Shown: in pieces, positions 1 to 64,000 of the stretch
How positions within the stretch are numbered: position 1 is the first letter of the stretch
How the letters are laid out: every line of letters begins with the position of its first letter
Source of the DNA: an uncultured Acidobacteriota bacterium
GTDB lineage: Bacteria > Acidobacteriota > Thermoanaerobaculia > Gp7-AA8
DNA length: 64,000 bases
Reading direction: 5' to 3'
Assembly (NCBI GenBank): GCA_963822445.1
Contig: CAWGHO010000001.1
Location: forward strand, 320,001 to 384,000
The notes under the pieces: model-generated
What the model saw: the letters and a program-made list of their open reading frames with translations, nothing else
Database searches by the model: none
What the model was told of the DNA's origin: nothing
Position numbers and translations under genes: made by a program

Positions 1-22
1 GAAAGGCTACAATTCGCCTCCC

Positions 23-1171
23 ATGCCGCTCATCTATCTCGACAACAACGCCACGACCCGCGTCGCCGACGAGGTCATCGCCGCGATGACCCCCTTCTAC
101 CGCGAGCACTACGGCAACGCCCACGCGATCCACTCCCTGGGCCGCCGGTCCCACGACGCGGTGGAAAGCTCTCGCGCCGCGGTGGCCTCGCTCCTCGACT
201 GCGAGGCCTCGGAGGTCATCTTCACGAGCTGCGGGACCGAGGGGAATGCGATGGTCATTCGGGGCCTGGTCGATCGGAATCCCGAGCGGCGGCAGGTCGT
301 CACCACGTCCGTCGAGCATCCGTCTGTCCTCTCGCTGCTGCGGTCGCTGGAATCGGCGCGCGTCATCGGGCTGACCATCGTGCCCGTCGACACAAATGGT
401 GAGATCGATCTCGATGCGATGACCCGCGCCATTGACGACAAGACCCTGCTCGTCTCGGTGATGCTCGCCCAGAACGAGACCGGCGTCCTGCACCCGGTGG
501 CGAAAATCGCGGAGCTCGCGCATGCGCGCGGCGCGCTGATGCATGTCGATGGCGTCCAGGCGGCGGGCAAAGTCCCGGTCTCGCAGCGCGACCTCGGCGC
601 GGACTTCATGACCATTTCAGGCCACAAGTTCCACGCGCCGAAAGGGATCGGCGCGCTGACCATCCGCCGCGGCCTCGGCCTGAAGCCGTTGTGGCTGGGC
701 GGCGGGCAGGAGCTCGGATTTCGCTCCGGAACCGAGGCGGTGCCTTCGATCGTCGGGCTGGCCACGGCGGCGCGGCTCGCGGGCGAGGCGCTGGCGAGCT
801 ACGAGCGCGTTCGCACGTTGCGCGACAAGCTCGAGTCCTCGATCCTCTCGCGCGTCGAGGAGACTTCGGTGAACGGCGCCGCGCAGCCGCGTCTCGGGAA
901 CACCGCCAACATCTCTTTTCACGACGCCGCCGCGGACGAGGTCGTGCGCGCGCTCGATGCCGAGGGGATTTGCGCGTCAGCCGGTGCGGCGTGTCATTCG
1001 GGGAGCGTCGAGCCGAGCGGCACGATGAAGGCCATGGGCAGACCGCTGCGGATCGCAATGGGAGCGGTGCGGTTCTCCCTGTCGCGCTACACGACCGCGG
1101 AGGAAATCGACCGGGCCCTGGAAGTCATTGCGGACGCTGTGAACAAGTGCCGATACGCTAATTTGGCCTAA
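23..1171 (+). CDS. Cysteine desulfurase (NifS/IscS group I, PLP-dependent)
   Basis: YLDNNATT N-terminus, SGHKFH PLP lysine, SAGAACHSG catalytic Cys loop. Confidence 0.95.
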   Translation: MPLIYLDNNATTRVADEVIAAMTPFYREHYGNAHAIHSLGRRSHDAVESSRAAVASLLDCEASEVIFTSCGTEGNAMVIRGLVDRNPERRQVVTTSVEHPSVLSLLRSLESARVIGLTIVPVDTNGEIDLDAMTRAIDDKTLLVSVMLAQNETGVLHPVAKIAELAHARGALMHVDGVQAAGKVPVSQRDLGADFMTISGHKFHAPKGIGALTIRRGLGLKPLWLGGGQELGFRSGTEAVPSIVGLATAARLAGEALASYERVRTLRDKLESSILSRVEETSVNGAAQPRLGNTANISFHDAAADEVVRALDAEGICASAGAACHSGSVEPSGTMKAMGRPLRIAMGAVRFSLSRYTTAEEIDRALEVIADAVNKCRYANLA

Positions 1172-3373
1172 ATGATCCGCGCCCTACCGGCTGTCTTCCT
1201 TCTCAGTGCCCTTTCCTCCCTCGCAGCCGGCCGCATGCTGCCCCCGCGCGAGCTCGCACCGACGCCGTACTCGACGCACCTGCCGGCGACCGCGTTCGCG
1301 GGCGAGCGCTTTCTCACGGTCTGGTTCGAACAGCGGGCGAACTTCACGCTGATCATGGGAGCGTTCAGCGATGCCGACGGGCAGCGTGTGAGCGAACAGG
1401 CGTTTCCGATCCTCGTGACGCCGATGAACCACTCCCTGCAGCTCCTCGGCACCGGCGATTCCTACGCCATGTTCTGGCGGGACAACCATGGAGAAATGTG
1501 GATGGCGGACCTCAATCTCGCCGGTCACGTCACCGCTCTCCGGTATCTCCCTTTTCTCGCGCACAGCAGCGTCCGCATGGCCTGGAACGGAGCGTTTTTC
1601 CTGGCGCTGGTGTCGCAGCCGACGACCGGGGAGCGGCTGACCGAAGCATTTCTGCTCGACCGCGAAGGGCGGATCGTGCGACCGGCCGTTCCGGTGGGCG
1701 GGCAACCGCTCTGGTTCGACATCGCGGCGGGAGCGGAAGTGTTCACGGTCGTCACGGGCGGCTGGGACGGCCTGTTCGCGCATCGGGTGGCGATCGACGG
1801 CACGTCCGTGGCCACGACCATCGAGCGCTCAACGACCGCGTCTCGCGCACTACGCGCGGTGGCCATCGCGAAAGAGAACGGGGACGTGCTCGTGATCTGG
1901 TCAGCATCCGGAGTCGATGTCGCCGATCTCAAGTCGGTCGTCCTTCGTCCGAACGGCGAGCTTTCCGAGGTCCATGTCGCCGGGAAAGCCGGAGTTGCAC
2001 CCATTCATCTGATGCCGGCCGGCGATGGGTACCTGCTCGCAACTCTTGCTCCTACCGAGGCAGGTCGTCACGCAATCTCGTCGATGGCGGTGGGTGCTGA
2101 TGGCTCGTTCGGTGCCGTCTCCACTACCGCGATCGAGATCGCGAATTGGCGAGCGACGGCGGCATCGAACGGCGCCGTGATTCAGGTCGTCGCCAACCCG
2201 GTCGTTCCAGCAGTCTCGCAGATCGCGAGCGTCGCTCTCAGCCCGAACGGAACCGCAACCGGACCGGCGGTCCTTTCCAACGGCCGCGGGCGGCAACTCC
2301 AGCCCGCGCTTGGCGCCGGAGGCGGCACGTTCCTCATCAGCTGGCCGGATCAGAACGCGGAAGACACGTTGATCCGGACGACGACGATCAACGCGCTCGG
2401 CGACCTCTCCACCGTCCGCACGCTTCAGCCCCCCGCATTCCTCGGCGCGAACGACCTCGCCTGGAACGGCAGCGAATATCTCGCACTCACCTGGAGCGGG
2501 ACCTGGCTGATGGCGCGCCGCGTCGCGTTCGACGGCGCGCCGATCGATGCGGAGCCGATCGTCGTGGCCACGGACGCGCAAAACGCAAACTCGAACCCGA
2601 CGGCAGCTCTGACGTGGGCCGATGATCGCTGGGTGGTGGTGTACCCGTCCGGCGAAGAGATGATGTTCGCGACGGTATCGCGCGCCGGCGTGGTGACGCC
2701 GCCGCGGTCGTTGTCACTCGCCACTCCCCTTCCCCCGAACACAGAGCGGCTTTTCACCGATCGTCCCGCGATCGCCTTCGATGGCCGCCGCCTGCTGATG
2801 GTCTGGTCCGAGAAGCGACTGATCCCGTGCCCATTCCCGATCTGCGACTTCCCGCCCGATGAAGCATTCGCGATCCGGCTCGACCGCGACGGCAACGTTC
2901 TCGACGCCGAGGCGTTGCGCCTTCCGGATGAAGCGGCATCCGGGGCGGCCATCGCGACGAGCGGCGAGGAGTTTCTCGTCATTCCAAACTTCCTGATGCG
3001 TGCGTTCGTCATCGACGGCGACCGGATTTCGCTGCAGATCGCGTCGTCCACGCCGTTGCTCGAAGGTGCATCTGCGATGGCCGACGTCCTGTGGGACGGC
3101 GCGCATTACGTCGTCGCACTCCGCTACCAGCAGAACTTCGCGTGGCACGTCGGTCTGGTGCGACTGGATCGCCGCGGCGACGAGGTCGAGCCGTTGCGCG
3201 CGGCGGTGACGCGAGCACCGGAGACCTTCACCGCACCGAGCATCGCCGTTGCGCCGGGCCTTGGAACGCTGATCGCGACTCAGGAACGCGATCTCGTCAA
3301 TGGCGCGCGCGCGATCGTGTATCGCGAGGACGAGTTGAATCCTCAACCGACGCGGCGGCGATCGGTGCGTTAG
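1172..3373 (+). CDS. Secreted beta-rich repeat protein with C-terminal RRRSVR tail
   Basis: 733-aa ORF abutting upstream stop; signal peptide; recurring WNG/WDG-x-Y/F-L-V motifs; ends PQPTRRRSVR. Confidence 0.8.
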   Translation: MIRALPAVFLLSALSSLAAGRMLPPRELAPTPYSTHLPATAFAGERFLTVWFEQRANFTLIMGAFSDADGQRVSEQAFPILVTPMNHSLQLLGTGDSYAMFWRDNHGEMWMADLNLAGHVTALRYLPFLAHSSVRMAWNGAFFLALVSQPTTGERLTEAFLLDREGRIVRPAVPVGGQPLWFDIAAGAEVFTVVTGGWDGLFAHRVAIDGTSVATTIERSTTASRALRAVAIAKENGDVLVIWSASGVDVADLKSVVLRPNGELSEVHVAGKAGVAPIHLMPAGDGYLLATLAPTEAGRHAISSMAVGADGSFGAVSTTAIEIANWRATAASNGAVIQVVANPVVPAVSQIASVALSPNGTATGPAVLSNGRGRQLQPALGAGGGTFLISWPDQNAEDTLIRTTTINALGDLSTVRTLQPPAFLGANDLAWNGSEYLALTWSGTWLMARRVAFDGAPIDAEPIVVATDAQNANSNPTAALTWADDRWVVVYPSGEEMMFATVSRAGVVTPPRSLSLATPLPPNTERLFTDRPAIAFDGRRLLMVWSEKRLIPCPFPICDFPPDEAFAIRLDRDGNVLDAEALRLPDEAASGAAIATSGEEFLVIPNFLMRAFVIDGDRISLQIASSTPLLEGASAMADVLWDGAHYVVALRYQQNFAWHVGLVRLDRRGDEVEPLRAAVTRAPETFTAPSIAVAPGLGTLIATQERDLVNGARAIVYREDELNPQPTRRRSVR

Positions 3374-3795
3374 TCAGCAACGCGCGACCAGCACCACTCG
3401 TCACCGTCCTTGCCGTCGTCGACGCGCGCGCACAGCTTGCCGTCGCGCAGCTCGTAGACGATCCGCTTCGGGAAATCGTGCTGCGGATTCGCGAAGACGA
3501 CCCTCCCCGGTTTCGATTCGACGAGCAGGAACGACACCGGCGGCTTGCCGCCAGGCTGGGCGATGTAGGCGATGCCGTCGGGCGTCTTCGCGATCCGGAT
3601 GAACTCGAACGCCACCTTGCCGGTCTTCCTCACCGTGCGGCTCATGCCGAGCATCAGATTCCCTTTCGGGGCGAGCCACAGCTCTTCGACTTCCCCTTCG
3701 GACCAGTGACCGCTGATCCAGGCCAGATCATCGACGACCGGTTCGGCCGCGGACAGAGGCAACGCGAGAAGGAGAAGCAGCAGGAGTCGGCGCAT
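3370..3795 (-). CDS. DUF6265-like secreted protein
   Basis: Signal peptide MRRLLLLLLLALPLSA; LAWISGHW, EELW, FENP-like FANPQHDFPKRIVY motifs. Confidence 0.8.
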   Translation of the reverse strand: MRRLLLLLLLALPLSAAEPVVDDLAWISGHWSEGEVEELWLAPKGNLMLGMSRTVRKTGKVAFEFIRIAKTPDGIAYIAQPGGKPPVSFLLVESKPGRVVFANPQHDFPKRIVYELRDGKLCARVDDGKDGDEWCWSRVAD

Positions 3796-3805
3796 GACGG
3801 ACAGA

Positions 3806-4561
3806 TTAGCCGTTCGTGACGCGGCCGTCTTGGAGAAACCGGACACCGAGGCCGGGCGGGAGCTCGATCCAGCGCGAGGGGGAAAGTCCGGCCATGCTCC
3901 GGAACTCGTTCACCAGATGCGGCTGATCGCAGAAGCCCGCGTCCGTGGCCACGTCTGCGGCTGTCGCTCCACCGCGCAACAGCGATGCGGCGCGATTCAA
4001 ACGGCACACGCGCGCGAGCGTTTTCGGAGTGAGGCCGTGGGAACGTTCGAACGCGCGATTCAGCGTGCGAATCGAAACGCCGCACAGCTCGGCCAATCGC
4101 GAAATGGAAATGCGTCCGGCGGTGCGACGAATGGCTGCTGCCGCGTGCTCCGCGAGCGCGTCGCGCTGCGCGTCGCCGAATTCGTTGCCGATGATCGCGA
4201 CGCGCTCCTCATCACCCGCCCCCGCCAGCCGCTCGTACAGATTCGTCCGCAGCTCGAGCATCCGATCGCGAACCTCGCTAAGCGGCGCGCCGATGACCGA
4301 CGTCGCCCGTCCGTCGCGCAGCGTCACGCCCATGAAATCCGCGCGGCCCGAAGGCTGGATGGTGACCGCGCGACGCGTCTCCCCGGAAAGCATGGCTCGC
4401 GGCTGCGGCGAACCGTCCTGCATCACCACATCGCCGAAGTTGAAGATCAGCTCGAAGCGGCCGTCGGGAAGAATGGTCTCGCGGCCACCACTCCCGCCTC
4501 GCGCGAACCAGACCCGTTCGATCGGGGACCACTCTGGCAGCGCGACTTGGCGAAAGTCCAT
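3806..4561 (-). CDS. AraC-family transcriptional regulator (DUF6597-type N-terminus)
   Basis: ILPDGRFELIF N-domain; C-terminal HTH with GFCDQPHLVNEFRSMAGLSP. Confidence 0.9.
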   Translation of the reverse strand: MDFRQVALPEWSPIERVWFARGGSGGRETILPDGRFELIFNFGDVVMQDGSPQPRAMLSGETRRAVTIQPSGRADFMGVTLRDGRATSVIGAPLSEVRDRMLELRTNLYERLAGAGDEERVAIIGNEFGDAQRDALAEHAAAAIRRTAGRISISRLAELCGVSIRTLNRAFERSHGLTPKTLARVCRLNRAASLLRGGATAADVATDAGFCDQPHLVNEFRSMAGLSPSRWIELPPGLGVRFLQDGRVTNG

Positions 4562-5076
4562 CAGAGGACGATCGTGTAGCCGAGGGTCTTCAGATCGGGC
4601 ATGCGGTCGAGATAGACGTGGCCGTCGGTGTGATCGATCTCGTGCTGGAAGATGCGCGCGGTGAAGTCCTCGACCTCGAGCTCGAGCGGATCGCCGTCGT
4701 GGTCGTATCCGCGAAGGCGCACCTTTTTGTGACGCGGGGTTTCGCCGCCGAGGAAGGGCACGCTCAGGCAGCCTTCCCAGTCGGTGATCCGGTCCGTGCC
4801 CACCGGTTCATACGTCGCGTTGAAGATCGCGCCCGCGCCGACCTGCTTCACCCCGCGGCGCTTGGCCACGCGCTCCTGCACCTCGAACACGAACACGCGA
4901 ATCGGCAGATGCACCTGCGGTCCGGCCAGGCCGACGCCCTCGTAGGCGTGCATCGTCTCGACCATGTCCTCGATCAGCGTGCGGAACTTTCCGGCCTTGA
5001 TGTCCTTCAGTTCCACGTCCGACGCCTTCTGGCGCAGAACGGGATGACCGAGGCGGGACACTTTCAGAATTGCCAT
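4561..5076 (-). CDS. def: Peptide deformylase
   Basis: GVGLAGPQ, EGCLS, QHEIDH motifs. Confidence 0.97.
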   Translation of the reverse strand: MAILKVSRLGHPVLRQKASDVELKDIKAGKFRTLIEDMVETMHAYEGVGLAGPQVHLPIRVFVFEVQERVAKRRGVKQVGAGAIFNATYEPVGTDRITDWEGCLSVPFLGGETPRHKKVRLRGYDHDGDPLELEVEDFTARIFQHEIDHTDGHVYLDRMPDLKTLGYTIVL

Positions 5077-5085
5077 GGCCGGAGT

Positions 5086-6267
5086 TTATCCAGTTCGCAT
5101 GCGCATCGCGATCACCAGCGCGAGGATCATCAGCACCGCACCGCCGTAAAACGCGCCGGCCGCCTGCGCCCAGTCGTACAGAAATCCGGCGAGAATCGGA
5201 CCGACGAATCGGGCCAGCGATCCGACGGACGTGGCCAGGCCGAGCATGCTTCCCCGCTCCGCTTCCGGCGCCGCTTTCGACACGAGCGAGATCAGCGCGG
5301 GATAGCAGAGCCCCTGGCCGACGCCGATGAAGAATCCGGCCGCGTAAAGCAGCGGAACGGAATGGATCGACGGCACGGCGAGGAAGCCGATCGCGAACGA
5401 CACCGCGCCGGTGACGATCACGCCTTTCTCGCCGAGCTTCTTCACGATACGGCCGAGGAGACCGCCCTGGATCGTGGCCACGATCACGCCGATGAAAAGA
5501 AACATGTACGCCATGTCGAGCTGCTGGAAGTTGAAGCGGTCGCGCCCATGCAGCGTGACGCTGATCTCCATTCCGGCAACGGCGAGCAGCGTCAGAAACA
5601 GGCCCGCCAGCAGCGGCGCGAGGATGGGATTGCTGATCATTTCCCGCCACAGCCGCGGATCGAATTGCGGCGGCAGTCCGGATCGCGGAACGAGATCGCG
5701 CGGCTTGGATTCGGCAAGGACGCTCAGCCCGATCAGAAACGCGGTGAACGACATCCCCGCCGCGACGAGACCAGGCAGCAGGTTTCCGGCAAGGCCATTC
5801 TTCGTCCCGATCGAGGAGAGGATGCCGCTCATCGGCGGGCCGAGAATGAAACCGAGGCCGAACGCCGCGCCGATCAGCCCCATCCCCTTCGCACGATTCT
5901 CCTCGGTCGTCGAATCAGCGATGTAGGCCTGGGCCGTGCCGATGTTCGCGCCGCCGATGCCGGCAATCACGCGCGACGCGAAGAGCACGGTCAGGCTCCG
6001 CGTGAAGGCGAACAGGAGGTAACCGGTGAAACTCGCGGTGAGGCTGATCAACAACACCGGCCGGCGGCCGACGCGATCGGACAGCCTCCCCCACACCGGC
6101 GCGAAGAAGAACTGCATGATCGAGTAGACGCCCACCACCGCCCCGACGGCGATGCCGCTCGCGCCGTACTCGCGGGCGTAGTACGAGAGGAACGGGATCA
6201 CCATTCCGAACCCGATCAGATCGATGAAGACGGTCAGGAAGAGGACGAAGAGGGAGGCGCGGCGCAT
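5086..6267 (-). CDS. MFS transporter (TetA/DHA1-like)
   Basis: GRLSDRVGRRPVLL motif A; about 12 hydrophobic segments. Confidence 0.92.
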   Translation of the reverse strand: MRRASLFVLFLTVFIDLIGFGMVIPFLSYYAREYGASGIAVGAVVGVYSIMQFFFAPVWGRLSDRVGRRPVLLISLTASFTGYLLFAFTRSLTVLFASRVIAGIGGANIGTAQAYIADSTTEENRAKGMGLIGAAFGLGFILGPPMSGILSSIGTKNGLAGNLLPGLVAAGMSFTAFLIGLSVLAESKPRDLVPRSGLPPQFDPRLWREMISNPILAPLLAGLFLTLLAVAGMEISVTLHGRDRFNFQQLDMAYMFLFIGVIVATIQGGLLGRIVKKLGEKGVIVTGAVSFAIGFLAVPSIHSVPLLYAAGFFIGVGQGLCYPALISLVSKAAPEAERGSMLGLATSVGSLARFVGPILAGFLYDWAQAAGAFYGGAVLMILALVIAMRMRTG

Positions 6268-6268
6268 G

Positions 6269-6343
6269 AAAGGCTCAAAGGCTCAGAGGCTCAACGGCGC
6301 GGAGAAAGGCTTTGAGCCTTTGCGCCTTTGAGCCTTGAAGCCT
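6269..6343. repeat. Inverted tandem-octamer element (AAGGCTCA)n ... (TGAGCCTT)n
   Basis: aaggctca aaggctca gaggctca ... tgagcctt tgcgcctt tgagcctt. Confidence 0.9.
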
Positions 6344-7656
6344 CACTTGACGACGTGCCACTCCGTTTGTCTTCCAGCCAGATACCGCACGACTCGCCCA
6401 TCGAACACCGCCGACTGCTCGAGCTTGATCTGCACGAGCTGTCCGTCCCACTCCGGCACTGCGACCTTGACGTTGCCTTCGATCGCGTACGCGGTGTTGG
6501 GACTGAGCTTCCAGTCGCCGAGAACCGGCGTTGGGCCCTGGTTGTCCCACATGCCGATGGTCGGGCCGGCGGCGTGGCCGAAGAAGCCGAGGGGGTGGGT
6601 GTAGATGCTGGCGTTGATCTTCTCCTTCTCGGACGCCGTGCGCGCGAGGGCGAGGATCTCGTTGCCGGTGCGCCCGGAGACGAAGCCGCCCGTCAGCAGG
6701 TCCTGCCAGCGATTGCCTGTCGCCAGCGCCTTCTTCAACCCTGCCGGCACGTCGTCTTCGCCGAGGCGGAGGACGTAGCCCATTTCCTGCGTGTCGGTGT
6801 TGAGGCGGAGGTAGGTGATGCCTACATCCGTGTGCAGCACGTCGCCGCGCTGAATCACGCCGTCCTCGCCGCAGAACGATGTGGCCATCTCGCACTTCAG
6901 GCCGGGGCGCTGGATGTTGACGTAGGGCATGAACCAGATCGGCAGGCCGAGATCGGCGTAGCGCTGGCGGATGTACCAGGCCACGTCGTCGGTGGTGGTG
7001 ACGCCGGGCGTGATGACGTCCGCGGAGAACGCTTCCTTCACCACCGATCGGGCGAGAGCGACGATGCTCGGATAAACCTCGAGCTCGCGCGCGGTTCGCG
7101 TTTCCAGCCAGCGCACGACGAGGGTTTCCGCGCTGACCACGCGCTCGCGGAGCGGCGCGTCGAGCACGGACATCAGCCGCTCGTGCAATCCGTGAGTGAG
7201 GCCGTCGGCGAAGGGCCAGTTGCGGCTGACGTCGATGGCGATCTTCTTCGGATCGCGCTCGCGGATGATCTGGCCGAGACGGGTCCATTGGGCGTCGAGG
7301 TCGCCGCCTTCCCAGGCAGCGTCGTAGAAGCCGCGATGCGGATAGCGGCTGACGGTGAGCCGCTCCACGCCCTTCTCCGGACCGCGGTCGAAGAAGACCA
7401 GCATGGTCGTGCGGCGCGCGGCGAAGGTCGGCTCCGGAACGATGGTCAGGTAAACCGGATCCTCGGCATATTCGCGGTTGATGATCACCCACATGTCGAT
7501 CCCCGTCTCCCGCATCAGCTTCGGGAGGAGGTTGTCGAGGCGATCCTTCAGCATCGCGTTGACGGCGTCGGGACGGGCGCGCTCAGGAAGAACGGCGGGC
7601 GGTGCGGCGAGAAGAGGAAGGGTGAGTGTGGCGAGGAGGAAAAGGCGTCGCAGCAT
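6343..7656 (-). CDS. Secreted Xaa-Pro aminopeptidase family (M24) protein
   Basis: Signal peptide; GDVLHTDVG, NTDTQ, YTHPLG, AIEGN metal ligands. Confidence 0.9.
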   Translation of the reverse strand: MLRRLFLLATLTLPLLAAPPAVLPERARPDAVNAMLKDRLDNLLPKLMRETGIDMWVIINREYAEDPVYLTIVPEPTFAARRTTMLVFFDRGPEKGVERLTVSRYPHRGFYDAAWEGGDLDAQWTRLGQIIRERDPKKIAIDVSRNWPFADGLTHGLHERLMSVLDAPLRERVVSAETLVVRWLETRTARELEVYPSIVALARSVVKEAFSADVITPGVTTTDDVAWYIRQRYADLGLPIWFMPYVNIQRPGLKCEMATSFCGEDGVIQRGDVLHTDVGITYLRLNTDTQEMGYVLRLGEDDVPAGLKKALATGNRWQDLLTGGFVSGRTGNEILALARTASEKEKINASIYTHPLGFFGHAAGPTIGMWDNQGPTPVLGDWKLSPNTAYAIEGNVKVAVPEWDGQLVQIKLEQSAVFDGRVVRYLAGRQTEWHVVK

Positions 7657-7671
7657 GGACGCGTATCGTAT

Positions 7672-7710
7672 TCGGGTTGTCGGGTTCTTGCCCCGACAAC
7701 CCGACAACCT
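7672..7710. repeat. Inverted tandem-octamer element (TCGGGTTG)n ... (CCGACAAC)n
   Basis: tcgggttgtcgggttc ttgcc ccgacaacccgacaacc. Confidence 0.75.
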
Positions 7711-7716
7711 TCGGAC

Positions 7717-8352
7717 TTACGGCTTGACCTGAATGTTGCCCGCGCCCTGGGCCACGTCCTCCAGCGCATACGCGCCAACGGGGAAGCTGGCGCAGCTGAT
7801 GTCCGTGCTCGGATGCGACGGCACGCCGGGATCATCGTTGCGCTCGAAGTCCGTGGCGAGCCAGGTCAGCCCGACACCTGTGTCGACCGTGAGATCGGCA
7901 TCGGACGGCACCCAGCCCGACTCCTGGGCGCGGTAGAGACCCCAGGTGAAGCGGTCGATCGGCTTCTTCACGCCTTCGCCGCCATCTTCGACGGCGAGAA
8001 TCGCGCGGACGCCGACGAAGTTGGGAACCGATGATTCGGTGATCTCGCCGCTCATGACCGCCCGGCTTCCGGTGATGGTCAGGCAGTCGAATTCGACCGT
8101 CATCGACAGGTTGCTGACCAGGCCGCCCGGTCCGGAGTTACCGGTGCCGTCGACGTCCTGATCGGGGATTTCCTCGGCGCCGACGAAGGTCATGCTCCCC
8201 TTCGTCTGACCGTTGGAATCGATGCGGGCGTTGAACTGGATCGACTTGGCGAACCCGCCCGCGTTGAACTGAAAGTCGCCGTTGGCGGACGGACCGCTGT
8301 TCTGGGCGACCACTGGCAGGGCCAGCGCCAAAAGGATAAGTGCGCTCTTCAT
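7717..8352 (-). CDS. Secreted hypothetical protein
   Basis: 211-aa ORF with signal peptide, GAGGAG RBS, typical codon usage. Confidence 0.75.
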   Translation of the reverse strand: MKSALILLALALPVVAQNSGPSANGDFQFNAGGFAKSIQFNARIDSNGQTKGSMTFVGAEEIPDQDVDGTGNSGPGGLVSNLSMTVEFDCLTITGSRAVMSGEITESSVPNFVGVRAILAVEDGGEGVKKPIDRFTWGLYRAQESGWVPSDADLTVDTGVGLTWLATDFERNDDPGVPSHPSTDISCASFPVGAYALEDVAQGAGNIQVKP

Positions 8353-8462
8353 GCTTCAAACTCCTCGGCCTGATTGTTTGGGGGATCTGGAAGCAAACAC
8401 ATTAATACGGACATCTTCCCCGACGTGTGAGAAAAATCACATCGCGGTACCCTGCGGCGCAA

Positions 8463-9149
8463 ATGCGCTTGGTCCTTTTCGACATCGACGGCACGATCCT
8501 GACCGACCGGGGAGCGTCCCGGGACGCCTTCCGGGTCGCGCTGGAGGCCGTTTACGGCTACGACGGCGACCTTTCCCGCTACGATTTTTCCGGCCGCACC
8601 GATCCCCAGATCGCCCGGATGGTCCTGCGCGATCAAGGGCTTACGGATGATTCGATCGATGATCATCTCCCCCGCCTCTGGGAGATCTACCTGGAAGGCC
8701 TGGCCCGCAACGCGACGACCGAGCGGGTTCGCGTGCTCCCGGGCGTCCGCGAACTGGTGGCAGCCCTTCACGAGCATGAGGACGTCGTCCTTGGCCTACT
8801 GACCGGAAACATCGAGCCCGGCGCGCGGCTGAAGCTCGGAGGCGCGGAGATGAACGGCTACTTTGCCTTTGGAGCCTTTGGCAGCGACTCAGCGGATCGG
8901 ACCAAGCTCCCTCCGATCGCCGTGGAGCGTGCGTCGGAGCATTGCCACCATCAGTTCAGCGGCGCGGAGGTGGTGATCATCGGCGACTCGGTCTACGACG
9001 TCCGCTGCGGCGTGCCGTACGAAGCCACGACGATTGCCGTCGCATCGGGAAAGACAGCGCTGGAAACACTTCGCGCCGAGAACCCTCGGCACCTTTTCGA
9101 AAGTGCCGCGGACCTCGGCGCGTTGATGAATGCGATTCTGGGGAGCTAG
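8463..9149 (+). CDS. HAD-superfamily hydrolase
   Basis: LFDIDGT motif I, LLTGN, IIGDS..D motif IV. Confidence 0.92.
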   Translation: MRLVLFDIDGTILTDRGASRDAFRVALEAVYGYDGDLSRYDFSGRTDPQIARMVLRDQGLTDDSIDDHLPRLWEIYLEGLARNATTERVRVLPGVRELVAALHEHEDVVLGLLTGNIEPGARLKLGGAEMNGYFAFGAFGSDSADRTKLPPIAVERASEHCHHQFSGAEVVIIGDSVYDVRCGVPYEATTIAVASGKTALETLRAENPRHLFESAADLGALMNAILGS

Positions 9150-10000
9150 TCGTCGTCGCGGCGATGGCGCTCGGGGATGCTCACCTTGCCAGCCACGCGC
9201 GCGAAATCGATTCCGCCGCTGCCCTTGCTCGAGACGGTGAAGCGTCCGCCGACGTCGGCCACGTCGACTCCGCCGGAGCCGTCGTTGTCGACGAGCACGT
9301 CGCCGCGCACGTTCTGGACGGCGATCGAGCCCGAGCCGTCTTCGCGGATGCGCAGCGAACCGGTGACGCGCGCGACGGTGATCGAGCCGGAGTCGTCCTC
9401 GATCTCGATGTTGCCCTGAATGTTCTTCGCGATGATCTCGCCGGAGTCGTCTTCGATGACCACGTTGCCGGCCACGCCGTCGATGTCGATCGAGCCGGAA
9501 TCGTCATTGATGACCAGACCGCCGCTGATGTTGCGCACTTCGATGGAGCCGGAGTCGTCGTCGATCTTCGTGGCGCCGGTGTTGGCGACGTGAATCGAGC
9601 CGCTGTCGTCGTCGATCACGACCGGCATTCCGGTCGGGACGCTGACGCTGAAGTCGAGGCGTGCGCTGAAGAAGCCGAAGACCACCGACTTCTCGGGGAT
9701 GTCCGCGGTGATGTGCAGTTCGCCTCCCTGCCGGCGGGTGGTGAGGCTCATGCGGTCGAGGAAATCGCGCTCGGAGGTGCAGGCCGTGCCGGCCGCGACG
9801 AACTGGGTGAGACCGTTCGTGCCTTCGACTTTCAGTGAGCCCGACTCGGCGTGAACGACTACTTTCGTGACGCCCGCGAGCGGAGCGTTGACGCGGCGGG
9901 CCGCGGTGTACTGGCAGTCGTCCTGACCGAAGAGACCGCCCCCGGCGAAGGCGGTGGTTGCCACGAGCGTGGTCGCTGCTGCGATCGCTGCGAGTTTCAT
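9146..10000 (-). CDS. Secreted DUF4097/adhesin-like beta-solenoid protein
   Basis: Signal peptide; about 8 tandem DDSGSI-type repeats. Confidence 0.85.
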   Translation of the reverse strand: MKLAAIAAATTLVATTAFAGGGLFGQDDCQYTAARRVNAPLAGVTKVVVHAESGSLKVEGTNGLTQFVAAGTACTSERDFLDRMSLTTRRQGGELHITADIPEKSVVFGFFSARLDFSVSVPTGMPVVIDDDSGSIHVANTGATKIDDDSGSIEVRNISGGLVINDDSGSIDIDGVAGNVVIEDDSGEIIAKNIQGNIEIEDDSGSITVARVTGSLRIREDGSGSIAVQNVRGDVLVDNDGSGGVDVADVGGRFTVSSKGSGGIDFARVAGKVSIPERHRRDDD

Positions 10001-10070
10001 CGGATTCCCTCCATCTCGAGTACTGCTTACGGAACGTCGCGGGAGGGGTTTCAATTCGTTGCCGCTCGTT

Positions 10071-10093
10071 GCCGGCGAGGACGCCGGCGGTCC
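10071..10093. repeat. REP-like GC palindrome (IS target, left part)
   Basis: gccggcgaggacgccggcggtcc; same family as copies at 47661-47755. Confidence 0.75.
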
Positions 10094-10179
10094 AGATGAG
10101 ATGAGAAGGCCAACCTCCCACGCAGTCGCAGGAATCTGCGCTGCAAGGAATGCGTCGAGCGCAAGAAAGGAGATTGGCC

Positions 10180-11286
10180 GTGAAAAAGTCTACCAGCGTC
10201 GTCACGTGTACGAGCATGCAGAGCAATATCCGTGAAGCCGAGGTGATCGGGATCGATCTTGGAGATCGCGCATCGCACTTCGTGGGTCTGAACAGAAGCG
10301 GCGAAGTAGTGGCCACAGGAAGGGCGACGACGACAGCGACGGCGATCGCCAACGAGTTCGGCGCGATCGGACCAAAGTTGATCGCCATCGAGACAGGTAC
10401 CCACTCTCCTTGGGTCTCGAGACTGCTCACGCAGTTGGGCCATCGCGTAGTCGTGGCCAACTCCCGAAAGCTTCGTCTGATCTACGAAAACCGCCGCAAG
10501 AACGACCGCGTTGACGCCGAGTACCTGGCACGGCTGGTGAGGATGGACCCGAAACTGCTCGAGCCGATCACGCATCGTTCCGAGCGCGACCAGCAGCATC
10601 TGGCACTTCTGCGTTCGCGCGACAAGCTGGTGCGGACTCGCACAGGTCTGATTACGCATGTTCGGGGCACGGTCAAGTCGATCGGTCTGCGGCTGCCGGC
10701 TTGCTCTGCAGAGGCGTTCGTAAGTCGGGCGATGCCTCTGATCCCGAAAGAGCTGAAAGCTGCTCTTGACCCTGTTCTTCGCAACGTCGAGCAGCTGAAC
10801 AAAGACATCGCCGGCTACGACCGCAAGATCGAGCAACTCGCCAGGACCGAGTACCCGGCCGCGAAGCTGCTCATGCAGATCACCGGTGTGGGACCCGTGA
10901 CGTCGGTGGCGTTCGTGGTCACGGTGGGCGACCCGGGCCGGTTCAGGAAAAGTCGCACGGCGGGAGCGTGGGTCGGTCTCACGCCGGGCCAATCCGCCTC
11001 GGGTCAGCAGGACCCCCAGATGAGGATCACCAAAGAAGGAGACAACTATCTGCGACGGCTACTGGTCAGTTGCGCGCAGTACATCCTCGGGCCGAATCGA
11101 CCAGACTCGGATCTGCGCCGGCACGGGTTGGCGCTGGCGGCGCGAGGCGGAAAGAACGCGAAGAAACGAGCCGTGGTCGCGGTCGCACGAAAACTCGCGG
11201 TGCTCATGCACAGGCTGTGGCGTACGGAAGGCGTGTACGAACCTCTGTTCAACGCCAACAGGAGTGCCGAGCACTCAGCAGCTTGA
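10180..11286 (+). CDS. IS110-family transposase/recombinase
   Basis: IGIDLG, IETG, KNDRVDA (DEDD); GLTP..SASG serine; AVVAVARKLA; AGGAG RBS before GTG 10180. Confidence 0.97.
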   Translation: MKKSTSVVTCTSMQSNIREAEVIGIDLGDRASHFVGLNRSGEVVATGRATTTATAIANEFGAIGPKLIAIETGTHSPWVSRLLTQLGHRVVVANSRKLRLIYENRRKNDRVDAEYLARLVRMDPKLLEPITHRSERDQQHLALLRSRDKLVRTRTGLITHVRGTVKSIGLRLPACSAEAFVSRAMPLIPKELKAALDPVLRNVEQLNKDIAGYDRKIEQLARTEYPAAKLLMQITGVGPVTSVAFVVTVGDPGRFRKSRTAGAWVGLTPGQSASGQQDPQMRITKEGDNYLRRLLVSCAQYILGPNRPDSDLRRHGLALAARGGKNAKKRAVVAVARKLAVLMHRLWRTEGVYEPLFNANRSAEHSAA

Positions 11287-11329
11287 GAACCAGGTAGAAC
11301 CGATCAGCAAAGAAAGAAACTCGACTCGA

Positions 11330-11520
11330 TCCCTCATCCGGGTGACTGCGAGCGGCGGCTTGGTCGGCAGCGATGCCAGACCGTGGACCAGATGGCAGCA
11401 CCCAGTTGAATCGGACCTCAGCATGCACCGAGCTCGATCGAGCTCACCAAGAGTGCGAATGGAAGCAAGGTCAGGACGAGCGGCGAGAGACAAAGGAGGG
11501 CGGCGCCACGTCGCCGCCCC
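11330..11520 (+). ncRNA. Putative bridge/seek RNA of the IS110 element
   Basis: Two stem-internal-loop-hairpin units; GCGGCGGCT (11352-11360) is the exact reverse complement of the right flank; ATGGAAG (11459-11465) equals the IS right end; boundaries approximate. Confidence 0.7.
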
Positions 11521-11609
11521 TTGACAGGATCAGGCCTTCTCATGGAAGCCGCCGCAGGTGATTCGCCACTTCACCGGCACGCCGGGAAAAGCGCCTAAGT
11601 GCCCTTGAT

Positions 11610-13154
11610 TCAGCGCCGCCAGCGGATCGTGGCGCCCTCTTTCGGGAAGGGCAGTTCCGTGGAAACAGTCCAACGATCGCCCGAGCGGCGCATGACCCGG
11701 ATCCGGCGATTCGCGTCGAGCGTCGCCGTCGGGACGCGAACGTCTGCCGGCAGCCGCACCCAGCCGGATGGCGTCCGCGTCCAGATCAACTCGTAGTTCG
11801 GCGTGACGAAGAAAAAGGCGTCGTCCTTTCCCGCCGGCCCGAGCGACCAGGAGAGCACGGAGTCGCGCAGGGTGAGCTCGACCGACAAGGGCATGTCCGC
11901 GACGGCATGAGCGCGCACGACGTCGTACTCCTGCCGCAATTCCGGCGGCGGCGGGATGCGGCCGATGACGAAGCCGGGAATCGAGGCGATGACTCGCGGC
12001 GGCTCTTCGCGTTTCACGGTTCGCCGCAGCCACTGCACGCCTTCGATGTACCAGCCATTCGCGTTGGTGAAGAGCGGATCGACGCTCGGCGGCGCGTTCC
12101 AGACGAACAGCCCCGCGCGTTGCCATGATGCGAGGTTCGCGCGAAACGTCTGGCCGTGCAGAACACCGCCGACGGCGAGGCCGATGCAAAGTGCGCCGAA
12201 GACGAGTTGCTCGATTCGCGTTCGTGCCCCGATCGCAGTCAGCACGACCAATACGGCCACGCCGGCGAAGAGATAGCGGCTGTCCAGCGGCGTGAGCCGC
12301 GCAATCGGCAGCAGCACGAACACGATCGCGGCAAAGACAATCAACACAGCACGCCAACGTTCGCGTATGAGTGCGGCGACGAACAGCGCGACGGCCAGCG
12401 TCAGCACACCCAGCGCCGCACGTCCACTGCTCCCCGCGATGACTGTCCATCCGGTGATCACGACATCGATCGGCGACCCGGTCGCGCTGCCGTACCCACC
12501 GAACGAACCGAGAATGGCGATCCGCCAGATTAGGTACGCAATCGCCGCGACACCGCACAACGCACCATCGCGGATCACCGCACGCCGATCGCGTTCCGTC
12601 ACGACGTCCTGAACGACGACGAGCAGCGGCAGCGGGACATAGACCTCTTTCGCCAGACAGGCGATGAAGTACAGCGCGACTCCGACAAGTGCCCGATCGC
12701 GCCGAAACGCAATCATCGCCAGCGCCGCGAGCAACAGGCCGAGCGCGTAGTGCCGGTCCATGATCAGCGTCGCCACGGTGAAGGCCGGCTGCGACAACGC
12801 CAACGCCCCCGCGCCGGCGGCCGCCATGAGCTCATTCGTGAACGTTCGCAGGTACCCGTACACCGCGAGGATCGCCGCCGCGAAAACGAGCAGGTGATGC
12901 GCGTAAAAACCGCGCGGATTGAGCCCGAACAGCGCCAGATCGAGCTCGTTCGCCAGCATGAGCATCGGCGTGAAGCTCGCCGTCGTCTGATGCCGCCACG
13001 CCTCCGCCGATATCAGATGATCGATCGCACGGGAGTGCATGACGCCGTAGAGCAGCTGCGGGTCGTCCCACAGCCACCACTGCGTCAGCACCGTTCCGTG
13101 CGCGACCGCGACGAGGATGACCAGCAGCCCGATCGCGACTGCATCGCGTTTCAT
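11610..13154 (-). CDS. Multi-pass membrane protein (GT-C/PMT-like glycosyltransferase fold)
   Basis: WDD in first loop, GFYAHHLLVF, ACLAKEVY, many TM helices. Confidence 0.7.
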   Translation of the reverse strand: MKRDAVAIGLLVILVAVAHGTVLTQWWLWDDPQLLYGVMHSRAIDHLISAEAWRHQTTASFTPMLMLANELDLALFGLNPRGFYAHHLLVFAAAILAVYGYLRTFTNELMAAAGAGALALSQPAFTVATLIMDRHYALGLLLAALAMIAFRRDRALVGVALYFIACLAKEVYVPLPLLVVVQDVVTERDRRAVIRDGALCGVAAIAYLIWRIAILGSFGGYGSATGSPIDVVITGWTVIAGSSGRAALGVLTLAVALFVAALIRERWRAVLIVFAAIVFVLLPIARLTPLDSRYLFAGVAVLVVLTAIGARTRIEQLVFGALCIGLAVGGVLHGQTFRANLASWQRAGLFVWNAPPSVDPLFTNANGWYIEGVQWLRRTVKREEPPRVIASIPGFVIGRIPPPPELRQEYDVVRAHAVADMPLSVELTLRDSVLSWSLGPAGKDDAFFFVTPNYELIWTRTPSGWVRLPADVRVPTATLDANRRIRVMRRSGDRWTVSTELPFPKEGATIRWRR

Positions 13155-13182
13155 AGAAGGCGGCCCGGAGGCCGCCCTCATC

Positions 13183-15435
13183 CTAGAACAGCAGCCGGTA
13201 CGACAAGCCGATATCGCGTCCCGGCAGCGGCGCGACTTCCTTCAGCGCCGACACGTGCGACCGCGCCAGCGCGTCGGTGAGGTTCGTGCCCCGCAACAGG
13301 ATGTCGTGCACGGTGTTGCCCACGATCAGGCGGTATCCGAGGTGCGCGTTGACCATCGTGTAGCCGTCGGTGGGCGACTCCAGCGGCGCCGTGTCGTCCT
13401 GATCGAACGTCCGCCGCACCTCGGCCATGAGATGCCACGGACCGCCGTGCGTGCGGATGCCGACCGCGACGCGCACCGGCGGGATGCGCGGGAGGTTGCC
13501 GCCGTCGCGCAAGGTCGCGCGCACGTAATCGGCGCTCATGTCCAGCTCCACGTGCGACTCGCGATGGCTGAAGAGATGCGTGTGCGTGGCGATCTCCGCG
13601 CCGCGGAACCGCGCATCGCGCTGCACGAACGCGAAAACCGGGAAGCCATCCGCTTCCTCTCCGGTCGGCTCTTCGTAGATGTAGCCGTCGAAGGCGTTGT
13701 TGAAGAGATTGAGCTCGCCGCGGAAGCGGCCGACGGTGCGGCGCAGGGCGATGTCCAGTCCGAGGCTCGTCTCTTCGTCGAGCATCGGATTGCCGACTTC
13801 GAATTGGCGCGTCGCCGCGTGAGGACCATTCGCGTACAGCTCCGTTGCCGTCGGAAGCCGCACGGCCCGAGCAAGCGACAGCGCGATCGCATATCCCTCG
13901 GCGGGACGCCAGATCCCGCCGACTGAACCGGAGATGCCGCCGAACTCACGGTCCGGCAGGTCGGAGGCGTCGACGCGCACGTGCTGATGCTCGAGCCGCG
14001 CGCCGAACTGAATGTCGAAGGTCTCGCCCGGCAATTCTTCGTACGCGAAGATCGCCGTGGCCCGCGAATCATTCGGCGGGATGTAGGCCTCTTCACCGGC
14101 GGCGACGAAATCGTTCGTGGTCAACTGCGCGCCCCAGGTGCCGCGCACGCGGCCGAAGGTGCGGTGATGCGCCTCGATCCGCCCTTCCAGTCCGTCGTTC
14201 GTGAACCGCGTCCCGACCGAGCCGTCCGGCTCGAGCTCGACATGCTCGTAATCGGACAGGCCCATGCGCACCCGCACGGTCTGGAAGATGGCCAGGTCGG
14301 TCAACTCGCCCTTGAAATCAAGGCGCTGCGACTCCATGTCGATGGTGACGCCGCCCTCTTCCTCTTCTTCCTCTTCCCCTTCTTCACCTTCGTGATGATG
14401 GTGGCCGGGGACGCCGTAGTTCGTGGTGAACCTGGTGAAGGCCGCGCCGAAGAAGCCGCGATCGGCGATGTACGAGCCGCCGACCGTGCCCGAGCGCGTT
14501 TCGAGCGCGCTGTTTTCGAGCACACCCTCGAAATGGTCGGGATCATCATCGGGATCCGCGGGACCGGGAATCGAGTAATCGTTCGTATCGCGGAGGGAAA
14601 GGTCCGCATGCCACGCGAACTTGTTCTCTCCGCCGTTCAGGGAGAGGCCCGTGCTCTTTTCTTCAGCTGCGCTTCCGTACCGCAGATCGAGATTGCCGCT
14701 GATGGCCTGCGCGCTGGTCTCGTTCGGAATGCGATCGCTGATCACGTTCACCACGCCGCCGACGGCGTTGCTGCCGTAGAGGAGCGTCGCCGGTCCGCGG
14801 ACGATCTCGATCTGCTCGGCGTTGCCGGGATCGACGCTCACGGCGTGATCGGGGCTGATGTTCGAGACGTCGCCGGTGCCGACGCCTTCTTCGAGCACGC
14901 GGATGCGGTCCGCGCCGAGGCCGCGGATGACGGGGCGGCTCGCGCCGGCGCCGAACGAGGTCGACGAAACGCCCGGCTCCTGCGCCAGCGTCTCGCCGAT
15001 GGTCGGCTGCAGCTTCGCGGCAAGCTCCTCCTCACCGAGCACGTTCACGGCTTGATAAACCTCCGACTCGCGCCGCGAATCAGCGCTGGCCGTGACCACG
15101 ATCTCCTCCGCGTGCACCAGCGGATCGATCACGATCTCGACGGTGCGCGTCTCCCCGGCTTGCACGTCGGCTTCGCCGAGGGTGAAGCCGAGGCGGGGGC
15201 TCTCGGCGCGGACGTGATAGTGCCGGGGCGGAACGTTGTCGAATCGAAACGAACCGTCGGCGCCGGTGATGACGCTGCGGCGCAGCTCGACGAGCGTCAC
15301 CGTCGCGCCGGCGACCGGTTGGGCCTGGGGGTCATAGACCTTGCCGACGACCGTGGCTGTGCGCTGTGCAAAAACAGGAAAAACAATGAGGAAAAGCAGA
15401 ATTGCGCGGCCGAACCGCGCGAGGGGAGCTCGCAT
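13183..15435 (-). CDS. TonB-dependent receptor, ZnuD-like (His/Glu-rich loop)
   Basis: RPVIRGL, IEIVRGPATLLYGSNAVGGVVN plug; HHHHEGEEGEEEEEEE loop; C-terminal YRLLF. Confidence 0.93.
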   Translation of the reverse strand: MRAPLARFGRAILLFLIVFPVFAQRTATVVGKVYDPQAQPVAGATVTLVELRRSVITGADGSFRFDNVPPRHYHVRAESPRLGFTLGEADVQAGETRTVEIVIDPLVHAEEIVVTASADSRRESEVYQAVNVLGEEELAAKLQPTIGETLAQEPGVSSTSFGAGASRPVIRGLGADRIRVLEEGVGTGDVSNISPDHAVSVDPGNAEQIEIVRGPATLLYGSNAVGGVVNVISDRIPNETSAQAISGNLDLRYGSAAEEKSTGLSLNGGENKFAWHADLSLRDTNDYSIPGPADPDDDPDHFEGVLENSALETRSGTVGGSYIADRGFFGAAFTRFTTNYGVPGHHHHEGEEGEEEEEEEGGVTIDMESQRLDFKGELTDLAIFQTVRVRMGLSDYEHVELEPDGSVGTRFTNDGLEGRIEAHHRTFGRVRGTWGAQLTTNDFVAAGEEAYIPPNDSRATAIFAYEELPGETFDIQFGARLEHQHVRVDASDLPDREFGGISGSVGGIWRPAEGYAIALSLARAVRLPTATELYANGPHAATRQFEVGNPMLDEETSLGLDIALRRTVGRFRGELNLFNNAFDGYIYEEPTGEEADGFPVFAFVQRDARFRGAEIATHTHLFSHRESHVELDMSADYVRATLRDGGNLPRIPPVRVAVGIRTHGGPWHLMAEVRRTFDQDDTAPLESPTDGYTMVNAHLGYRLIVGNTVHDILLRGTNLTDALARSHVSALKEVAPLPGRDIGLSYRLLF

Positions 15436-15480
15436 GACTTGATTTCTCCGATTTCAAACGGCGTGAACGCGCGGGGCGGT

Positions 15481-15723
15481 TCAGACGGCCGGCGGCGCCC
15501 GGGCGGGCAGCTCGCCCGTGAGCGTCGCGGAAACGGAGATGGGAACGTACTCGACGTGAGTCGCGGCAACCGGCGCGTACGGCGCAACGCCTGGTGCATC
15601 GAGATGCGGCACCGCGCCGTGCGCGCACGGGCAATCCTGTTCGGCGAAGTGGACGAGCGGATGGATGGCCGCCGTCGCCAGGAGCAGGATCGCAATCAGT
15701 ACGCGGGTGCGGGTCAACATCAA
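15481..15723 (-). CDS. DUF2946/CruR-like leader peptide with RAPP arrest motif
   Basis: Hydrophobic N-terminus, H..H...DCPCAH, C-terminal LPARAPPAV, directly upstream of the TBDR. Confidence 0.75.
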   Translation of the reverse strand: MMLTRTRVLIAILLLATAAIHPLVHFAEQDCPCAHGAVPHLDAPGVAPYAPVAATHVEYVPISVSATLTGELPARAPPAV

Positions 15724-15766
15724 GCGCGGAGAATAACGCAGTCCGCGTCCATATACTCCCGGCGCT

Positions 15767-16309
15767 ATGCAGCTCGACGCCTTCCTTCGCCCTCTGTATC
15801 AGGATCTTGACGGCCATTCGCGAGCGGACGAGATCGAGCGGATCGCGAAGATCGCCCGCACGCTCTACCAGCCGGCCTCACCCGCGGACCAGCAAGCCCT
15901 CGACCTCCTTCTCCGCTTCCACCGCCTCGGCAACTGGCTGGACAAAGTCGGCAACCTCACCCGGACCGCGCTGGCCGTTGAGGGGGTGACTGAAGGTGAG
16001 CTGCGTCAGACCGCGGCATCGATCCGGCGGCTGGAAAATCCGGTGAGCGAGGCGGAGCGGGCGGTGGCCGCGGCGATTCTCATCGACGGCGCGGGTGTGC
16101 GCGGTCTGGCTGAATCCTTTGCCCGCGCGCGCCGTGAAGGAAGCTCGCAGATGGACGTGCTGCGTAACGTGCTCTCCGATGTGTTCATCCCCGACTGGCT
16201 TCCCGACAGTGCCGAGGATTGGCTGTATGCGCGGCGCGAAGCGCGACGCGAAGTGTGCAAGCGTTTGCTGGAAGAGTTGTCGCTCGACGACTACGTTCCG
16301 CGCCCTTAG
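15767..16309 (+). CDS. Hypothetical protein, degenerate HD-domain-like
   Basis: Helical pattern resembling HD hydrolases (IDGAGVRGLAESF) without the HD dyad; TATACT 9 nt upstream. Confidence 0.6.
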   Translation: MQLDAFLRPLYQDLDGHSRADEIERIAKIARTLYQPASPADQQALDLLLRFHRLGNWLDKVGNLTRTALAVEGVTEGELRQTAASIRRLENPVSEAERAVAAAILIDGAGVRGLAESFARARREGSSQMDVLRNVLSDVFIPDWLPDSAEDWLYARREARREVCKRLLEELSLDDYVPRP

Positions 16310-17193
16310 GGACAGTGCTCGTAAAGCATCGTCAGAAAGCCATCGAGCTTCTTGTAGAACGTCTCCGGCTGCTCGAGCCAGGGGAAGTGTCCGGCGTTTT
16401 CGATCATCACCAGCTCTGATCCGGGAAACGTCTCGTGCACTTCCTGCGCGCTCTCGAGCGGGTCCTGCTTGCCGTGAATCACGAGCACCGGGGCCTGCAC
16501 CTTTTCGAGACCGGCGCGGAGATCGAGGGCCATCATCTGCGGAACGATGGCCCAGAACGTGGCATCGCGAAATGACTCGGTGGTCATCGGATCGGTGAGC
16601 AGTTTCGCTTTCGAGCGGTCGGCAAAGTAGGCCGCGGTCTTCGCCTTGGTGATCTCCAGCACGGCCCGGGCGGGATCGTCTTTCTTCCGCGCCGTCCACT
16701 CGGCGATGGCCGCCTTCTCTTCCGCGGTGAAGCGCGACTCGAGGTTGGCGTTGAACTTCATCAGCGACTTGAGCGTCGGTCCGCCGGAATCGATCAGGAC
16801 GAGCATCCCCGTTCGATCGGGATGCTCGCGGGCATACATCATCGAGACGATCCCGCCGAAGGAATGGCCGACGAGCACGAGCGAACGTTCGTCGAGATGG
16901 TTGCGCAGCGCTTCGAGATCTTCGACGAGCTTCGGCATTTGCAGCGACGTCGCGCCCGATGACTTTCCCGTTCCGCGCTGGTGCAGAAGGATGAACTGGT
17001 ACTTCTCCGCGAGCTGGTCCGCGATCGGCCGGAGGTAGTCCGGCGAGAAGCCCGGTCCGCCGGAGAGAAGCACGACCGGCGCACCCTTTCCGACGACGTT
17101 GTAGTGAATGATCGTGCCGTCGGCGGACTTGAAGGTCTCCGCCGCCAGCGGCAATACGAAAAGGGAAAGCGCGAGGATTCTGAGCGTCGACAT
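16306..17193 (-). CDS. Secreted alpha/beta hydrolase (proline iminopeptidase-like)
   Basis: LSGGPG, GHSFGG nucleophile, HGKQD, AGHFPWLE. Confidence 0.92.
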   Translation of the reverse strand: MSTLRILALSLFVLPLAAETFKSADGTIIHYNVVGKGAPVVLLSGGPGFSPDYLRPIADQLAEKYQFILLHQRGTGKSSGATSLQMPKLVEDLEALRNHLDERSLVLVGHSFGGIVSMMYAREHPDRTGMLVLIDSGGPTLKSLMKFNANLESRFTAEEKAAIAEWTARKKDDPARAVLEITKAKTAAYFADRSKAKLLTDPMTTESFRDATFWAIVPQMMALDLRAGLEKVQAPVLVIHGKQDPLESAQEVHETFPGSELVMIENAGHFPWLEQPETFYKKLDGFLTMLYEHCP

Positions 17194-17299
17194 CGCCGCA
17201 TACGTTCGCACGAATCGTGTTATATGTGACCTCCCACCTTTACTTCAGCAGTTCCTGAATGCAGCAGATCCTGCATGCATACTCCCCTGGAGGCGCTGC

Positions 17300-19891
17300 G
17301 TGCAGAGTCCGAGCTACCGGTCTTTCTTCTTCGTCGTCGTTCTTCTGATTCTTTCCCCGCTGGCGCATGCGGAGCATCTGCAGGGCACCTGGAGCGGGAC
17401 TCACGAGACCGAATACACCTACTGCTCCGCGAAGCCGAAAGTATCCGGAAAGGCGCTGCTGATCCTCGGCCACGACAACTTGACCGTCGCCGGAAGCTTG
17501 ACGACCGAGGCGGAGCGAACCGAGGGCTGTAAGTTGACACCGAGAGGTGCCTTCACCGTCGAGTTGAGCGGACCCGTGATCGGCGTCAACTTCAAGGCCG
17601 ATATTACATACCCGGGCGAGGGTGTCATCGGGACCGCGACCGGCACGTTCTCGTCGGGCTTCCCGAACACGATGGTCCTGGTTCTGAACCTGACTCCCGA
17701 AGCCCCGTTCTCCATCGTGGCGACGCTGACGAAAGAGGAGCCCAGGCCCGAGGCGAATCCGAACGTCGTGGTCTCTTCGTTTCCCACCGGCATGATCCAG
17801 CGGACCGGTGAAGCGACGGCCGCGGACAGCTTCACCCTGACCAACACCGGCACCGCGCCGGCGGAAGTCGTCGTCTCCACCATCAGCGATTTCATCGTCC
17901 TCCCCGTGCTCACCGTGACCATCGCTCCGGGCGGCACGCACGTCATCGGTTTCCGATCAACGGCCCAGTCGACAGCGGGCGGGCGCTTCGGCGAGATCAC
18001 CGTCCAGGGTGGCGCCATCCTGACCATCCCCGTCAGCCTGCTCACCGGCGAGACGTCATTGGGCGAGATCCGCCCCACCGCTCCAACCGTCCGCCCCGAA
18101 ACCGTCGCTCCCGCGACTCAGAAGAGGATCACCGGCAGAGCTGTCTTCACGAACAGCAGCACCACAGACCTCCTGGCGATTGCGGTCGCCGACGTTCCCT
18201 GGATCTCGTTTGAACGGGAAGCGCTCGAGTTCCCGGCCGGAAAAACCGTCACTGTCTTTTACGAAGTCGATCGCGACAAACGGCTCGACGCGGACTCGCT
18301 GATCGGCGGCGCGGCCGCGAAGATCTCGCTGCGCTTCGTCGGCGGATCAACAGCGAGCGCGAAGTCGATTACGCCGCACGGCAGCACCAACAGCACGGTC
18401 TCCGTCCAGATCGTCGATGCGGTAAAGCCCGGCGTCACATCAGGCGCGATCCCGGCACCGATCCCCGGCGAGATCATCTACTTCATCGCCGGCCTCGACG
18501 GACGAGGGAGCAGGCTGACCGATCTGCTGCTGTCCAATCGCGGCACCGCGAAGACGACCGACCTCAGGATGTACTTCTCCACCTTCGCACCGGGCTCGGT
18601 GGCGAAGCTCCTGAACAACGTCGCCGGCTTCGATCCGAACGTGGCCGTGGCGTTTCCGTCGATGGCGAAGAACGTTTTCGACGCCGCCGGTCAGGTCGGA
18701 ACGCTGCAGATTCGAGGAACGAGCGCGAGCGGCATGGCCATCGCGGCGGTGCAGCTGTCGTCGACGGTCGATGGGCGTTACGCGACCGTCCTGCCGGTGC
18801 TCCGTTCCGATCGTGCCGCCGGCGCCGGCGAGCGCATTACCCTGGCGGGCGTCGAGGAGAACGCGACCGCGCACACGGCGCTGTTCATTCAGGAAGTCGC
18901 GGGCGTCCGCGGAAGCATTCAAATCGACTTCATGAGCTCCTCCGGCGCGCTGCTCCTGCCGGCGCGTCCGGCCGACTCGGTGAACGGCCACGCATTGCTG
19001 GAAGCAACGGTTCCCGCGGGAGCGGCGGTCGCGCGCATCACCGTCGCCAGCGACGCGGGGGCCGCGCGGTTCGCAGCGTACGCGCTGGTCACCGATGACG
19101 ACACCGGCGACTCCTGGGTAGTGTCGGACCTGATCCGCGGCAGCAGTCCGCCGTCGAACGCGTTCGTCGTACCGCTCGTCGATGTCGACGGCCAGTCGCC
19201 GCGGCGCACGGTGTATCTCACCAACTCAGGGACGTCCGCCGTCGACGCGACGTTCGAGGAGGTCGCCCAGTCCGCGCGCCGCCGCACCGTCGTTCACGGA
19301 TTCGCGCCGGCCGTCGATGCGACGCTGCTCATCCAGCCGGAACAGACCATCACGCCGTCGATCTCGATCGGCAACGGCTACCTGCGCTTCTCCTCGCCTT
19401 CGGGCACGCTGGCCGGAAGCGCGCGGTCGCTCGCCGATCGACCCGCGTCCGGAGGATCCTTCGGCACCGGCCTCATTGCGCTGCCCGTGACCGCATCCAT
19501 CGGCAACGGCGAATCGAAACGGATCACCGGCATCGACGACGCATCGGACGCCTCACGCGTCGCCGCGACCCACGGAACGTATCGCTCGACGCTGATCCTC
19601 GTCGAAACCGCCGGCGAGCGCGCGACCGTGCGTCTGACGCTTCGCTATGTCTTCGCGAGCGGAACGAAGGTCAGCGCGTTCGGCACGGCGATCAAAGAGA
19701 TCAGCATCGGCGCAAAGCAGATGCTGACCCTCCCCGACCTGGCCCGGGCCATCCTCGGCCATCAACGCAACGCGTTCGGAGACCTGATCAACTCGCAACT
19801 CGACATCGAGGTGATCGACGGTAACGGACGGGTGGGAGCGATGGTGCAGTCCGTCGACAACGGCAGCGGGGACGTGTTGATGCGCGAGTGA
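17300..19891 (+). CDS. Large secreted multidomain protein (Ig/BACON-like domains)
   Basis: GGAGG RBS before GTG 17300; signal peptide; FTLTNTG and DVPWIS Ig-like motifs; VDNGSGD end; internal SARRRTVVH. Confidence 0.8.
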   Translation: MQSPSYRSFFFVVVLLILSPLAHAEHLQGTWSGTHETEYTYCSAKPKVSGKALLILGHDNLTVAGSLTTEAERTEGCKLTPRGAFTVELSGPVIGVNFKADITYPGEGVIGTATGTFSSGFPNTMVLVLNLTPEAPFSIVATLTKEEPRPEANPNVVVSSFPTGMIQRTGEATAADSFTLTNTGTAPAEVVVSTISDFIVLPVLTVTIAPGGTHVIGFRSTAQSTAGGRFGEITVQGGAILTIPVSLLTGETSLGEIRPTAPTVRPETVAPATQKRITGRAVFTNSSTTDLLAIAVADVPWISFEREALEFPAGKTVTVFYEVDRDKRLDADSLIGGAAAKISLRFVGGSTASAKSITPHGSTNSTVSVQIVDAVKPGVTSGAIPAPIPGEIIYFIAGLDGRGSRLTDLLLSNRGTAKTTDLRMYFSTFAPGSVAKLLNNVAGFDPNVAVAFPSMAKNVFDAAGQVGTLQIRGTSASGMAIAAVQLSSTVDGRYATVLPVLRSDRAAGAGERITLAGVEENATAHTALFIQEVAGVRGSIQIDFMSSSGALLLPARPADSVNGHALLEATVPAGAAVARITVASDAGAARFAAYALVTDDDTGDSWVVSDLIRGSSPPSNAFVVPLVDVDGQSPRRTVYLTNSGTSAVDATFEEVAQSARRRTVVHGFAPAVDATLLIQPEQTITPSISIGNGYLRFSSPSGTLAGSARSLADRPASGGSFGTGLIALPVTASIGNGESKRITGIDDASDASRVAATHGTYRSTLILVETAGERATVRLTLRYVFASGTKVSAFGTAIKEISIGAKQMLTLPDLARAILGHQRNAFGDLINSQLDIEVIDGNGRVGAMVQSVDNGSGDVLMRE

Positions 19892-19893
19892 GG

Positions 19894-20305
19894 TCAGCCG
19901 ACAACCCGCACGAGGATCTGACAATCGGCATCGCCATTGAGCATGCAACTGCTTTCAGTCATGGCGGTGGTTTCTTTGTAGTGAGCCGCGCGCTGCATCC
20001 GCATATTGAAGGCGCACGACCTTGTGAATCGTTTCCTCGGTGTTCTCGAGCACATCCAGCGTCCGCCACTCCGCTCGGATCAGGCTTCGAAACATCGCGA
20101 GGAGATCCGGCGCGATGAATTCGCCGAATCCTTCCAGAAGCTGGAGCGGCGGAATGCCGCTGACACGCGATGCCGCCGTGACGATAGCGTGACCTGCTCG
20201 TCCGGATAGCTGCGCGAAGCGAGGTAAACCGAGCCTGACAGGTCCGCCTCGGTCAGCAACGCTTCCCACGTCTTCTCACCGAACGACGCATTCGCATACT
20301 TGCGC
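19894..20305 (-). pseudogene. Heme-NO-binding (H-NOX/HNOB) family remnant
   Basis: Fragments in different frames: GEKTWEALL..YPDE, LLEGFGEFIAPDL..WRTLDVLENTEETIHKVVR, SCMLNGDADCQILV; start missing, internal deletion. Confidence 0.7.
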
Positions 20306-20411
20306 TGTCCGAATCCGCGTAAGTTTTTTTACCGGGGGCCTGCGCGGTGGATCGTACCGTCAACGCCGGGACGGCGCGGAGAGGATTTGCTGACGAGACT
20401 CGGGAAGGGCT

Positions 20412-20675
20412 CTACCTGGCGCGAGCTGCCCCGCCGCGCAAGAGCCGCAGGACGAACAGCAGGACGACCGCGCCTATGAAGGCCACGAATATGGTGCCGG
20501 GTAAACCGGCGAACGGCGTGGACACGCCCAGTTTCGAGAAAAGCCATCCGCCGACGAAGGCGCCCACGATACCGATGATGATGTCGCCGACGATGCCGTA
20601 GCCGGTTCCGCCCATGACCATGGACGCAAGCACGCCCGCAACGAGTCCCACGATGATCCAGATCAGAATGCTCAT
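20412..20675 (-). CDS. GlsB/YeaQ/YmgE family stress-response membrane protein
   Basis: WIIVGLVAGVLA..GIVGDIIIGIVGAFVGGWL..AFIGAVVLL. Confidence 0.93.
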   Translation of the reverse strand: MSILIWIIVGLVAGVLASMVMGGTGYGIVGDIIIGIVGAFVGGWLFSKLGVSTPFAGLPGTIFVAFIGAVVLLFVLRLLRGGAARAR

Positions 20676-20815
20676 GTGATTGGTTCCTCTTTCGAGTCGA
20701 CCACAGCAACTGCCGTGCCCCGCGTTTCGATGCACCTTTCACAAATAGTTCGCCGGAACCGGTCTCGAAGCGAAAAGTAGAGTACCGTGCCGTACAGACT
20801 TACACGGGAGAACTG

Positions 20816-20995
20816 ATGGCAAGAGGCGCGGGAAAAGCTCCAAAACAGATCACCTGGATCATCTGCCTCATTCTCTATGTGCTCGCCCTGGTCGTGCACT
20901 TCGGAGTCGTGAAGCTCACCGGCAACGTCGGCGACTGGGCGTGGATCATCGGCTTCGGGCTGCTGCTCGCGGCCGTTCAGGTCCGCGGTCTTTAG
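20816..20995 (+). CDS. Small 2-TM membrane protein (59 aa)
   Basis: GGGAG RBS; MARGAGKAPKQITWIICLILYVLALVVHFG...WAWIIGFGLLLAAVQVRGL; below ORF-track cutoff. Confidence 0.7.
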   Translation: MARGAGKAPKQITWIICLILYVLALVVHFGVVKLTGNVGDWAWIIGFGLLLAAVQVRGL

Positions 20996-20998
20996 CCG

Positions 20999-22939
20999 CT
21001 ACGTCCGGACGACGCCGGCCCGCTCGTACACCTTCGCCTCGATGAATGTCTCCACGAGCGAGGGATCGAGCAGGCCGTCCTTCATCTCCATGCGGAGGAT
21101 GTCCAGCGCGCGCTCGGTGGGCACCGCGCTTTTGTACGGGCGGTCGCTCGCGCTCAGCGCGTCGTAGATGTCGGAGATGGTCATCATCCGCGACTGGATG
21201 GGGATGTCGTCGGCGCATGAGCTTGCGCGGATAGCCGCGGCCGTTCAGCTTCTCGTGATGGGCGTAGGCGATGTCGGCGACCGCGGAGAGATCGCGCGTC
21301 CAGGGGATCTTCATGAGGAAGTTGAAGGTGTGGGTGACGTGGCTCTCGATCTCCATGCCGCTCGGCGGATCGAGGTTGCCCTTGCGGATCGAGAGCACGC
21401 GCGCCTCTTCCGGATCGAGCAGCAGCTGGCTCTCGTCCGCGGAAGTCGACGTACTCGCGCGTGGCCAGCTGCTGCAGGTACTGGAACTCCCCTTCCGGCA
21501 GCACGGTCGGCTCGTTCGACTGGGCGATGAATGCGAAGTCCTTCTGCAGCTCGCTGAATCGCTGCCTGCGACTCGCCGTCGACCTGCGCGCTGAACGCCT
21601 CGTATCCGCGTCTCGGCCATTCTTCAGGAGGTAGTCGAGCTTGCGCTGACTGGCCTCGTTCTCGACGCGCTTTCATCACGAACTCGAAGCGCGCCCGGAT
21701 CATCTCGATCTGCAGCGGGTAGAGCTTCTTCTCCTTGACCAGGACCTGCTCGCGCACGCCGACCTTGCCGAAGTCGTGGAGCAGCGAGGCGTAGCGGATC
21801 TCGCGAATCTGATCGGTGGTGAAGCGGACGTCGCGAAGCTGGCCGTCGTCGATGCGGTCGATGACGCGCGCCAGCTCGACGGTGAGCTCGGCCACGCGGA
21901 AGGAGTGACCGGACGTCGTCGGATCGCGCTGCTCGATCGCCGTGACGGCCGCGGTGACGAAGCCTTCGAAGAGCCGCTCGATCGATTCGTACAGCAGGTT
22001 GTTCTCGACGGCGACCGCGGCCTGGCTGGCCAGGGCGCGCATGATGTCGGCGGTCGCGCTGTCGAATTCGCAGACGCTTTCCGGAACGGTGTCCGCGCTC
22101 AGACGCGCCGGCGCGCCGTGGCGGCGCCGGTTGATCAACTGCAGCACGCCGATGATCGTCGCCGACGTGATTCGTCATCGGGAAGACCAGCAGCGACTTG
22201 GTCAGATAGCCGTTCTTCTCATCGAAGCTGCGGTTGATCTCGTACTCGGCGTCGGCGGGGATGTTGTACGCGTCGTCGATCACCAGCGTTTCGCCGGTCA
22301 TGGCCACGTAGCCCGCAAGGCTCTTGCGCGTGATCGGGAGGATCTTTTCCTCGAAGGCCTCGACGTCGATCGAATCGTTCTGGGCCAGCTTCCAGCGGAG
22401 GACCTGCCGTCCGCCCACCGTGTCGAGGAGGTAGAGCGATCCCGCATCGGCGCGCGAGAGCTCGCGGGCTTTGCTCAGGATCATGGTCAGCAGCACGGAG
22501 TGATCGCGCACGGTCGACAGCGCCGCGCCGACATCGGCTACCTGCTGTAGCTCCCGGGTCCGTTCGCCGAGCTGCCGTTCGAGCTGATCCGCTCTCTGCT
22601 TCTGGTAGAGGAACTGGTAGGCCCGCTTGATCGCGCCGACCAGGACGCCCGTTGACGGATCCTGCGGAAGATTCAGGAAAACGCTGTCATCGGCCAGCCA
22701 TTTCGGCTGTTCCTCGAGTCCGATGCCGACGATGGCCGTGCGCGGATCGAGAGCGAGCGTGGAGTTGCGTCCGTTGATGATGCCCGGATCGACGAGGGCA
22801 ACCCGCAGGAAGTACCGTCCCCCGTCACGAGTTGATCGAGAGTCTGCATCCGGCTCGAGGAGATCGACTCACGCGTCAGCGCGTCGGCGTATCTCCCGAT
22901 CGGGAACGACTCCGAATGCAACAGGGTCAGTGTCTGCAT
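20999..22939 (-). CDS. GAF + HD-GYP c-di-GMP phosphodiesterase (several frameshifts)
   Basis: [49 protein letters not shown] split over at least 5 frames. Confidence 0.85.
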
Positions 22940-23016
22940 GGGTTTGTCGAACAGGCCGTGCAACCCGGCCGCCAGTAGGCTTCTTCCACTTCGAAAACGT
23001 GATTATCTCACCGACG

Positions 23017-23081
23017 GTGTGGTGTGGGCCTCCGGCCTACCTCTCCACCGCCCAAAGGTAGGCCGGAGGCCCACACTACAC
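23017..23081. repeat. REP-like dyad (26-bp arms) between divergent genes
   Basis: gtgtggtgtgggcctccggcctacct ... aggtaggccggaggcccacactacac, 1 mismatch. Confidence 0.85.
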
Positions 23082-23104
23082 GGGGGCGGTTACACTTTCG
23101 GCCG

Positions 23105-24703
23105 ATGGGTTATCGCCTTGCGCTCCTGCTTCTCCTTGCCACCTCTCTCTTTGCGCAGCCGAAAGAACCGGCGTACGCACCGGATCGCGCGCCGGACGAA
23201 GGCGAAGGGCCGTTCAAGCGGCTGATCATCCGCGGCGCGACCGTGATCGACGGCACCGGCGCGCCGCCGATCGGTCCGGTGGACGTCGTCATCGAAGGCA
23301 ACCGCATCACCGAAGTCCGCAGCGTCGGCTTTCCGAAAGTCGCCATCGACCCGAGAACCGCCGGCCGAAGGACGCCGACCATGAGATCGACGGCTCGAAG
23401 ATGTACGTGCTGCCGGGATTCGTCGACATGCACGCGCACATCGGCGGCGCGGCGCAGGGCACGACGCGCCGAGTACGTCTTCAAGCTCTGGATGGCCCAC
23501 GGCGTCACCACCATCCGCGATCCCGGCTCGGGCAACGGCGTCGAGTGGACGATGCACGAGCGCGAGCGCAGCGCGAAGAACGAGATCGTCGCGCCGCGCA
23601 TCGTGGCCGTACATCGTTCACCCGGCGCGCGACTGGGACGGCGGCGCGATCAACTCGCCCGAGGCGGCGCGGAAGTTCGTGCAGCTCGCGGCGAAGAAGG
23701 GAGGCGCGGGGCTCAAGATCATCGGCGCCGGCGACCTCGATCTACGACCCCGAGATCCTCGGCGCGCTGCTCGACGAGGCGAAGAAGCGCGGCCTCGGGC
23801 GACGACCACGCATCTGGCGCAGATGGGCGTGGCCCGCATGCAACGTCCTGCAGGCCGCGCGGCTCGGGACTGCGGCGGCATGGAGCACTGGTACGGACTG
23901 CCCGAGGCGCTCTTCGCCGATCGCACCATCCAGGACTATCCCGCCCGACTACAACTACAACGACGAGCAGCATCGCTTCGGCAAGGCCGGCCGTCTCTGG
24001 CAGCAGGCCGCGCCGCCGGGCAGCGCGAAGTGGAACGAGGTCATGGACGAGCTCCTCGAGCTCGGCTTCACCATCGATCCCACGCTCACCATCTACGAGG
24101 CCAGCCGCGATCTGATGCGCGCCATGCGCGCCGAATGGCACGACAAGTACACGCTGCCTTCGCTCTGGCAGTTCTACCAGCCGAGCCGCGCAGGCCCACG
24201 GCTCGTACTGGTTCAACTGGACGACGTCCGACGAGATCGAGTGGAAGAGCAACTACCGGCTCTGGATGGCGTTCCTCAACGAGTACAAGAATCGCGGCGG
24301 GCGAGTCACCACCGGCTCGGATAGCGGCTTCATCTACAAGCTCTACGGCTTCGACTACATCCGCGAGCTGGAGCTGCTGCAGGAGGCGGGCTTCCATCCG
24401 CTCGAAGTGATTCGCGCGGCGACGTTCAACGGCGCCGAGGCGTTGACCGCGCCGAAGGGCAAAACGCCCTGACTTCGGCTACGGTCCGGCCCGGCATGCT
24501 GGCCGATCTCGTTCTCGTCGACGAGAATCCAATTGCCAATCTGAAAGTTCTGTACGGGACCGGAGCGATCCGGGTCAACGATGAAACCGGGAAAGTGGAG
24601 CGCGTGGGCGGGGTCGAATACGTCGATCAAAGACGGCATCGTCTACGACGCTAAGAGGTTGCTAGCCGATGTCGAGAAAATGGTCGCTGCTGCTAAAAAA
24701 TAG
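23105..24703 (+). CDS. Secreted amidohydrolase family protein (many frameshifts)
   Basis: LIIRGATVIDGTG, PGFVDMHAH, GVTTIRD, TTGSDSG, RAATFNGA, DGIVYD in alternating frames. Confidence 0.85.
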
Positions 24704-26861
24704 CCTTCCGGCGATTTTCTTCGCCTTGATCGCCGCCGCGTTGGCGCCGGTCTTCGCCTCCGGCCAGTTCGTGTCCGGAACGGAGTATCCGGTCGCGACC
24801 CCGGTCGCGGAAACGCAATCGCGCGCCGGGAACGTCGACGTCGCCAGCGACGGCCTTACCGCGCTCGCGGTCTGGACCGATCGCCGCACCGATCGCGGCT
24901 CCGAGATCATCGTCGCGCGCATCGACCGCCTTGGCCGCGTCCTCGATCCGAACGGCATCGTCCTCACGTCGACGCTGGAATCGGAAGCCAATCCGTTCGT
25001 CATTTACGACGGCTCCCATTTCGTCGTCGTCTGGGGCGACGGGACGAACACCTGGGCCGCGAAGGTCACCGATCGCGGAGTGATCAGCTCCGACCCGACC
25101 ATCCTCGCGCCGGGACGTCCGACCGGTCTCGCTCTCAACGTGCGCATCCTCGCCGTCGCGATCACAGACGCGCAGGGCACCGACATCTACGAGATCCGCG
25201 CCGACCTGACCGTCCGCGAGCTCGAAAGTCTCCGGGCCGTGCCGGACGTTCAGCTCACAGCGTACGGATTCGGTTTCCTGGCGGTGTACGTCGAGACGCC
25301 GTTCAACCCCATCGGCCTTTACACGGTCAGCGCACTGCCCATCGACCGGCGCGGCGCGATCGGGAACGGCGAGACCGTCACCCAGCTCGGGACGTTCGAG
25401 TTCAGGCCCACCGTAGCCGTGGCGACCTCGGGGGATGACGCCGTCATCGCCGCGGGTCGGGAAGATCACATGGCCGTGGTGCGCAGGCATACCGACGGCT
25501 CGACCACGCTCGTTCATCGCGACGACACTTTGACGCCGCGCGTGATCTACGACGTCGTCGGCCGCAACAACAGCTTCGATGTTCTGGCCAGCGTCGGCAA
25601 CCGCGCGGTGGTCTATCACTACGCCTCCGGAACCGTCGAGGATTTCGAGGCGGTGACCGGTGCGCCGGGTGATGGAGCCGGCACGGTCCACAACGCGCGC
25701 GTCTACACGGTCTGGCAGGTCGCCGGCCAGATCGTCGGCCGCTTCGCGTTCTCCGAGCCGGACGAGCCGGCGATCTTTCTTTCCCGCGCCGTGCCGAATC
25801 AACAGCTGCCCGTCCTGGCGACGAGCGGTTCGTCGTCGATCGCTGTCTGGACGGAGGACCTCACCGAGACCCGCGACCGGATCATGGCGCGGATCATCAA
25901 CGACGACGGAGCACCCGACCCGACGCTCAGTCCGGTCGTCGTTGGAACCCGAACCATTCACGTCCCCGGCTCGCGACCCGCGGTCGGATTCAACGGCACG
26001 CACTACTTCGTGACCTGGCTCGATCAGCGCAACGACGCGACGCGTCCAGCGGTCCTGGTCATGCGCCACGTCACCACGCGCGGGGTCGTGGCTGGTGCGA
26101 CCGAAATCTCAGCGACGGCCATCCCCTCCTCGCCTCCGGCCATCGCCGGCGGACCGGGGAACGCGCTCCTCCTGTTCACCGAGTCGATCAACAATCCCCA
26201 GCTGCGCGGCGTGTTCGTCAACGAACCGGACGTCGAGCTCGACATCCCGGGCATCACCAACAACCCCGCCGCGGTCTACGGCGACGGCTCGTATCTCGTC
26301 GTTGGCGGAACGGCCGGCGGCAGCATTCGGGGCGTGCTCGTGTCGCGCACCGGCAACTTCGAGCGCACGGTGTTCGAGACCGTACCGCCATTCGGCGTTA
26401 CTGATTCCAAGGCGTCCATCGCGTGGAGCGGCAACAGCTATCTGGTCGTGTTCCGCCGCGGCACGTCGATCTACGGCCGTTTCCTGGCGCGCAGCGGTGA
26501 CGCGGTCGGCCCCGACTTCCCGATCACGCACGACACGATTGCGGACAACCCGCGCGTTGCATTCGACGGCGGCGCGTACGTCGTCGCCTGGAGCGTGAAA
26601 ACGACAGATGACGCGAACGCGGAAGGCGACATCTTCGCGGCGCGCGTGCTGCCCACCGCCGATGTGCTGTTGCCGCAGCTCATTGCCACGGGCGCGCGCA
26701 ACGAGGACTACCCGGCCCTGGTCGGTCTCGGCGCCAGCAGATCGCTCATCGGCTATCAGCGGATGACCGAGGAGCTGCAGAACGTGCATCGCGTCTACAC
26801 GCGTGTGCTGATCGCCCCTCCGCCGTCACCGACGCCGATGAAGCGCCGCGCCGTCCGGTAA
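24669..26861 (+). CDS. Secreted beta-rich repeat protein with C-terminal KRRAVR tail
   Basis: Signal peptide; YDGSHFVVVW, FNGTHYFVTW, WSGNSYLVV, FDGGAYVVAW repeats; ends PPPSPTPMKRRAVR. Confidence 0.82.
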   Translation: MSRKWSLLLKNSLPAIFFALIAAALAPVFASGQFVSGTEYPVATPVAETQSRAGNVDVASDGLTALAVWTDRRTDRGSEIIVARIDRLGRVLDPNGIVLTSTLESEANPFVIYDGSHFVVVWGDGTNTWAAKVTDRGVISSDPTILAPGRPTGLALNVRILAVAITDAQGTDIYEIRADLTVRELESLRAVPDVQLTAYGFGFLAVYVETPFNPIGLYTVSALPIDRRGAIGNGETVTQLGTFEFRPTVAVATSGDDAVIAAGREDHMAVVRRHTDGSTTLVHRDDTLTPRVIYDVVGRNNSFDVLASVGNRAVVYHYASGTVEDFEAVTGAPGDGAGTVHNARVYTVWQVAGQIVGRFAFSEPDEPAIFLSRAVPNQQLPVLATSGSSSIAVWTEDLTETRDRIMARIINDDGAPDPTLSPVVVGTRTIHVPGSRPAVGFNGTHYFVTWLDQRNDATRPAVLVMRHVTTRGVVAGATEISATAIPSSPPAIAGGPGNALLLFTESINNPQLRGVFVNEPDVELDIPGITNNPAAVYGDGSYLVVGGTAGGSIRGVLVSRTGNFERTVFETVPPFGVTDSKASIAWSGNSYLVVFRRGTSIYGRFLARSGDAVGPDFPITHDTIADNPRVAFDGGAYVVAWSVKTTDDANAEGDIFAARVLPTADVLLPQLIATGARNEDYPALVGLGASRSLIGYQRMTEELQNVHRVYTRVLIAPPPSPTPMKRRAVR

Positions 26862-27626
26862 CTACGAAAGCGCGCGGGTCCTGCAGCGATCGATCAATCG
26901 CCGCAGCCCGCCGCCTTCGCCGAGGGCGTCGCGCGCTTTCAGCAGTTCGGTGAGCATGTCCGGCGAGGTGATCTCGTCGACCGCTTCCTCGATCTCGGCG
27001 TCCTTCGATCCTTCGACCGCGGTGGCGATGTACGGAATCGCACGAGCATCGCGCCGCCGCGCCAGTCCGAGGGCCGCTTCATTCGCGACGCAGGCATCGT
27101 CGTCGCGCAGACGCTCGGCCAGTGCGGCGCGAATGCGCGGCGAGTCGTGATCGGAAAGACTGCCCACCGCAAAGGTTGCCCGGTCGCGCACCGACGTATC
27201 GCCATCGCGCATCAGGCTCAGTAACACGCGCTCCGCGCGCTCATCGCCGATCAGGTCCTCGAGCGCCGTGGCCACCGCCCAGCGCACGTTCGACGCATCG
27301 TGAGCCGCGAGCAGCGTGAGGGAGTCGATCGTTCGCGCATCCTGCTGCTGTCCGAGCGCGTGCACTACCGATTCGAGCACCGACGCGTCGGCATCGCCGA
27401 GCATCGCGTTGAGAATCTGCAGACCTTCGTCGGCGTATGCATTGAGCTGCCCGAGAATGTCCGCGCCGGCGATGCGATCGGCGGGATTCGCGCTGCGGCA
27501 GAGTTGCACGCCGCGCTCGAAAACTTCGCGCGTACCGAGGGCATGCAACTCGCGGATTGCAGTCCACCGCGCATCGTCATCCTGTTCCTGAACGACGACA
27601 CCGAACAGTTCATCGACGGAACGCAC
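26862..27626 (-). CDS. HEAT-repeat protein
   Basis: Repeated D....VR..A..ALG helical motifs. Confidence 0.85.
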   Translation of the reverse strand: MRSVDELFGVVVQEQDDDARWTAIRELHALGTREVFERGVQLCRSANPADRIAGADILGQLNAYADEGLQILNAMLGDADASVLESVVHALGQQQDARTIDSLTLLAAHDASNVRWAVATALEDLIGDERAERVLLSLMRDGDTSVRDRATFAVGSLSDHDSPRIRAALAERLRDDDACVANEAALGLARRRDARAIPYIATAVEGSKDAEIEEAVDEITSPDMLTELLKARDALGEGGGLRRLIDRCRTRALS

Positions 27627-27651
27627 GCAGCGATGCTACCTTACGTCCGGC

Positions 27652-28071
27652 ATGCGATCACCCCTGATTCTCGTGACACTTCTTCTGACCGCTTGCGGCA
27701 ACCTGGAGACAGTCACCGGACCGGGCGGCGGCGGCGATCCGATCGATCCGAGCGCAACATTCACCCGCGTTCAGAACGAGATCTTCACGCCGACCTGCGC
27801 GAGCATCGGCTGTCACGATCCCCTCGGCCAGCAATCGCAGATGGTGCTCAGTGCGGGCCGCGCGTACGCGAGCACGGTCAACGTCGCGAGCGTGGAAATG
27901 CCGTCGCTCATGCGCGTTAAGCCGGACGATCCCTCCAACTCGTACCTCTATCGCAAGATCACCGGCGCCGGCATCACCGGCGATCGGATGCCGCTAAGCC
28001 TGCCGCCGCTCAACGACGCGCAGACGCGGTTGATACGGGATTGGATTCGCAGAGGTGCGCCGAATGATTAG
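27652..28071 (+). CDS. Lipoprotein, putative c-type cytochrome (CX4CH)
   Basis: LTAC lipobox; IFTPTCASIGCH; RVKPDDPSNSYLYRKI; RMP; IRDWIRRGA. Confidence 0.8.
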   Translation: MRSPLILVTLLLTACGNLETVTGPGGGGDPIDPSATFTRVQNEIFTPTCASIGCHDPLGQQSQMVLSAGRAYASTVNVASVEMPSLMRVKPDDPSNSYLYRKITGAGITGDRMPLSLPPLNDAQTRLIRDWIRRGAPND

Positions 28072-28984
28072 AAAAGAGAATGCAGAACGCAGAATGCAGA
28101 ATGCAGAACCGGCATCTGCGTGGCTGCCACGTCTCCTCCTACTTTCTGCATTCTGCATTCTGCATTCTGCATTCGCCTTAGCGCAGGACGATCCCTACCG
28201 CCCCCTCGGCAAGCTCCCCCTGGGCGATACGCTGCTCAGCCTCCCCAGCCCGCAGATCCCGACGCAGGGAACGTGGGAAGTGAAGTTCACCCATCGCTTC
28301 AATCAGTCGCTGACCGACGGCAGTCTTCGCGATCAGTGGCATTCGCTGTTCGGTCTTGATTCGAATGCGGACGTCGTGTTCGGCGCGTCTTGGGCTTTGC
28401 GACGCGACCTGCAGTTCTCGCTTTCGCGCAGCAACACCAACGACACCGTCGAAGGCGCTTTGAAGTTCGTCGTTCTGCAACAGGCTGCCGCGGTCCCCGC
28501 TTCGGTCACGCTGCGCGGCGGCGTGGACTGGCGGACCGAGCGCGATCTCGAGGACCGCACGTCGTTCTTCGCGCAGGCCATCGTCTCGCGCCAGTTCGGG
28601 ACGAAAGCGGAAGTGTTCCTGCTGCCGACGTTCGTCACCAAGGCCGGACGCGCCCTCACCGGCGATACCTCGGGCGCGCTGTTCGAGAACGCCTTCAACG
28701 TTCCCATCGCCTTCGCCTACCGGATCAAACCGCCGCTGAGCCTGATCGTGGAGCTCGTTCCGCCCAACAAAGACCTCCCCGACGAGATCGACGCCGATTT
28801 CGGCTGGGCCCTCGGGATCAAACGCGCCATCGGCGGCCACTGGTTCGAGGTCCTGCTCACGAACAACCAGAGCACCCTTACGGATCAGTACGTTACGAGC
28901 ACCTTCCAGGGCTCGGGCCTGAATCTCGACGACGTGAAGCTCGGATTCAACATCGAGAGGCGTTTCGGCCGCCGGAGACGCTGA
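28055..28984 (+). CDS. DUF5777-like outer-membrane beta-barrel protein
   Basis: FTHRF, LFGLDS, GGHWFEVLLTN, LGFNIERRF; start uncertain. Confidence 0.8.
   Translation: MRRMIRKENAERRMQNAEPASAWLPRLLLLSAFCILHSAFALAQDDPYRPLGKLPLGDTLLSLPSPQIPTQGTWEVKFTHRFNQSLTDGSLRDQWHSLFGLDSNADVVFGASWALRRDLQFSLSRSNTNDTVEGALKFVVLQQAAAVPASVTLRGGVDWRTERDLEDRTSFFAQAIVSRQFGTKAEVFLLPTFVTKAGRALTGDTSGALFENAFNVPIAFAYRIKPPLSLIVELVPPNKDLPDEIDADFGWALGIKRAIGGHWFEVLLTNNQSTLTDQYVTSTFQGSGLNLDDVKLGFNIERRFGRRRR
28077..28174. repeat. Inverted tandem-heptamer element (AGAATGC)n ... (TTCTGCA)n within CDS 5' end
   Basis: agaatgc agaacgc agaatgc agaatgc ... ttctgca x4. Confidence 0.9.
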
Positions 28985-28986
28985 AA

Positions 28987-29098
28987 CAGTAGGCAGTACG
29001 CCGGGCCAGGGCCCGGCTCGCAGTAGGCGGTAGGCAGGAGGCCGCCACCCGCCCCCGTCTTTCTCCCCTGCCTGCTGCCTACTGCCTACCGCCTACTG
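28987..29098. repeat. Inverted tandem-heptamer element (GTAGGCR)n ... (GCCTACY)n
   Basis: cagtaggcagtacg..cagtaggcggtaggcag ... ctgcctactgcctaccgcctactg. Confidence 0.88.
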
Positions 29099-29135
29099 TT
29101 TTCATGGCATCTGCCTCGCACTTATTCGGCCCGTC

Positions 29136-30146
29136 ATGCGATGCCCGGAATGCAATTCACTGAATGAGGCGGACAGCGCGGCCTGCGGGAGTTGCGGGCT
29201 GCTGATGATCAATGCCGCGCCAAAGCGGCGCTCGGAAGATCTTGCCGTCAAGAAGCGCCGGGCCAGCGATCTGGACAACGCCACCTGCCGTTTCTGCACG
29301 GGCGCCATCCCCTCGAACGCAATTCGCTGCAAACATTGCTCGGAAGTCGTCGACGAGGACTTTTACCGCGAGCGGGCCCAGCGCCTCCGCTCCCGCATGA
29401 ACTACGCGAGCTGGGTCATGTACCTGTTCGGTCTCGGCGCGTTGCTCGTGTTCCGTCCGGTGGGGGTGCTGTCGATCGCCGCGGGCCTGCTCCTCTCGAT
29501 CGCCTACTACGCGATCCCGGTCGAGCCACCGAGCTCGCCGCGGTCGAAGAAAAGAACGGGGCTCGGGACGCTCATCCGCAGGCAGTTGAAGATGGAGCGC
29601 GTCTCCATCCCCATCCCGGCGCTCCGGAACATGAAGCTCGTGTTCGTCGGCACGCCCCTCGTGGCGGCGCTGATCGGTTACTCGGCGAACCTCTTCCTGC
29701 TGCAGGAACCGGTCAACGACATCCTTCGCGAGAACAGCGCGTTTCACGGGATGGAAGTCTCCGCGCACTATCAGTACTACGTCATTCCCGGCGTCGTCGT
29801 GTACGACCTCAAGGGACTCAGCTTTCGCCAGACCCCGATCGACGTGCACACGGCCTTCCTCGAGTTCGCGGGCAAGATGAAAGAGAAGCGCTACTCGCGC
29901 GTCGATCTCTCGTACAAGGGCGCGACCAAGTTCACCGTCGACGGCGCGTCGTTCATGAAGATCGGCAACGAGTACGCGAAGAAGAACTTCGACTACGTGC
30001 TCTACACCGTGCCCCGTCTCCTGAAACCGGCCGGCGACACGCCGGCGATCGGCGACGAATCGACCGACCGCGACGCGCTGCTGCAGTTCCATCGCAAGTG
30101 GTACGGCGAGGACAAGCTCACCGGGACCGTGCAGAACGGGCTCTGA
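29136..30146 (+). CDS. Double zinc-ribbon membrane protein
   Basis: Four CxxC motifs, TM segments, soluble C-terminal domain. Confidence 0.75.
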   Translation: MRCPECNSLNEADSAACGSCGLLMINAAPKRRSEDLAVKKRRASDLDNATCRFCTGAIPSNAIRCKHCSEVVDEDFYRERAQRLRSRMNYASWVMYLFGLGALLVFRPVGVLSIAAGLLLSIAYYAIPVEPPSSPRSKKRTGLGTLIRRQLKMERVSIPIPALRNMKLVFVGTPLVAALIGYSANLFLLQEPVNDILRENSAFHGMEVSAHYQYYVIPGVVVYDLKGLSFRQTPIDVHTAFLEFAGKMKEKRYSRVDLSYKGATKFTVDGASFMKIGNEYAKKNFDYVLYTVPRLLKPAGDTPAIGDESTDRDALLQFHRKWYGEDKLTGTVQNGL

Positions 30147-32096
30147 ACGAGAGCATCCGGACGAAGATCTCCCCTTCCCGCTCGTAGGTGATCTGCGCCC
30201 GCGATCCTGAAACGGCCAGGGAGCGATCGGGGATCAGTTCCAGGGAGCGGCCGTCCCCCGGTAGCGTCGTGATCTGCGTCGCCGATCCGGCTCCATCCAC
30301 ACGCAGGACGTCGTTGCCGCCGACGACGAAAAACTCGGTCCCGCGCGCGGCAACCGCGGGGAGACCGAAGAACGGCAACTCCTCGCGCAGCAGAGGCTCG
30401 GCGACGATCGCACCGCTGCGATCGAGCAGGATTCCGCTGAGTCCGGGACCGTCTCGCTGGACGATGAGCGTCGACGCCGTGCCCACGGCGATATCGCGGC
30501 TGGGTTGACAGCGTCCGACAGGGTTCGCACGGACTCGATCGGAGCGAGCGTGCGGGAGAGACGCTGCAGGCGCACTCCGACGTTCCGTTGCAGCCGCTGC
30601 CAGATGACGAGGTACTCGCTGCCGTCCCAGGCGATCGAGGGAGCCATCCAGAACGTGAGCCACGGTCCGGGAACCGCCTCGCTCGTGACTTCTCGCGGCC
30701 GATCGACGACCTTTCCCGTCGCATCCAGCCGCATCGCGTGAAGCGCTGTCTTTCCGGAGTCGGAGCTGGTCCAGACCAGGACGAAGTCCGTCCCGTCTGA
30801 GGCCGCGGCAAAGGAATACACCCGCGCCTCGATCTTCGTGCGGGCGAGCACAGTGCCGTCCGCGTCGATGACGGCCGCCACGAGGTACGACCCGCAGAAC
30901 ATCGATTCATCGCTCTCGGCAAAGACGATCAATGCGCGGTCACCCGCCGTCGCGATAGCCGGTGCCGCCCTCACCACGCGATCGGACAACTCGGTGACCT
31001 TCTCGCCGGCACGCGCGCGTGCACGGAGAATGTCGGTGCGGTCGAGCCAGACCGTGGCGAACGTATCCCCCACGGCTACTGTCTGCGCGCCGAAGCGCAC
31101 CGGATTGCCGATCGAAGCGAGCACCGGTTCGCGGCCGGGAAGCATGGCCACGAGTTTCTCGGCTGTGTAACAGGGCGTCCGCACACGCCAGGCGATCAAC
31201 GAGCCCGAAATCTCGGGATCGACGTGATGCTCAGGGCCTGAAGCCAGCACTCTGCGATCGGTGATCTCACCCCCGCGGCTGATGTCGACGCGCTGAAGGT
31301 TCCCGTTTTTCTCGAACGCGACCGCGTAGTGCAGTCCGTCCCAGCCGGCGGCGTGCCCGAAGTTCCCGGCACCCGTCGGATCGATCGTCAACGGCTCGCC
31401 GAGAAGCTGTCCGTCGAAGGTCAGTCTCTGCCCTTTGATTTCGGAGAACGACGTCCAGGTCAGCAGAAAGCGGCGGCCGTCGCTGGCGATCGCCGGCCAG
31501 CTCCCGTCTTTCGAGATGAGGATCGCATCGGACAGAAAGTTGCCGTCGCGCGCGACGGCTCGCGCGAACAACCTGCGATCCTCCAGCCACGCGAGGAGAA
31601 ACGAGTCCTCCCCCGCCGCAACCGCCGGGAACGAGATCGCGGGGAAATCGCTCGCCGCCAGGAAGCGACGGACCAGGAATCCGTCGTCGTCGAAGAGAAG
31701 CACCTCCGCTTCATGCTCGGCGAACATCAGCACGCGATTCCCGCTGGCGGCCATCGGCGCACGAGTAAAGACGAGATCCAATGGCGGACGAGGAGAGCCG
31801 ACCGTTCCGTCGGCATGCACGCGAACGATGGAGCGCCGGACGTACTCCTCCACGACCACCAGCAAATCCTCGCCGACGGCCGTCACCGAGTCCGCGGGGC
31901 CAGGCAACGTGGCGAACGGCCGCACGCCGTCCTCAGTCACCTCCCGAATGTGCTCGCCGATGATCACGAAGCGCCGCGATGCGGTTTCGACGGCCAGAAA
32001 CGGACCGGAAAACGCACCGCTGGCAGACCCTGCCGGAACCGGCGCAATGGGCTGATCGACAGATAACAACGCCGCGAGGATCACTGGCAGCAGCAC
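30118..32096 (-). CDS. Secreted beta-rich repeat protein (frameshift near 30510)
   Basis: ASDGRRFLLTW, WDGLHYAV, WDGSEYLVIW repeats; C-terminal part in a second frame ends FRARSARSR. Confidence 0.7.
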
Positions 32097-32129
32097 GTCC
32101 CTGATACGACGTACCGCAGCCAATCGTCG

Positions 32130-32734
32130 CTACAGCAAGCCCTCGGCCGTCAGTTCCGCGGTGAGCGAATCGGCATCGACGAACTGGAACGCGCGCAGCC
32201 CGACGGTCCGCGCGGCGAGCACGTTCTCGAGCAGATCGTCGATGAACACCACGTGCTGCGGCAGCGCTCCAATGATCTCCAGCGCGCGGCGGAACATCTC
32301 CGGATCGGGCTTGGCGACCTTGAATCGGTACGAAAAGATGAAGCGGTCGTCCTTCCGAAAGATCGTCGCGAACCGCCGCGGGATGACCTCGGCGTGCACC
32401 TCGTTCGAGTTCGACAGAAAGGCGACGCGATACTTCTCCCGCACCCGATCGAGCAGCTCTCCACGCCCGGAAGCGGCCCGTCGAAGAAGTCGCCCCAGAC
32501 CTCGCGGAACTGCCGCAGTGACTCGCGATACCCCGCGTGCGTGCAGATGAATTCGTAGAACTCCCAGAACGAAACCGCCCCGCGCTCCAGATCGCGATAC
32601 CCGCCCGGCCGCTCCAGCAACTCGACGAGCTTGTCCCGCGAGATCGTCGCGTCCCGGCAGATGTTCTCCAGCACCCGCTCGTACGCGAGCTTGATGAGGG
32701 TGTTGCCGAGGTCGAAGAGGAACCAGGTCGTCAT
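32130..32734 (-). CDS. HAD phosphatase, YihX-like (frameshift near 32460)
   Basis: FDLGNTL; LSNSN; KPDPEMF; FIDD in two frames. Confidence 0.85.
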
Positions 32735-32736
32735 GC

Positions 32737-32822
32737 GTTTCGGGGTTTCGAGGTTACGGGGTTGCGGGGTTACGCCGATTCAAGCTACCTCGTAACCCCG
32801 AAACCCCGAAACCCCGGAACCT
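32737..32822. repeat. Inverted tandem-octamer element (CGGGGTTH)n ... (AACCCCGD)n
   Basis: tcggggtt tcgaggtt acggggtt gcggggtt ... cctcgtaa ccccgaaa ccccgaaa ccccggaa. Confidence 0.9.
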
Positions 32823-34426
32823 ACATCCTGAACACTCCAAACCTCGGATCCGCCATCTTCTCGTTATACGAAACCGACAGTCCCAGTCCCAGATACATCC
32901 TCGTTTCCGCGGGATCGATCACGCCGTCGTCCCAGAGCCGCGCTGTGGAGTAGTACGGGCTGCCTTCCTCCTCGTACTTCGCGAGGACGGGATCGGCGAT
33001 GCTCCGCTCTTCCTCGGCGCTCAGCTCTTTTCCGGCGCGCGCGAGCTGGTCGCGTTTCACGGTCGTGAGCACGCCCGCGGCCTGTTCGCCGCCCATCACC
33101 GAGATGCGCGCGTTCGGCCACATCCAGAGGAAGCGCGGCGAGTATGCGCGGCCGCACATGCCGTAGTTTCCGGCGCCGAACGAGCCGCCGATGATGACCG
33201 TGAACTTCGGCACCGTCGAGTTGGCGACGGCATGAACCATCTTCGCGCCGTCTTTCGCGATGCCGCCGCGCTCGTACTGTTTGCCCACCATGAAGCCGGT
33301 GATGTTCTGCAGGAAGATGAGCGGAATGCGGCGCTGGTTGCACAACTCGATGAAGTGCGTGGCCTTGAGCGCCGACTCGGAAAACAGCACGCCGTTGTTC
33401 GCCAGGATCCCGACCTTGTAGCCGAAGATCCGCGCGAAGCCGGTGACGATCGTCGTCGCGTAGCGCTCCTTGAACTCGTGAAACCTCGAGCCGTCGACGA
33501 TGCGGGCGATCACTTCCCGCACGTCGTACGGCTTGCGCACGTCGTTCGGGATACGCCGTAGAGCTCTTTCGGATCGTAAAGCGGGTCCTCGGGCTCGACG
33601 CGCGTCTCCGGCTCTTTCTTCTCGAAGCGCAGGTTCTCGACGATGTTGCGAACGATGGCGATCGCGTGATCGTCATCCTCGGCGAAGTGATCCGCCACGC
33701 CGCTGATCCGCGTGTGCACATCCGCCCCGCCCAGTTCCTCGGCCGTCACCTCTTCGCCGGTGGCCGCCTTCACCAGCGGCGGGCCGCCGAGGAAGATCGT
33801 GCCGGTGTTCTTGACGATCACTGCTTCGTCCGACATCGCCGGCACGTACGCGCCGCCTGCCGTGCACGAGCCCATGACGGCGGAGATCTGCGGGATCTCC
33901 CGCGCCGACATGACCGCCTGGTTGTAGAAAATCCTGCCGAAGTGCTCCCGGTCCGGAAAGACCTCGGCCTGCAGCGGCAGAAACGCGCCACCGGAATCGA
34001 CGAGATAAATGCACGGCAGGTTGTTCTGCAGCGCCACTTCCTGCGCGCGAAGATGCTTCTTCACCGTGATCGGCAGATACGTCCCGCCGTTGACCGTGGC
34101 GTCGTTGGCGATGATCAGACACTCGCGCTGATTGATCCGCCCGATGCCCGTGACGATCCCCGCTGCGGGCGCGTCCTTTCGTACATCCCGTTCGCGGCCA
34201 GCGGCGACAGCTCGAGAAACGGCGTATCGGGATCGAGCAGTCCGGCGATGCGCTCGCGCACCGGCAACTTGCCCTGCTCCCGATGCCGGGCCAGATACTT
34301 TTCCCCGCCCCCTTCTCTCGCCTGCGCGACGCGCTGATTCAGCTCGTCGACGAGGGACTGGATACGTTGTGCGTTGCTCCTGAATTCATCCGAGGATGAA
34401 TCGAGATGGGTTTCGAGGGCTTCCAT
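32821..34426 (-). CDS. Acyl-CoA carboxylase carboxyltransferase (methylcrotonyl-CoA carboxylase beta-like), frameshifted
   Basis: [45 protein letters not shown]; frameshifts near 34180-34120 and 33550. Confidence 0.9.
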
Positions 34427-34489
34427 GCGCGGCGAAGTGTAGCGGAGGTGTGGAATCGGGGGTTCGTGAAGGAGCCGTTGGAAGTCCCC

Positions 34490-35119
34490 TTACCTGATTG
34501 CCCCGAGCCGCCGCGCCAGAAGCAGCAACTCCTCACGCGACAGCCCGCTCGCGTGCCTGGTCAACTCCTTGACCATCGGCAGTTCAAGCCCCTCCAGCCG
34601 CGCCAGTTCCTCCTCGTGCGACTCCGCCACCCGGTCCACCAGATCGAGCGCCAGCGCTTCCTCGGCGGTCAGCACGCGATTCGCGAGAAAAAGCTGATTC
34701 GCGGCCTTGCGCGAGATCACCTTGCGCCACCGCGACGTTCCGCCGAATCCCGTGACGATGCCCAGGCGCGCACCGGGGTGAGCGAACCGCGAGCGCGGTG
34801 TTGCGAAGCGGAGATCGAAGGAGAGGACGAGGTCGAGCGCGCCGCCGAAGCAATCGCCGTCGATCAGGGCCACAGTGATGCACGGCAAGCGCTCGATCTC
34901 AGCGAATAGCTCCTGACCGAGCCGCGCAAAGTCCTCGGCCTCGAAGGGAGTGAACCGCTGCATCTCGGCCATGTCCGCGCCGGCGGCGAAGAGGTTCGGG
35001 CGGCCGGAGCGGAAGAGGAAGAGCGTTGCGTCCGTCGGAAGTTGATCGCGAATGCTGCGCAGCGCATTCGTCGACAGCAGGTTCATCCCGCCGTCGTCGA
35101 ACACGAATTCGCGCCGCAT
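34490..35119 (-). CDS. Enoyl-CoA hydratase/isomerase (crotonase) family protein
   Basis: FAAGADM, IDGDCFGGA, LGIVTGFGGT. Confidence 0.88.
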   Translation of the reverse strand: MRREFVFDDGGMNLLSTNALRSIRDQLPTDATLFLFRSGRPNLFAAGADMAEMQRFTPFEAEDFARLGQELFAEIERLPCITVALIDGDCFGGALDLVLSFDLRFATPRSRFAHPGARLGIVTGFGGTSRWRKVISRKAANQLFLANRVLTAEEALALDLVDRVAESHEEELARLEGLELPMVKELTRHASGLSREELLLLARRLGAIR

Positions 35120-35517
35120 CAGCGGGCGACGGCGTTGCGGATGGCCTCGACCGCGGCGGAGGTCGGCGTGCCGGGGAGGAAGATCTCGCGGATGCCGAGG
35201 GCCTTGAGCTTGGGGATGTCCTGCTCGGGGATGATCCCGCCGGCGAAGACCAGGATGCCCTCCGCGTCCTCGTCCTTGAGCATGCGCATGATCTCGGGAA
35301 AAAGCACGTTGTGCGCGCCGGAGAGGATGGAGAGACCGATGGCGTCGACGTCTTCCTGCACCGCGGCGGCGACGATCTGTTCCGGCGTCTGCCGCAGTCC
35401 GGTGTAGATCACCTCCATCCCCGCGTCGCGAAGCGCGCGGGCGATCACTTTCGCACCGCGATCGTGGCCATCGAGGCCGGGCTTGGCGATCAGCACGCGG
35501 ATCTTCCGTTCGGTCAT
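35119..35517 (-). CDS. Cobalamin-binding subunit of methylmalonyl/isobutyryl-CoA mutase
   Basis: [10 protein letters not shown] (DxHxxG), [14 protein letters not shown]. Confidence 0.95.
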
Positions 35518-36053
35518 GAGGTCTTCTCCTGAAGCGCGCCGTCGCGGAACGCCGAGAGGATCACGATGTCGTGGTACGTCCCCTCCCGGTAGAACTCGGC
35601 CCGCAGCCGGCCTTCCTGCACGAAGCCCTGCGCCTCGAGGACGTGCTTCGCGCGGTCGTTGTAATCGAAAACGTTAATGCGCAGCTTGCGCAGATTCATC
35701 TCGTCGAAAGCGAACCGCACCAGCGTCGCGATCGCGTCCGTGCCGAAGCCGCGGTTCCACGCCGTCGGCTCGCCGATGAAAAGACCGAACCAGCCCGTGC
35801 GCGACACCCAGTCGATGTCGTGAATCGAGGCGTTGCCGATGTGGCTGCGGTCGTCCTTCCGCTCGATCGCGAAATGCCGTTCGCTCGAGCTGGCGTGCAT
35901 GGCGTTGTCGATCCACTCGGTCTCGTTCTCGAACGCGATCGGATACCGCGACTTGAGCGTCCGGACGATGTTCGGATCGTTCATCCAGCGATAGCAGCGC
36001 TCCGCGTCCTCCCGCTCGAACGCGCGCAGGATGACGTGCTCGCCGGCGATCAT
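35514..36053 (-). CDS. GNAT acetyltransferase (RimJ/RimL-like)
   Basis: [18 protein letters not shown]; alternative start 36113. Confidence 0.9.
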
Positions 36054-36136
36054 AAACCGCCGCCGCGGCGAGGCCGGCTCCGGCGCAAAATCCCGTTCAG
36101 TGCGGTTGCCCATGCGGGCGCGGATTATATGTAGGT

Positions 36137-36243
36137 ATGAGGAATGAGTGATGAGTGATGAGTAAAAGCAGCGCGCGGGCACCGCGCGCACTCATCCCTC
36201 ATCCCTCATCCCTCATCCCTCATGCCTCATCCCTCATGCCTAT
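36137..36243. repeat. Inverted tandem-heptamer element (GATGAGK)n ... (CTCATCC)n
   Basis: atgagga atgagtg atgagtg atgagt ... ctcatcc x7-8. Confidence 0.9.
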
Positions 36244-36251
36244 ACTTCCCC

Positions 36252-38255
36252 ATGCGAAAAACGGTCGCCCTGCTCTCGCTGCTCCTGTCCGTGACGCTCT
36301 CGGCCCAGCAGACCGGCGTCTTCGTCGCGGATATCGACAAATCCGCCGATGCCTGCACGAACTTCTTCGACTACGCGAACGGCGCTTGGCGCAAGGCCAA
36401 CCCCATTCCGGACAACATGCAGCGCTGGAGCAGGCGCTGGGAAGCGGGCGAGATCGCGAAAAAGCAGCTCGTGACCATCCTCGATGAGCTGTCCCAACGC
36501 CGCGATTACCCGAAGGGCAGCGTCGATCAGCAGATCACCGACTTTTATGGCTCGTGCATGGACACGAAGCGGATCAACGAGCTCGGCTACACCCCGATCA
36601 AACCGCTCCTGGCCGACATCGACGCGATTCGAAGCCGGGCCGGCCTGCAGCCGATGATCGCCAGGCTGCACGATCTCTCCGTCAACGTCCCCTTCGGCGT
36701 CGGCGGGTCGCCCGACCAGCACAATCCCCGGCAGGTCATCGCCCGGATCTTCGCCGGCGGTCTCAGCCTGCCCAACCGCGATTACTACATCCAGACCAGC
36801 GAGCGGATGGTGGAGACGCGCAAGAAATACCTCGAGCACATCGCGAAGATGTTCGAGCTCACCGGTCATAGCAAAGAAGAGTCGGCGAAGGCCGCGCAGA
36901 CGGTGTTCGCGCTCGAGTCCCGTCTGGCCACGGCGCATTTCACGAACGTCGAGCGCCGCAATCCGAAGCTCTCCGACAACAAAGTCACCCGCGCCGCGCT
37001 GCAGAAGATGACGCCGCACTTCAAGTGGGAGGAGTACTTCAACGCCACCAACGTTCCGCAGTCGGAGCTGAACGTCGATCAGCCGAAGTTCCTCGCCGCG
37101 GTGGAAGAGGAGCTGGCCTCGACGCCGCTGCCCGCCTGGAAGACGTACCTGAAGTGGAAGCTGATCAACGCCGCGGCCCAGCATCTCTCCGATCCGTTCG
37201 TCGAGGAGAACTTCGCCTTCTACGGCCGTCACCTCGGCGGCGCGAAAGAGATGAAGCCGCGCTCCACCCGTTGCGTCGAGACCACCGACGCCCTCCTCGG
37301 CGAAGCACTCGGCCAGCGTTACGTCGAGCGCCACTTCCCGCCCGCGGCCAAGGCGCGCATGCAGGACATGGTGACGAATCTCCTCGCGGCCATGGACGAC
37401 ACGATCCGCGGTCTGGAGTGGATGGGACCGGAGACCAAACGGCAGGCCCTCGAGAAACTATCGACGTTCGTTCCGAAGGTCGGCTATCCCGACAAATGGC
37501 GCGACTACAGCAGCATCACCATCAGGCCCGGCTCCTACTACAACAACCTGCTCGCGGCGACGAAGTACGAGATCGCCGATGACCGCTCGCAGATCGGCAA
37601 GCCGGTCGATCGCAGCCGCTGGGGCATGACTCCGCCGACGTCGAATGCGTATTACAGCGCGCTGATGAACGAGATCGTGTTCCCGGCCGGTATCCTCCAG
37701 CCGCCGGCCTTCGACGTGAACGCGACCGACGCTGTGAATTACGGCGCGATCGGCGTGGTCATCGGTCACGAGATCAGTCACGGTTTCGACGATCAGGGCT
37801 CGCAGTTCGACGCCCAAGGCCGCCTGCGCAACTGGTGGACGGACGAGGACCTCGCCCGCTTCCGCGAGCGGACTGCATGCGTGGTCGAGCAGTTCGAGGG
37901 CTACTTCATCGAGCCGGGAATCCATCACAACGGCAAGCTCGTGCTCGGCGAATCGATCGGCGACCTCGCCGGCGCCAAGATCGCCTACCTTGGCCTGCAG
38001 AAAGCGCTCGCCAAGACGCCGGGGCAGGTCGTGGATGGCTTCACCCCCGACCAGCAGTTCTTCATCGGCTGGGGCCAGTTCCGCGGCGACGAGCTCCGTC
38101 CCGAAACCCAGCGCCTGATGGTGCAGAACGGACCGCACCCCACCGGCAAATACCGCGTGATCGGACCGCTGTCGAACATGCCCGAGTTCGCAAAGGCGTT
38201 CGGATGCGGGCCGGATTCAGAGATGGTGCGAAAGAAGCGCTGCGAGGTTTGGTGA
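36252..38255 (+). CDS. M13 family metalloendopeptidase (PepO/neprilysin-like)
   Basis: Signal peptide; NAYY, GHEISHGFD, GESIGD. Confidence 0.96.
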   Translation: MRKTVALLSLLLSVTLSAQQTGVFVADIDKSADACTNFFDYANGAWRKANPIPDNMQRWSRRWEAGEIAKKQLVTILDELSQRRDYPKGSVDQQITDFYGSCMDTKRINELGYTPIKPLLADIDAIRSRAGLQPMIARLHDLSVNVPFGVGGSPDQHNPRQVIARIFAGGLSLPNRDYYIQTSERMVETRKKYLEHIAKMFELTGHSKEESAKAAQTVFALESRLATAHFTNVERRNPKLSDNKVTRAALQKMTPHFKWEEYFNATNVPQSELNVDQPKFLAAVEEELASTPLPAWKTYLKWKLINAAAQHLSDPFVEENFAFYGRHLGGAKEMKPRSTRCVETTDALLGEALGQRYVERHFPPAAKARMQDMVTNLLAAMDDTIRGLEWMGPETKRQALEKLSTFVPKVGYPDKWRDYSSITIRPGSYYNNLLAATKYEIADDRSQIGKPVDRSRWGMTPPTSNAYYSALMNEIVFPAGILQPPAFDVNATDAVNYGAIGVVIGHEISHGFDDQGSQFDAQGRLRNWWTDEDLARFRERTACVVEQFEGYFIEPGIHHNGKLVLGESIGDLAGAKIAYLGLQKALAKTPGQVVDGFTPDQQFFIGWGQFRGDELRPETQRLMVQNGPHPTGKYRVIGPLSNMPEFAKAFGCGPDSEMVRKKRCEVW

Positions 38256-39039
38256 CTATCCCAACGACACCAGCTCCAGATTCGCGATCTCCTGCTCCAG
38301 GAACTCCCCGGCAATCCGGCGGAACCGCTCCTCGGCATCGGTGACGAGGAAGTGATGGAGCGGCGCGTTCACGCCCGCTGACTTGCCGAGGAGCTCCTTC
38401 ACCGATTGCGCGGTGGTCTCCGCGCTGTCGACGATGTGCACGGCGTCGCCGACGACCTGCTCGATCGTGCCGCGCAGGATCGGGTAGTGCGTGCAGCCTA
38501 GGACCAGCGTGTCGATGCCGGCGTCGATCAGCGGCTCGAGGTAGATCTCCGCGACCTCGCGCGCGACGTGCGTATTCGCCCAACCTTCTTCCGCAAGAGG
38601 AACGAAGAGCGGCGCCGCGGACTCGATCACTTCGATGTCCGGATCGAGGTTCTTGATCGCCGTCGTGTACGCCTTCGACTTCACCGTCCCCTCGGTGGCA
38701 ATCACGCCGACGACTCCCGACGTCCGTTCAACGGCCGCGCGCGCGCCCGGTTCCACGACGCCGATCACCGGGATCGACAACGCTTCCTGCAATGCCGGCA
38801 GCGCCGCGGCGGTGGCGGTGTTGCACGCGACGACGAGCATCTTCACGTCGCGCGACAGAAGGTGGCGCGCGGCCTCGAGTGCGTACCGCTGCACGGTCTT
38901 GGGCGATTTCGTTCCGTACGGGACGCGTGCGGAGTCGCCGAGGTAGATGAGGGGCTCGCGGGGGAGGGCGCGGGCGATCTCGCGGAAGACCGTCAGACCA
39001 CCGACACCGGAGTCGAACACGCCGATGGCGCGCGAGCCG

Positions 39040-39053
<14 letters not shown>
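38256..39053 (-). CDS. murI: Glutamate racemase
   Basis: FDSGVGGL, VACNTA, LGCTHYP. Confidence 0.97.
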
Positions 39054-40437
<1,384 letters not shown>

Positions 40438-40487
40438 CAGTTACCAACCTCGTGCATGACTGCGGCCAGGATTGTACGTGCGACCGG

Positions 40488-40819
40488 GCCTGGTCGTTCA
40501 CGCCTCGGGTCGCTCGCAGCTCACCAGGGACATCGATCTCGCCGTTGATTCGTCCGCGCGCGATCGTGGTCGCCTTGGCGAACGGCCACGAGACTCTTCA
40601 CGTCAGTGAGGCCTTCTCGAATCACGAATGTCCCGACGCTTCTTTTAGACCCGTCACTTCATGGACCTCCGCGGCGAGACCGCCGAACGAGTTTTCAGGG
40701 CGGTGACGCCGAAAGCGGTCGCACTTGATGTCCCCGGCGTCGACCGGGAAATGGTGCGGGAGTACTATCGCCAGCACGGGTTGTTGGAGCTTTACGATGC
40801 AATCGAAAAGGCGGGTTGA
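40488..40819 (+). pseudogene. Decayed nucleotidyltransferase-like gene
   Basis: Fragments GLVVHASGRSQLTRDIDLAV, GHETLHVSEAFSNH, PGVDREMVREYYRQHGLLELYDAIEK in different frames; no start. Confidence 0.6.
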
Positions 40820-41003
40820 ACCGCTGGATACATTCGAACTGGATGTGCCCACGACTGCGGCAGACAACGCCGCCCTGTGGCGGGCGCGGGACCACACCGC
40901 CATGGACCCGCACGAATACCTCGACTTTCTGGTCCGATTCACTAAAGACCGCCCCGCCTCCCGCGAAACGAACTCCGACACCGACGAGCCGTTCGAACTC
41001 TGA
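40797..41003 (+). CDS. Small hypothetical protein (putative partner of the nucleotidyltransferase)
   Basis: 68-aa ORF overlapping the pseudogene stop; DVPTTAADNAAL..EYLDFL. Confidence 0.6.
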   Translation: MQSKRRVEPLDTFELDVPTTAADNAALWRARDHTAMDPHEYLDFLVRFTKDRPASRETNSDTDEPFEL

Positions 41004-41157
41004 CGCCGCTGCAGTTGTCGCGGCTCCGCCGCGCAACTGAGCGGCATACCGGGCGCGCGCCGCTGAGCTGCGCCGCCCCGCGGCGCCAGCTCCTGCGCGC
41101 GCAGCGACCCCGGCGGCGCAGCCGTCCGGGTGTCGCGCGACATAGAATCGGCCCCGC

Positions 41158-42624
<1,467 letters not shown>

Positions 42625-43636
42625 TTCTGATTACAGCGGCTTGCGGCGGCAGCGCGAAGAAAGCGCCGGCCGCGCCGCGTCCTGCCGAGCCGGAAGTCGA
42701 TTTCACGGTCATCGAGTCGCCGAGCCTGCAGTTCCTCCCCCGTCGCGAGGAAGCGGTGGGCTGGCGTCTCGAGGAAGACCCCGTCGTCGTCCCCGGCGAG
42801 CGCATCGTCACTTACCTCGGACCCGACGGCGAGCACTTCACGAAATACGAAGTGGTCGACATGACCGCCGGGAAATACCTCACGACCCAGGGCGAGGGCT
42901 TCGCCACGGTCGAGATCTTCCGCTTCCCCGATTTCGTGAAGGCCTTCGGCGCCTACTCGATGCGCAAGGAAGCGGCGCGGGCGTTTCTGCCGATTCAGAA
43001 CGAGGCCTACGTCGAGCAAGTTCGCCGTGCACCTGTGGCGCGGCCCGTTCTACGTCCGCGTCACCGGCGGATCGCAGAACGCGTTCGCGGCGCTGACCGG
43101 CTTGGCCTCATTCGTCGCCGAGCGCATGCCGCCAGCGCCGGCCAAGCCGGCGGTGTTCAACTTCTTCCCGGTCGATACCCGTGTGCCCAACAGCGAGCGT
43201 TATGCGGCCGACAAAGGCTTCGGTCAGGCCATGCTCGGCAACTCGTTCCAGGCGACCTTCAACGTCGCCGGCGACGTGCAGGAGGGCCTGATCGTGCCCG
43301 CCGCGAACAAGCAGGCCGCCGCGCAGATCCTCGACGCCTACCGCAATCTCTACATCCGCAACGGCAAGCTCCTCGACCCCATCCCCAACCTCGGCGAGGA
43401 CAACTTCACCGCCGAAGACAAGTATCTGGGACGGGCCGTGGCCTTCCGGATCGATCGATTCGTGATCGCCTTCAACGGCTTCAAAGACCGGCAGAAGCTC
43501 GTCGATCTGGCCGTCGCCACCGACACGCGAATCCTCGGCACGATCCGCAAACAGCTCGTCAGCGCGGAGAAAGCAGCCGAAATGCCCGTGGAGCGGCGGC
43601 AGAGACCGAACGCGCCGCCTTGGCAGAGACCGAATC

Positions 43637-43725
43637 AGTGATTAGTGGTTAGTCGTTAGTCGTTAGTAGAACCGTGTTCGCGCCCTTCGTTCTACTAATC
43701 ACTAACGACTAACCACTAACGACTA
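43637..43725. repeat. Inverted tandem-heptamer element (TTAGTCG)n ... (CGACTAA)n between convergent genes
   Basis: ttagtgg ttagtcg ttagtcg ttagtagaac ... gttctactaatc actaacg actaacc actaacg acta. Confidence 0.92.
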
Positions 43726-44202
43726 CCTCTCCCACGTCCCTGACTTCCCGCCCGACTTGCGCAGCAGTTGCAGGTTCTCGATCACGATCCCCTTTTCCGC
43801 GCTCTTGCACATGTCGTAGATCGTGAGGGCAGCGACGGCGCAGGCGGTCATCGCTTCCATCTCCACGCCGGTCTTGCCGTCGCAGCGGACGATGGCGTTG
43901 ATCTCCACCGCGCCTGATTTCGGATCGAGATCGAAGGTGATGTCGACCGAGTCCAGCGCGAGCGGGTGCGCGAGCGGGATCAGGGACGGCGTCTGCTTCG
44001 CGGCCATGACGCCGGCGATCTTCGCCGTGGTGAGCACGTCGCCTTTCGGCAGGGCGCGCTCCATCAGCGATTGCAGCGTGGCCGGCGACATGCGCACCGT
44101 CGCGGCCGCGGCGGCTTCGCGTTGGGTGCTCTTCTTCGCGCCGACGTGCACCATCGAGATGCCGCCGGTCTCATCCAGATGTGAGAAGTCTTTACCTGCC
44201 AT
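43723..44202 (-). CDS. moaC: Cyclic pyranopterin monophosphate synthase
   Basis: FSHLDETG, KGDVL..AKIAGVMAAK, TGVEMEA, KSGGKSG. Confidence 0.97.
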   Translation of the reverse strand: MAGKDFSHLDETGGISMVHVGAKKSTQREAAAAATVRMSPATLQSLMERALPKGDVLTTAKIAGVMAAKQTPSLIPLAHPLALDSVDITFDLDPKSGAVEINAIVRCDGKTGVEMEAMTACAVAALTIYDMCKSAEKGIVIENLQLLRKSGGKSGTWER

Positions 44203-44677
44203 CGATCCCTTCCAAATCCTCGACCGTATTTACGTTGCTGAGCGGGGCGCCGATGCCGATGATCCCCTGTTCCCACAGTCCGTGCAAATCGCGGCGTCCC
44301 GCGGCAAGGCGCCGCTCGATCTCCGGCAACCGCGCCGGATCCCAGACGGCACAGAGCGCCTGCCCATCCGCGACACGGCCGTCGTCACGAAGCAGGCGAA
44401 GGACGTCGCTCGTAATCAGCGGATAGTCGACCGCCATGATGAAGCAGCGCTCCTGCGCGTGACGCAACGCCGTGACGATGCCGAAGATCGCACCGTCATC
44501 CTCGTGCGGCTCTTCGAAGACCGTGGGGATGCTCATCGCGTCGCCGCCGGGCCGCTGCACGGCCAGGACCTCGTCGAACACCGGCTGCGCCGCGGCGAGG
44601 ACGCGGTCGAAGAACAGCTCGACTTTCGATCTGCCGAGGCGGCGGGAGCGGCCTCCGACGAGGATGTAGCATCTCAT
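44192..44677 (-). CDS. mobA: Molybdenum cofactor guanylyltransferase (short form)
   Basis: ILVGGRSRRLGRSK, MAVDYP, NVNTVED; adjacent to moaC. Confidence 0.85.
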   Translation of the reverse strand: MRCYILVGGRSRRLGRSKVELFFDRVLAAAQPVFDEVLAVQRPGGDAMSIPTVFEEPHEDDGAIFGIVTALRHAQERCFIMAVDYPLITSDVLRLLRDDGRVADGQALCAVWDPARLPEIERRLAAGRRDLHGLWEQGIIGIGAPLSNVNTVEDLEGIDGR

Positions 44678-44680
44678 GGA

Positions 44681-45331
44681 GTGCGCGTCAGCGTGATCAT
44701 CCCTTCCCTGAACGAGGCCGCGACCATCGGCGCCGCGATCGACTCCGCTGCTGGAGCGGAAGTGATCGTAACCGACGGCGGCAGCACCGACGGCACGATC
44801 GAAGTTGCCCGCGCGCACGGAGCACGTGTCATCGAAGGAGAATCGATGCGCGCGCGGCAGATGAACCGCGCCGCCGGGGTTGCGACCGACGAGGCGCTGA
44901 TCTTCCTCCACGCCGACACGATTCTTCCCGCGGGTGCGCTCGATGCGGTCCGGAACGCTCTGCAAAACGGATGTGTCTTCGGCGGCTTTCGCATCGCCTT
45001 CGTCGAGCCGGGCCTCGACGGCGTCGCTCGCGCAATCAACGTCCGAACGCGCTGGACGCGCGCGCCGTGGGGCGACCAGGCCCAGTTCATCCGCCGCGAT
45101 GCGTTTCTTGCGGCAGGCGGCTTCCGCGAGATCCCGATCATGGAGGATTACGAGCTCGCTCGCCGGATGAAGCGCGCCGGACCAACGACCATCCTCCCCC
45201 TCACCGTCCGCACCTCGGGCCGCAGATTTCTGCAGAAGGGGCTCGTGCGCACGGCCGTGGTGAACTGGACGATCATCCTCGCCTACCACCTCGGCGTCTC
45301 GCCGGAGCGGCTCGCGCGCTGGTATCGCTGA
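44681..45331 (+). CDS. GT2 glycosyltransferase (TIGR04283-like)
   Basis: SVIIPSLNE, DGGSTD, FLHADT, WGDQAQF, MEDYEL, TSGRRF. Confidence 0.9.
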   Translation: MRVSVIIPSLNEAATIGAAIDSAAGAEVIVTDGGSTDGTIEVARAHGARVIEGESMRARQMNRAAGVATDEALIFLHADTILPAGALDAVRNALQNGCVFGGFRIAFVEPGLDGVARAINVRTRWTRAPWGDQAQFIRRDAFLAAGGFREIPIMEDYELARRMKRAGPTTILPLTVRTSGRRFLQKGLVRTAVVNWTIILAYHLGVSPERLARWYR

Positions 45332-45332
45332 C

Positions 45333-45809
45333 TCAGCGCCGCTTCTTCGTCGACTCCTCGATCTTTTTCGCGTGACGGGCCTGACCGAGGGAGACGTTGA
45401 TCGGATTGGTGCGGTCGAGAAACGGAACGGCCGGGCGGGCGCGGATGCCGAAGGACTTCCGGACCTGCAGGAGGTACTCATGTTCGGGAACGAGCTTCAG
45501 CCCGTTGTCGACGGTCTCGATGGCTTTCTTGCGATTTCCGGCGGCCGTGTAGACGCGGGAGAGATTGGCGTAGTGATCGCCGTTGTAGAACTCGAGATCG
45601 ATGGCGCGCCGGCAGAGATCGATGGCCATCTTGAAGTCTTTCCGAACCAGGGCGAGGCAGAGACCGAAGAATGACAGGCCGGCTGCATCCCGCGGCGTGC
45701 GGATGGGCGGCGAGTTTTCGGTCCCGTAGATGTCGAGGAACTTCGTCAGGGCGTGGAGGTAGTCTTCCCCGCGGACTTCTTCGATCGCTTCATCAACCTT
45801 CGATCGCAT
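45333..45809 (-). CDS. TPR protein
   Basis: AIDLCRRAIDLEFYNGDHYANL TPR pattern. Confidence 0.8.
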   Translation of the reverse strand: MRSKVDEAIEEVRGEDYLHALTKFLDIYGTENSPPIRTPRDAAGLSFFGLCLALVRKDFKMAIDLCRRAIDLEFYNGDHYANLSRVYTAAGNRKKAIETVDNGLKLVPEHEYLLQVRKSFGIRARPAVPFLDRTNPINVSLGQARHAKKIEESTKKRR

Positions 45810-46525
45810 CAGATCAGCTCTCGCGAGCGCAGACGGTGCACGTAGCGCGAGATTCTCTCCCTTTCTTCTTCATTCGGGTCGATGAATCGCATCCCGTACT
45901 TCGACATCGAGCCCGCGAACTCCGCCCGCAGCACCTCGGCCACGATCTGCAGGGGCTTGGGATCGCCGGGCAGGTAGAAGTGAAGCCGCATCGGCCCGTC
46001 CTGCGGAAGCATGCGATCGACTTCGAGGAGGATGCCGGTCGAGGAAATGTTGATGCTGCGGCCGAGGACGAAGCGGCCGTTCTTTTCGAGCGACACTTCG
46101 ATTTTCGTGATCGTGCGGAGCTGCCGGCGCACGGGGATGTTCGTCAGCCGCTCCACCTTCTGATCCAGTTCCGGTTTGAGCAGGGGGCGGAAGATCACGT
46201 CGTTGCATCCCGCGGAAAGACAGAGGTCGCCGTGCTCGCGGTTTTCGCGATCGCAGACGAGCAGCAGGGAGATGCCTTTCGTCTCGTCGTGAGCGCGGAT
46301 CTCGCGGCAGAATTCCGGCGCGGTCATGTCGAACAGGTCGTAGCCGAACATGATCAGGTTCGGATGTTCTTCGCGCGCACGGACCAGCCCTTCCGAACCG
46401 GCCAGCGCGGTCTTGATCTGCATCTCTTTCCGCTTGAGGATCGACTCCTGGAAGATGAGGGCGCCGCGGGAGTGATCGACGAGCAGAATGACGCCCTTCT
46501 CCGGCTGCATCGACTCGTTGCTCAT
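45809..46525 (-). CDS. Pseudo-receiver + PilZ domain protein
   Basis: Receiver fold lacking phospho-Asp; PilZ RRQLR and NISSTG. Confidence 0.85.
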   Translation of the reverse strand: MSNESMQPEKGVILLVDHSRGALIFQESILKRKEMQIKTALAGSEGLVRAREEHPNLIMFGYDLFDMTAPEFCREIRAHDETKGISLLLVCDRENREHGDLCLSAGCNDVIFRPLLKPELDQKVERLTNIPVRRQLRTITKIEVSLEKNGRFVLGRSINISSTGILLEVDRMLPQDGPMRLHFYLPGDPKPLQIVAEVLRAEFAGSMSKYGMRFIDPNEEERERISRYVHRLRSRELI

Positions 46526-47652
46526 GCGGCGGAGATCTCCCGCAGTCTGCGCACGGCGCGCGTAAGGTCTTCGATCAGCATGGAGATGTGCGCGGGAGTA
46601 TTCGATTTGCCGAGGCCGAAGCGGATGGAGCCGAAGGCCGCGGCGTCGGTTGCGCCGATGGCTTTGAGGACGCGCGAAGGTCCGCGGTCACCCGCGCTGC
46701 AGGCCGAGCCGGAGGAAAGAGAGAAATGCTTCATTGCCAGGATCAGGGAGTCGGCCTCGATGCGCTCGAAACTGATGTTGAGATTGCCCGGCAATCTTAA
46801 CTCCCGCGGTCCGTTCACTGAAACGTTTGGGATCTCGGCGAGGATCCCGTCGCGCAGCATTTCGCGGAGCTCGGTCAGCCGCACAGCCTCCTCAGTCATT
46901 TCCGTCGTACGCAATTGAATGGCCGCGGCCATCCCCACGACGCCGGGAACATTGACCGTTCCGGGACGCGCGTTGCGCTCCTGTCCCCCGCCGACGACCA
47001 CCGGCTCGATGCGAATGCCGCGGCGGACCATCAGCCCGCCGATGCCTTTCGGCCCGTACAGCTTGTGCGCGGAGAACGAGGCCAGATCGACGTTCGCCAG
47101 ATCGAGCGCGATCTTCCCCGCGGCCTGGGTCATGTCTGTGTGAAAGAGGATTCCCCGCTCCCGGCAGATCGCGGCCAGCTCGGCGATGGGCTGGATGGTG
47201 CCGATCTCGCCGTTCGCGGCTTCGATCGAGACCAGGCGCGTTTCCGGCCGGATCGCGTCGCGCAAGGCGTCAGCGGTAATGAAGCCTTCGCGATCGGGCT
47301 GGATGACGGTGACGCCCGGTTTGCGTTCGGCAGGGACGAGGATGGACTTGTGCTCGGTCGCGCCGGTGATGAGGTGCTGATCAGGCTTGAGGATGTTCAG
47401 GGCGATGTTGTTCGACTCGGTCGCCCCCGCGGTGAAGTAAATCTCCGGCGGGAGGACACCGAAGAACCGGGCGATGGCGATGCGCGCGTCTTCGACCGCG
47501 CTGGAGGCCTTGCGTCCGTGCTGATGGGTGATCGAAGCGGGATTGCCGAAGTGCTCGGAAAAATACGGGAGCATGGCCTCGACCACACGCGGATCGCACG
47601 GGGTGGTGGCGTGGTGGTCGAGGTAGACGACGTCGAGGGGCACGGTGCCCAT
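46522..47652 (-). CDS. Cysteine desulfurase (IscS-like)
   Basis: YLDHHATTP, SAHKLYGPKG, SSGSACSAG. Confidence 0.93.
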   Translation of the reverse strand: MGTVPLDVVYLDHHATTPCDPRVVEAMLPYFSEHFGNPASITHQHGRKASSAVEDARIAIARFFGVLPPEIYFTAGATESNNIALNILKPDQHLITGATEHKSILVPAERKPGVTVIQPDREGFITADALRDAIRPETRLVSIEAANGEIGTIQPIAELAAICRERGILFHTDMTQAAGKIALDLANVDLASFSAHKLYGPKGIGGLMVRRGIRIEPVVVGGGQERNARPGTVNVPGVVGMAAAIQLRTTEMTEEAVRLTELREMLRDGILAEIPNVSVNGPRELRLPGNLNISFERIEADSLILAMKHFSLSSGSACSAGDRGPSRVLKAIGATDAAAFGSIRFGLGKSNTPAHISMLIEDLTRAVRRLREISAA

Positions 47653-47660
47653 GATACGCA

Positions 47661-47755
47661 GGAGCGCCGGCGTCCTCGCCGGCTGGACCGCCGGCGTCCC
47701 GCCGGCTGCAGCCGAGGACGGCTGCGGTACAGCCGCCGGGCCGGCGGCGCTCCAC
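47661..47755. repeat. Cluster of four REP-like GC palindromes
   Basis: ggagcgccggcgtcctcgccggc / tggaccgccggcgtcccgccggc / gcagccgaggacggctgc / gccgccgggccggcggcgctcca. Confidence 0.85.
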
Positions 47756-47759
47756 CGTG

Positions 47760-49073
47760 CTACCGCCGCCGCCGTCTGCGCCGTTTCGTCTGCTGCTGCT
47801 CCCCTTCTTCCTGCGCACGTTTCGCGCGTGTCGCAAAGGCCTGCCACTGACGGAAGACGTCGATGTAACGGCCGGAGGAAAGCGCGTAGAGCTCGAGAAG
47901 AGCGAGGGCGTCGTTGAACGGGTCGCGAAACACGGCCCGGAACTGCGCGCGGCGATCGCTGGGCGGCTCGAGCAGCCGCCAGAGCGTTTCCAGGGCCTGT
48001 TCGATCTGATGACGTGTGCCGGCGGCGAAGGCCATGCGTGCGCACAGCGGCTGGATGAGATCGCGGATGAACACGATCACTTCGCCGATGCGCATGCGCG
48101 TGTCGCGGCGCACTTCTTCCTGCTCGATCTCGTACACGACCCACGGCAGCATCAGCACGGACAGCAGCACCGCGTCGGAGATCTGCCGCCCGGCCTGCAC
48201 GGTGCGGTCGAGCACTTCCAGCATTTTCCAGAAGTACGGCGCGCGATCGCCTTTGACCGCGTTGTAGATCTCGGGCAGCAGCGGCTCGAGCAGGCCCGTG
48301 TCGACCATCAGCCGGATCGCGCCGCGCGACCATCCCCGCCGCAACAACTCCAGAATCTCTTCCGACACGCGCGGAGGGGAAGCCTTCAGGATCTCCCCAC
48401 GATGGCGGAGGATGCCGTTGTACGTGGCCGCCTCGATCTCGAATCCGAGTCGTGAGGCGAACTCGATGGCGCGCATCATCCGCACCGGGTCTTCGCGGAA
48501 GCGGAGATCGGGATCGCCGATTACCCGAACGCGCGAGTCGTGCAGGTCCTCGACGCCGTTCACGTAATCGATCACCGAAAAATCGGCGATGTTGTAGAAC
48601 AGCGCGTTGATGGTGAAGTCGCGGCGCCGCGCGTCCTGCAGCGGCGACCCGAACGTGTTGTCGTCCGTGATCAGAAAATCCTCAGCCTCGGTCTCCGCCA
48701 GCGTCCGCTCCGGCTCGCGGCGGAACGTCGCCACCTCGACCACCTGATCCTGAAAAATGATGTGCACCAGGCGGAAGCGGCGGCCGATGATCCGGCTGTT
48801 GCGGAACAGACGCCGCACTTCCGCGGGATGAGCGTCGGTGACGACGTCGAAATCCTTCGGCGTGCGTCCCATGAGCAGATCGCGAACGCTGCCACCGCAC
48901 AGATACGCGCGGAAGCCGCTGCGGTGCAGGCGGTAGAGAACCTTGAGCACGTTCTCGGGGATGCTGCGCCGCGAGATCGGATGCCCGCCGCGATCGATCA
49001 CCGTGCCGTCGGGCTGGTGCTCGGACTCGACGTGGACGTGATCGTCCGCTTCCTGATTAATACTCGGATCCAT
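47760..49073 (-). CDS. pcnB: Poly(A) polymerase I
   Basis: GGSVRDLL, KDFDV, IIGRRFRLVH PAP signature, RRDFTINAL, EDPVRMMRA. Confidence 0.95.
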   Translation of the reverse strand: MDPSINQEADDHVHVESEHQPDGTVIDRGGHPISRRSIPENVLKVLYRLHRSGFRAYLCGGSVRDLLMGRTPKDFDVVTDAHPAEVRRLFRNSRIIGRRFRLVHIIFQDQVVEVATFRREPERTLAETEAEDFLITDDNTFGSPLQDARRRDFTINALFYNIADFSVIDYVNGVEDLHDSRVRVIGDPDLRFREDPVRMMRAIEFASRLGFEIEAATYNGILRHRGEILKASPPRVSEEILELLRRGWSRGAIRLMVDTGLLEPLLPEIYNAVKGDRAPYFWKMLEVLDRTVQAGRQISDAVLLSVLMLPWVVYEIEQEEVRRDTRMRIGEVIVFIRDLIQPLCARMAFAAGTRHQIEQALETLWRLLEPPSDRRAQFRAVFRDPFNDALALLELYALSSGRYIDVFRQWQAFATRAKRAQEEGEQQQTKRRRRRRR

Positions 49074-49824
49074 AAGAGGTCACGCCGGGCGTGTAGTGGT
49101 ACTTGCTGTCGATGATGAAAAAGGAACGGTCCCAGCGGGTACGGCTGAAGAAGTGGCGGATGACGCTGGCCAGCTCTTTCACCCGCTCGCGCGGCTGACC
49201 GTCCACGGAGACCGGCCTCATGACCGGCTCGAACGACCAATAGACCATGAACGCGCGTCCCTTGATGAGGGAACGAGGCACGGCGCCCCAGTAGCGGGAG
49301 TCGTACGAGTGATCGCGGTTGTCGCCCATGGCGAAGAAATGGTCGTCGGGAACGCGGTACGGCCCGAAGTGGTCGCGCGAGCGCCAGGGCTCGGGCAAGG
49401 CCACACGCTGGTCGGGAAAGGTCTGCTTGTCGGTGTGCACGACGTACGGCTCGGGCAGGGCCTTGCCCTCGACGTAGATCTTCTTGTTGCGGATGGAGAT
49501 CGTCTCGCCGGGAAGGCCGATGACGCGCTTGACGTAGTCGGTCTCCGGATTTTCCGGATAACGGAAGACGATGATGTCGCCGCGGCGGATGGTCCGCATC
49601 GGAAAGAGCTTTTCCAGCGTGTCCGAGGCGTTGGCGCCGTAGATGAATTTGTTCACGATGATGTGGTCGCCGACCTTCAGGTTGTCTTCCATCGACCCGG
49701 TTGGGATCTTGAAGGCCTGAAACGCGAAGATGCGCGCGAAATTGACGAAGATGATGGCGATCAGCAGCGCTTCGTAGTACTCGCGGACCGTCGACTTCTT
49801 CTCGCGCTCATCATCTGCTGCCAT
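49057..49824 (-). CDS. lepB: Signal peptidase I
   Basis: IPTGSM (Ser), YVKRVIG (Lys), MGDNRDHSYDSRYWG. Confidence 0.96.
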   Translation of the reverse strand: MAADDEREKKSTVREYYEALLIAIIFVNFARIFAFQAFKIPTGSMEDNLKVGDHIIVNKFIYGANASDTLEKLFPMRTIRRGDIIVFRYPENPETDYVKRVIGLPGETISIRNKKIYVEGKALPEPYVVHTDKQTFPDQRVALPEPWRSRDHFGPYRVPDDHFFAMGDNRDHSYDSRYWGAVPRSLIKGRAFMVYWSFEPVMRPVSVDGQPRERVKELASVIRHFFSRTRWDRSFFIIDSKYHYTPGVTSYGSEY

Positions 49825-50950
49825 TCGGTGGGCTGGTCCTCTTCAGTTGCTCGGCAATGAAACGCGCGGCAAACGATTCTACGACAGCGGGCGGAACCGC
49901 GACGACGTTGCGGGTCTGGCGGTAGTGGCCGGCTTTGATGTCCGGGTCGGGATAGATACGTACGGCGGGCGTCCCGCCCGCTTCGCGACGGGCATGATGC
50001 CCGTCGCCCGGCGGGCGGGACGCCCGCCGTACGTCGACCACGAACGCCCTAGTCGCATCCATCCAACTCGTCTCCCCCACCCTCTTCCACAGCGCCTCGT
50101 CCGGCTCCTTGCTGGTGATCACCATCGCCACCCGCGCATTTCTCATCAGCTCCGCGCGGGCGTCGCTCCAGGTCAGACGGTCGGGCGTCACCCAGATCAC
50201 CAGCGGCAGGCGCTCGTTGTAGGCGATGTCGGGGCGCTGAATGACGATCGCGTCGCCGATGAACGGCTCGATGCTCATGTCCAGCTTCACAGGGGGCTTC
50301 AGCGCCGGCGTGCGCTGCTCGCCGCTGTACTTGAGGACGTCGATCGCGTCCGCGGTCACGGGACTCGAATAAACGACTGCGTAGCGCTCGGCCTGAGGGT
50401 CCCAGCCGAGGGCGTGGACCGTCGAGAAGGGGAAGTCGACGCTGAAGCTGTACGAGCTGGGGATGTGCAGCGTCCGGACGATGTCGCCGAACTTCGAGCG
50501 GATCACGTAGCTGATCTTGCTGCCCCGCGGCGCCCACTGCACGGCGACCTCATCGGCGGGATCGTTCGGCACCCAGCTGATGTCGCTCCCCTCGGTCGCC
50601 ACGAGCCCGATGTCGAAGTCGTCATCGCGCTTGACCGAAAAGACGACCTCGCCTCGCGCGTCGGAGAGATCGAACGAATCAAGAGCCATGAACGGCTCGG
50701 TCAGCCGCTTTTCGGCGTTCGCGATCATCGGACCGATGGCGTTCGTGACCACCTTGATCGGTCCTTTCGGCACCGTGAGCGCCGCCGGTTGCGAGCTGGG
50801 GGCGACCTTGCCGTCGGCGCCCAGAACGACCGAGCGGATGCGCGTCGTGGCAGGCACGCTCATCCAGTCCGGGGGGATGGTCTGGAGGGTGGTTGCGCAG
50901 CCGGCCAGAACGGTTAGAAACGGTAAGAATCGCAGGGGCCGCCAGAGCAT
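49811..50950 (-). CDS. Lipoprotein, TolB/peptidase-S9-propeller-like, hypothetical
   Basis: LAGC lipobox; WAPRGSKISY propeller-like motif. Confidence 0.65.
   Translation of the reverse strand: MLWRPLRFLPFLTVLAGCATTLQTIPPDWMSVPATTRIRSVVLGADGKVAPSSQPAALTVPKGPIKVVTNAIGPMIANAEKRLTEPFMALDSFDLSDARGEVVFSVKRDDDFDIGLVATEGSDISWVPNDPADEVAVQWAPRGSKISYVIRSKFGDIVRTLHIPSSYSFSVDFPFSTVHALGWDPQAERYAVVYSSPVTADAIDVLKYSGEQRTPALKPPVKLDMSIEPFIGDAIVIQRPDIAYNERLPLVIWVTPDRLTWSDARAELMRNARVAMVITSKEPDEALWKRVGETSWMDATRAFVVDVRRASRPPGDGHHARREAGGTPAVRIYPDPDIKAGHYRQTRNVVAVPPAVVESFAARFIAEQLKRTSPPNGSR
49958..50034. repeat. REP-like palindrome inserted in frame inside CDS
   Basis: acgtacggcgggcgtcccgcccgc..gcgacgggcatgatgcccgtcgc..gcgggcgggacgcccgccgtacgt. 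Confidence 0.85.
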
Positions 50951-51023
50951 CGAAATGCATTCTAAATCATTGATAAGAAAAGCTGAAATAGTTGGTTGCA
51001 CACTTGCAAATAACTTCCGTACT

Positions 51024-51977
51024 ATGGACCTGCAAAGGCACCTCATCGAATCCCAGAAGACACCCAAAAAGCGCGGTGGCTGGAAGGCCTCCGCGACGTC
51101 GATTGCCCTTCACGGACTGCTGGTCGGCTCGATCGTTTTCGCCGGCGCGCAGGCCAAGCACAGCGTGGCCGCCGAAAAGGCCATGCCGGCCTTCCTCACC
51201 CAGGGCGCGGCCCCGCCGCCCCCTCCGCCGCCACCGCCCCCGAAAAAGGCGAGCGGCGGCCAGCAGCAGGCCACGCCGAAGGTGCAACAGCCGAAGCCGG
51301 TGGTCGTCCAGCGCAATCCGCTGACGCCGCCGGTGGAGATTCCGAAGGAGCTCCCGAAGCTCGATCCCCTTCCGACGACGAAGAACCTCCCGATCGCCGA
51401 GGAACCGGTTGCGGAGTCCGCTCCGGATGATGGCGGAACCGCGGGCGGGGATGCCGTGAACGGCGTGGTCGGCGGCGTTGAAGGCGGCGTGGCCGGCGGT
51501 GTCGTCGGCGGCGAAGTCGGAGGCGTCATCGGCGGTGAGATCGGCGGCGTCAAAGGCGGCGTAGTCGGCGGCCAGGTCGGCGGCACCGGAACGGGTACCG
51601 AAGGCTCGGGCACTGGCGGCGTCGAAGCGCCTGTCGAGCCTCCTCCGCCACCCCCGCCGCCCCCGCCACCACCCCCGGTTCCGACCGGTCCGATGCGCGT
51701 CGGCGGCGCCGTGAAGGCCCCGACCGTGACCAACCGCGCCCAGCCTGATTACACCGAGGCCGCGCGCAAGGCCCGCATCGCCGGGACAGTCATCGTCGAA
51801 GCGATCATCGATCGCAACGGCAACGTCGACCAGGTGCGAGTAGTCAAAGGCCTGCCGATGGGACTCAGCGAACAGGCAGTGAACGCCGTGAAGAAGTGGA
51901 AGTTCCGACCCGGGACGATGAACGGAAACAACGTCGACACGATCTTCAATCTGACCGTGTCGTTCCAGCTGGAGTAG
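51024..51977 (+). CDS. Energy transducer TonB family protein
   Basis: SIALHG TM anchor, Pro-rich and GGV repeats, YTEAAR..GTV..WKFRPG C-terminal domain. Confidence 0.93.
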   Translation: MDLQRHLIESQKTPKKRGGWKASATSIALHGLLVGSIVFAGAQAKHSVAAEKAMPAFLTQGAAPPPPPPPPPPKKASGGQQQATPKVQQPKPVVVQRNPLTPPVEIPKELPKLDPLPTTKNLPIAEEPVAESAPDDGGTAGGDAVNGVVGGVEGGVAGGVVGGEVGGVIGGEIGGVKGGVVGGQVGGTGTGTEGSGTGGVEAPVEPPPPPPPPPPPPPVPTGPMRVGGAVKAPTVTNRAQPDYTEAARKARIAGTVIVEAIIDRNGNVDQVRVVKGLPMGLSEQAVNAVKKWKFRPGTMNGNNVDTIFNLTVSFQLE

Positions 51978-52089
51978 TACGGCGCTTCGCGCCTCGCAGT
52001 AGGCAGTGGGCGGTAGGCGGTAGGCGGTGGAACCAAACCACCGCCTACCGCGAGGTCGCGCAGCGGCCGTACCGCCTACTGCCTACTGC
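51974..52089. repeat. Inverted tandem-heptamer element (GTAGGCR)n ... (GCCTACY)n between convergent genes
   Basis: cagtaggcagtgggcggtaggcggtaggcggtgg ... ccaccgcctacc...cgcctactgcctactg. Confidence 0.9.
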
Positions 52090-52091
52090 TT

Positions 52092-53687
52092 CTAAAAGGC
52101 CTTCGCCTCCGCCGCCGTCTTCCCCTGCTTCCCCACCTTCCTCGAGATCGCCTTGGCCTGCTGGAAGAGGCCGAGGTAGTCGCGGCCGCCGGCTTTGGAG
52201 TCGGTGCCGGACATGTTGAAGCCGCCGAAGGGGTGCACACCAACCAGGGCACCGGTGCACTTGCGATTCAGGTAGAGATTGCCGACGAAGAACTCCTCAC
52301 GCGCGCGATCGAGCTTCTCCTCGTTCTCCGTGAACACCGCCCCGGTCAGGCCGAACTGCGTGTCATTCGCGATGCGCAGCGCGTCATCGAAATCCTTCGC
52401 TTTGATCACCGCCAGCACCGGTCCGAAGATCTCTTCCTGCGCGATCGTCGCCTGCGGATCGACGTCCGCGATCACGGTCGGCTCGACGTAGAAGCCGTCA
52501 TTGGGATCGACGTTGCCGCCGGCCACGAGCCGCCCTTCCTTCGCGCCCTTGTCGATGTACTCCTTGATCTTCTTCATCGCCTTTTCGTTGACGACCGGGC
52601 CGACCTGCGCGTCGGCGAATGTCGGATCGCCGATCTTCAGCTTCTTCGTCTTCTCGACGATCAGTGGCAGGATCTCGTCGTAGATCGCCTCGTCGATGAT
52701 CGCCCGCGAACAGGCCGAGCACTTCTGTCCCTGAAAGCCGAACGCCGACGCAACCACCGCTGCCGCGGCTTCATCGAGATTCGACCATTCTTTGTCGACG
52801 ATGATCGCGTCCTTGCCGCCCATCTCCGCGACGACACGTTTGATCCAGAGCTGCCCCTTCTGATGCTTGGCCGCCTCCTCGTTGATGTGCAGCCCGACTT
52901 CCTTCGAGCCGGTGAAGGAGATGAAGCGGATGCGCGGGCTCTGCACGAGCGGATCGCCGACTTCCCCACCCGAGCCGCTGACGAAGTTGACGACGCCCGG
53001 CGGCATGCCTGCTTCTTCCAGCAACGCCACCAGGCGATACGCGATCCACGGCGAGTCCGATGAAGGCTTGAGCACGACGCAGTTGCCGCTCACCACCGCG
53101 GCGGTGGTCATGCCCGCCATGATCGCCAGCGGGAAGTTCCACGGCGGAATGACCGCGCCGACGCCCAACGGGATGTAAACGAGATCGTTGTCTTCGCCGG
53201 CGATCTTCACGATCGGCTGTTCGCCGGCGTAGCGATAGGCCTCACGCGCGTAAAACTCGAGGAAGTCGATCGCCTCGGCTGTATCCGCATCAGCTTCGGA
53301 CCAGGTCTTACCGACTTCGTAAATCATCACCGCGGAGAACTCGTGCTTCCGCTCGCGCATCAGCGCCGCGGCTTTGAGCAGCAGTCCCGCGCGAACGTCG
53401 ACCGGCTGGCGCTTCCAGCTCTCGAACGCTTTCCACGCTTCTTCAATGGCCCGCTCGACGTGCGCGCGCGAACCTTTTTGAAACTTGCCCAGGAGCTGCT
53501 CCTTGTGGGCGGGATTGATCGATTCGAACGTCTTGAGGCCGGTGATACGCTCCCCGCCGATGATCAGCGGGTACTCGCGGCCCAGCTCGCGTTTCACTCT
53601 CTCGAGCGCCCCTTCCATCGCCGCTTTGTGCTCGGGATTGGAAAAGTCGGTCAGGGGCTCGTTTTTGAACTCGGGAAGACTTGGCAT
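52092..53687 (-). CDS. pruA: 1-pyrroline-5-carboxylate (L-glutamate gamma-semialdehyde) dehydrogenase
   Basis: FKNEP, PPWNFP, FTGSKEVG, AEMGGK, GFQGQKCSACSR, GTDSKAGG. Confidence 0.95.
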   Translation of the reverse strand: MPSLPEFKNEPLTDFSNPEHKAAMEGALERVKRELGREYPLIIGGERITGLKTFESINPAHKEQLLGKFQKGSRAHVERAIEEAWKAFESWKRQPVDVRAGLLLKAAALMRERKHEFSAVMIYEVGKTWSEADADTAEAIDFLEFYAREAYRYAGEQPIVKIAGEDNDLVYIPLGVGAVIPPWNFPLAIMAGMTTAAVVSGNCVVLKPSSDSPWIAYRLVALLEEAGMPPGVVNFVSGSGGEVGDPLVQSPRIRFISFTGSKEVGLHINEEAAKHQKGQLWIKRVVAEMGGKDAIIVDKEWSNLDEAAAAVVASAFGFQGQKCSACSRAIIDEAIYDEILPLIVEKTKKLKIGDPTFADAQVGPVVNEKAMKKIKEYIDKGAKEGRLVAGGNVDPNDGFYVEPTVIADVDPQATIAQEEIFGPVLAVIKAKDFDDALRIANDTQFGLTGAVFTENEEKLDRAREEFFVGNLYLNRKCTGALVGVHPFGGFNMSGTDSKAGGRDYLGLFQQAKAISRKVGKQGKTAAEAKAF

Positions 53688-53712
53688 GTAGGTTCCTTTC
53701 AAAAGCGTGCGC

Positions 53713-54516
53713 ATGTTATCCAAATCATCGAGAGCCGCAACCGCACTCTGCCTCGTGCTGTTGTGCGCATCCTGTTCGCGCCTGCTGCCGTGGCGCACCG
53801 CGCCTCCGGACGAAGAAGTCAACATTTCCTTCACCCTGGAGAACAATCTGGTAATCCTGCCGTCGACCCTGCGCATCGACGGCCACGCCGGCCGCTTCAT
53901 CCTCGGCAGCGCCAGCCGCCGGACCGCAATCGATGACGGATTTGCCGGTGCGGGCCGCGTGCTGACCATCCAGGCGAGGGACGCCCTGCGCCTCTCGTCC
54001 GTTCGCGTCGACCTGCAGGGAGTTGCGGATGCGATCGTCGGCGCGGACGTCTGGGGCCGCAATGCGATCTCGATCGATTACCGCAGCGGCCTGGTGACGT
54101 ATCAGAAGAGCGGCATCGAGCGGAGTCAGATGAAGACCTTCCGCTACCGCGACGAGCCGTCGGTCTGGGTGGAGGTGAACGGACGCCGCGTCGCCGCGGT
54201 CGTCGATACCTCCAGCCCCGACACGCTGGTCCTTCCCGGATCGACCACGACGCGCGGGATGGTGAACGTGAGCGTCGCCGGAACGGACTTTGGCGCGGTC
54301 GACGTGCAGTTCACCAACGTTTCGAGGCCGCGCATCGGCAACCGGCTGCTGTCTCGCTTCCTGGTGACGATCGATTACGGGCGGCGGGTGGTGGGGTTGT
54401 GGCGGGATCCGCGGATCCCGCTCGTACCTGATGTCATCCCGAGCGAAGTCGAGGGACCTGGCGGTGCGGGCGGCGCGGCCGCTGCGCCACCCGATCCGCC
54501 CAGGTCCCTCGACTGA
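53713..54516 (+). CDS. Lipoprotein with two retropepsin-like aspartyl protease domains
   Basis: CASC lipobox-like; ILGSAS (degenerate) and VVDTSS; IVGAD/IGNRLL, IDY motifs. Confidence 0.7.
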   Translation: MLSKSSRAATALCLVLLCASCSRLLPWRTAPPDEEVNISFTLENNLVILPSTLRIDGHAGRFILGSASRRTAIDDGFAGAGRVLTIQARDALRLSSVRVDLQGVADAIVGADVWGRNAISIDYRSGLVTYQKSGIERSQMKTFRYRDEPSVWVEVNGRRVAAVVDTSSPDTLVLPGSTTTRGMVNVSVAGTDFGAVDVQFTNVSRPRIGNRLLSRFLVTIDYGRRVVGLWRDPRIPLVPDVIPSEVEGPGGAGGAAAAPPDPPRSLD

Positions 54517-54530
54517 CGCTCGGGATGACA
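54432..54530. repeat. TGTCATCCCGAGC-type palindromic repeat overlapping CDS 3' end
   Basis: tgtcatcccgagcgaagtcgagggacctgg ... cccaggtccctcgactgacgctcgggatgaca. Confidence 0.88.
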
Positions 54531-54552
54531 CGGGGCGTGGCATCATCGCGTC

Positions 54553-55722
54553 TTGCGCGCCGCCTTATTCGTCCTCCTCCTCGCGCCCACCGCCCTCGCT
54601 CAATCCTCGTTCGACCTTCAGGGCTACGTCGCCGCGCGAGGCATCAACGCCAGCGGACCGACCTCCTGGCTTGACGGCGGAATCGGACGGCTGGAGTCGT
54701 CCGGGGGGAATCGCGATGAATTCGACGCCGTCGCCCAGCTCGGCTTCGACTGGACGCCTTCCCGCTACTTCGATCTGCACGCGAGCGGGGTCGCGCGCGA
54801 AGAGGGCTCGGGCCTCATCGAAGCCTACGCGGACGCGCGGCTCATCTTCGGCCTCGACGAAGTCCAGCTTCGTGCCGGCCAGTTCTTCCTCCCCACTTCG
54901 CGCGAGAACAAAGACGCGCTCTGGGCCTCGCCGTACTCGATCAGCTTCTCCGCGCTGAACACCTGGATCGCGCAGGAAGTCCGTCCCGTCGGTGTCGATC
55001 TGGAATGGCGGCACACACTGCAGCGCGGCCACATCCTCACTACCGCCCTCACCGCCTTCCGCGGCAACGACTCCATGGGCGCCCTCCTCGGATGGCGAGG
55101 CTGGACGATCGGCAATCGCCTTTCGTCGTACGACGAGCTCCTGCCTCTGCCACAGCTCAGCCCCTTTTTCGCCGACCAGCGCGACGACGGCACGAAGCCA
55201 TTCGGTCGCGATCTCGACGGCAAAACCGGCTACTCCGGGCGCGTCCGCTACTCCGTCCCGCAAAAGGGAAACGTCCAGTACGCGTACGTCGACAACCGCG
55301 GCGATCGCGAGCTTCATCGCGGCGAGTACGCGTGGGCCACCGACTTTCATCTGATCAGCGGCGAGATCGGCGAACCGGACAACCTGATCGTCGCGGCAGA
55401 GCTCATGCGCGGCTCGACGGGGATGGGATTCGCCCCCGCATTCGTGCAAGGCGATTTCTACGCCGCGTACGCGCTGATCTCGCACGAGCGCGGCCGCAAC
55501 CGATGGACGGCGCGGTACGACCTCTTCGGCGTCGACGAGAAAGATTTCTCGCTGGCCGGCACGAACGACGAGACCGGCCGGTCGTGGACGCTGGCCTGGC
55601 TGTACGACATCACCCCGTCGATCCGCGGCGGCGCGGAATTCACGCAGATCACGGGGAAGAACTTCGCCGGTCAGGGAACGAACGGCCGCACGGTGACCGT
55701 GGAAGCGCGCTACGCGTTCTGA
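54553..55722 (+). CDS. Outer-membrane beta-barrel protein, hypothetical
   Basis: Signal peptide, amphipathic strands, C-terminal EARYAF. Confidence 0.8.
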   Translation: MRAALFVLLLAPTALAQSSFDLQGYVAARGINASGPTSWLDGGIGRLESSGGNRDEFDAVAQLGFDWTPSRYFDLHASGVAREEGSGLIEAYADARLIFGLDEVQLRAGQFFLPTSRENKDALWASPYSISFSALNTWIAQEVRPVGVDLEWRHTLQRGHILTTALTAFRGNDSMGALLGWRGWTIGNRLSSYDELLPLPQLSPFFADQRDDGTKPFGRDLDGKTGYSGRVRYSVPQKGNVQYAYVDNRGDRELHRGEYAWATDFHLISGEIGEPDNLIVAAELMRGSTGMGFAPAFVQGDFYAAYALISHERGRNRWTARYDLFGVDEKDFSLAGTNDETGRSWTLAWLYDITPSIRGGAEFTQITGKNFAGQGTNGRTVTVEARYAF

Positions 55723-56549
55723 ACGACCACGCGCCCCTTCCCCAGCGCCTTCCCTCGATACATGGCCTCGTCCGCGCTGCGCAGGAACTCCTCCGCGCTG
55801 GACAGCGGCTCGCGATACATCGCGATTCCCACCGTCGCGCCGAAGCCGATGTCTCCGTACACCGACGCCACGTCCCGAATTCGCTCGACGAGCGTGTCGG
55901 CCACCCGGCGGGCCTCGAGCTCGCCAGCGTCGCGGCAGAGCAGGACCGCGAATTCGTCGCCGCCGATGCGCGCAACCACGTCCTCTTCGTTCACCGACTC
56001 ACGGAGAACGCGCGCGACTTCCATGAGGATGTCGTCGCCCGCGGCGTGCCCCAGCCGGTCGTTGAAGGCCTTGAAGTTGTCGAGATCGATGTAGAGGATC
56101 GCCAGCGGATGCCCCTTCTTCAGCTCCGACTCAGCGTGCTCGAGGAACGCCCGGGAGTTGGCCAGACCGGTGTTAGCGTCCGTTCGCGCGAGAATCGCCT
56201 CCCGCACCGCGAGTTGCCGGAGCTTCTCGCGATCGCCGCGCAGAATGGCGATGAAGACGCCTTCCGAAACGAAGATCACGAAACGGGTGAAGGCGTTCCA
56301 CAGCGAAATGGCCACCGCGGTGCCGTCCACTCTCCCGACGAGATCGGCCGCGAGCCAGGACGCACCGGCCAGGGTCGCCACCACCACTGCCGGCCCGACG
56401 CCGCCGTACCACGCGCTGAGCGCGATCGGCACGAGGTAGAACAGCGACAGGCCGATCTCGCGCGGGGTGACCTGATCGAGCCAGCCGATGAGCAGCACGA
56501 TCGCGAGTGACGCCGAGGTCACGAAGAGACGCTTTGTGTTATCGGGCAC
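55710..56549 (-). CDS. Membrane-bound diguanylate cyclase
   Basis: 4 TM segments; DLDNFK, GHAAGD, RIGGDEF. Confidence 0.93.
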   Translation of the reverse strand: MPDNTKRLFVTSASLAIVLLIGWLDQVTPREIGLSLFYLVPIALSAWYGGVGPAVVVATLAGASWLAADLVGRVDGTAVAISLWNAFTRFVIFVSEGVFIAILRGDREKLRQLAVREAILARTDANTGLANSRAFLEHAESELKKGHPLAILYIDLDNFKAFNDRLGHAAGDDILMEVARVLRESVNEEDVVARIGGDEFAVLLCRDAGELEARRVADTLVERIRDVASVYGDIGFGATVGIAMYREPLSSAEEFLRSADEAMYRGKALGKGRVVVQNA

Positions 56550-56601
56550 GTCCGGAAGTCTCAGTCCATCCAATGTCTGTGCCCGCTGGTACGGGCGGCG
56601 C

Positions 56602-58269
56602 ATGGATGCGCTCCCAATGCGCGTGTTTCCGATCGTCGTGCTCGCCTTGATGTGCGCAGGAGACCCGCCCGCCCAGGTCCCTCGACAGGCTCGGGATGAC
56701 AGGGCCGCCGACTTCGATCTGATCATCCGCGGCGGCGAGGTTCTCGATGGCCTCGGCGCACCGCGAACACGCGCGGACGTCGGCATCCGCGGCGACAACA
56801 TCGCGCACGTCGGCGACCTCTCGAAATCGACCGCTTCAACGACCATCGACGCGACCGGCAAGGTCGTCACGCCCGGCTTCATCGACCTCCTCGGCAACTC
56901 CCAGGCCGCGGTGCTGATCGACCCGAAGCTCGAAGGGAAGATCCGTCAGGGCGTGACGACCGAGGTGACTGGCGAAGGTTTTTCGCCCGGCCCGCTCGAC
57001 GAGGAGATGGCCGCGGAGATGGAGCGCACGAAACCCGCCGGATGGCCGAGAGTCACCTGGCGAACCCTCGGCGAATTCATGAAAGTCGTCGAGTCGCGCG
57101 GCTCCGCGCTCAACTTCGCGTTCTTCATCGGCGCCCGCAATCCCCGCGAAATGGTGCTCGGTCACGCCGAGCGCGCGCCGACCGCGGCCGAACAGAAGGA
57201 AATGAATCGCCTCGTGCAGCAGGCGGTCGAAGAAGGAGCAGTCGGTTTAGCCAGCGCGTTGATTTATCCGCCGGGACGATTCGCGACGACCGCGGAGCTG
57301 ACGGCGATGGCGCGCGTCGCCGGGTCGTACTGGACGCATCTCCGCAACGAGGCCGATCGCATCGAGCCGGCGATCGACGAGGCGATCAAGATCGGCCGCG
57401 ACGCGAACGTGCCGGTCGACATCTTCCACCTGAAGATCGGCGGCGAGCAGAACCGGGGCCGAATGCCGCACATCGTGAAGAAGATCGAGGCCGCGCGCGC
57501 GAGCGGTCTCGACATCGCGTCGAATGTCTACCCCTTCACCGCGACGTCGACTGATCTCATCTCGATCGTTCCGGCCTGGGCGCTCGAAGGCGGTTACCTG
57601 AAGTTCGTCGATCGGTTAAAGGACCCGGCGACGCGGACCAAGATCGCCGGCGAGTTGCGCGAGGGGCGTCTGCGCGGCAACGGCGCATCGAGCATCGCCG
57701 TACGCGCGGCGCAGACGCGCCGGCTCGATGAGATCGCGAAGTCGATGAATGTCGATGCGGCCGAGGCGGCGTTGCGGTTGTTCGAGCAGAGCGCGAAGTC
57801 GCCGATCGCCATCTTCTTCTCCCTTAGCGAAGAGGACATGAAAGTCGCGCTGGTGCAGCCGTGGGTCGCGTTCGGATCGGACTCCGGCGCCGTCGTCGGC
57901 GAAATGCGCAACAGCGGCGCGCATCCGCGCGCGTATGCGACGTTTTCGAAAGTGCTGGCGCGCTACGTTCGCGAGCAGAAGCTGCTCACGCTGGAGGAAG
58001 CGGTGCGGAAGATGACTTCCCTCGCCGCGTCCCGCGCGCGCCTGAGCGATCGTGGCGTGCTGAAGGCCGGCATGAAGGCGGACGTGGTCGTCTTCGATCC
58101 GAAGACCGTTCGTGACGTCTCGACGTATGAGGATCCGCATCATTTCTCCGAGGGCGTGTCGCACGTGATCGTGAACGGGACGCTCGTGCTGAGGGACGGA
58201 ACGATAACCGGCGCGTTGCCGGGACGGATTCTGCGGCGCGTCAGCGGTACTGCAAAATCGCCGCGATGA
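56602..58269 (+). CDS. N-acyl-D-amino-acid deacylase family amidohydrolase
   Basis: PGFID, QGVTT, HLRNE, FGSDSG, HPRAYATF. Confidence 0.92.
   Translation: MDALPMRVFPIVVLALMCAGDPPAQVPRQARDDRAADFDLIIRGGEVLDGLGAPRTRADVGIRGDNIAHVGDLSKSTASTTIDATGKVVTPGFIDLLGNSQAAVLIDPKLEGKIRQGVTTEVTGEGFSPGPLDEEMAAEMERTKPAGWPRVTWRTLGEFMKVVESRGSALNFAFFIGARNPREMVLGHAERAPTAAEQKEMNRLVQQAVEEGAVGLASALIYPPGRFATTAELTAMARVAGSYWTHLRNEADRIEPAIDEAIKIGRDANVPVDIFHLKIGGEQNRGRMPHIVKKIEAARASGLDIASNVYPFTATSTDLISIVPAWALEGGYLKFVDRLKDPATRTKIAGELREGRLRGNGASSIAVRAAQTRRLDEIAKSMNVDAAEAALRLFEQSAKSPIAIFFSLSEEDMKVALVQPWVAFGSDSGAVVGEMRNSGAHPRAYATFSKVLARYVREQKLLTLEEAVRKMTSLAASRARLSDRGVLKAGMKADVVVFDPKTVRDVSTYEDPHHFSEGVSHVIVNGTLVLRDGTITGALPGRILRRVSGTAKSPR
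56671..56701. repeat. Half copy of the TGTCATCCCGAGC repeat inside CDS 5' end
   Basis: gcccaggtccctcgacaggctcgggatgaca, near-identical to 54498-54530. Confidence 0.8.
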
Positions 58270-59052
58270 GCGCGCCGGAAAGCAGCAGCACCGACATCAC
58301 CCACACGCCGATCCAGAGCAGCACCGTCTTGGCGATGGCCTTGCCGCGCGTCTGACCGTAGAACCGGCGCTGCGCGAAGTACAGGTAGACCATGTGCACG
58401 AGCACGCCGATTACTCCGACCGTTTTCTGCAGCGGTCCTGGCGAAAACCCGGCCATCGCGTAGATCGGCCAGACCAGAACCAGTCCGAACAGATACGTGA
58501 ACGAGAGGTAATGCGCCGAGAACACGAGGTGCTCGACGAAGTAGCGTTTGCGTCTCCTGTAGAGCAGTTTGAGCACGACGGCCATGCCGACGACGTTCAC
58601 GAGCTGCAGCATCGACAGGTTCTTCTGCCAGCGATGGTTGATGCGCTCCGCGTGCTGCTCGAGGGGCATCTTGTACTTCGCGGCCTTCTTCTCGATCAGC
58701 CGCTGGACGTTGCCGCTCTTGTCGAACTTCATGAAATTCAGGACGTCGTACATCGCCGCAGGTTTGTAGGCGGTGAAAGCGATGAACTGGATGGCGAAGA
58801 GCGTCAGGAACAGCCGGATCGGCGAGATGTAGCGTTTCTTGCGGCCGGCGAAATATTCGGCGGTGAGAAATCCCGGCCGCACGACGAGCAGCTTCAGCGT
58901 CTGAAAGAGCTTCGAATCGAGATGAAAGAGCTCGTGGAAGAGATCGTGGGTGAAGTGGCCGACGGTCAGATCGTGATGGCTGGGCTGCTTCTCGCCGCAG
59001 CGGGCGCAGAAGACCTCGACGTTTTCCGCGCCGCAATTCGTGCAGATCTCGT

Positions 59053-59056
<4 letters not shown>
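58241..59056 (-). CDS. DUF3667 domain membrane protein
   Basis: CTNCG..FCARCGE, DSKLFQTL, RPGFLTAEY..GRKKRYISP, YFVEHLVF. Confidence 0.9.
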
Positions 59057-60949
<1,893 letters not shown>

Positions 60950-60962
60950 GCCGGATGATTTT

Positions 60963-61044
60963 AAGGCGCAAAGGCTCAAAGGCTCAGAGGCTCAAGAAAA
61001 AGGCAGAACCTTTGAGCCTTTGCGCCGTTGAGCCTTTGCGCCTA
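60963..61044. repeat. Inverted tandem-octamer element (AAGGCTCA)n ... (TGAGCCTT)n
   Basis: aaggcgca aaggctca aaggctca gaggctca ... tgagcctt tgcgccgt tgagcctt tgcgccta. Confidence 0.92.
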
Positions 61045-61965
61045 CCGAGCGCGGCTGCGGGACGTCGACTTCGCCACCGCCTCGCGCGGCGCACTCTTCG
61101 GCGCCTTCCGCTCCTGCTTCGACTTGATCGGAAGCTTCGTCACGGCGGACTTCGCCGACGGTGCGGCGGCTTTCGCCGCGGGTTTCGACGAGGTCTTCGG
61201 CGATCCGAGGCTCTTGCGGAGGGCTTCCATCAGGTCGATGACCTGCGCTTTGGGCTCGTCGAGGAGAGCGCTGGTGATCTCCTCCCCTTCCACCTTGCGC
61301 TGGATGAGGGCGCGCATGCGCTCCTGCACTTCGTCGCGGTAGTTCTCGGGATGGAAGGCATCGCTCGCGCTCATCTCGGCGAGCTGGATGGCCATCTTCA
61401 GCTCGCTGTCCTTCACTTCCGCATCGCCCAGATCGATGTCGTCCAGCGAGCGGAGCTCGTTGGGGTAGTAGAGCTGCTGCATGACCAGCCCCTTGCCGAG
61501 CGGGCGGATGATCACCAGGTAGCCCTTGCCGCGGGCTGCGTACTTGGCGATGGCCCAGCGGCCGGTCTCCTGCAACGCGCGCGACAGCAGCGCGTACGCG
61601 CGGGCGCCCTGCTTGTCCGGGCCGAGGTAGTAGGGCTTGGCGAAGTAGATCGGGTCGATCAGATCGGACTTCACGAACTCGGTGATGTCGATCTGCTGCG
61701 TCGACTTCTCCTCGAGCTGCTTGATCTCCTCGTCCTCGAACAGCACGTACTGGCCTTTGGAGAACTCGTAGCCCTTGACCACTTCCGTGCGGTCGATGGT
61801 GCGCTCGTCCTTGGGACAGAAGAGCTGCTGCTGGATGCGGCTTCCGCAGTCCTTGTGCAGCATGTTGAAGGAGATCTTCTCGGACGACTCGGCGGCGGAG
61901 AAGAGTTTGATCGGGATCGAAACGAGCCCGAAGGCAATCTGTCCAGTAGCTATCGCACGCGGCAT
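61042..61965 (-). CDS. ku: Non-homologous end-joining protein Ku
   Basis: RAIATGQIAFGLVSIP, VKGYE, IDPIYF..PYYL, VIDLMEALRKSL, basic tail. Confidence 0.96.
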   Translation of the reverse strand: MPRAIATGQIAFGLVSIPIKLFSAAESSEKISFNMLHKDCGSRIQQQLFCPKDERTIDRTEVVKGYEFSKGQYVLFEDEEIKQLEEKSTQQIDITEFVKSDLIDPIYFAKPYYLGPDKQGARAYALLSRALQETGRWAIAKYAARGKGYLVIIRPLGKGLVMQQLYYPNELRSLDDIDLGDAEVKDSELKMAIQLAEMSASDAFHPENYRDEVQERMRALIQRKVEGEEITSALLDEPKAQVIDLMEALRKSLGSPKTSSKPAAKAAAPSAKSAVTKLPIKSKQERKAPKSAPREAVAKSTSRSRAR

Positions 61966-62064
61966 GGAGACCCTCTCGATTTACTTGAGATCCAACCGGG
62001 AAATGGAAACCGATAATCCGAGGCGAAGTGCCCAAAAGCCTGTGCATCTTACAATGCGTCGCCG

Positions 62065-62424
62065 GTGAATCGCTACGAGCTGATCTGGTCGGTAGTCCGG
62101 AAGATCCCCCGCGGTCGCGTCGCGACGTACGGCCAGATCGCCGAGCTCGCCGGCCTCGAAGGCCACGCCCGCCAGGTCGGCTACGCCCTCCACAACCTGC
62201 CCGAGCGCAGCAACGTCCCCTGGCACCGCGTCATCAATTCGCGCGGCGAAGTCTCGCCGCGCTCCAGCGGTGATTCGCACGAGCTGCAACGGCATCTGCT
62301 CGAAGCCGAAGGCGTGGAGCTCGATTTGCGAGGGAGGGTGGACTTGGGGCGGTTCGCGTGGAGAGGCTCAAAGGCTCAAAGGCTCAAAGGCGCAAAGAAG
62401 GCGTCTGGCGGCACACCCCTGTGA
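62065..62424 (+). CDS. Alkyltransferase-like (ATL/YbaZ, MGMT family) protein
   Basis: IPRGRVATYGQIA, ARQVG, PWHRV (Trp in place of Cys), LLEAEGV. Confidence 0.93.
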   Translation: MNRYELIWSVVRKIPRGRVATYGQIAELAGLEGHARQVGYALHNLPERSNVPWHRVINSRGEVSPRSSGDSHELQRHLLEAEGVELDLRGRVDLGRFAWRGSKAQRLKGAKKASGGTPL

Positions 62425-62492
62425 GCCTCTGAGCCTCTGAGCCTCTGAGCCTCTGAGCCTCTGAGCCTTTGCGCCTTTGAGCCTTCCGCCTA
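62362..62492. repeat. Inverted tandem-octamer element (AAGGCTCA)n ... (TGAGCCTC)n
   Basis: About 4 units in the left arm, about 8 in the right arm (gagcctct x5). Confidence 0.93.
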
Positions 62493-63854
62493 CTTCCGCA
62501 CCGCCCTCCTCCTCTGCATGAACTGCCCCGCGAGAATCTGGCCGCCCTGCACCTCGTCCGGCTGTCCACCGTAATGCGCTTGCGAGGTGAAGAGGATCCA
62601 TCCCGGGCCGAGGATCTCGGCGGCGTCGATGATGCCCGATGACTCTTCGTTGATGGTCATGCTTCCTCCTTCGCCGAAACGGGCCGGATCGTGGGTGGCG
62701 ATCGGTCTCGGGTCTTCGCCGGTGACGAGGTCGTAGCGCCAGATCTGCCCGAGGCGCGGATTCGGACCGGGGTCTTCCTGGACGTAGAGAATGCCGTGCG
62801 CGGTGATGGCGATGTTGTCCATCCCCCGCGGTCCGGCGCTGTCGTCGAAGATCATCGACACCTGTCCTCCGGCGGTCACGTCGTCGATGTCGTCGAAACG
62901 AAGGCGCCACAGACGCGAGGTGGTGGTGACGCCGGTCGTCGCGAAGTAGAAGTCGCGTGGTCTCGACGGATCCCAGGCGCCATCTTCCGGGCGCTGCCAC
63001 GCGGTGATGCCGGCCGCGTTGCTGTCGTTTTCCAGCCTGGGGCCGTCGGCGTTCGAGACGTCGCCGAGATCGGCGAGCTCGAATCGCGCGGACACGATCC
63101 CGCTGTTCGTTTCCCGCGGAAAGTCCAAGACCTTCACGCCATACAGGCGGCCGTTGTTCAGGCCCGCGCGATCGGCAGGAGTCCCGGTGTTCGTTTTTGT
63201 CCCGACATAGACGTAGACCTGACCGGTGTGGTCATCGTCGAGGCCGGTCACCACGGTCTTGGTTCCGGTCGCGTAGTGCGGCACCTGGTTTTCCCAGGAG
63301 GCGCGGCCGAGGCGGGGAAGCTCGTAGGTCGTGCCGTCGAGGGTGTGTGCAAACGCGCGGCCGGAAGCCGGCACTTCCTCGCCGTTCAGAAACAGACGAT
63401 CCGGATATCCCGTGTTTGTCTCCGCATCGTGAAAAGCGCTCACCTCTCCCAGCGTCGCGGAGCACAGCCGGTGGAAGGCATGCGCCCGATCGTGCTCGTA
63501 CGATCGCGAAGCCGGAAGCCAGCGATAGACGGTGTGCACCAGGTCACCGCCTTCCAGGACAGCGAGGTCGCTCTTGCGGATCCGCCACTTCGAGATCGTC
63601 GCTCCGATTCCGCCGTGCCGGCGCTGCACGTTGACCGTCCGCGGAATCTCATGGTTGACCAGCAGCGTGAATGTGCCGTCGCCGTTGTCCCAGGCGCCCA
63701 GTCCGTCGGGAGTCGCGGACATCCGGTATCCGCCCACCTGGTCACCGGTCGTGAGGATGGAGATGGTGCGCAGATTGGGCTCGAGGGGAAGAACGTACGG
63801 GGGGTGGGAGGAACTCGGGCCGGTGAGCGCGGCCGCGAGGATCAGGGCGAGCAT
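62490..63854 (-). CDS. Secreted PhoX-like alkaline phosphatase domain protein with RRRAVRK tail
   Basis: PDGLG, LVNHE, RLCSA, GEE, RPEDGAWD, MDNI, QED, ESSG; ends QRRRAVRK. Confidence 0.8.
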   Translation of the reverse strand: MLALILAAALTGPSSSHPPYVLPLEPNLRTISILTTGDQVGGYRMSATPDGLGAWDNGDGTFTLLVNHEIPRTVNVQRRHGGIGATISKWRIRKSDLAVLEGGDLVHTVYRWLPASRSYEHDRAHAFHRLCSATLGEVSAFHDAETNTGYPDRLFLNGEEVPASGRAFAHTLDGTTYELPRLGRASWENQVPHYATGTKTVVTGLDDDHTGQVYVYVGTKTNTGTPADRAGLNNGRLYGVKVLDFPRETNSGIVSARFELADLGDVSNADGPRLENDSNAAGITAWQRPEDGAWDPSRPRDFYFATTGVTTTSRLWRLRFDDIDDVTAGGQVSMIFDDSAGPRGMDNIAITAHGILYVQEDPGPNPRLGQIWRYDLVTGEDPRPIATHDPARFGEGGSMTINEESSGIIDAAEILGPGWILFTSQAHYGGQPDEVQGGQILAGQFMQRRRAVRK

Positions 63855-63888
63855 GCCGTTGTGACAAGCACGGGGAGTGCCGTGGGCG

Positions 63889-63976
63889 AAGTCGCAGAGT
63901 CGCAGAGTCTCAGAGTCTCAGAGAGGAAAGCGTTGAGATCCTCTTTGAGACTCTGCGACTTTGAGACTCTGCGACT
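63889..63976. repeat. Inverted tandem-octamer element (AGTCKCAG)n ... (CTGMGACT)n
   Basis: agtcgcag agtcgcag agtctcag agtctcag ... ttgagact ctgcgact ttgagact ctgcgact. Confidence 0.92.
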
Positions 63977-64000
63977 CCCGTTCTCTACCGCTCCACCGAA

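Follow-up and report, generated by a model that had tools for sequence, protein, structure and literature searches.

The element and its transposase

The window analysed here, a stretch of 64,000 nucleotides from the genome of an uncultured Acidobacteriota bacterium, carries at positions 10096–11548, on the forward strand, an inserted element of 1453 bp whose features are collected in Table 1. The ends were set by the points at which the similarity of its three genomic copies stops in junction alignments; with an AG at each junction, they can equally be placed 2 bp to the left, at 10094–11546. Close to the ends lies a perfect 11-bp inverted repeat, outside which the element extends for 7 nt on the left and 3 nt on the right (AG counted on the left). 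The transposase gene has 84 nt of non-coding DNA upstream of it (10096–10179) and 262 nt downstream (11287–11548). The junctions, stems and guide strings listed in a preliminary description of this DNA were each found base for base where it had placed them, and its account of an intact element holds. The 6.0-Mb genome has three copies of the element that are 100% identical. It is best explained as an intact IS110-family insertion sequence of IS1111-type layout, which has probably been active recently. Among public sequencing runs, two soil-metagenome DNA runs contain 0.11 and 0.05 of the sequence's words, and no RNA run is listed with it.

Table 1. Features of the element and its junctions (window positions)
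Feature	Position	Strand	Remarks
Left half of target and AG core, GGCGGTCC-AG	10086–10095	+	left junction; AG may instead be the element's
Element start, ATGAG	10096–10100		left junction
TGAG	10097–10100	+	4 nt before left inverted repeat; proposed partner of 5′ donor guide
Left subterminal inverted repeat, ATGAGAAGGCC	10101–10111	+	kept in homologues
Ribosome-binding site, AAAGGAG	10166–10172		
Transposase gene	10180–11286	+	368 aa; GTG start
Seek/bridge RNA scaffold (predicted)	11333–11474	+	target loop and donor loop; covariance model
Outer stem	GGGTG 11340–11344, CTGC 11346–11349		with GCAG 11395–11398, CACCC 11399–11403
5′ target guide, GCGGCGGCT	11352–11360	+	complements top strand, AG core and right flank
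Inner hairpin of target loop	GGTC-GGCA 11362–11369		with TGCC-A-GACC 11374–11382
3′ target guide, GGACC-AG	11385–11391	+	equals left flank and core; pairs with bottom strand
Second stem	GACCT 11414–11418		with AGGTC 11468–11472
5′ donor guide (proposed), CTCA	11417–11420	+	complements TGAG
3′ donor guide, ATGGAAG	11459–11465	+	equals right end and core
GC-rich hairpin	11497–11520	.	directly upstream of outward −35 box
Outward TTGACA, putative −35 box	11521–11526	+	kept in homologues
Right subterminal inverted repeat, GGCCTTCTCAT	11533–11543	+	
Element end, CATGGA-AG	11541–11548		right junction
Right half of target, CCGCCGC	11549–11555	+	right junction; CCGCC common to the three copies

The transposase has both a DEDD (RuvC-like) N-terminal domain and a PF02371 C-terminal domain (Pfam matches to PF01548, E = 5.9e-17, and PF02371, E = 2.2e-21), and it scores 228.9 bits against NCBIfam NF033542, "IS110 family RNA-guided transposase", for which the cut-off is 140. 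The position of its GTG start is an ATG in the homologue L004. D26, E71, D109 and D112 are invariant across 21 homologues, as are G266, P269 and G275; S274-G275 aligns with the SG of IS621, with S274 at its serine position, and a catalytic role of the D, E, D, D residues and of the SG serine is described for that system (PMC11208158). Similarity to the IS621 protein is confined to the C-terminal domain (residues 227–346, E = 3.8e-7).

Flanking sequence common to the three copies reads CGG(A/T)CCAG on the left and CCGCC on the right. Unoccupied paralogous sites in the same genome read ...GGACCAGCCGCC..., with a single AG, and another, ...GACGCCGGCGGACCAGCCGCCGAGCCGGCGGCGCTCC, also has one AG; with empty sites of one AG and shared flanks at the three copies, the element has inserted at a specific site without target duplication. 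What the element naturally targets is the linker that joins the two hairpins of a REP-like repeat. Exact matches to the empty-site motif show no enrichment in the genome (10, versus 19 for the reversed control), and the target is a small REP-like family rather than an abundant word.

A structured non-coding region and its guide segments

Homologues were gathered by a search over 401 genomes of the phylum, 24 of which gave a match (a narrower related-locus search with the transposase alone returned three close loci), and a covariance model, R1, was built from 26 of these elements. It matches the predicted scaffold downstream of the gene with 127.4 bits, and the scaffold is kept in about 25 homologous elements of other Acidobacteriota genomes. 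In the consensus structure of the 26 homologues paired cells amount to 95.5%, against 24–47% in slid controls; compensatory changes occur in 7 of the 18 consensus pairs, and the covariation score was reached by none of 500 shuffles. The minimum-free-energy fold of 11330–11480 recovers the outer stem and the inner hairpin, at an energy not better than that of shuffled sequences (z = −1.53, with 17 of 200 shuffles folding equally well), and another folding-energy test was likewise unremarkable (z = −1.1). Folding energy by itself is no evidence here; it is covariation among the homologues that gives the predicted structure and its guides decisive support. A scan of 9900–11800 against Rfam 15, with E up to 10, found no bridge or seek RNA family and nothing else beyond two chance snoRNA matches inside the gene. 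Across its own genome the model finds the three element copies only and no orphan RNA genes.

The segments of the first internal loop can be read against the target. The 5′ guide is a 9/9 reverse complement of AGCCGCCGC and agrees with the three genomic copies in 9, 8 and 7 of 9 positions. The 3′ guide agrees in 6 of 7 positions with the flank of this copy, GGTCCAG, where the mismatch is GGTCC for GGACC, and in 7 of 7 with the flanks of the other two. Both matches at this copy had been noted in the preliminary description, which named a lack of covariation between guides and flanks among homologues as a refutation of its reading; no such lack was found, and both target guides do covary. Across 22 distinct 5′ guides, the agreement with the element's own core and right flank averages 7.59 of 9 positions versus 4.74 when permuted; for 20 distinct 3′ guides the corresponding figures against the 5-nt left flank are 4.35 of 5 versus 1.65. 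Neither observed mean was reached in 10,000 permutations, figures that overstate independence because the homologues are kin. The element L005, for example, carries the guides CGCCGGCT and CGAGCCAGAT between the flanks GCCGAGCCAG and CCGGCGAG, while the guides TTAATCGCCT of L013 and CCTCCTCCCT of L011 stand with the right flanks GCGATTAC and GGAGGAGG, respectively. In the 5′ to 3′ direction of the RNA, the guide that complements the top strand comes before the one that complements the bottom strand. The ATG that follows the 3′ target guide (the whole spanning 11385–11394) agrees with the element's first bases and is possibly a handshake-like extension, by analogy with IS621 (PMC11208158).

The second loop appears to read the element itself. 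Its 3′ segment, ATGGAAG, is identical to the last 7 nt of the element before the right flank; it matches in all seven positions at 24 of 28 right ends, and the variants ATAGAAG and ATAGAAA each sit with a matching right end. This donor guide had been recognised in the preliminary description, which called the other one "partly recognisable" and left it unplaced; we now propose CTCA for it. Complementarity of this segment to the 4 nt that precede the left inverted repeat is complete in 16 of 25 left junctions, as compared with 39 of 432 non-self pairings in which the guide differs, and besides TGAG/CTCA the covarying pairs of end and guide are TGGG/CCCA, AAGG/CCTT and TGGA/TCCA. Across the homologues, all four guide segments covary with the DNA that they are predicted to read.

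These same data bear on a reading in which the second stem-loop (11414–11472) is not a working donor guide, the protein recognising the ends through the inverted repeats so that a short target-loop RNA suffices. Such a reading has a precedent in ISEc11, for which PMC11187229 reports more efficient transposition with the 82-nt short seekRNA alone than with the 154-nt form, and it is in keeping with a 5′ donor segment of just 4 nt that pairs neither with the element's first base nor clearly with the core. We nevertheless consider it unlikely, as the 3′ donor segments change with the right end and the 5′ segments with the tetranucleotide ahead of the left repeat at the frequencies given above, and as the inner stem on the donor side, GCAC/GUGC, is invariant in 26 of 26 homologues.

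Two further pairings were considered in the donor loop and rejected. For a handshake between the bases after AUGGAAG and the right flank, judged by eye and without a count, no covariation was seen: nearly every homologue has C as the next base, irrespective of its flank. Between the 5′ donor segment and the core, a pair could form from the core G and the C that stands three bases ahead of the GCAC stem; such pairing is not supported, for L020 and L036 keep this C with an AA core.

Group membership and proposed mechanism

What is directly observed at this locus and in its relatives comprises the anatomy of the element, its copies, the empty sites, the conserved RNA structure and the covariation of guides with DNA. 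Its best explanation is, very probably, an intact RNA-guided insertion sequence of IS1111 type that reads both its target and its own ends. The IS1111-type reading of the preliminary description is supported by the subterminal inverted repeats, the long non-coding region downstream of the gene and the guide order, the assignment being one of layout, repeats, motif and guide order. The repeat length of 11 bp falls within the 7–17 bp given for IS1111 elements (PMC11208160), and a longer non-coding region downstream of tnp is characteristic of the group (PMC11187229). Residues 266–275 of the transposase, GLTPGQSASG, correspond to the IS1111 motif GL-P----S(t)G, and a top-strand-complementary guide in the 5′ position is reported for all IS1111 members tested (both PMC11187229). 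According to PMC11208160, 93% of IS1111 elements have a predicted bridge RNA in their right end.

It is improbable, in our view, that the element is RNA-guided and yet stands outside IS1111 proper, in a deep IS110-family lineage of its own that has inverted repeats and non-coding DNA downstream of the gene by coincidence. Sequence distance speaks for such a lineage: tblastn against an IS4321-family gene aligns residues 22–303 at 27% identity, identity to other plasmid-borne relatives from the IS110 family in the broad sense is 29–35%, and R1 has no match in the IS4321 locus, nor in two other E. coli plasmid loci (of the ISShdy1 family and of one unnamed IS110-family element). So do the length of the protein, as IS1111 transposases have 330–350 aa, and the fact that some IS110-type elements also have a downstream non-coding region (both according to PMC11187229). 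Against this, the extra length is an N-terminal stretch before residue 22, where the family profile NF033542 begins; the inverted repeats are subterminal, of 11 bp and with the unequal extensions described above; the transposase carries the GL-P----SG motif, and the RNA has its guides in the order seen in all IS1111 members tested in PMC11187229.

That chance, or pieces of a GC-rich REP-like repeat carried in the element, produced the agreement of the 3′ end with the flanks, with no guide RNA at all, is already disfavoured and scarcely credible: a genome of 64.5% G+C with many GCCGGCG and GGCGG words and the unremarkable folding energy speak for it, but homologues whose flanks are unrelated and not REP-like (for example GCGATTAC, CAGGTCGT and GGAGGAGG) have matching guides at the same scaffold positions, and each word is expected only 0.012–0.019 times in 262 nt (GCGGCGGCT 0.012, GGACCAG 0.019, ATGGAAG 0.015, from the word frequencies of the whole 6.0-Mb genome).

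How an RNA-guided IS1111-type element of this kind might be expressed is suggested by its right end, where TTGAC lies 21–22 nt from the element end in 24 of 24 distinct right ends. By analogy with ISEc11, for which a junction promoter is known (PMC11187229), TTGACA could be the −35 box of a promoter that is completed when the ends are joined in a circle. The candidate −10 box at the joined ends, GAAG/AT (the stroke marking the junction), is weak, with 3 of 6 consensus positions; in the integrated DNA, a promoter scan of 9950–11700 gave no sigma-70-like sites. The hairpin directly upstream of TTGACA scored as terminator-like on the minus strand, and hairpins like it were seen by eye at the right ends of several homologues.

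In the mechanism that we propose, transcription, processing, RNA binding, circle formation and reprogrammability would follow the pattern of the relatives. The element would leave its site as a circle, its right and left ends meeting at the shared AG (CT on the other strand). The junction would set the outward TTGACA 17–18 nt upstream of the −10-like GAAG/AT, and the resulting promoter would drive transcription of the transposase gene together with the non-coding 3′ region. From this transcript an RNA of about 140 nt (11333–11474) would be cut out and bound by the DEDD/Tnp transposase. Its first internal loop would read the target and its second the element's own joined ends, with AUGGA-AG corresponding to the right end and core and CUCA complementing the tetranucleotide that abuts the left inverted repeat. 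The transposase would then recombine circle and target at AG, without target duplication. That its recombinase deserves the label "programmable" we infer by analogy.

Known systems and significance

Closest in organisation are the IS1111 seekRNA elements ISEc11, ISPa11, ISKpn4 and ISPst6 (Siddiquee et al. 2024, PMC11187229), which share with the present element a DEDD/PF02371 transposase, subterminal inverted repeats, extended non-coding DNA downstream of tnp, the absence of target duplication, an outward promoter part in the right end (here a putative −35 box) and the 5′ position of the guide complementary to the top strand; ISPa11 likewise targets a REP. Unlike them, the present element belongs to a host of the phylum Acidobacteriota, encodes a transposase of 368 aa and is known from sequence alone. 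From IS4321, a named IS1111 member, it is set apart by the low transposase identity given above and by an RNA scaffold not detected with the model of this clade.

With IS621, as described by Durrant et al. (2024, PMC11208160) and Hiraizumi et al. (2024, PMC11208158), it shares two internal loops, each containing a pair of guides directed at opposite strands to the left and right of a 2-nt core. Read opposite to tnp, on a putative mapping, the core becomes CT and the left guide precedes the right one, AU, the bases of the IS621 handshake guide A81/U82, comes after the right-type target guide, and the donor reads AT-CT as in IS621 (dA6, dT7). Unlike in IS621, the RNA lies downstream of the gene and not upstream, the subterminal repeats are long, and one donor guide is short and apparently positioned by the inverted repeat rather than by the core. 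ISPpu9 of Pseudomonas putida has a fixed place in a REP element and AG at both element ends as well; in contrast to the present element, it is of the IS110 group, is described as lacking subterminal inverted repeats and has orphan small-RNA copies (PMC12288879).

RNA-guided targeting by IS110 and IS1111 elements was established in 2024 (Siddiquee et al., PMC11187229; Durrant et al., PMC11208160), and the present element belongs to these already known seekRNA or bridge RNA elements, leaving the known picture unchanged. Within the collection of papers covered, a literature search found none that combines Acidobacteriota, IS110 and bridge RNA. We suggest tentatively, and with some doubt, that the Acidobacteriota clade may represent a distinct, uncharacterised IS1111-like subfamily with a complete four-guide bridge RNA that follows the logic of IS621 on the strand opposite the gene (CT core, AU handshake), with a donor guide placed by the inverted repeat and very GC-rich hairpin targets, which, if active, would supply an orthogonal compact programmable recombinase.

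The IS110/IS1111 family is of current interest for genome engineering. Here, the code for target and donor in an IS1111-type element is readable from the DNA itself and checkable against relatives, and a soil Acidobacteriota clade is added that offers about 25 natural "reprogrammings" of one scaffold. If the subfamily proposed above is real and active, it would provide a test case from nature for the way in which IS1111 elements recognise their own ends, and the 4-nt guide beside the inverted repeat is a candidate answer to how they read the left one.

Anatomy of the element and its transposase

The element carries a perfect inverted repeat pair, of which the left member lies 5 nt inside its junction (7 nt counting the core AG) and the right one likewise 5 nt inside (3 nt not counting AG), and its non-coding stretches measure 84 nt upstream and 262 nt downstream of the transposase gene tnp. 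The sole long ORF matches Pfam DEDD_Tnp_IS110 and Transposase_20, and scores 228.9 bits against NCBIfam NF033542 ("IS110 family RNA-guided transposase"; cut-off 140 bits). Translation probably starts at the GTG at 10180, which would give a protein of 368 aa; AAAGGAG stands 7 nt ahead of this codon, the closest relative has ATG at the position, and about 21 of the 368 residues precede the start of the family profile. Across 21 aligned homologues, residues D26, E71, D109, D112, G266, P269 and G275 do not vary, and S274-G275 align with the SG of the IS621 transposase, a protein of solved structure that is otherwise similar over residues 227-346 only (E = 3.8e-7). The preliminary description had read an intact IS1111-type element here; all strings that it quoted were found in place when 9800-11900 was read.

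Features of the element, its guides and its REP-like target
Feature	Sequence or detail	Position	Strand	Basis
Left junction	GGCGGTCC-AG / ATGAG	10086-10100	+	sequence read, 9800-11900
Right junction	CATGGA-AG / CCGCCGC	11541-11555	+	sequence read
Inverted repeat pair	perfect, 11 bp	10101-10111 and 11533-11543		sequence read
Outer stem	GGGTG/CTGC with GCAG/CACCC	11340-11349 and 11395-11403	+	sequence read
5' target guide	GCGGCGGCT	11352-11360	+	sequence read
Inner hairpin		11362-11382	+	sequence read
3' target guide	GGACCAG	11385-11391	+	sequence read
Second stem	GACCT/AGGTC	11414-11418 and 11468-11472	+	sequence read
5' donor guide	CUCA	11417-11420	+	positions -8 to -5 from invariant GCAC stem
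3' donor guide	ATGGAAG	11459-11465	+	sequence read
Two halves of one REP-like copy	split by the element	10067-10095 and 11549-11555
REP-like double hairpins, own genome (G000)	examples	C3:169167, C3:175501(-), C2:1845044(-)

A hairpin (GCAG-TC-GCAG-GAAT-CTGC-G-CTGC, 10122-10144) stands in the 5' untranslated region, downstream of the left inverted repeat and ahead of the ribosome-binding site; homologues have a hairpin of other sequence at the same place, for example GGGATGCG...CGCTCCC in locus L013. Just inside the right end, on the minus strand opposite tnp, a terminator-like site (11497-11520, with CCTTTGTCTC after a GC-rich stem of 9 bp) could stop transcription entering the element from the neighbouring minus-strand gene. 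At 9146-10054, also on the minus strand, a neighbouring gene codes for a protein of 302 aa that has numerous DDDSGSI-like repeats and a signal-like stretch at its N terminus. The element intervenes between this gene and the minus-strand gene upstream (11610-13181), and may therefore separate the two transcriptionally.

Scaffold RNA and guides across homologues

A single-protein scan of species genomes returned three loci, all in MAGs of Acidobacteriota, with identities of 83, 82 and 65%. Of 401 genomes from this phylum searched in six frames, 24 gave matches at E <= 1e-40, those of full length being 44-66% identical. Common to all full-length elements is a scaffold downstream of tnp, which runs ...GGGYGACUGCG - variable - hairpin - variable AGAU - GGCAGCRCCC in its 5' part and then ... 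AUGCAC - hairpin - AGUGCG-N-AUGGAAGC... in its 3' part. One homologue, the second copy (L006) in the MAG that holds L004, is decayed, since its left end and left inverted repeat are missing and its transposase match is interrupted after residue 218; its RNA region and right end are intact.

The outer stem and inner hairpin are recovered in the thermodynamic fold, and the folding energy is not the evidence for them because it is no better than that of shuffles (11287-11548, z = -1.08; 11330-11480, z = -1.53). RNAalifold on 26 distinct versions, the locus from a genome flagged unpublished being left out, returned the outer stem, the base of the inner hairpin and a GCAC/GUGC stem, with two-sided changes in 7 of 18 pairs. 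Cells were paired at 95.5% in the consensus structure versus 24-47% with partners slid by 1-3 columns, although the counted structure is RNAalifold's own prediction from the same alignment, in itself a bias against the slid versions. The covariation score (0.216 versus 0.093) was reached by 0 of 500 shuffles; these figures are counted on mutually related sequences and are therefore not probabilities. The covariance model R1, built from the homologue RNAs, matches the window at 11333-11474 with 127.4 bits, and Rfam holds no family for the scaffold RNA.

In the first internal loop, the 5' side is reverse-complementary to core plus right flank. Of 28 junctions, 25 had a best 9-nt match of 7 to 9 and three one of 5 or 6; counted with one row per distinct guide (n = 22), the mean was 7.59 versus 4.74 when flank assignments were permuted, and 0 of 10000 permutations reached the observed value. 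The 3' side has the sequence of left flank plus core, its register fixed at 5-6 nt ahead of the GCAGC stem; of 25 junctions, 12 matched at all 7 nt, 8 at 6, 4 at 5 and 1 at 4, and for the five flank bases the mean was 4.35 versus 1.65 permuted (n = 20 distinct guides; 0 of 10000). Adding the unpublished locus as one row left the same picture. In L005, for example, the 5' guide CGCCGGCU and 3' guide CGAGCCAGAU accompany left flank GCCGAGCCAG and right flank CCGGCGAG; the 5' guide is UUAAUCGCCU with right flank GCGAUUAC in L013, and AACGACCUGCU with CAGGUCGU in L014. The core of L036 is AA, at which its left flank ends, and the change is present in both guides (5' ...UU, 3' ...AA). For each of three guide words of the window element, whole-genome word frequencies give a chance expectation of 0.012-0.019 in 262 nt. 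In both permutation tests the target guides first read from this one element covary with flanks among homologues, and the reading has thereby withstood the check that the preliminary description had set as its possible refutation. L016 and L019 have GUG, not AUG/AUU, after the 3' target guide, and L016 has right end CATGGAGG with donor guide AUGGAUG; this variant core or handshake region falls outside the simple scheme.

In the second loop, the 3' side equals the element's last 5 nt plus core, with a 7/7 match in 24 of 28 right ends and paired variants (AUAGAAG with CATAGAAG ends, AUAGAAA with CATAGAAA ends). The other donor guide, at first only partly recognisable, has now been placed: CUCA is reverse-complementary to the 4 nt directly ahead of the left inverted repeat. 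Among 25 left junctions this agreement is 4/4 in 16, 3/4 in 8 and 2/4 in 1, whereas non-self pairs with a different 5' donor guide reach 4/4 in only 39 of 432. Matching guide/left-end pairs are CTCA/TGAG, CCCA/TGGG, CCTT/AAGG and TCCA/TGGA; a further one seen by eye, ACCA/TGGT in L023, stands outside the count because the contig ends there. Pairing of the 5' donor segment with the element's first base or core was unsupported in the homologue comparison. Genome G112 has two copies, L014 and L033, whose RNA is the same (donor guide AUGGAAG) and whose right ends are CATGGAAG and CATAGAAG, respectively; one copy is therefore mismatched to its own donor guide.

Copies, empty sites and the REP-like target

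The organism's own genome (6.0 Mb, 3 contigs) holds three 100% identical copies, from which we judge the element to have been recently mobile. Their identity stops at ...CGG[A/T]CCAG on the left and CCGCC... on the right, and the 3' guide GGACC is perfect for copies 2 and 3, with one mismatch to copy 1 (GGTCC), that of the window. Joined, the flanks of copy 2 give exactly a repeat of the REP-like form set out below, which makes the insertion a plain addition of 1453 bp in which target and element have one AG in common. Ten exact GG[A/T]CCAGCCGCC sites are unoccupied in this genome, where the word is not commoner than its reversed control (10 versus 19). Five of the ten lie within a REP-like double hairpin, gCCGGCG-gGAC-GCCGGCG-NNNCAG-CCGCCG-gGAC-GGCGGC-GCTCC, and a looser pattern finds 17 unoccupied members of this small family, whose variable linkers of 6-7 nt end in CAG in most; the element enters directly after this CAG. 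Relatives in other genomes sit within similar repeats with CCGGCG as the second hairpin.

Relation to known RNA-guided elements

According to Siddiquee et al. (2024, PMC11187229), IS1111 members insert without duplication and have a GL-P----S(t)G motif, subterminal repeats and a non-coding region downstream of the gene; their seekRNA has the top-strand-complementary segment 5' of the bottom-strand-complementary one, the reverse of the order in IS110-type elements. The window element agrees in repeats, non-coding region, motif, lack of duplication and guide order. Durrant et al. (2024, PMC11208160) defined four guides, with the core included in each pairing, and predicted that 93.0% of the IS1111 elements in ISfinder carry a bridge RNA in their right end. 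On the strand opposite tnp, the window element has core CT and guides ordered left then right, as IS621 does; its donor there reads AT-CT, as in IS621, and its right-type target guide is followed by AU, equal to the IS621 handshake guide bases A81/U82 (Hiraizumi et al. 2024, PMC11208158). We infer that an IS621-like handshake may operate here, a point beyond the reach of covariation because all homologues begin with AT. The transposase shares 27% identity with an IS4321-family protein and about 31-32% with ISShdy1, no plasmid-borne relative among the matches listed exceeds 35%, and R1 had no match in three E. coli IS110-family loci. The proposed membership of IS1111 rests on anatomy, not phylogeny. 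A search of one literature collection found no paper that joins Acidobacteriota, IS110 and bridge RNAs.

A promoter scan found no sigma-70-like site within the integrated element. TTGAC stands 21-22 nt from the element end in 24 of 24 distinct right ends, and joining of the ends would place it 17-18 nt upstream of GAAG/AT, a weak -10 whose positions 2 and 6 are A and T. ISEc11 is documented to form a promoter where the ends of its circle join (PMC11187229), and by analogy one may arise in the window element.

The observation made in the preliminary description is confirmed and its interpretation supported. The window element is an intact insertion sequence of the already known RNA-guided IS1111 type and a new individual element. 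Its RNA expression, circle formation and reprogrammability would be expected from characterised relatives, and its target and donor code can be read from its 3' end.
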